Program-made: the position numbers and the translations under genes
In this document: piece by piece, positions 1 to 39,804 of the stretch
Position numbering within the stretch: position 1 is the stretch's first letter
Layout of the letters: each line of letters starts with the position of its first letter
Notes under the pieces: generated by a model
What the model saw: only the letters and a program-made list of their open reading frames with translations
Database searches by the model: none
Told to the model about the DNA's origin: nothing
Assembly: GCF_006345805.1 (NCBI RefSeq)
Contig: NW_021835498.1
Coordinates: forward strand, 1-39,804
Length of the DNA stretch: 39,804 nt
From: Octopus sinensis
Taxonomy: Eukaryota
Reading direction: 5' to 3'

Positions 1-283
1 CAGAACCCCTGCTGTAGAGAATGGTTTGATGATGATTTGGGTGCTATTTCTAGCACGTCGGTTGACTATGCAGAGGCTCCCTCGTTGACTAGTTTTCGTG
101 TGTGTGTGTGTTTGTGTGTTTAGGCTTTTAAACGCTAATAATCATTCTACATTTGTAAGTAAATATTCAGTTTATTAATTAGGTTTTAATTAATTTTTTA
201 ACGATCATTTCGTATTTTTTTTTTATAATATCATTTTGTGGGCGAATATTTAATTATTTTTCGAGTACGCGTGCGTGTGTTTA

Positions 284-297
284 TACACACACACACA

Positions 298-354
<57 letters not shown>

Positions 355-404
355 CGTGTATGTGTGTATGTATACATACATACATACATACATACATACA
401 TACA

Positions 405-433
<29 letters not shown>
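284..433. repeat. Compound microsatellite (CA)n-(TA)n-(TACA)n
   Basis: Directly visible. One of dozens of such tracts (e.g. 1400-1595, 3496-4000, 27225-27400, 30213-30280, 35340-35580). Confidence 0.97.
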
Positions 434-435
<2 letters not shown>

Positions 436-848
436 GTGACTGTGTGGTAAGTAGCTTACCAACCACATGGTTCCGGGTTCAGTCCTACTACGTGGGACCT
501 TCGGTAAGTGTCTTCTACTATAGCTTCGGACCGACCAAAGCCTTGTGAGTGGATTTGGTAGACGGAAACTGAAAGAAGCACATCGTATATATATATATGG
601 ATGTATGTATGTATGTATGTATGTATGTATGTATGTATGTATGTATATCTTTGTGTATTTGTGTTTGTCTCCCAAACATCGCTTGACAACCGATGGTGGT
701 GAGTTTACGTCCCCTTCACTTAGCGGTTTGGCAAGAGATCTGATAGAATAAGTACTAGGCTTACAAAGAATAAGTCCTGGGGTCGATTTGCTCGACTAAA
801 GGTAGTGATCCACATGGTGCATTCAAATGACTGAAACAAATAAAAGAA
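436..848 (+). mobile_element. tRNA-derived SINE, family A (CORE-like central segment, internal microsatellite)
   Basis: Head tgtgtggtaagtagctt...ggttcagtcc (A/B-box-like), internal (TA)/(TATG)n, tail atgactgaaacaaataaaaga. Aligns by eye with at least six other copies in the window. Confidence 0.9.
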
Positions 849-881
849 TATATATATATTTATATATATATATATATATAA

Positions 882-1397
882 ACATAGTAAATAGGGTAAT
901 AAAAATAAATTATTATTACCAGTGGCCTAGCACAAAAGACGAATTGGTCATTAGACTATGCGTTATTCATATATAAATACATTAAAAGGCCTCCAAATAA
1001 AGAAGCGAGTGCTAGATACACAAAAAGGGGATAAATTCATGAAATGGAATGAAAATCAAAAACGGTTACCATCTCAGCTAATCCTGTACTGCAGTTCCAT
1101 CTTTTTTTTTTTATTTTAGCAAATGAATAGAATTCATCTGCCAAGGCCAGGATCGTCAGCAGCAAGCCTTTGTAATCCGAGCTGTACATATCGTTGGAAG
1201 CACGGGCAAATCCAACGATCTGTATACCCTAACTTTTCAGACCAGTGCGCAGACTTTGCTAAAAAAAAAAGGGGGAACTGCAGTAAAGGATTAGCTGAGA
1301 TGGTAAACGTTTTTGATTTTCATTCCATTTCATGAATTTATCCCCTTTTTGTGTATCTAGCACTCGCTTCTTTATTTGGAGGCCTTTTAATGTATTT
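882..1397. mobile_element. (TA)n-embedded non-coding element with 124-bp inverted arms (975-1098 / 1274-1397)
   Basis: Arms are reverse complements with 2 mismatches by eye; flanked by (TA)n on both sides. Shares accagtgg(c/t)ctagca with the TA-flanked element at ~27000-27225. Confidence 0.75.
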
Positions 1398-1418
1398 CTA
1401 TATATATATATATAATAT

Positions 1419-1500
<82 letters not shown>

Positions 1501-1519
1501 GATAGGACAGATAGGATAG

Positions 1520-1595
<76 letters not shown>

Positions 1596-1606
1596 TAGAA
1601 TATTAA

Positions 1607-1986
1607 TTTGTTTCAGTAATCAAACTGCGGCCCTGCCGTGGCACAGCCTTGAAGAATTTTTAGCGGATGTATTGACCACGGCATTTGATTTTTTTTAAGC
1701 CAGGTAATACTTTTTCTTTCTTTTTTTCCCGAAATGCTAAGTTACGAGGGCATAAACATAATAAGATTGGTGGTCAAGCGGTGATGGGGGACAAACACAG
1801 ACACAAAGACACACACACATATGCAACGGGCTTCTTTTAGTTTCCCTCTGCCAAATCCACCCACAAGCCTTTGGTTGCCCCAAAGCTATAGTAGAGAACA
1901 CTTGCCCAATCTATCACGCAGTGGGGCTGTATCCGGAACAGTGTGTTTAGGAAACAAGCTTCTTACCACACAGCTTTTCCTGTGCC
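1607..1986 (-). mobile_element. SINE family A, diverged copy
   Basis: Reverse complement of family A (cttaccacacagc head; gacaaacacagacacaaagac; tttcag tail). Confidence 0.85.
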
Positions 1987-2145
1987 TATATACAATATAT
2001 ACATTACAGTTAATAGAAAACATTGTGAAAGTGAGTAATAATGTTTGGGAAAATCGAAAAGCAAAAAACAGAATGTAAAGAGTTGGGGACTAAATCACCC
2101 GTATGGTGGCTGTTCATCTCTCCTAAGAGTTTATTATTACCTACC

Positions 2146-2380
2146 TACCTATTTCTTTATAATCCACAAGGGGCTAAACACAGAGGGGACAAACAAGGAC
2201 AGACATAGGTATTAAGTCGATTACATCGACCCCAGTGCGTAACTGGTACTTAATTTATCGACCCCGAAAGGATGAAAGGCAAAGTCGACCTCGGCGGAAT
2301 TTGAACTCACAACGTAACGGCAGACGAAATACCGCTAAGCATTTCGCCCGGCGTGCTAACGTTTCTGCCAGCTCGCCGCC
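2146..2380 (-). mobile_element. tRNA-derived SINE, family B
   Basis: Minus strand ggcggcgagctggcagaaacgttagc...gagttcaaattcc (A/B boxes), then gcctttcatcctttcggggtcgataaattaagtacca, resembling the conserved central domain of Meta/Sauria-type SINEs. Repeated at 11513-11908. Confidence 0.88.
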
Positions 2381-2796
2381 TACCTACCTATCTACCTACC
2401 TACCTACCTACCAACCTATCTACCTACATACAAGTATGCATGTGTGTGTCTCTCTCTCTCTGTGGAGGAAAAGCATGATGGACACAAGAGGCAGTCTATC
2501 CCGTTTGTGTTTCCTACATATGTTTCGCCATGGCAGTTATTCGCATCCTCTGCAGTGTGTGTCCATAGAACATTTCAATGCAGATCCACAACGGCTCTTC
2601 AGAGGTACACTTTATTACATTATAGTAACAGGGCAAATGCTTGTCACACACGCGTACATACATACATACACAAACGCACAAATACAAACACATACATACA
2701 TACATACATACATACATACATACATACATACATACATACATACATACATACATACATACACACACACACGTACGCGTGCGCACATTCACACATATA

Positions 2797-3250
2797 CATC
2801 ATCATCATCATTGTTCGACCGTGGTCGAGACAATGGAATTTACCATGCTACGCCAGACTTCACGGTCCATCATGGCATTACGGAGATCCTGTTGCTGGAT
2901 GCCTGTATCCCTGGAGATTACATCAGGGTAGGAGAGTGTGCGCCCTCTGGTATTGCGAGTAGATGGCTTCCAGAGGAGAAGAGTAGAAATTACTTCTTTT
3001 TCAGCTCTACAACAATGTCCAGCAAACTGGACTCTCCTACCTTTCACAAGAGATGACACAGGTGGTAGTTTCCCATATATTTGCATTTTGGTTGGATGGC
3101 GCTTCCACGAGAGATTTTGAGCTCTCATAAGGAGGCGAGTGTAGGTTCCATCCAACCGCCTCTCAAGCTTCTTTGATAACGTCCAGGTTTCTGAGCCATA
3201 TAGTAGAACTGGTTCGACTGTGGCTTTGAAGATTTCAAGTTTGAAGTCTC
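2797..3250 (-). mobile_element. RTE-type LINE, 3' fragment with (TGA)n tail
   Basis: ORF 2808..3359 contains VEPVLLYGSETWTL, RRVQFAGHCCR and DREVWR, typical of the RTE ORF C-terminus. Stop codon runs directly into (TGA)n. Confidence 0.88.
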
Positions 3251-3549
3251 TATACATATACACACACAAGACAAAGACATTGAAACCCTGAATATACACA
3301 GAGCGAATAGGCATATTTCCAAACATTGGAATAGGCACCAGCAGAGAGTGACAGAACATAAGAACTATCGGTGGAAAAACTTGTTCATAGGGAATTTTTA
3401 GGACATGTTACTATGTTGAATTGGAGCTGTCTTGTTTTTCGATGGAATGTGAGTGGAGATGAAATGGGCTGAATAAAGAAGGATTTCGTTTCGATATGTG
3501 TGTTTGTGTGTATGTATGTGTGTGTATGTATGCATGTGTGTGTACACGT

Positions 3550-3581
<32 letters not shown>

Positions 3582-3948
3582 ACGTGTGTGTGAGAGTGTG
3601 TACGCATGTGTGAGAGTGTGTACGCGTGTGTGTATGTGTGTGTATGTGTGTGTATGTGTGTGTACGCGTGTGTGTATGTGTGTGTATGTGTGTGTACGCG
3701 TGTGTGTATGTGTGTGTACGTGTGTGTGTGTGTACGCGCGCGTGTGTGTATGTGTGTGTGTTTATGTGTGCGTGTGTCTGTGTACGCGTATGTGTGTATA
3801 TGTATGTGTGTGCGTGTGTGTATGCGTGTGTGTTTATGTGTGTGTATGCGTGCCTGTGTGTACGCGTGTGTGTACGCATGTGTGTGTATGTGTCTGTATG
3901 TGAGTATGTATATGGGTGTGTGCGTTTGTGTGTGTGACAGAGTGAGAC

Positions 3949-3981
<33 letters not shown>

Positions 3982-4000
3982 TAGAGAGAGAGAGAGAGCT

Positions 4001-4325
4001 ATAAAGTATGTGGTTTGGGTGCTTCTGAGGACAAGAAGCGTGGTTGCGTATAATCTAAGAGATGAAGAGGTGTGGCAGAAGTGGAGTCGAGTGGCATTGG
4101 AAGAACAAATTCTGATGCACAAGTGAGGATGGATAGGCCGTATCTTAAGGAAACCAACATCCTGCGTTACACATCAGGAACTCACAAGGGAGATGGAAAA
4201 AAGGATGCCCTAAAAATACCTGGAAACAAGATACTGGGGGAGACCTGAAAATGCAGACAACTAACTGGAGGGAGGCAGAAGAGACGACAGTGGAGAGAAG
4301 GAAAGAAATTAGCCCTGGCTGAGTA
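4001..4325 (+). pseudogene. Highly decayed RTE-like LINE C-terminal fragment
   Basis: Residual translation IGRILRKPTSCVTHQ resembles the RTE 'WIGHTLRKP..CVT.Q' segment; frameshifted. Confidence 0.45.
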
Positions 4326-5790
4326 TACCTATCTGAAATGTGTTTCAGATATCCATGGTTGTTTATCTTATTGTATAACGACGTCTACGTTGTTCGTGGG
4401 GTGGGGATCTAGGATTTTTTTGGTGTTTTGCTCAAAAGTTTCGAGAAAAATTATTCTAGTAAGGATTGACTCCCATTTTTTTACTGTTGCCCGTAAAACC
4501 TTGGTCCCGATTTGTTTGGTGTTGGCTCGGCTAGAAAGGGTGTTGCCAAGGCAACTAGAGCATCACTCCTGCATTCGCTACTGTTGTTTAACCAGTTTAT
4601 ATTTTCAAGGTGATTGAAGAAGGCTTGGCTGTAATTTTAATCGGTCGAAGGAACGCGAAAGAACTCCGGGTATAAATACCAGAATCGAACTTCACGGACA
4701 TTGCTATTGTTTGGAAGCTGAATATTTTTTATGAAGATGACGAGAAGAGAAACCATACCATAGGAAGAGGGCTTCTTGAAATTCTATGCTTCGTGATATC
4801 ACTTGCGAACTGTGCTGAAGATTTTATGCTATCATGGGCCAACTGATGGAGTATCCTCTCGCAACTCTTTGTGCCAACTCGAAGCGGACTAACCCATGGC
4901 GGTGCTGAAATGGAATTGTGATAAGGAGCGGCGCATTGAGAGACTACTTTCACCAAACCAGGTGACTGATCTTTCAAAGAATTGGGAGCAAAATATTAAA
5001 ACCACATTGCCAGCAAAAAGTGAGGTTTGGTGGTTTATCGTGGCAACTCGTAATATGGAGAAGGATTGTGTTGTATGACAGAACTGAAAACCGGTTTTAA
5101 TTACGTGTTTCCATTTGGAAGCCATTTTGCTGATACACGTTCTGCTTTCCTTGCAGTTACATAGAAATCACTTCTCCTTTATGGCAGTTCTTTATTATAG
5201 ATTCTTAAGGCTACAAGCCAAATGCACGAGCGCACACACACACACAGACAAAGTGTTTATTACATATTTTTATTATCACTATCTCTCTATTATCTACCTA
5301 CCTATCTATCTATCTATCTGTCTGTCTGTCTCTGTCTCTGTCTGTCTGTCTCTGTCTCTGTCTGTCTCTCACTCTCTGTATATATATATATATAACAAAG
5401 ATATATGGGTGTCAATTCATTACGGCCGAATTGACACCTGTACATCTTATTTACATTCAATTCAACTAAACTTGAATCAGCACTTCGGAAACACTATAGA
5501 AATTATCTTTATAAAAAGTACCTGACTGAATTACCAAGAGCAGATATCCTCACTTGGATGGATTGCGTTGTCTACACACACGACAGGAATATTGAGTACA
5601 AATACCCCTACACGGAGTCTTGATATTCAATATTCAAATAATATTATCTGAGTGTACGGATTATACCAAACTAGCAAGGTGCCTCATTCAATTTAAGTAC
5701 CTAATTCAACTGAATTATATATAAATATATATATATATATATATTTTAAGTTTCAGCTCAGAGCTGCGGCCATGCTGATGCCGCATATAT

Positions 5791-5860
<70 letters not shown>

Positions 5861-5994
5861 AAATTATTGGTGAATTGAAGAAATGGAGCTGAACGCAGAT
5901 TGAACAGAAGGTATCGTTAAACTTTTGATTAATCTACTACACGATTATTCATCTTTCTATTTCACATAATTATATATATTATATATATATTTAT

Positions 5995-6397
5995 GTGGTA
6001 AATATACTTCACGTTGTCGTACAGCTACTGTTTATACCTCGCTCAGAGATTTATTATTGCTTATTTCCACTTTTTCGAGATCAGTGAATTTTCGTCACCG
6101 GAAAAGGATATATATTTGCAAAGGGGGACCCACTTTTTATCGGCAATCGGTGATTGTCACACGCAGATGACGGGTCAATACCCAGAAACTCGAGTCCGTG
6201 TGTATCATGTCAGATTGAAGATGGCTTCCATATGCAAATACTGATAGGGCACAGAAAGTGTGTCAATAGCCAACTGGAGGAGATGTCTTCCTGGGGCTAC
6301 AAGCAACAGTAGCATCAACCCTTAAGGGTTAGCCACATTTGAGTGGCAAATATACTTCACGTTGTCGTGCAGCTACTGTTTATACCTCGCTCAGAGA

Positions 6398-6401
<4 letters not shown>
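5995..6401 (+). mobile_element. Retrozyme-like / Penelope pLTR-like unit: 348-bp period, 59-bp terminal direct repeat, one hammerhead
   Basis: 5995-6053 matches 6343-6401 (2 mismatches); (TA)n on both sides; hammerhead fold at 6158-6202. Confidence 0.75.
6158..6202 (+). ncRNA. Minimal type I hammerhead ribozyme (core CAGAUGA, GUC site)
   Basis: cacacg-CAGATGA-c-ggg-tcaata-ccc-a-GAAA-ctcgag-TC-cgtgtg: 6-bp stem I, 3-bp stem II, palindromic stem III ACTCGAGT. Confidence 0.75.
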
Positions 6402-6474
<73 letters not shown>

Positions 6475-6535
6475 TAAATGGCGGTGCCCCAGTATGGACA
6501 CACCTCATGAGCTGAAACTAGATCAAATTAAATCA

Positions 6536-7572
6536 TCTTTATATATATAAAACTGAGAATGTGTGTCTGTCTGTCTATCTGTCTGTGTGATTCCCTAAAA
6601 CTTGAGAACTGCACAACCAATTACATTCAAATTTTACACATGTCTTACTTAGGGTCCATGTAGTTTCATGGGCAAAAAAAATGTTCAATTTCTTGCCTAG
6701 AACGAGCCCATAGCAATATCATATCTTCTCCACTATTTCAGTATTACGTGTTAAAAGTGAAACAAAAACGTTTCTCTATTTTATGTTAGATGCTTTCACT
6801 TTAACAATAAAAATAATAATAACAATTGAATTATATGTAGTAAGTAATAATTAAAATCAAACTAAAGTATAATATCATCGTAACATAACAAAAGTAAAAA
6901 TAGCAATTGGTATAAAATTGCATCAATGATTTGAACTTGAATAAGTGGTTTCACATGAATGAGAATAAATTAAAAATAAAATTAGCGTGCAGAAATGGAA
7001 TAGTCCAGATGAATAATAAAAAATTAAATTAAAGAAAAGCCTATTGTCTATAAAGTGTACAATATAGAGAAAAAAGATTTGAACACATGGAGGAAAGCAC
7101 CTTCGAAAAGTGTCTTGGTGCGACTATGAACGGTATCTAATCAGAGGCGGTAAATTCGCCACAATAGAAGCAAGGTTCGAGTCAACGGGGCGTGCAAGGG
7201 AGTACTCGACTTGAACTTGCGAAGTGGAAATATTTTATTTTTACCTTTATATCTGGGACGTAGGACGTCCCGGAAAAAAATTTAAAGTGTCCCCCCTCCA
7301 AGTAGAAGTAGGCTGGATTGTAGCCACACTTCTATACAAGAGGGAGGACAAGATACAATTGATGAAAATTACAAGAGACGGGCTAACAATTCCATTCTGT
7401 TATATATTTTGAGTATTGTTATCACTAGCGATATCAAGATATAACTTTCTATTTGGTATTTTATGTGTAGATGTATATATATAGATGTACATGTAATATG
7501 TACACATATATATATACACATATATACATGCACTAGCACTACGACCCGGCAACGACGGGTCTTTAATGCTAG
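6536..7572 (+). mobile_element. Non-autonomous Helitron
   Basis: 5' A^TCtttatatatataaaa followed by (GTCT)n; 3' hairpin gacccg-gcaacga-cgggtc (7543-7561) 7 nt before CTAG^T; inserted between A and T with no TSD. Confidence 0.8.
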
Positions 7573-8841
7573 TATGTATATATATGATTCTTATGTATGT
7601 ATGTATATATGTAGGTATGTATGTATGTATGTATGTATGTAGGTATGTACGTATGTATGGTAAAACGTGAGTGATGTAAAGTGAAGGGGAGAAAAACGTA
7701 GTAAAAATGAGAAAAGAGGGGAAGAATGATAGAGAGAGTAGAAGAAAGGAGGAGGGGAAGAGAAAGAGGTGAAGGAGTAGGAGACTGGAGGTGGGGGTAT
7801 GATGTTCATCCTCATCATGAAGATGATGATGAGGAGGAGGAGAAGAAGGAGGCGGATAGGGAGAAGGCGTAGGAAGCATCAGAAGAAAACAGAAGAAAAC
7901 AGAAGAAATTCAAAAGTTGAGAGATGTGAAGGAATATCCCACCATGTTTGATTGGCTATCAGCGTCACTACGATGCTCCGCCGTCCACCAAAAACGCCTC
8001 GGCAAATTTCTGTTATTTTCCATTAGATTTAATTTATTTATTTATCTGTTTATTTATTCATTTTGGATAAGCATTTTGTTTTGTTTTTTTAAAAAAAAAA
8101 ACGAGAAAGAAACTCCGGCTGGAAGAAGACAAACAGACAGACTCAAAGACAATGAGAAGCAAAGCATGTAGGTTGGTCGGCTGGTCGGCTGGTCGGCTGG
8201 TTGGAAGGTAGGCTGGCAGGCTGGCTGGTAGGTCGACTGGTAGTAGGAAATATATCGACGAGAACGAAGGAGAAGAATATTGAAAACCTGTGCGGTAAAT
8301 GACGTCATCAGTCAGTGCAACGACCGGCTGGTTTAACACAGATTATTAATGTATGTCAAATATATTATTGTAAACATACAACACACACGTGTGGGTGTTT
8401 CTCTGAGAGAATGGAAGACTTGTGTATTTACATATATATTTATCGAAGCAGTTGAACACTGAAGCACCTACACACACACATGCACTCACACGCACACACC
8501 GCCACCACTACCACCACCACCACAAATTTATATTATATAATATTACGATATAATATAATGATAGAATATATGTGTGTATATGTATAATATATATCATAAA
8601 TTATCTATATCATATATTACATGTATATACATATACATGTAATATATAATACACGTATATTATGCCTTATATATATATATATATATAATATATATGAAAA
8701 AAAAAAGAGTAGAGTAAAGAAATAAGGAAATAAAGTTCACAGTTCATTTTTCAAAAGGTAAGGATGTTAGTCCGAATGTCCTTTGATAAATTCCAAAGTA
8801 TATCCAAGCAGTATTATGGCAAAGTATATATATATATATAT

Positions 8842-10838
8842 TGGCCATGGGAACGCGAATGTGCCCCAACTATGCGAACCTGTTCGTGGCTATGTTGAGG
8901 CCCAAATATTCTCTAATTTCACTGGTCCCACTCCCGAACTATACGGTCATTACATTGACGACATTATCAGTGCCACCTCACTCTCCCGTGAACATCTAGA
9001 TTCCTTCCTCTCTTTCGTTCAATCCTTCCATCCTGCCCTCCACTTCACCTCCACTATCTCCTACACCTCTGTCTCCTTCCTCGACATTTCGGTCAGCAGT
9101 CATCACTCCACTCTTACCACCTCCATTCACTACAAACACACAGACTCACACTCATACCTAAACTTCTCTTCCTCCCACCCCAAACACACTAAGCTTTCCA
9201 TCCCCTATTCCCAATTCCTCCGTCTACGTAGGCTCTGTAGTGACGACCATGACTTTGAGACTCAGTCTCAACTCATGGCTTGCGACTTCATCCTACGTGG
9301 ATATCCCCTCACCACTATCCACACCGCCCTTGCCAGAGCACGTTCCGTAGACCGTGCATCTGCTCTTTCCCCCCGAACCCGCCCTGCAGTATCCCGCCTC
9401 CCTTTTCCTCCTCACTTACCACCCCACCACCTACCTCTCCAACGCACCATTCTTCGAGCTTTCCGGCATCTCCAGTCTGACTCGTCCACTTCACACCTCC
9501 TCCCTAACCGACCCCTCCTCTCTTTCAAACGAGCCCATAACCTTTTGGTCCACAGCTTCTTCCCTGACCCTACCTCCCAACCTGGCTCGTTCCCCTGCTC
9601 CCGCCCACGTTGCCGCACTTGCCCTTACCTCTCCAACACCACCATCCTCACTGGCACCCATCATTGACTCCTTCACCTGCACCTCCAGCAATATCATCTA
9701 TTGCATCTCCTGCTCTCTCTGCCATTCCCTGTACATCGGACAAACGGGACGCCGCTTGGCTGACCGGTTCGCGGAACACGTCCGAGACATCCGCCTTGCC
9801 AACGATACACCGGTCTCACGCCATTTCCGCTCTACCGGTCACTCCTTGGAACACCTGTCTGTGTTCGGATTGTCCTTGCACAGAGGCCATCCGGATTCCC
9901 GTTTGCGCCGTGAACAGGGATTAATCTTCTCTCTTCGCTCTGTCACGCCATTTGGTCTCAACTCTTTCCCCCTTTTCATCTACCCCCCCCCCGACTCCTT
10001 CTTCTCTTCAGTCCTCCATCTTTTCACCCCTACTCTCTTTCCCTCCTCTTCCCTCCTTTCCCTTCTTCCCTCTTCTTCTTTCTTCTTTCTTCTTTCTTCT
10101 CTCTCCTCCCTCTTCTTCTTTCTTCTTTCTTCTTCCCTCTTCCCCCCTCTCTTTCTCTCTGCTCCCTCACTCCCCTTCTCTTCCCCTCCTCCTCCTCCTC
10201 CTCTCCCTCTCCCCTCCTCTCCTTCTTCCCTCCCTTCTCCTCCCCTTCTCCTCCCCTTCTCCTTCTTTCCTTTCTCCTCCCCTCCTCCTCTTGTTCTCCT
10301 CTCCTTCTTTCTCCTCTCCCTCCTCCTCCTCCTCTCTCCCCCTCATCTCTCCTTCCCCCTCCTCCCCTCCTCTCTCTTCTCTCCCCCTCTCACTCTCCCC
10401 CACACCACACTACACTACACCATACGACATTACACATCACATCATACATACATACACACGTCCAAACCACCAGCCCTCTTCCACATGCACATACATAATC
10501 TCTTGTGCACACACGCACCTTCAGGTTGGAGCGAGGTCACTTGACCCTGTTATCTCCCCTACTATCCCTCTAGCGTCTAACGTCTGACCTCTAACGTTTG
10601 ACCTCCGATCTCTGACTTCTGAAATCAGAACGCCATGTTGGACCGTTAGCCCCTACACGCAATTTTTTCTCTCCTTGTTTCTCTCCTTGTTTCTTTTCTG
10701 TGTATCTTTCTGTCGAAGAGCGTAGGCTCGAAACGTAAAAGACTTGTTTTATTTCTATTCCTGAGCGCCATACTAATACGTTATTTGTTTGTACTCCACC
10801 TGCCTTCGTCTTTTGTTTATTTTCGTAAACCTTCCCGC
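8842..10838 (+). mobile_element. 5'-truncated Penelope-like element (Neptune-type): RT + GIY-YIG endonuclease, frameshifted
   Basis: AMGTRMCPNYANLF, YIDD, FLDI, HYKHTDSHSYL...IPYSQFLRLRRLCS, Cys linker PCSRPRCRTC, then NIIYCISC..C..LYIGQTGRRLADRFAEH. Pyrimidine-rich 3' UTR (10030-10400), terminal hammerhead, (TA)n on both flanks. Confidence 0.93.
10705..10742 (+). ncRNA. Minimal hammerhead variant in the PLE 3' end (core CUGUCGA, GUA site)
   Basis: tcttt-CTGTCGA-a-gagc-gtag-gctc-GAAA-c-GTA-aaaga; position matches the known pLTR location of PLE hammerheads. Confidence 0.7.
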
Positions 10839-10845
10839 TATATAT

Positions 10846-10891
<46 letters not shown>

Positions 10892-10990
10892 ATAAAAACG
10901 GTAAGATAACAAAAGAAAGAAAGAGACTTCGATATTATGTAAATAGAGGAATTTATCTGTAAAAGTAATATGTGACAATTATTCGGTAGC

Positions 10991-11057
10991 CAAGATAAAA
11001 CTCCGAGTTTCAGATGCCGAGGTGGAAATCCACGACACCATCTCTTCAGTTACCCTG
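10991..11057 (-). ncRNA. Type I hammerhead ribozyme (canonical CUGAAGA core, GUU site, extended stem II)
   Basis: Minus strand cagggtaa-CTGAAGA-gatg...gtgga-tt-tccac...catc-t-GAAA-ctcggag-TT-ttatcttg; 8-bp stem I with two G-U pairs. Confidence 0.75.
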
Positions 11058-11239
11058 ATAACTAAAGTGATGGATAAATTTCTGGATGACTGAATTGCAT
11101 CATGGTGCTGGTTCTCTCACATTCGGTGCCCAACTGATCCTATTATACTGTGTAGTCGACAAAATCAAAATCAATGTGCATGAGTGAAATAGAAAATAGA
11201 AAATAGTGACAATTTATCCCTCGCACCATACGCACACAC

Positions 11240-11275
<36 letters not shown>

Positions 11276-11301
11276 ACACAATATGTAACCATTAGTTAGT
11301 T

Positions 11302-11370
11302 GTCATAATAAAACTCAGTTTCGGATTCCAGGGCTGAAGTCTGCTCCGGCATCTCATCAATTATTAAGAC
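11302..11370 (-). ncRNA. Type I hammerhead ribozyme (UUGAUGA core, GUU site)
   Basis: Minus strand gtcttaataa-TTGATGA-gat-g-ccgg...ctgg-a-atc-c-GAAA-ctgag-TT-ttattatgac; 9 of 10 stem I positions pair. Confidence 0.7.
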
Positions 11371-11512
11371 ATTATATTTATAGATAAATTCCTCTATTCA
11401 TATAATATCGAGGTTTCATTCATTCTTTTGTTGTCACATTATTATTATTATTATTACATATACACATACTCACACATATATATATATGTGAATAAGATGG
11501 GTGCATAAATAT

Positions 11513-11908
11513 TCTTTTTTACTTTAGGTACAAGACCCAAAATTTGGGGTGAGGGGGCCAGTCGATTAGATTGACGCCAATACGCAACTGGCACTTAATT
11601 TATCGACCCCGAAAGGATAAAAGGCAAAGTCAACCTCGGCGGAATTTGAAATCAGAATGTAAAGACAAATGAAATACCTATTTATTTACTACCCACAAGG
11701 GGGTAAGCACAGAAGAGACAAACAAGGACTGACAAACGGATTAAGTCGATTATATCGACCCTAGTGCGTAACTGGTACTTATTTAATCGACCCCGAAAGG
11801 ATGAAAAGCAAAGTCGACCTCGGCGGAATTTGAACTCTGAGTAGCAACAGATGAAATACTGCTGAGCATTTCGCCCGGCGTGCTAACGTTTCTGGCAGCT
11901 CGCAGCCT
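11513..11908 (-). mobile_element. Two fused SINE family B copies (11677-11908 complete; 11513-11678 lacking its 5' head, different tail)
   Basis: The block atcgaccccgaaaggat(g/a)aaa...cctcggcggaatttgaa occurs twice; homologous to 2146-2380. Confidence 0.87.
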
Positions 11909-11979
11909 ATGATGCATGCACACATATTAAAAAGACATATGTATTTATGAATGTGCACGTATGTATATTTGAAACAGTT

Positions 11980-13660
11980 CCTGATTTCTCTCCTCTCTCT
12001 GGTTGTCATCACATAACATCCTTGCATCTCTAAATTCTACTCCAACCACACTTCTTTCCTTTAGCCGCTTCTTAATCGCAGTCTTATCTGACGTAGAAGC
12101 CGTCTCTGTTTCAATTCCATTCACTTCCACCCCATCACCCCTCCAACAGAACCGTCCATTCTCGTCCACACTTACTGCCTATCCATGCAAGTCTCTTCCT
12201 TTTCCCCAACATCGTTTTTCTTCCACTTTCACCCCCCACCTTTTACCTGCGCCACACCGGTTTTTATCCATCAACTACACCGACTCTTGTTCGATTTCAT
12301 CTCACACCAAAACCTCTATCGATTAATTGCACCCCCCCACCACCACCACAATTACTGCACCTGTGCACCTTCAGATATGGTTTGATCTTTCCTTCTTACC
12401 TAAAATTCTCTGAATCTAAGCGATCGACTCAGTGTAAAGAGTTCCACTTCATATCCCCCATTCTACCTTTGGACAAGTTCCAGAGCCGAAACTTCCTGTT
12501 GCGTATCTTGTATTACAAGAGTAGACCAACCCCAGTAACACTATTTACTCTATTGATGACGACCAACATCCATCCCACTGGACACCTGACCCGTGGCAAG
12601 ACACGATCTCTATCTATTCCCCAGCTTTTGCTTTTATTTCTGTGGAACGCTTCGATTTCAGAAAATATTTAAGACTAAAACAGTTCTCGTTCAGAAATTT
12701 AAGACTTTACTCTTTCGAAACCGAAATAATATTATCGTTATACGGGCCATCAAGGGCCAAGCCTTAGTCACAAGGTGATCTGACTACTACAAGGCCGAAG
12801 AATTTGAGCAACTCCTCAAACGCCTTAAGCAACATGAATTGTTCTAGGACCGTACTTTCACCTCTGTAACCAGTAACTCACGTTTGCCGCCAAACGGTAG
12901 CTCATCTTCTTCGCGTTCCTCCCTCAAATGGTCTCCGATTCTGATCATTCATTCACGACATACTTCCACTAATTAATTCCTCCCTAAGATCCATAAGACT
13001 AACACCTTTGTTCGACCTATTACCTCCGCATACAATTTCTCTGCTAAACTCAAATTCAAATACCACAACCAGATATTCGCACTCTTGATAGCAGCCCTCC
13101 CGTCATATATTCATAGCACACACCACCTCTTCGACTTCTAATTCCGTTCCGTCAGTTCCAGCAATTTTTCATTATGGCCTAAAGTCCATCTGTACAATCA
13201 CATCCACAATGATTTTCTCTTAACCCTCATATTATTAATTCGACCGCCGAATTTCACTCGAATCTTGCTTTTTCTCTCACATTTGCTCTTTACCAAACAC
13301 TTAACCACCTTCAATTGCTTCTTTTTCTGTTTTTAAGTATCCGCCATTAGGTTACTGGAGAAGACACAGACCACGTGATGTGCGCACTACCTACACCTAC
13401 CTGTTTCTCGATCGCCCTCTTCAGCAACTTATTTGTAGGCTACTTCACGCTCAAATCTTCGCTCACTTCACCGACCCTTCTCAGAGTTATACAGTCATTA
13501 TCGACTGTATCAAAGCTTTTTTTTGTATATGTGTTTAGATCACCACCATTGCCTTTGTTAACGCTTTCCATCGAATCATAGAATTCATCTCCACCATTTC
13601 CTTCACCTTTCCCAGTTTCCTAGACATCTCTGTTTCTGATTTTTTATTGATTATCCAAAG
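11980..13660 (+). pseudogene. Old decayed Penelope-like element RT region
   Basis: Residual motifs IVIRAIKGQALV (PADKG region, ~12732-12770), FLPKIHKTNTFVRPITSAYN (~12977-13036) and SFLDISVS (~13614-13637), with many stops; C/T-rich like the copy at 8842. Confidence 0.72.
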
Positions 13661-14864
13661 CTCTTCATTTCCTTCGTTACAATTCCAACGAGCGAGCTAG
13701 CGAGGCAGCTTCTACGCGGTCATTCGACCTATCGAAAATTGCAGCTAAATCATTCACGAATATCGTCTTCTAAACTAATTAAACAATGTAATTTGCTAAT
13801 GAATGTATATGCCAGAAAAGGAGACGGTAACTGATAGAATGCTAATTGAACATTGTGCTAACGTCGTCACAAAAAGATATTGTTCACGAATCTAGAGAAA
13901 GCGAGGTCTTAAAACACATGTAGCGGAAGGATGTAGGAAAAGATGTTGTTGAGGTAGCAGATGAAATATGTATGTGGACGACATCAACGTAAGAAAAATG
14001 GGAAAGCAATAATATGGTCGCCTCCTATCCACTTGAACTTTAAATGACACAGCTCAGGTCGGAGGTCGAAGACAGATTCATCCACCACTTTTTGACCGGA
14101 CAAAGAAATTTCTTTCGCGCCTGTTTTGCCAGTGGTGGACCAGACGAACGAGAATCCTTAGGAATGGTTTCGAATCTCAATTCGGAAAAAGAAAGTGTTA
14201 GTTTTTACATACCTATCTTCTAAAGAGTACAAAATATACAAGCATCACCAATGAAAAACATTTACAAATATTCCAGAAATTGCATGAGTTTGAAGGCAGC
14301 AACAGCAATAAAACAGTAAGTACTGTTGTTATCTCTCTTTCTAAGGTCACAGGTCAGCGTAGAAAGTCACAGGTCAGCATAGAATACATTTTGAAATTAA
14401 ACACTTTACACATAAAAATAAACTTAGTAACTACAGTACGAAATTCTAAAAATTCTGTAATACAACGTAAGCATAATTAAAATTAAATTACCTTTATGGA
14501 ATTCAAAAGATTTTATCATCTCTCAGAACTTTCATGTAGCAATAATTGATGAGCATTTTTATTTCTGGAATACTAAATGTCCATCATTCCAAGCAATTCT
14601 CAAATCAGACTTGATAGACATTTTTTTTTAGTCTTTTACAATAGGGGTAGTTTCATAACAAACATAAAACTACGATTATTTTAAGGTTATTCCAACAGAA
14701 ATTATTGCCAGCACTGATTTTTTTTTGCTACAACGTTTCGTATCTCCACGTCAGACATAAACAAACATTATTTGTTTGTTTACATTTGTTTGTTTACAAT
14801 TGACGTCTCGATGCGAAACTTTGTAACAAAAATAAAATGGCTGTAATTTCTGTAGAAATTATAA

Positions 14865-15210
14865 GCGCGGGAGTGGCTGTGTGGTAAGTAACTTGCTTAC
14901 CAAGCACATGATTCTGGGTTCAGTCCCACTGAGTGGCACCTTGGGCCAATGTCTTCTACTATAGCCTCAGGCCGACCAAAGCCTTGTGAGTGGATTCGGT
15001 AGACGGAAACTGAAAGAAGCCCGTCATGTCTTTGTGTCTGTGTTTGTTCCCCCACCATCCCTTGACAGCTGATGTTGGTGTGTTTGTGTCCCCGTAAATT
15101 AGCGGTTCGGAAAAAGAGACCGCTAGAATAAGTCTTGGGGTCGAGGTGTTCGACTAAAGGCGGTGCCCCAGCATGGCCACAGTCAAATGACTGAAACAAA
15201 TAAAAGAATA
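14865..15210 (+). mobile_element. SINE family A
   Basis: ggagtggctgtgtggtaagtaacttgcttacc...aaggcggtgccccagcatggccacagtcaaatgactgaaac; splits a unit seen uninterrupted at 15485-15660. Confidence 0.92.
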
Positions 15211-16148
15211 ACCTTAACAAAATATTGTAAAGATCATTGCTAACGCGGTAAGACGTGATATGTACTCATAAAAACATTTTATATAGTTTATGGTATATTA
15301 TGATCGTATAACGAAATATTTATATACCAGCACCAGGAATGCGTTTAATATGTAAATTGGTATGCGGTGGCTATATAAGCACTATATTCGGAAGCAATAA
15401 GGGGTTAAATGGATGCTGATGAAGGGTCAAAACTTCCCGAAATATACATATACACTCATTAACCACTTTCGCCTCCGATCTCATTGTTTGTTTACATCTG
15501 TCGTTTCGATGCGAAACGTTGTAACAAAAAATGGCTATAATTTCTGTAGAAATAACCATAAAATATTGTAAAGAGCACTGCTAACGCAGTAGGATGTGGT
15601 GTTGGCTTATAAAGACATTTAATATATTTCGTAGTGTATTGTGGTTACATAACGAAATACCGTGTGCCCACAAGGCATTAATAAAGTCGCGAATCTAGCT
15701 GCACATCAAGCTAACACAACCATTCGGTAAAGAATTTTCCAACTTTCTACGGATTACCTATCAGTTATTATCGCAACACACTCACACATCGATGAAGAAA
15801 GCAAAACACTTTAACAAGCTTAAAGAAAACCAACAGATTGGGATGAATGAAGATTAAGGGTTTCAGAAGTCAACATTTTAATCATCAGAACATACATACA
15901 TCCAGAACATACATACATTCAATCAAATAATTGGGGCGCGTCTAAAATATATGCACAAAGCAACGTTAAAAATATAACCCCGGTTGTACAAAACAAATAG
16001 TCACCATTACAAAAATTAGAGTTAACTTTGAACAAGATGAGTCAAAACTACATACAATCGAATCAAAGAACTAAACGGAATCAAAGAAATAAACGAAGAT
16101 ATAATGAATAAAGCGTAGAAGACAGTCAAAGTTTTGTAACTGGTATCG

Positions 16149-16514
16149 TGGCACTCCATCGATTACGACGACGAGGGTTCCAGTTGATCCGATCAACGAA
16201 ACAGCCTGCTCATGAAATTAACGTGCAAAGTGGTTGAGCACTCCACACAGACACGTGTACCCTTAATGTGGTTCTCGGAGAGATTCAGCGTGACACAGAG
16301 TGTGACAAGGCTGGCCCTTTGAAATACAGGTACAACAGAAACAAGAAGAAAGAGAGAGAGAGAAAGTTGTGGTAAAAAAGTGCAGCAGGATTCGCCATCA
16401 CCACCCTGCCGGAGCCTCGTGCAGCTTTAGGTGTTTTCGCTCAATAAACACTCACAGCACCCGGTTTGGGAATCGAAACCGCCACTGCCCTAACCACTGG
16501 GCCATTGCGCCTCC
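16149..16514 (-). mobile_element. tRNA-derived SINE, family C
   Basis: Minus strand ggaggcgcaatggcccagtggttaggg...gtttcgattccc head; reverse-complement match to 24008-24372. Confidence 0.88.
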
Positions 16515-17054
16515 GCATAACCGAGATAAACCATAAAACTAACGGTAAAACACTCGAGTAATAAGCATCAAAATAGAAGCCACGTTGCAACACCAAACAA
16601 ACGCCAGAAGACATTTCTCGAAAGACCAGTTGCAAAAAAACAACAACAAAAGACGAAAATACACATCTTCAACCTTGACCAAGATTTTGATCAGTTCTTT
16701 CGATCAAATAACCAAACACCAGTTAGGAAATATAAACACTGAAATGCCACAGGGCCAAACAAAATCCCAGACATTAATCCATAACAGCACGCAAGCGAAA
16801 AACTGCACTCATAAACATCAACAACAGTTAAACCCCGTTAGTTATCGCCCTGCCGCTTTCCTTTATTAACACTTGTTCAATATCTTGTTACCATGTAACA
16901 CAGTTTAATATACAGCGGGGGGGAGGGGAAATGCTACCGACAGATTGATCACCATTAAAGATTCCTTGTAAATAAGTTATTTCTTCAATATATTATGGAA
17001 TGTCCCATGGAGCTCTCGTCTTACACACACACGCACACACACACACACACACAC

Positions 17055-17106
<52 letters not shown>

Positions 17107-17559
17107 CTATCTTTGTCTTTGTCTCTCTACATTATTTGGTACACTTTTTCCTAAACATGTCGTCACCTCCAACACCTATTGTTATACGGATGATGCCATT
17201 CTCCAGTCTTCCAGACCTAAGTGCCATCCACATGAAGCGGAGAGTGAGATGTTTAAAGTTCTTCTTTTACAAACGAACATTCACCACACACGTAAGGACT
17301 TCGAAGGTCTTCTTACAATTTGGCGGCAGCAGGAAAAAATATGAGTAGGAAAATACTTCCAGTGGGATGACGTTTTTTTGTGGTGGAGAAGAAGGACTGG
17401 GAGACGAGAGAATGAGAGATATCAGAAGAGGAATATTTAAATCTTTTTGGTATACAGAATTTGCAAGATTAGCAAGCAAAGTTGACTAAGTGACAGACAG
17501 AATGTTTTGCAGTATCTGTTCCGGATCTTTGCGCCCTGATTTCAGTTTCCAGCTTGAGA

Positions 17560-18040
17560 TTCTAGTCTTAGTGAAAATTACGTCATCAGCTCTTGTCCAT
17601 GAAAAGAAAACACCAAGGTGGATCACGACAGCAGTGCTACAGATATGTCTCTACATCTGAACAGGGTTTGCATCATCTCGGCACAGTTTTCCACTGCATA
17701 CGGGGGCATTAACAATAAGTACTGCAGGAACTGAACTCAAATCCCTTTCTTTATTCTAATCAAATTCATTGTCAGAAAGCCCCATTGGGATGCCAAACGC
17801 TATGGCTAGTATTGTGAGACGTAACTCGCAGATTCATCTTCCGACAGTTTTCAAAAGTTTTGAATACATTAACGGCCTTAATGGTATTTTTAAAATTGTC
17901 ATTAGGTGCGGAGTCTGTCAGAGTAAATCGGCCACCCAGTATTCAACAGAGACTGGGTTTATTGGTTTAAGGAAAGAGCAAAAAAGGAGGATGACATCGG
18001 GAAAGGTTGAACTGAGAATGCTCAGAGACGTTGCTTAAAA
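17560..18040 (-). pseudogene. Possible extremely decayed LINE reverse-transcriptase remnant
   Basis: Weak residual motifs only (IKKGI, ADDVIF) in the expected order on the minus strand. Confidence 0.25.
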
Positions 18041-18639
18041 CTACAAGATGTTTTACCCAATCTTCCAACTACTTGACCATTTGTTGCGCCTCGAGTTAGC
18101 AAATATTTATTTAATACTCTAGCAAAAACACCACCCTTTGGTTCAGGGGTCAAATGCGTAAATGAAGTAATAGGGAAAAGGATGAAAACTAAGATTGTGA
18201 GGAGAGGAGACAAAGACCAAAGAGAGAAAGAAATTGAAAAAAAGGGTGAGATTAAGAGTGTGAGAGAAAAAGTTATAAGGATATAGTAATAAAAAGGCTA
18301 ATAAGAATAGAGATAATGAACATAGAAGAGATGGAAAAAGGGAGGAAGTGTGTGTGTGTGTGAGGGAGAGAGAGAAAGAGAGTGCTGCAAGGAAACAGTA
18401 GAAGAAAATGGGATACGAATATAAACCGTTACAAATTGTATGTCGTAGTGAATAAAAGTAAAAGCTTGTAGGTGAAAATCGTCAATAATAAAAGAAAGTT
18501 CAAAACCACATTTTGATAAGAATATATTAAAATTGGAATTTATAAGAAGTCTCAAGACATTATAGACTTTCAAAATTTTTTTTGTAGAAAAAGCTACATA
18601 CGAATAATTAATAATCATCTTTCTTTATTATGATAATAA

Positions 18640-18990
18640 GGGTACTGAATTAAAAAAAAATATCGATTTGGTAACTCTTGACTGTAGATTGATATTTAGG
18701 TATCATTGTAGTAAGTATTTATTTAATAAATACTGAATTTTTAAAACTATCGATTTAGTAAATATTGACTTAATCGGTATTAAATTTGTAAATAACGATT
18801 CAGTAAACATTGATTTAATTAACACTGAATTTTATAAATAGCGATTTTCTAGCCATTGATTGAATATGAATAAAGATTTTTTTTCAAATATTGATTTAGT
18901 AAGTATCGATCAACAGTGTTGCAAATATCGATTATTAATCTAATTGTTGATCTAAAAGTATCGAATTTTTAAATATCGATTTAATGAAAA
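18640..18990. repeat. Degenerate AT-rich minisatellite, ~14-15 bp unit like aaatatcgatttagt
   Basis: Recurrent tatcgattt / tattgattt / actgaatt motifs at short regular spacing. Confidence 0.6.
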
Positions 18991-19738
18991 CTCAAATTTT
19001 AAAAAAAATAAGGTGTCAAGTATTAGAGTATTTTTTTGGTCGTCCCTTTTTTTACGTGGTTAAATTGATTTGGGACAAAAGTTTAACTGCTGTTTCTAGC
19101 AAGAGGAGCGACCACACAAAGGCTCTATCTTGGCTTTGAAATGTTCACATTCTTATTCTTTTGGTTGCTTGGTTCAGATTATTCCTGATCGAATATTCCA
19201 GTTAATCCAGCGATAAAAGGCCTTCTAGCTATGGCCATCCTGCTTTTTTTTGTTTTATTTTATTTAGTTTTTTTTTTCTTTTTTCGAATGTTCACATCAT
19301 CCAGTGTGCCCATTTTAAAGACAGTAGAATGATGTATCATGAGAGATTTGCCATCTATTTCTAGCAAAATTCTAAACGTTGGTCTTAAGGTGGCGAATGA
19401 GCAAAGTCGTTAGAGTGTCGGGCACAATACTTTTTGGTAGTTGTGCCGGTTTTCAGCACTTTGATTTTAAATCCCAATGTATCCCTATCTAAGATGGCAC
19501 GGTGTGATTCGAGGCACATTTCACTTCTATTTGTAGCAAACTGATCAGCCACGTATAAGCTCAAGATGTCCTTGTTGTTTACGTAAGGCGAGGACATCTT
19601 GCTTTCCGGCTATGTTTCGGTCTTCACCTGTCAGTGAAGACCAACGTGAATTGTTTTCGTTTATCACAAATATACATCTTACATTTAAAAACATGTCTAC
19701 TCTTGTCATAACTCGGAACTGTTGATACAGATGGCCTC

Positions 19739-19769
<31 letters not shown>

Positions 19770-20499
19770 GTCTTTCCCTCTTTCTCTCTCTCTCTTCTCT
19801 CTCTTCCTTTCTCTCTCCCTTTCTTTCTCTCCCTCTCTCTAATAAAACATAAAACAACCGTGTGACTGTGTACGTGTTATTGCGTCTGCGTATATGATTA
19901 TTAATAAGTCTGCGTAATTGTGTATGCGTATGTATATTAAAATACAAATACATTATTTGACAGAATCCTTACAGTGATGGACATAATACTTTACGCCAGT
20001 TATTCTAGTTCTTTACCATGTGAATTATAATCTAGCTGAAGTCCACTGAGGTCAAAAGAAAAAGAGGAAAAAACGGAAAGAAAAGGAAAATATGAACCCA
20101 GAGCTAGTACGGCTCTTTTTCTCTCCAGCAGTCATATCCTAGATGTTTCACTAGCACAAGAATAGGAGAACCAATTAACGAAAGCATGGTATATGCATTA
20201 CCACTTATCCTTGGTTAAAGATAAAAGTAGGTGACGGATTAATCGTTTGAGATTCGGACTAATTGACTTGTAGTATTTGTTCCAGTTATTTACTAATATT
20301 TCAAATCTCACCAAAGACATCCGTTTTATCCGAATCGTTAAAATAAAGTACTGGTGAACTGCTGGGGTCAATGGTATCGCCTAAAATAAAAACAAGAGAG
20401 TGTAGCCGAAATCGTCAGCAATAAAAGGAATTTTTAAAAAGTACATTTTGATAAGAAATATATTTAAATTGGAATTTATATGCGTTTTCTAAACAGTGT

Positions 20500-20908
20500 G
20501 GCAGGAGTGGCTGTGTGGTAAGTAGCTTGTTTACCAACCACATGGTTCCGGGTTCAGTCCCACTGCGTGGCACCTTGGGCAAGTGTCTTCTACTATAGCC
20601 TCGGGCCGACCAAAGCCTTGTGAGTGGATTTGGTAGACGGAAACTGAAAGAAGCCCGTCGTATATATGTATATATATATATGCGTTTGTGTGTTTGTGCG
20701 TCTGTGTTTGTCCCCGTAGCATTGCTTGACAACCGATGCTGGTGTGTTTATGTCCCCGTTACTTAGCGGTTCGGCAAAAGAGACCGATAGAATAAGTACT
20801 GGGCTTACAAAAGAATAAGTCCCGGGGTCGAGTTGCTCGATTAAAGGCGGTGCTCCAGCATGGCCGCAGTCAAATGACTGAAACAAGTAAAAGAGTAAAG
20901 AGTAAAGA
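20500..20908 (+). mobile_element. SINE family A, near-consensus full-length copy
   Basis: Complete head, CORE-like caccttgggcaagtgtctt, internal (TA)n and tail ending (agtaaag)n; agtgt on both sides may be a TSD. Confidence 0.94.
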
Positions 20909-22665
20909 GTGTAGATTTGATCATTGTTTTCTTGTAGTAAAAGGTACATACTCAAAACTAATTAATTAAGAGTTTTCTAAACAGTGTAGATTTGATAACT
21001 GTTTCATTGTAGTAAAAGGTAGATATTCAAAACTAATTAATTAACAGCTTTCTTTATTATGCTAGAATTACTGGTCTTGTGCCTAAATCAGAAACAATTG
21101 TTATTGGCGAAATGACAAAATCAACATGATTAACAGCATTTCTTTTGGCCCTTTACATTCTAAGTTCAATTCCCATCGAGGTCAACTTTGCTTTAACCCT
21201 CTCGGATAACTAATATCAATTGGTGATGATTGGTCTCCTTTTCTTGTGTCTTGCTTAATTTTGTATCTTGAATGCGATTCTATTCAAAATTCTTAGACAT
21301 ATTCAGTACATATTTTATTTACGATTGCCTATCAGCTTCAATAGTTTCCCAGCTTTTCATATGAATGTTGCTTTTCTACAGATCCTATTCAAAGGCAGTT
21401 TTTGTATTTTAACTGTGATTTTAAAGGTGTTCTTTTTCCGAGAACAGACTTCAGCACAGAGCAGAAACTTTGGAATTCGTCCATTTTTTGTATGAACTAC
21501 ACATCCAGACAACCTTGGTCTGCTATGGCATAAGAGACTTCCTATGCTTACAAAATTTTCTATTTCCAAGATTTCAGCATCAATCACATAGTCTCTTCAA
21601 GATATATGCAAAATGTGTCAAAGACATTTGGTTAATATATTTTGAATCTGTAGCATTTATTTGTTACAGATAGATGTAATGGATGCTGTGGAGATTAGTA
21701 TTAATAATAGGTTAGTTAAAACTTCGTGAGACTATATCATGTATATCAAAATGAATGAACCAAAACAAAAGGTTAAACTCTCACACATTTTATTTATCCG
21801 TCACAATTTGTCTCGTGTGGGACAATGTACAGACGCTGTAGTAATCGGCTGTTTTCCATTGGTAAGGGGATGGTTGTCTCGACAAGGCTAGCACAAATCT
21901 TGAGAGAACGATAGTGCCAAATGTAGGTGCTGCAAAGAGATGGGTGCGAGAAAGAGACAGACGTGCGACGTCTCAGAGCGAAAATGAAAAGCCTGAAAAT
22001 ATTCGTGGAAGGTTCGAATTTATACATGTTCGAGAGCTGAAAGTAGATCGGAAGAACAAAGAATGTGATTGATTTTATCTGCGTTGAACTAAATTTCAGT
22101 TACGATAGCGATGAAAAAAGTAAGTTGAACGGAATATAACAGTTGAGTCTCGTAAATTTCCTAGTACAAGTACAAATGCCAAGACCAAAAGGAAAAAAAG
22201 CTTACAGAATAAAAGTTAGGCTAAGATTTCAATATTCCAAGTCTAATGTCCATGTTACTATGTCATACAACAAAACAGATTAAATACATGATTCGTACAC
22301 AGGAAATGTAGAGTCATTTGGAAGCCATGTAATGTTCCAGAAGACAACCATGGCATTTGAATTCTATCTGCGAGTTCGTCCTCAATATTTCGTCACGGTA
22401 CAATATACTGCCAAGATATTTGAAGGAAGCTATGCTCTTCAAAGTTGTACAATACGTTGTTTATATAAGGAGTTATGCAAGGCTTGGTAGGCAGGGCTGA
22501 TAAAAGAATGTCAGTTTTATCAAGATTTGTTTTGAAACTTGGCATGTTAACATGCCCACGATATGTTACCCTTAAGAGCTTGGTGACACATACATACTTA
22601 CATACATGTATACATATTTAATGAGTACATACATACACACACACAGACACACACACATCTATATC

Positions 22666-22722
<57 letters not shown>

Positions 22723-22825
22723 ATATGCATATATATATACCATGTTAGTATGCATTTGTATGTGTCATATGTAGACATGAATGCATGTGTAAATGTAATT
22801 GAGTGTATTTGTGTGAGGGGAGTGT

Positions 22826-22869
<44 letters not shown>

Positions 22870-23215
22870 TGTTTATCTATACAAAATGCATGTGTGCTGG
22901 TTTGTATTTGCCATTAACAAAATATGAAAACCGAATCCGGGCCCGTCGACACAAGAGCAATATCTTCCCAACCTACCGACAAACTTCCGATGTGTCATCT
23001 CGTTGGCCCACGCTACAGCACTTCACTGACGTCACACATTATTTGACCGATTATCTATCGTCCAATTCTATCGTCCATTCTATCACTGCTAGCATTATTT
23101 TCGCACAAGATTCATTATCATTATCGTCACGATCACCGCAACCATTTCACTTCGGCTGAAATATAATATTCGCCACACAAATACTTGTATTTAACCAAGA
23201 AGTGGAATAGCTTAA

Positions 23216-23440
23216 CCCATTAAGTTCCAGAGTACTTAAATTTCTGAATATTACTTTTAAATTTTTACAGATGATTGAAAATAGGTTAAAAGTTTAAAAA
23301 AATTATTATTTAAACTCCTTTACTTCACGTGGAAATGGAAATACTCGATGTCCTATAAACAGGACATTGAGACAATGTGATATAGCTTATTTAATGTTCT
23401 CATTTAGTGTCCTATTTATAGGACGGTAGGACTTAATGGG
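23216..23440. mobile_element. piggyBac-type MITE (225 bp)
   Basis: TTAA-cccattaagt ... acttaatggg-TTAA: TTAA duplication, CCC/GGG termini, 10-bp perfect TIR, two internal tgtcctat...aggac palindromes. Confidence 0.8.
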
Positions 23441-24007
23441 TTAAACAAGACAAAGATTCAACTATTTCATTTGTTTTACTTCAAACACACGATTTCAGAT
23501 CAAAACAACTTCTGAGTAAATGTAAAAAGACCATGAAAAACATTAACACGCTCAAACGCTTATTTACAAGCAAGCATACAAACACAAGCATACACAGATA
23601 TATATACTCATATACATGCAGACGTGAATGTATATGCGTCTGGGCGTGTTTATATGTGTCTCTTGTACTCCGTGTAGAAGAGTGTGTAGGCCAGCCAGTG
23701 GATCCGCTCGATATTGCGGGTCCCAACATCCAGGTGATGTTGTAGCTTGGTGTTAAAATTCATGTGCAATAAATTGCTTCTACAATATATGTTATTTATA
23801 TAATTCTTAATAATATTTAGTTGTAAAAACACAGTAGGGTTTCTTTTTATATTCATCGGATGGCTTTGAGGGTCCAGCTGAATAATATAGAGATCAAAGG
23901 GTCAATAGGCACAGAAAAATTGTTGAGAAGCACGGGTTCTTCGATCTTTACATGCGTTATATAAACATCTCATTTACATATGATACGATTATTATAAATA
24001 AACTAAG

Positions 24008-24372
24008 TGGAGGCGCTATGGCCCAGCTGACTCAGGGTCGTAGGATCGCAGTTTCGATTCCCAGACCGGACGTTGTGAGTGTTTATTGAGCGGAAACACT
24101 TAAAGCTCCACGAAGCTCCGGCAGGGGTGTTGGCGAACCCTGCTGTACTCTTTCACCACATCTTTCTCTCACTCTTTCTTCCTGTTTCTATTGTACCTGT
24201 ATTTCAAAGGGGCCAGCCTTGTCACACACTGTGTCGCGCTGAATCTCCCCAGAGAACTACGTTAAGGGTACACGTGTCTGTGGAGTGCTCAGCCACTTGC
24301 ACGTTAATTTCACGTGCAGGCTGTTCCGTTGATCGGTTCAACTGGAACCCTCGTCGTCGCAACCGACGGAGA
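24008..24372 (+). mobile_element. SINE family C
   Basis: ggaggcgctatggcccag...gtttcgattcccagaccgg; homologous to 16149-16514. Confidence 0.88.
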
Positions 24373-24602
24373 ACCGCATAAAAAGACTAAACGTAGACTT
24401 GATTGAAAATAATGACAAACCACCATGAAAAACTACAACAACAGCAACAATAACAGCCCACCATGCACGAAGTATGTCACATACATCATAGATCTATTGT
24501 AATACTTTTCTCTATTCTATTTCCTTTACTGCAGGTCACTCTCCTTCCCTTCTTTCTCTCTCTCTCTCTCTCTCCCTCTTTCTTTCTGTCATTTTCTCTC
24601 CT

Positions 24603-24633
<31 letters not shown>

Positions 24634-24928
24634 CTATCTTTATCTCTTAATCATTTATTTACCTGTCAACCTGTCTTTCTGTCGGTCTGTCAGTCTGTCT
24701 ATGCATGTAGGTGTGCATTATACAATCTATCAATCAATCAATCAATCTATCTCTCATCTATTTATCTACCTGTCTATCTTACCTTTCTGTCTATCGATCT
24801 GCTATTCCATATACGTATGCATTCCCCCCCTCTCTCTCTCTCTCAATCTCTCTTTGTCTATGTCTATTTTTCTATCTGTCTGTCTACCATTCCATATATG
24901 TATGCGTCTCTCCCTCTCTCTCTTTCTC

Positions 24929-25009
<81 letters not shown>

Positions 25010-25340
25010 TAATGTCTTGTTCTCTTTTTTCCTTCTGTCTTATATAACTCCATTCATCCCCACCACACCCAATGCTTTATGGCAATATCATATCGACTCT
25101 TGGTGTTTCACTTTCCTACTGTTCAAGACTGCTGAACAGACAGACAATAAGATTTATAAATAGATAAACACATGTGCGCCCGCGCACACCACCCACATAC
25201 ATTTATGGATGTATGAAAACATATCGACTTGAACTTATAAGCACACACGCACACCACTGTATGTATGTATGTATGTATGTATGTATGTATGTATGTATGT
25301 ATGTATGTATGTAGTATGTATGTATGTATGTATCTATGTA

Positions 25341-26050
25341 TAAGTGCAGATTTGTATGTTTAATGTATGTCTTCTCATGCATATAGTTACATATCTAGAC
25401 ATGTTCACATGATAAACTTCTGGAAAGTTTTACAGATTTTTACAGTTCCAGTGATGGATTAGATCTGTAGTCTTCGAATTAGCTTTCTCCTTTTTGGTTT
25501 TGAGAAGCCTAATTTCTCAAGAATGGTATTCAGGCAGTTTTTTTACATATCCCAGGGCCCCAATAATTACAAGTATAAACTTGAACTTGTAATCTGGATA
25601 GGGTAATTGCAGATTTCTCAATAGTTCAACATGGGTGTTCTCTTTCTCACTGATCTTTAGCTTCATGTTAACATCCGCTGAGCAGCTAATCTCCACAACT
25701 ATGCACAGTTCTCTTCTCTATCCCCAATCATTATATCAGGTCTGTTGTGCTTACATCTTAGTAAGATCTTCACTGAGACATTCCATTAGTACTCCTTTTC
25801 ATTAAAAGTGGCTATGGCTTCTACCATACTGCTGGTTCTTATTTCTTTGTCCTTGGGATTATCCTTCCGACCGATTTCATCATTGAGTCTCCTAGCTGCA
25901 ACATGATATCTCATCGGTAGATAATACCGCAATAACATTTTCGGACAACTGTTTATAATGTGACTGATATCTTCGGTGTTAACTCCACAAAGTCTGCATC
26001 GGTTGTCACACTTTACTGCTTTCCTGCATTTCCATCACTTTTGTGCATCG
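25341..26050 (-). mobile_element. R4/Dong-like non-LTR retrotransposon 3' fragment (CCHC knuckle + restriction-like endonuclease), disrupted
   Basis: Manual minus-strand translation: CRLCGVNTEDISHIINSC, HNRPDIMI...IVVEISC, IIGALGY; flanked on both sides by (TATG)n. Not in the ORF track because of stops and frameshifts. Confidence 0.85.
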
Positions 26051-26611
26051 TATGTATGTATGTATGTATGCATGTATGTATGTATGTATGTATGTATGTA
26101 TGTATGTATGTATGTATGCATGTATGTATACGTGCTCATATATATATACTTAAATGTATGCATTCAGGTGTGAATGTATTCAGGTATTTATTAATATGTA
26201 TGCGGGTATGTACGTTTGTATGTTTGCATGCTCCTCAGTGCCTTGAACCACAACTTTTCGTGGCATACTGGAGTATTTATACAGCCAGTCACTAAAATAC
26301 CTCATGAGATATTTCTCCAGTATTAACGAGTGCCGTTTGTGTGTGTGTGTGTGTATGAGAGTGTTTGCGTGTGTGTGTGCGCGTGTATGTGCGTGTGTGT
26401 GTATGTGTGCGTGTGTATATGTATGTGTATGTATGTGTTATTTCTGTATAAGAACACATCTGTATGTGTGTGTATTCGTGGGTGGTTGTATATTTATGTG
26501 TTTGTGTGTTTGTGAGAGTGTGTATATTTGAGTATGTATGTATGCATGTGTGTGTGTGTGCGCGTGTGCATGTTAGTAAGAATATGTCTCCGTGTGTGGG
26601 TATATACATAT

Positions 26612-26830
26612 TCGTTTATTTTATGTGCTTTAGTCATTGGAGAGCGGCCATGCTGTAGCAATATTTTTAACGATCTCCATAGCATCTTTCAGCCTTGTAT
26701 TTCCGTCCACCAAATTCCCGACCCAAAGTATGGGTTAGCCTGAAGTTATTGAAGAAGATACTGGTTGCCCAATAGACCACGTAACAGAATTGAACCAGCT
26801 CCTACGTGATTGCAAAGCTAGCATTTTAAC
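26612..26830 (-). mobile_element. Degenerate, internally deleted SINE family A
   Basis: agtcattggagagcggccatgctg, ttccgtccaccaaatt, gaagatactggttgcccaa match family A in reverse. Confidence 0.6.
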
Positions 26831-26910
26831 CAAATAGCTATTGTTGTCTCTATAATATGCAAGATGTAAATTATAGTTACGAGGACTGAGCAAAAAAGTA
26901 TCAAGAAAGC

Positions 26911-26945
26911 TATTGGGTTGGTGCATAATTATTGCGGCTTTTTTT
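26911..26945 (+). mobile_element. Solo mariner-type terminal inverted repeat
   Basis: tattgggttggtgcataattattgcggctttt resembles the Hsmar1/MADE1-type TIR ttaggttggtgcaaaagtaattgcggtt; no partner end found. Confidence 0.55.
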
Positions 26946-27223
26946 CAATAAATTCTATTCAACAAAACCATATATATGTATATATATGTACACTTAAAAT
27001 AATAGGGGTGAAAAATTCAATGTTAATTTGATTAATATCAATTTAAAACCAGTGGTCTAGCATATTAAAATCTGAAGATTCAGAAAAAGTATGTTACATA
27101 CATATAAGTGGAATGACCACTACGTGGACATACATTATGCTAGAAGTAGATCTGCTATGGTCTTACCACTAAGAAAGGAATGTTCTCAAGAAAATTTAGC
27201 AAACGCCACATATACGCCTGAAC

Positions 27224-27273
<50 letters not shown>

Positions 27274-27288
27274 GTATGTATGTGTGTA

Positions 27289-27342
<54 letters not shown>

Positions 27343-27366
27343 CATATGCATATACATATATATATA

Positions 27367-27407
<41 letters not shown>

Positions 27408-28837
27408 GTTGTATGTATGTATGTATTTATGGGTGTATGTATGAATATATAGATGCATGTCTAAAGTGTTGGGAATTCATGAAACATGCTCTCTGCTATT
27501 ACGATGAGTAGTTGTGTTTATCCAGTTGGGTGGATTTGAACAAAGAATTTCTAGTTTCACTAGTTTTAACATGATCTTGATCTTCACTGACGTCACTAAA
27601 ATCTATATGTAGTATATATGAGTGTGTAGGTGTATGTATGTATATATGTTTGAATGTAAACACGTATGCGTGAGTGAAACCGGTTGACTGAATAGGTAAG
27701 CATAAAATTGGCTAATACGATTATTCATTCACTGTTAAAAACGTGCAGGCAATAAATAACTGTTTTCTAAAATTACATGTTGTCGCACAATTGCTGTCAA
27801 TGCAAGCGCTTTGTGACTGTGTGAGGTTTTGACATATTCTCATACAATGGATAGTGTTTACAATAGTAAACTAGAGTTAGATATTGCGGTTAGCTTTAGT
27901 TTATATTTTGCGTCACTTTAACCGTTGCCCAAAATTATTGACTTCTCATTTAATCTTAAAAGATAATATCCAGTTTGAGTGTTGGAAATGCTTTGTCTTT
28001 CTCAAATCCTGGATGTGTGTGTCTCTATATCTATATAAGGACTTCTTACATACAGGTCTGTGCCAATGATACTAAACCTACGAATACCATTCTTCTGGAT
28101 TACTCCTCTTCCATTTTTTTCCTATTATATATATTTGACCCCTAATATATTCACTTGATTAATAAGACTTTTGTCCTCAATTAATAAGTATTATGCCTAC
28201 TTATAATAAGTGATAGATTTTTCTCCAAACTGAATAAATATTAGATTTATAATTTCTCCTTTAATCCAACGTATTAAAATACTCAAAACCTATCAGCTGA
28301 TTATAAAGTTGATGTATATAAGTTTTAAAAAATCTCTGCATTCTCTATGAGTGGTCATTGTAACCATTTGACAGTAACCTAGTTTTTCTAATGCTAAATC
28401 TGTTTGCCAAATAGTAGTAAAAGGCTTCTGTAGTGTGACAACCATTTCTCTCTACCTCAATTTCTTTATATAGAACTTTGACATTTATTTCACCCCTATT
28501 TCTGTAAATGGAAAATCTTTTTTGTCTCCTTTTAATTGTTCATTCTTCTCAAAACCTTCTAGCAGTTTAAAACAACTGAATATTCTTCAGTCACTTGATA
28601 AACTCCACTACTGTAAATGTTCTTAAAATTTAAATCCACACCTTTGTCTATATAGCTACCTTCTCTATAATGTTATCAATTGAGATGAAAATTGTGTATT
28701 AATGGAAAACCTCTATTAATGGCTGATGAGTGCTCAGCATTTTAAAACTGTTGTAATACTTACAACATTTAATAAAATGATGTAGCGTGAAACGATCGTA
28801 CCAAATCACCGAAGTTATTCTTGTTGCTTATTTTGAG

Positions 28838-28870
<33 letters not shown>

Positions 28871-29103
28871 TCTTTTACTCTTTTACTCAAATGACTGAGG
28901 CCATGCTGGAGTACCGCCTTTAGTCGAGCAAATGGACCCCAGGACTTATTCTTTGTAAGCCTAGTACTTATTCTATCGGTCTCTTTTGCCGAACCGCTAA
29001 GTTATGGGAAAGTAAATACACCAGCATCGGTTGTCAAGTGATGTTAGGGGGACAAACACAGACACACAAACATATACACACATACATACATAGATACATA
29101 TAT

Positions 29104-29145
<42 letters not shown>

Positions 29146-29292
29146 ACCAAAAGGGTAATGTATGTATATACACTCATATACACGACGGGCTTCTGTCAGT
29201 TTCCGTCTACCAAATCCACTCACAAGGCTTTGGTCGTCCCGAGGCTATACTAGAAGACACTTGCTCAAGGTGCCACACAGTGGGACTGAACC
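28871..29292 (-). mobile_element. SINE family A (5'-clipped) with expanded internal microsatellite
   Basis: Reverse-complement match to 20500-20908. Confidence 0.92.
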
Positions 29293-29352
29293 ATAGCATT
29301 AATTATTAGTTGAAGATGGATTTCGTATTAGGCTTTTATAAGGTACAACATC

Positions 29353-30209
29353 CAGGGGTTCGACAAAATAATGGAAAAATCTAGCATCATGGCATCATAA
29401 TTTTGAAATATCTATAAAACCGTCAAAAGCTTGTTTATTTTTATGTTTTTTTATTTATTATTAGTGTTGCTAAATACGTTTTGCTAAAATTGCTGTTTCG
29501 TTTCAGACATCACCAGAAAAAGGTAATTAAAATTCATTAAAATGACAGATCTATCGCACTTTCAAAGAGGTCAAATTGTTGGTACTCGTATGGCGGGCGG
29601 TAGCGTAACAAAAACAGCAGAAATGTTTGGTCTATCAAGAAGGACTGTCTCGAAAGTAATAAAAGTCTTTGAGAAGGAAGAAAAAACTTCCTCGTCGAAA
29701 CTCCGGAAGAAAACCAAAACTTTCAGATAGGGACCGTCGCAAATTTTTAGAAAGGATCACAAAAGTACAGCTCCCAAAATTACTGCAGAGCTTAATGATC
29801 ATCTCGAGAAACCAGTTCCCTCAGAAACTGTTCGCTAGGAGCTGCACAAAGCCGGATTTTACGGGAGGGCAGCAATCTGAAGACCACTATTTCAAAAACA
29901 AATGTTGCAAAGCGTTTAGAGTGGAGTAAAAACCTACAGAATTGGTCTCTAGAGCAGTGGAAGAATGTTATTTTCTCGAACGAGTCATCCTTTACCTCAT
30001 TTCCGACCACCGGCCGAGTAAATGTGTGGAAACAGCCAAAAGAATTATTTGACCCAGACTGCCTTCTTCCAACTGTTAAACATGGAGGAGGATTTGTGAT
30101 GATCGGTGGGTGGGGGGGCTATATCTTGGAAATCCGCCGGCCCAATGGATTCTTTTCATGACTGAATTAATAGTTAAGACTATTTAAGCATTTCATCTGA
30201 TCAAATTCA
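29353..30209 (+). mobile_element. Tc1-like DNA transposon, 5' half, frameshifted transposase
   Basis: TIR-like caggggttcgacaaaataatggaa; MTDLSHFQRGQIVG HTH, SGRKPKLSDRDRR, WKNVIFSNESSF, PTVKHGGGFVMI. Confidence 0.9.
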
Positions 30210-30236
30210 GACAGATAGATAGATAGATAGATAGAT

Positions 30237-30280
<44 letters not shown>

Positions 30281-33200
30281 GTTTCTTTATTGGCCACACA
30301 GGGCTGCACACAGATGGGACAAGTTACAAGGTAGAGCTTTTCTTTTGGGGGATGAAGAGAACAAAAAGCAAAAGAAAAAAAGGGGTGGCGTAGGTTTTCG
30401 ATCAAGAGGGATCGTAAAAGGGAAGAAAAGAACAAAAACAAAAAAAAATTGAATAAAATAAAAGGAATAAAAAGAAAGAAAAAAAAGGAAAAGGAACAAA
30501 AGGAAAGAGAAATGAAAAAAGAAGAAAAAGGGGAAAAAACAGGGGAAGAGGAAAAAAAGAACGATCAATAGGATCGTGTATCACTGTTATGATATATGGT
30601 GTAAAGGGGAAAGCAAGTAAGGTTTATCCGTGGGAAGAAAAGCCTACGAAAAAGACCACGGTAACCTTGGTCAATATTGTTATATGTTACCACATTTGTT
30701 TGCAAGTGGGTAACCTTCTGTTTTCAATTTCTGGGTTCATAGGATTATGCTCAAGGTGGCTTCGTCATTCATACGTGCCATCCTTGCTACATTCACCCAT
30801 CTTTTTTTAAAACATTCGCTAGACAAAACTTGCCTCTCTACTCTCACTTTCCTTTCAATGGTACTTGAAGAAGTTGATGAGAGATTGACCAGAGAGGAAA
30901 GTGTTTGTCTCCAATCCTTTCAGACGCGTCCACCAGATACATTCTTTCGCCATAGCCACAAGGATGATGAAAATAGCTCTTCCTTCCCGTTTGAAGGAAG
31001 GAGGCGTGACAATATTGACGATAGACTCAGCTGATAAACCGACTCGTCCCACACGTGACAGCAGTTGTTCGACATAAGCCCACAGGTCGGAAATTGTTGG
31101 ACACTGCATGAGTGCGTGCAGAACGGTTTCGTCGCTCTGACCGCATCTCGAGCAGGTCGGCCCCGTGTTTCTCGAGCCGTGTCTGTAGAGCTTATCCCGA
31201 ACGGGTAGCGCTTCTCGGTAGCACTGCCAGGCCAGGGATCTGGAAGTTGTCCATGGGCCCTGGCCCGAAAGTCGTCCTGAACAGGCGGGTCAGGTACTCC
31301 TCGTCGACGTCCAGGTTCGCCCCGAGCTCGTCGTCGTACCTCCCCTCCACTAATCCTCTATAGAATGCTTTGGTTGTGTTGAAGTCACTCAAGGTCGACC
31401 CGGGACGGCAGAGTTGCTTGAGAGCAACGCGACACTCGCGGTGCCAATCGCCCTTCCTCGGCCTCTTTTTGATCCACGACTGCAGTTCGGTCATGGAGAC
31501 GAGCTGCGGGAAAGCGTGCCTCACAAACGGCGACCACACCTGTTCACCGTCGTCTACATAGAGCCAGAGATGTCGCAGTCTCAGCGCGTGTCTGCGCATC
31601 ATCAACCACGGCATGCCCAGCCCTCCTTTTAACGGGTGTTGACAGCAAATGGATCGCCTGGCCATCGGGACGCATCCTTTCCACGAGAAGCGAAAGAGAA
31701 TGCGTTGTAGTTTGGTGATGGTAGGGTCGGGGCAAGGTTCGACGGTCAGGCGGTAGTAGATGACGGACGCCACCTCCGCCCGACCTTTTAGGGACAGTTT
31801 CCTCTCGGCCCATTGCCGGGCGAGAGTGACCACCCTACTCGTTATCTCGTTCCAGTTCTTCTCCACTTGGAGGTCCGGACCAAACCAGACCCCGAGCAAC
31901 TCAACCGGGCCGTCGGTCCAGCGTCCCACGACGGAGGCGCTGGTGGACGACATGGGCTTGCTTCTCCAGGTGCCTAGTCGCAAGTCCACTGACTTTTCCC
32001 GGTTGATTTTCGCTCCTGTCACCGCTTCGTAGTTTTTCAGTGTCTCGCCGACCTGCTCGATGTGCTCGTGGCTAGACACTATGACGGTGACGTCGTCCGC
32101 GTATGCAGACACGCTCGTCCCGCATCCCAGTTCTCGCGGGATGCCCCTCAAAGTTGCCAGCTTCCGCAATAATGGCTCGAGAGTCAATACGTATAGAAGC
32201 GACGAGAGGGGGCATCCCTGACGGACCGAACGTGCGATGTCGAAGGGTCTCAACAGATGTCCATTCACGCGAATTACCGAACGGATGCCTCTGTACAAAG
32301 CGGCTATCCAGCCGCGGAATACGGGACCGAAGCCTGCCGCTCTGAGGACCGCCTCCAAGTATCGATGGTCTACCCTATCGAAAGCTTTCGATTGATCCAA
32401 ATTGATCAGCGCCCCACCCATGCCAGGTTCGTTAACTACCCTGTCTATGATGTAGCGCATCAGGTGGAGGTTGTCATGGATGGTCCGGCACGGCACGGCG
32501 CATGTTTGCGCCTTGTCGACCAGTTTCTCGATGACAAGCGCCAACCTCTTGGCTAGCACCTTGGCCAGAATTTTCAAGTCTGCATTAAGCAGAGTGATGA
32601 GCCTAAAGTTATCTATTACATTTCCCTTGTTTAGATCTTTCTTCAGCAGTGTTACGGCTCCTCGGCTCACAAAACCAGGAATGCTCCCGTTTTGCTGCCA
32701 GTTGCAGTACACCGCCGCCAAGAGATCTCCAAACAAGTCTGGCATACAATTGGAAAGCTCGTAGGGTAGACCATCCAAACCCGGTGATTTGTCCCTCGAG
32801 CATTCTGCCATCGCCTCCTGCACTTCCGCCGCCGTGATGGCACCTTCGCAGCACCCTGCCTTTCTTGTCGAGAGTTGTGGTAGGCTATGTAGGTAGGCAC
32901 TGAAGTCCACCCTACGTTCTTGCCCTCCACTCGTCCCGAACAGTCGGGCAAAATGCTGCTGAAAGGCCTCACACATTTTACTTGGCTCGAGCAATTCGCG
33001 CCCCTATTCATCTACCAGGGACCGAATGGTGGCTTTGTTGCCCTGTTGCGCCTCTGCCACCCGGGCCTCTCTCGCGGCTCCAACACCTTCGTTCCTTAGA
33101 GCACGCATCCTAGCTCTGACAGCACATCCTTCGTGTTTGGCGTTGAAGTGTTGGTCGAGGGCCAACCTCGTCGCCAAAACGTCGGATGCGATGCCGCTTC

Positions 33201-33285
33201 TAATTGCCTCTTCTAGCTTCTTAACTAGCTCACCCTCAACTCTATTTCTATCTATGGCTAGTGCTTTGCTGTACCTAATCGCTTC
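30281..33285 (-). mobile_element. Tx1/L1-clade LINE, 5'-truncated ORF2 (RT + C-terminal CCHC) with 3' UTR
   Basis: ORF 31192..32994: KSPGLDGL, LDQSKAFDRV, VRQGCPLS, YADD, LSLKGR, GGLG; downstream CSRCGQSDETVLHALMQC; ends AATAAAgaaac next to (TATC)n. Frameshifts near 33000 and 31240. Confidence 0.93.
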
Positions 33286-33718
33286 ATAGATGGATGGATG
33301 GATAATCCAATACAAGGAAACAAGATCGTCTTATTGGGGTGAAAACATCAAAGTTTCACTGGTTTATCTGGTTTAATACCCAATGTAATAGAAAAATGTT
33401 TCAACAATATAAGTTTTTATATACAATATACAAAATAATAAAAAGAAAACAGAGTGTTCAAAGTGTCATATGTTAATTTATTAACATAATATTTATAATC
33501 CCTACAATGGTTTCGATTCAAACTCAGAATCAATAACAAATTTATAAGAATTCATATTTTGGAAACATTTTGAGAAAAACCTTGTCCGAGTAAATCAGGA
33601 TAAAAAATTACACATTAGAAGTTTAAAATCCTTAAATAGACTGAGTTAATCAATACACACACATGTGTATGTGTTTGTGTGTGTATGTGTGTGTATGTGT
33701 GTGTGTATGTGTGTGTGC

Positions 33719-33789
<71 letters not shown>

Positions 33790-33791
<2 letters not shown>

Positions 33792-34150
33792 ATACCAACT
33801 ACCGAACTAGACGGCACTGCATACTATCAAAGATACCGTCTTCTTCATCTCAGATAAGTACCCAGTATGGCAATAGGTTGAGTTTCACCAAACAATAACT
33901 ATTCAATATTCTGCCAAGGAACCTAAGAGATCTGCAAGGTGTAGATGCGGAAACGTTCAAAAAGTACCTTGACAAATTTATACCTGAAATCCCAGATGAA
34001 CCCACATCGCGACAACATACACAAGGAAGAGCAGCTTCGTCCAACTCGCTTCTGCATCAAAAACAGTACCGAAAGACCCAAAATCATGAATAGGCGGTGC
34101 TCCAGCATGGCCCCGGCCTCTGACTGAAACCAATAAAAGAATAACTGAAA
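33790..34150 (+). mobile_element. CR1/L2-group LINE 3' end with the same tail as SINE family A
   Basis: LFNILPRNLRDLQGVDAETFKKYLDKFIPEIPDEP...RAASSNSLLHQ followed by aggcggtgctccagcatggcc...tgactgaaac. Confidence 0.72.
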
Positions 34151-34189
34151 GAACACACACACACACACACACACACAGCCATGGTCACA

Positions 34190-34666
34190 GTATCTCCAGA
34201 CCCACACTCGACCACTGTCAGGAAATACTGTAAATCTGGACTCATCAGAGAATATGACAGTGTCCCAAAATGCTAAAGGCCTCTCCACAGCAACTTGTTC
34301 TGCTATGTCAGAGGTCTTGCAACGGAGATTATCCTCCACACTTTCTTTAACAAAGAGAAGGGTCCTGTCAGAGGGCCCTGGTTGATCTGGGTGAGGTGAT
34401 GTGGACTCCTTCCTCTCTTTGGTGAATTGCACAATCACTCTATTAACTGTAGAAAGCAGGATCCCAAGGTTTTCTGCGATTTTACGCTACGGCCTCTTTG
34501 AAATTCAGACAGTTCCACGGCTTTTTTTGTATGTGGCATGATTAAACAGTCACATATAGAACCTGAAACATAAAAATGTCAATTAATGAAGAATATAAAC
34601 CTTTACAAGTTAGAATAAACATAAAACAATGTTTTATGGAGTGTATATTTACTTCTGTCACGTCTG

Positions 34667-34668
<2 letters not shown>
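34190..34668 (-). mobile_element. Second Tc1-like transposon relic (internally deleted)
   Basis: ELSEFQRG, LSTVNRVI and WDTVIFSDESRFTVFPDSGRVWVWR on the minus strand; TA-bounded TIR-like end at 34668. Confidence 0.82.
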
Positions 34669-34721
<53 letters not shown>

Positions 34722-34746
34722 ACACGCACGTACGCACACACAAACA

Positions 34747-34786
<40 letters not shown>

Positions 34787-35335
34787 ATGGGCTTCTCACA
34801 TGATTTACTCATATGGCGATGGTTAGCTTAGCGATTCGATAATTACGGAATCCAAAGAAAAACAGGTTTGTCGGTGAAACAGTGTATCTTGCCTCCACTT
34901 TTGCCTTGCACGGCTGTTTTCTGGGCATTACTTTTTTGTTTATGTATGCATGTATGTATGTGTGTATGTATATACGATGGCGTGAACGTAATGTGTATGT
35001 ACGTATGTATATAAGTATATATCCGGAATATTATGGAAAACAACCGCTAATCTTTTCTTATTGTTTTATTTCTCCCAGTGACACAATTATCCTAAGTCTC
35101 CTTGTTGACAATATAACACTACTTAACACGAGGGCCAGTTAATATCCTTAAACACAGCACAACCATTGTGCTCATCCCAGCCTTTCCTTTTCCCAATTAA
35201 AAAAAAACAAAAACAAAAACAAAAACAATAAGCGTTGAATGTGGAATTAACAATTTAAAAATGCACTTTCAATGCACGATTGTCCCTCAAGTCAAAATCC
35301 ACAAGCGGCTACATTAAATAGGATTTGCTTATTTT

Positions 35336-35381
<46 letters not shown>

Positions 35382-35487
35382 CTCTCTCTCTCTCTGTATA
35401 TATATATGTGTGTGTTTGTATATATATGTATATTATATGTATATGTATATGTATATATGTATATGTATGTATATGTATATATATGTA

Positions 35488-35566
<79 letters not shown>

Positions 35567-35580
35567 ATATATATATATAT

Positions 35581-35856
35581 ATTGTTGTATTTGGAGATGG
35601 TCATGTTCCCAGTTTAACCAATGAAAACAGACACACTATAATATATTCGGTGTTCACTTGCTTCAGCTTTATTCTATATTAATTGTATTTCGGCCAAAGT
35701 TCTTTCGTCACACTTCTGTGACCTCATCAGTGGTCCTTTGCTTTCTGCTTTCTTCTGTTCTTTTTTTTTTTTTTTTGTCTCTCCTTACCAACGATCTGCC
35801 ATTTTAACTCTGGCCGAAATACAATTAGTATAAAATAAAGCTGCAGCAAGTGAACA
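35581..35856 (-). mobile_element. (TA)n-adjacent hammerhead element with 46-bp inverted repeat (35651-35696 / 35811-35856)
   Basis: Arms reverse-complementary with 3 mismatches; canonical hammerhead core between them. Confidence 0.7.
35692..35736 (-). ncRNA. Minimal type I hammerhead ribozyme (canonical CUGAUGA core, CUU site)
   Basis: Minus strand ggacca-CTGATGA-g-gtcac-agaagt-gtgac-GAAA-gaac-TT-tggcc; stem I has one bulge. Confidence 0.72.
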
Positions 35857-36385
35857 TTTTCGCAATATTTAGCTTTTTTTTTATTTCCATAAAGGCAAGA
35901 AATCTGCTGAGGTTCACAGAGAGATATGTAAAGTTCATGGCGTTGATTGCTTTACGGAACGCACATGTCAGAAATGGCTAAAAAAAATTCTGTTCTGGAG
36001 ATTTTTCACTCAAAGATGACCATCATTCTGGTCGACTACTGAAGTTGATGATGACCGAATCAAAGCCATAATTGAATCTGATTGTCATATAACTGTGCGC
36101 GAGGTTGCAGAGAGGTTAAATGTATCATACACAACAACTGAAAATCACTTAAAGAAGTCTTAGACTCGTTAAGAAGCTCGATATTTGGGTTCCACATAAA
36201 TTGAAAGAGATTCACATGACACAACGAGTCAATGTTTGCGACATGCATCTCAAACGCAATGAAACGAATTATCACCGGTGAGGAAAAATGGATTGTCTAC
36301 AATAACATCAATCGAAAACTATCACAGTCCAAATGTAATGAACCAACACAAACTACATCGAAAGCTGAATTGCATTAAAAAAAGG
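35855..36385 (+). mobile_element. Mariner transposase relic
   Basis: FHKGKKSAEVHREICKVHG, SGDFSLKDD, TVREVAERLNVS, DIWVPHKL (WVPHEL motif), ITGEEKWIVYNN; frameshifted. Confidence 0.9.
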
Positions 36386-36594
36386 TGTGACCGCGCGTGT
36401 ACCGTTGGCGATTTTTCTTTCCTCCATCTTCCCTTCTTTGGATCTTTCCTTTTCCTATGTTTCCGACGAAGAGCTCCGCTCGAAACGTTAAACCCTCCTT
36501 CTTTCCTTCCTTCCTGAGCGTCCAATAATACTATATTTGTTCCACGTCCTCCCTTTGTTGTGTTTTCTCTTTGTGTTTTCATGTTTGGATTAAC
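36386..36594 (+). mobile_element. Solo 3' end (pLTR) of a Neptune-type Penelope-like element
   Basis: Same layout as 10620-10838: pyrimidine tract, cgaagagc...gctcgaaacgt, ttcctgagcg, tatttgtt, then (TA)n. Confidence 0.75.
36459..36493 (+). ncRNA. Minimal hammerhead variant (core CCGACGA, GUU site)
   Basis: gttt-CCGACGA-a-gagc-tcc-gctc-GAAA-c-GTT-aaac. Confidence 0.65.
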
Positions 36595-36699
36595 TATATA
36601 TATATATAATATATATAACAATTGCAGCGTGGAAGGTGTTTATAAGCCATTTAAGAAACACACAAAAGCCGTTCGATTCACTTCAACATTTAAGTTTAA

Positions 36700-36749
36700 T
36701 TTGTCAAAATATTTTCGTTGCTAAAATCCGCGACCTGTTCACTGACAAA
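36700..36749 (-). ncRNA. Hammerhead variant with G3-C8 core, left arm of palindrome
   Basis: Mirror image of 36768-36817 with one stem II mismatch. Confidence 0.6.
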
Positions 36750-36767
36750 GTCCGATGCAGCACGGAC

Positions 36768-36817
36768 TTTGTCAGTGAACAGGTCGCGGATTTTAGCGAC
36801 GAAAATATTTTGACAAA
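36768..36817 (+). ncRNA. Hammerhead variant with compensatory G3-C8 core (GUGAACA), UUU site
   Basis: tttgtca-GTGAACA-g-gtcgc-ggatttta-gcgac-GAAA-atat-TT-tgacaaa: 7-bp stem I, 5-bp stem II, palindromic stem III AATATT. Confidence 0.7.
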
Positions 36818-36974
36818 TTAAACTTAAATGTTGAAGTGAATCGAACGGCTTTTGTGTGTTTCTTAAATGGCTTATAACACCTTCCACGCTGCAATTGTTT
36901 TTCGTTTCAGCACACGATCTCAGATCAAATTACTTGCTATGCGAGTACATCTCCCTATATATATATATATAATA

Positions 36975-37035
<61 letters not shown>

Positions 37036-37042
<7 letters not shown>

Positions 37043-37395
37043 TAAGTAGCTTGCTTACCAACCACATGGTCCCGGATTCAGTCCCACTGCGTGGCGCCTT
37101 GTTAGTGGGTTTGGTAGACAGAAACTGGAAGAAGCCCGTTGTATATGTATATATATGTATATGTATGTGTGTGTATATATTTGTGTGTCTGCGTTTGTCT
37201 TCCCAACATCGCTTGACAACCGATGCTGGTGTGTTTACTTCCCCCGTAACTTAGCGGTTCGGCAAAAGAGACCGATATAATAAGTACTAGGCTTACAAAG
37301 AATAAGCTCTGGGGTCGATTTGCTCGACTAAAGGCGGTGCTCCAGCATGGCCTGGCCACAGTCAAATGACTGAAACAAGTAAAAGAGCAAAAGAG

Positions 37396-37396
<1 letters not shown>
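37036..37396 (+). mobile_element. SINE family A with internal deletion
   Basis: Match to 20500-20908 but lacking the ggcaagtgtcttc...caaagcc segment. Confidence 0.92.
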
Positions 37397-37428
<32 letters not shown>

Positions 37429-37437
37429 ATGTATATA

Positions 37438-37478
<41 letters not shown>

Positions 37479-37489
37479 TATATATATTA

Positions 37490-39804
37490 TGTCAGTCGCT
37501 CTAAGTGCTACTGGTAACATGTAATCCAGTACAACCTGTTGCATGGTCGGGACGTCAGCGACTAAACTGACAATCCCCCAGGTTCGCTTGGTGAGGAGGT
37601 GCTGTTGGACTCCCTGTAGGATGGAAAAATAAGACCCAACAAAGGCGGATGAACTCCTGAATAGTCAACGGCCATCCAACAAAATACCGCCTGCCCGCCC
37701 AGCCAGTGGGATGGCGTCATCTTATGGCTAAAACAGCACGAAGAACGAAAGAGAAAAGGAAAAGGGCCTCAGTACCCTGCACGTCATCGGGCCACTCCAT
37801 GACGCGGAGTGCAACTCGAGCGGCGAGAGGCTGCTAAGAATCACAGGTTCCCGAAAGCGTCATGGAACAGGACTAAACTGCCATATGTACCTACAACTGC
37901 AGGTCTATGGCGGGGTGGCAAGACTGAACCACCTAATGGAGGAAGGAAGATCAGGTGAGACGTGTTAGGGCTGTGCGAGACACGCTGGAAAGGAAGCGAG
38001 TATACGATGGCAAGATGGATGCACTGTGAGATTAGGAAGAGCAGAAGGTGCTAGATCGGTCGGAGTATCGTATTCATTTCGTAAGTAAGGAATGGGCTTC
38101 GAGGGTCGCTTCTTGCCACTTCATATCATCACGGAATGGTGTACTAAATGTGAACCTCTCAGGAAGGCCACCCTCAAGATTGTCCAGAACCTATGCTCCA
38201 CAAGTGCCAGCGACGACGACGAGGTGGAAGAATTCTATCGACAACTAGACAAAGGGCTGGCTATGAAGTCCACTTACACTGTCGTGATGGGAGACTTCAA
38301 CGCAAAGGTTGGACATGGACGACAAGGAGAGGAGTACGTCGGGAGATTTGGCATGGGAGAGAGAAAGGAGAGGAGAACGTTTGGCTACCATGGCAGAGGC
38401 GAGGCAGCTCTACATCGGAAACAGCCTATTCAGAGAGGGAGAGGAAGAGATGGACTTGGATATCGCCGAATTCTAAGCACCGAAGCGAGATCGACTACAT
38501 CCTGGTGATAAGCGACGCATATTACATGACTCTCCGTCGTGACGCATTCAACACCGGCAGTGATCATCGTCTGGTAAGGGCGAGGGTTGTCATCGACGGA
38601 AAGAGGGGAAAGATGGAGTTATATTTGGCGTCGATGGGGAAAACGTGTCCGAGTCTACAACGAGGCAAAGCTGCAGGAAGCCATCATGCAGGAAGACTGG
38701 TGCCAAGGAGACGACATGACGATGACTACAACTCACTGATAGGGAACTGAAGGAGTGTTTAAGAAGGCTAAGGGTGTATTCCCAAGAGAAAAGAAGGGAA
38801 GAATCTCGGAAGAACTACGAAGTTACTCGAGAAGAGGAAAAATATGAAGAGGACTATTGAAGATCACCTTGAATATTCCATTCTCAGCAGAGTGATTCGT
38901 CAGCAACTAAAGAAAGAGTTTGAGGCATACCGGATGGAGAAGCTCTTGAAAGCTGCAGAGGAAAAGAAGAGCCTCAAGAAATGCAAGAGGGACAAGCGCA
39001 ATATGTGCAGCTGCTCAGAGAGGCAAATTCCGGATGCACCACCGACATAGCTCTACTGTCATCACCCATACTAGTGCCGGTCGAGAGAAAGGAGTGAAGC
39101 AAGGAGATACAATCTCCCCAAAACTTTTCACTGCATGTCTCGAACAGATCATCAGAGGCATCGACTGGCAGGGTGGTATCAACATCAATGGCGAGCTCCT
39201 CACTCACCTCCGCTTCGCTGACGACATCGTACTCATCGCTGAAAACATGGATCAGCTTCAGACCATGCTGACGGAGCTCGACATCAAAAGTTCTGCAGTA
39301 GGTCTCAAGATGAACCGCATGAAAACAAAGTACATGCGGTCAGACAATGTACCAACAGGTCGAATGGTGATCGGCGGTGATTCAATAGAGAAGTGAGGAA
39401 ATATTCTACCTGGGACCGGAAGTAAATAGGTGCCGGGATATCAATTTGGAGATCTCACGGAGAGTAAGGGCCGGATGGAAGGCGTTCAATGGATAAGGGA
39501 TGTGCTCAGGGGAAGGTTGGACGACACGCGCCAACCTCATTACGGTGCAGTTCTGCCTGCAATTATATGGTAGTGAAACATGGGCTACCACAAAGAGAGA
39601 GAGCAAAGACTAGCAACGGCTCAAAGAGCCATGGAAAGGTCACTGCTTGGTATCTCGTTGAGAGAGCACATAAGTAACAAGATCATCAGAAAGAAGTCCG
39701 GCGTGAGAGATGTCATCGCAGAGTTACACGCAGCAAGTATAGATGGGCTGGACACGTCGCCCGGCTCACCGATAATCGGTGGACGCACGCAGTTGTCGAG
39801 CGTA
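37490..39804 (+). mobile_element. RTE-clade LINE (APE endonuclease + RT), frameshifted and internally deleted, runs off the window
   Basis: TYAP, VVMGDFNAKVG, WTWISPN...EIDYIL, SDHRLV; then GVKQGDTISPKLF, LRFADDIVL. The N-terminal RT domains are missing near 38990-39030. Confidence 0.92.

Follow-up and report, generated by a model that had tools for sequence, protein, structure and literature searches.

A palindrome with a G3-C8 hammerhead motif in Octopus sinensis, probably left by a two-primed insertion of a Penelope-like element

The window analysed here, a stretch of 39,804 nucleotides of Octopus sinensis DNA (contig NW_021835498.1), contains a 283-bp palindrome whose arms carry hammerhead motifs with G3-C8 in the core. 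The locus raises the question of what such a structure is and whether its hammerheads still serve as ribozymes. An earlier note had described back-to-back hammerheads in it. A reading as an RNA purpose-built to hold two ribozymes was not supported; the palindrome is better read as the insertion scar of a Penelope-like element (PLE), an origin that we regard as nearly certain.

The palindrome and its hammerhead motif

The two arms, at 36617-36754 and 36763-36899, are reverse complements that differ by one substitution (36719) and one 1-nt indel, and this alignment bears out the description of the structure (36617-36899) as a near-perfect palindrome. A one-sided extension of about 56-57 nt adjoins it, and the whole set lies in (TA)n. 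Taken together, the insertion at 36617-36955 (+ strand) corresponds to an inverted, 5'-truncated pair of pLTRs of a PLE family, here called family A, with 97.6% identity to the 5' pLTR of the full-length copy L138; a target duplication is unreadable because it would be masked by the (TA)n microsatellite. Counted from the inferred RNA start (+1), the tail-less arm (36617-36761, - strand) covers pLTR positions from about +4 to +149 and ends at putative RT start site 1, and the tailed arm (36754-36955, + strand) covers +2 to about +204 and ends at putative RT start site 2. Where the two arms join by their 5' ends (36754-36762), they overlap in a short microhomology; this inversion junction differs from copy to copy. 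The right extension is the PLE 'tail', that is, the first ORF codons: it comprises about 57 nt between both RT start sites (36898-36955, + strand) and is found in one arm only. The first 30 codons of the PLE ORF occupy 36867-36955 (+ strand) and begin at an ATG (36867) that is also the start of the ORF in L138, with two 1-nt indels in the window copy. The extension had also been reported to recur at about 23470-23510. This match is real, since its score of 39 exceeds the 30 reached at most by 100 shuffled sequences. It is small, however, with 31 of 37 bases matching, and no further pLTR aligns around it, so that 23470-23504 (+ strand) appears as an isolated, tail-like 37-nt remnant; the genome search below is much stronger evidence for a repeat family.

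C3-G8 are the consensus letters of the hammerhead 3-8 pair. They are absent from the hammerhead of the palindrome, which has G3-C8 instead and retains a Watson-Crick 3-8 pair. The right arm (36768-36817, + strand) contains a minimal type I hammerhead with G3 at 36775 and C8 at 36780, consisting of a 7-bp stem I (36768-36774/36811-36817), the core GUGAACA (36775-36781), a 5-bp stem II (36783-36787/36796-36800), GAAA (36801-36804) and then AAUAUU, with the predicted cut after U17 (36810). Core positions U4, G5, A6 and A9, G12, A13 and A14, the A15.1-U16.1 pair and H17 are all present. An extra G (36782) sits between A9 and G10.1, where an unpaired base is usual in PLE minimal hammerheads (PMC4209133). 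The left arm carries the corresponding motif (36700-36749, - strand; G3 36742, C8 36737), but its stem II is broken by the substitution at 36719, which leaves a C·A mismatch mid-stem. The back-to-back arrangement stands, but only the right-arm hammerhead is intact in the window copy.

A relaxed descriptor that accepts any Watson-Crick 3-8 pair found the right arm as its sole match in the window and had no match in 150 windows simulated with a similar composition. With Rfam, no hammerhead family reached E<=1; its matches in the window were hairpin-type microRNAs alone, below threshold. With regard to folding, stems I and II form with probabilities of 0.7-1.0 in a single arm; for stem I the value is 0.7-0.99 in the single arm and 0 in the whole palindrome, in agreement with the suggestion that a through-transcript would mask its ribozyme in a duplex. 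Dimer co-folding did not recover the helix III dimer as the lowest-energy structure. The motif in each arm is predicted to cut weakly, and solely as a dimer or with help from a protein.

The motif resembles the minimal type I hammerheads of metazoan PLEs (PMC4209133, Cervera and de la Pena 2014) in its location in the pLTR, its extra unpaired base, its G10.1-C11.1 pair and a short palindromic helix III that requires a dimer, and also in occurring mostly singly or as opposite-strand pairs, which that paper had noted. It differs from the set described there in its 7-bp stem I and in belonging to one clade of one octopus genome with three 3-8 pairs. Natural U3-A8 hammerheads are known (PMC3088659; PMC4209133), including a family in Schistosoma (PMC4209133), and engineered G3-C8 is partly active (PMC3884650). 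A natural G3-C8 pair was not found in the literature examined, which included the text and one supplement of PMC4209133; this coverage is incomplete and priority is uncertain.

Family A, its parent element and two sister families

A genome search yielded 1,779 candidates, and all 40 that were scored, the window copy among them, matched nearly the whole 338 bp at 95-100%. A genome-wide search for the swapped core gave 5,567 exact occurrences of the 20-mer containing the G3-C8 core. The palindrome might be an assembly artefact, arising from a hairpin read or a mis-join, as its near-perfect symmetry, the small contig and the two 1-nt indels of the window copy might suggest. Since dozens of loci on different chromosomes have their own flanks, target duplications and junctions, and opposite-strand joints are present in contigs of runs X1 and X15, the probability of an artefact is negligible.

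The full-length parent was sought through the tail, which gave only insertion ends among 30 loci read of 175, and was located through the ORF. Family A copies that extend further in the 5' direction gave access to inverted elements 2-5 kb long and to L138, which consists of a pLTR, an ORF from the ATG inside this pLTR (36867 in the window), a 3' UTR and a pLTR, with one frameshift. The pLTRs flank the ORF in direct orientation in L138 and inverted in L093-L107. A further copy, L139, has an open frame of 1,042 aa in which the RT motif YSRYVDD, a C-x3-C-x2-C linker and a CCHH GIY-YIG were recognised by eye. Pfam placed GIY-YIG above cut-off in one of the four frames scanned, gave no RT match and returned nothing on the full 1,042-aa frame. 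The linker, as found in P0002, fits the pattern CX2-5CxxC by which Neptune/Nematis elements are recognised (PMC8557442), and by this linker sequence the parent is an EN+ PLE of putative Neptune/Nematis type; its homologues in the RT tree carry no clade names. It shares with these elements the C-terminal GIY-YIG with CCHH and the CX2-5CxxC linker (Craig 2021, PMC8557442), as well as the (TA)n bias, inverted repeats and a tail that is often at one end only (PMC8557442; Schostak 2008, PMC2377424). Among named homologues, the best is a protein of Octopus vulgaris, nearly identical to family B. A derivative of family A with an internal deletion that fuses the ORF start to mid-ORF was also encountered (L130 and L132-L137, with about 15 similar loci); the two copies of it that were read, L133 and L136, have a G3·G8 core and an A at the extra position.

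Two sister families, B and C, were found by a protein search with the family A ORF start, to which they are 35-40% identical at the ORF start and 52-61% in the RT. The three families form one clade (SH-aLRT 99 in a quick tree of 49 rows, with one row for family C), and their hammerheads occupy the same place before the ATG. The 3-8 pair is G3-C8 in 5,567 of 6,114 matches of family A, C3-G8 in 95 of the first 100 of 3,492 matches of family B and U3-A8 in 90 of the first 100 of 3,336 matches of family C (hand counts for B and C), and zero C3-G8 occurred among the first 100 non-G3 matches of family A. When the 3-8 pair and stem II were compared across 15 rows, chosen for intact motifs and representing three lineages rather than 15 independent rows, 90 of 90 cells were paired (11-62% in slid controls) and three of the six pairs had changed on both sides across the families. 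Stem I covariation was judged by eye, and stem I is just 3 bp in family C. Helix III is palindromic in families A (AAUAUU) and C (AAUU), and the loop of family B is not. Because the 3-8 pair differs between the sister families and stem II covaries, the hammerhead fold is real, which supports the view of G3-C8 as a compensatory pair. The accompanying argument that the swap is hard to get by random decay applies to the lineage, but not to the window copy, which inherited its core.

The window itself contains an inverted insertion of family B (35579-35870, - strand) with a canonical C3-G8 A9 hammerhead (core 35730-35724). In family C, L258 has a U3-A8 hammerhead with a 3-bp stem I, and this family also makes short palindromes with a tailed and a tail-less arm.

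Ends and junctions of the inverted insertions

The arms of family A copies terminate at either +146 or +204. Across 165 loci (10 duplicate rows dropped; 30 picked as best matches, 30 by the tail and 15 as long pairs), 102 of 114 inverted pairs consisted of one tailed and one tail-less arm, the remainder being one tail/tail pair, one tail-less/tail-less pair and 10 pairs with a degraded end. The same rule applied to 32 of 37 pairs in the subset picked by core only, not by tail or likeness, and was also seen in the 2-5 kb copies and in families B and C, where the same two ends lie about 56 nt apart at homologous codons. Among the 58 pairs outside the best matches, the tail-less arm reached further toward the 5' end in 30 and the tailed arm in 19, with nine equal, and the tail-less arm of L094 contains an additional 2.2 kb of ORF. 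Alleles at +123 were discordant between the arms in 1 of 96 pairs, against 38 expected. In L057, L058, L177 and L368 (the last two being neighbours) the arms differ in loop II type, indicating that some insertions used two templates or underwent conversion.

The target duplications are of variable length and lie in AT-rich DNA; 55 of 88 pairs are within (TA)n, and in 33 pairs outside it the shared flank had a median of 11 nt. Junctions are either overlaps with short microhomology or contain a few added bases. A DNA transposon of the MITE type was rejected on the one-sided tail, the varying length of the duplications and the variable junction. Toward the 5' end many arms stop between +1 and +7, and 28 of the 39 arms that reach +1 have an additional G before it, where the parent has C or T. 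By analogy with L1, this G may be a copied cap.

The combination of one tailed and one tail-less arm, of either arm being the longer and of shared alleles speaks for two primings, each from its own RT start site, rather than for a designed RNA switch. In the mechanism that we propose, a capped, uncut RNA starting at pLTR +1, mostly from one locus, would serve as template, and the RT/GIY-YIG protein would nick the two strands of AT-rich DNA at positions separated by about 11 bp, a distance suggested by the observed duplications. One nick would prime at site 2 (+204, the tail end) and the other at site 1 (+146); both sites lie inside the first ORF codons, where the ends are observed and the priming is modelled on the anole element described below. 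Both cDNAs would then extend toward the RNA 5' end and stop independently, after which their 3' ends would be joined via microhomology or a few added bases, as the observed junctions suggest. From the DNA ends, dual priming of both target strands seems likely. We hold with good confidence that the palindrome represents two head-to-head, 5'-truncated pLTR copies from one two-primed insertion, each with a predicted weak G3-C8 hammerhead.

Alternatively, a single cDNA begun at the tail end might fold back and copy itself, which would fit the common alleles that the arms nearly always have and the short junction microhomologies. Fold-back predicts, however, that the tailed arm is always the longer one. 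It is contradicted by the 30 of 58 pairs and by L094, in which the tail-less arm is longer, unless two routes run side by side, and we consider it very improbable. Dual priming remains the preferred reading, and it invites comparison with the twin priming of L1 that Ostertag and Kazazian reportedly described in 2001, in which the second nick is said to prime internally and to give an inversion with a microhomology junction. The two parts of an L1 inversion reportedly do not overlap, whereas the arms of the octopus PLE, each begun at one of two fixed sites, cover a common stretch.

The closest parallel is the anole Poseidon element PAc (PMC11167929, Frangieh 2024), whose protein, modelled as a dimer, cuts and extends both strands and uses uncut RNA, with RT starting at two sites inside the ORF start that bound the tail. 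Family A likewise has two start sites bounding a tail, and AT-rich targets. It differs from PAc in the length of the tail (about 57 nt against 30-40), in its ATG, placed 92 nt downstream of the core and not within stem II, in having a Zn-finger linker, and in carrying naturally the 3-8 swap that was engineered in PAc, where the C3G/G8C double mutant partly cleaves (PMC11167929). The portions of PMC11167929 consulted do not connect the two start sites with the two arms of inverted copies. Inverted PLE copies and one-sided tails have been described before (PMC8557442; PMC2377424), and here the one-tailed/one-tail-less rule was counted and tied to two primings; our literature search found no paper linking inverted copies or one-sided tails to dual priming.

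The short palindromes might also be a mobile, non-autonomous family of MITE-like or retrozyme-like character, transcribed and recopied by the PLE protein. Short copies number thousands against tens with an ORF (1,779 versus 59 candidates), some junction types recur, and Penelope has an internal promoter (PMC2377424). A solo arm might act as a source from its own +1. Nevertheless, junctions, arm lengths and the identity of the longer arm vary between copies, and the variation of junctions and arm lengths indicates that the palindrome is rebuilt at every insertion. Moreover, a through-transcript would form a hairpin of -248 kcal/mol, and solo copies stop at the RT start site while the anole element needs ORF RNA beyond it (PMC11167929). 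Self-mobility of the palindromes is therefore improbable in our view. Under the two-primed insertion that we prefer, the solo palindrome is probably a dead by-product, and the ribozyme would be relevant, if at all, in tandem transcripts of the parent.

Like animal non-LTR retrozymes (PMC7229834; bioRxiv 10.64898/2026.07.22.740005), the palindrome is non-coding, has a type I hammerhead and comes from PLE pLTRs. Retrozymes are head-to-tail tandems (PMC7229834), however, whereas the two units of the octopus palindrome are joined head to head, so that each strand has a single sense ribozyme, and an assignment of the window pair to them was rejected, since it is not a head-to-tail tandem with a hammerhead per unit. 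Head-to-tail arrays do occur elsewhere in the genome, with eight and four family A pLTR units at L220:1789-3100 and L215:1892-2550 (G000 C30 and C12295); the units of these retrozyme-like arrays are 166-214 bp long, are separated by (TA)n spacers and each carry the G3-C8 motif. These arrays are the natural setting for cis dimers.

Activity of the hammerhead, and other features of the window

If cut RNA served as template, 5' ends would accumulate at the cut site (+59). The genome-wide estimate is 45 such ends, or 34 once those with stem I microhomology are set aside; the corresponding values at +55, +62 and +66 are 34, 18 and 27, and there is no clear excess. The estimates come from four pattern searches in which 30 loci were read of 56, 110, 32 and 35 matches, with 24, 5, 25 and 29 true ends among each 30. 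Cut RNA as template was rejected, as there is no clear +59 peak relative to the neighbouring positions, and an indirect estimate of a 5-fold excess at the cut site proved wrong when these controls were applied. At one locus (L418/L419, G000:C7:20655452-20655520) both arms begin precisely where the cut is predicted, and the junction holds two further short restarts at that base; we treat this as an anecdote.

The hammerhead may be a relic without catalytic activity, or may serve for protein binding or as a promoter; on this reading it reached G3-C8 in two steps through a tolerated G3·G8 and was kept for folding or by drift. Besides the lack of a clear excess of ends at the cut site, this possibility is favoured by G3·G8, found in several older ORF-linked elements and in about 140 genomic copies (41 of the first 100 of 342), 18 of the 19 G3·G8 copies read being of older loop types. 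In addition, position 9 is C in 81 of the first 100 of 3,492 family B matches, a change (A9C) expected to harm cutting. Damaged cores therefore did spread. The dimer helix III is all-AU and 6 bp long; moreover, insertion of the anole element in vitro was unaffected by ribozyme mutants (PMC11167929), and PLE minimal hammerheads cut weakly (PMC4209133). On the other hand, the three sister families have three Watson-Crick 3-8 pairs and compensated stem II pairs, and G3·G8 is less frequent among copies of the youngest loop type (1/19 versus 23/62) and absent from the youngest clade of 41 rows, though older copies mutate more. A single clade or rooted ancestor with G3·G8 was rejected: in a weakly resolved, unrooted tree, 14 of 109 rows, the G3·G8 rows having been fetched on purpose, were scattered over the older part and no more clustered than shuffles. 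Variability in family A was lower at structural positions than at other pLTR positions (1/42 versus 10/72), with a borderline p of 0.053.

The fold was so kept through the history of the clade, and copying needs no perfect core, as in vitro. The silent-relic reading, which can be compatible with the two-priming insertion model, is plausible but in our estimation doubtful. We lean towards expecting cleavage in some in vitro form. A bolder reading, somewhat less likely than not, is that the clade passed through three Watson-Crick 3-8 states, with G3·G8 as intermediate in older elements, that G3-C8 is active as a protein-assisted dimer, and that both target strands are primed by a PLE dimer from two fixed sites of a single RNA. 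Such priming would explain the inverted pLTRs and one-sided tails of PLEs generally.

Two further readings of the pLTR were discarded. A pLTR intron with G3 as +5 of a splice donor had its candidate acceptor inside the ORF and no such joint in the contigs of four runs, contigs being able to show presence, not absence; a match to a downstream promoter element was off register. Runs guessed to be RNA cover the pLTR and the ORF start, which carries no weight either way on expression.

The origin of the palindrome is ordinary, and the novelty is in the detail. Thousands of copies carry a minimal hammerhead whose G3-C8 pair is natural, the 3-8 pair covaries through three states within one clade, and the rule followed by inverted PLE insertions has been counted. 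PLE inverted repeats with a one-sided tail become testable, as thousands of copies obey a rule that fits the in vitro start sites, and the natural series C3-G8, U3-A8, G3-C8, G3·G8 and A9C allows the retention of PLE hammerheads for catalysis to be assayed. Families A and C contribute about 9,000 motifs to the octopus genome that are invisible to CUGANGA searches, as had been anticipated for the swapped core. Because these escape such searches and Rfam missed the window copies, animal hammerhead counts are too low.

The window holds other repeats as well. At 8771-10100 (+ strand) lies a piece of another PLE that covers the RT thumb and GIY-YIG, with a Pfam E of 0.005 that did not reach the cut-off, and 31192-33003 (- strand), 38089-39396 (+ strand) and 2808-3407 (- strand) resemble what we take to be RT fragments of non-LTR retrotransposons. 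Decayed stretches resembling Tc1/mariner transposase were recognised by eye at 36000-36380 and 33923-34486 (- strand). A further inverted repeat at 964-1408 has 148-nt arms at 95% identity, separated by 149 nt, with (TA)n at the arm ends.
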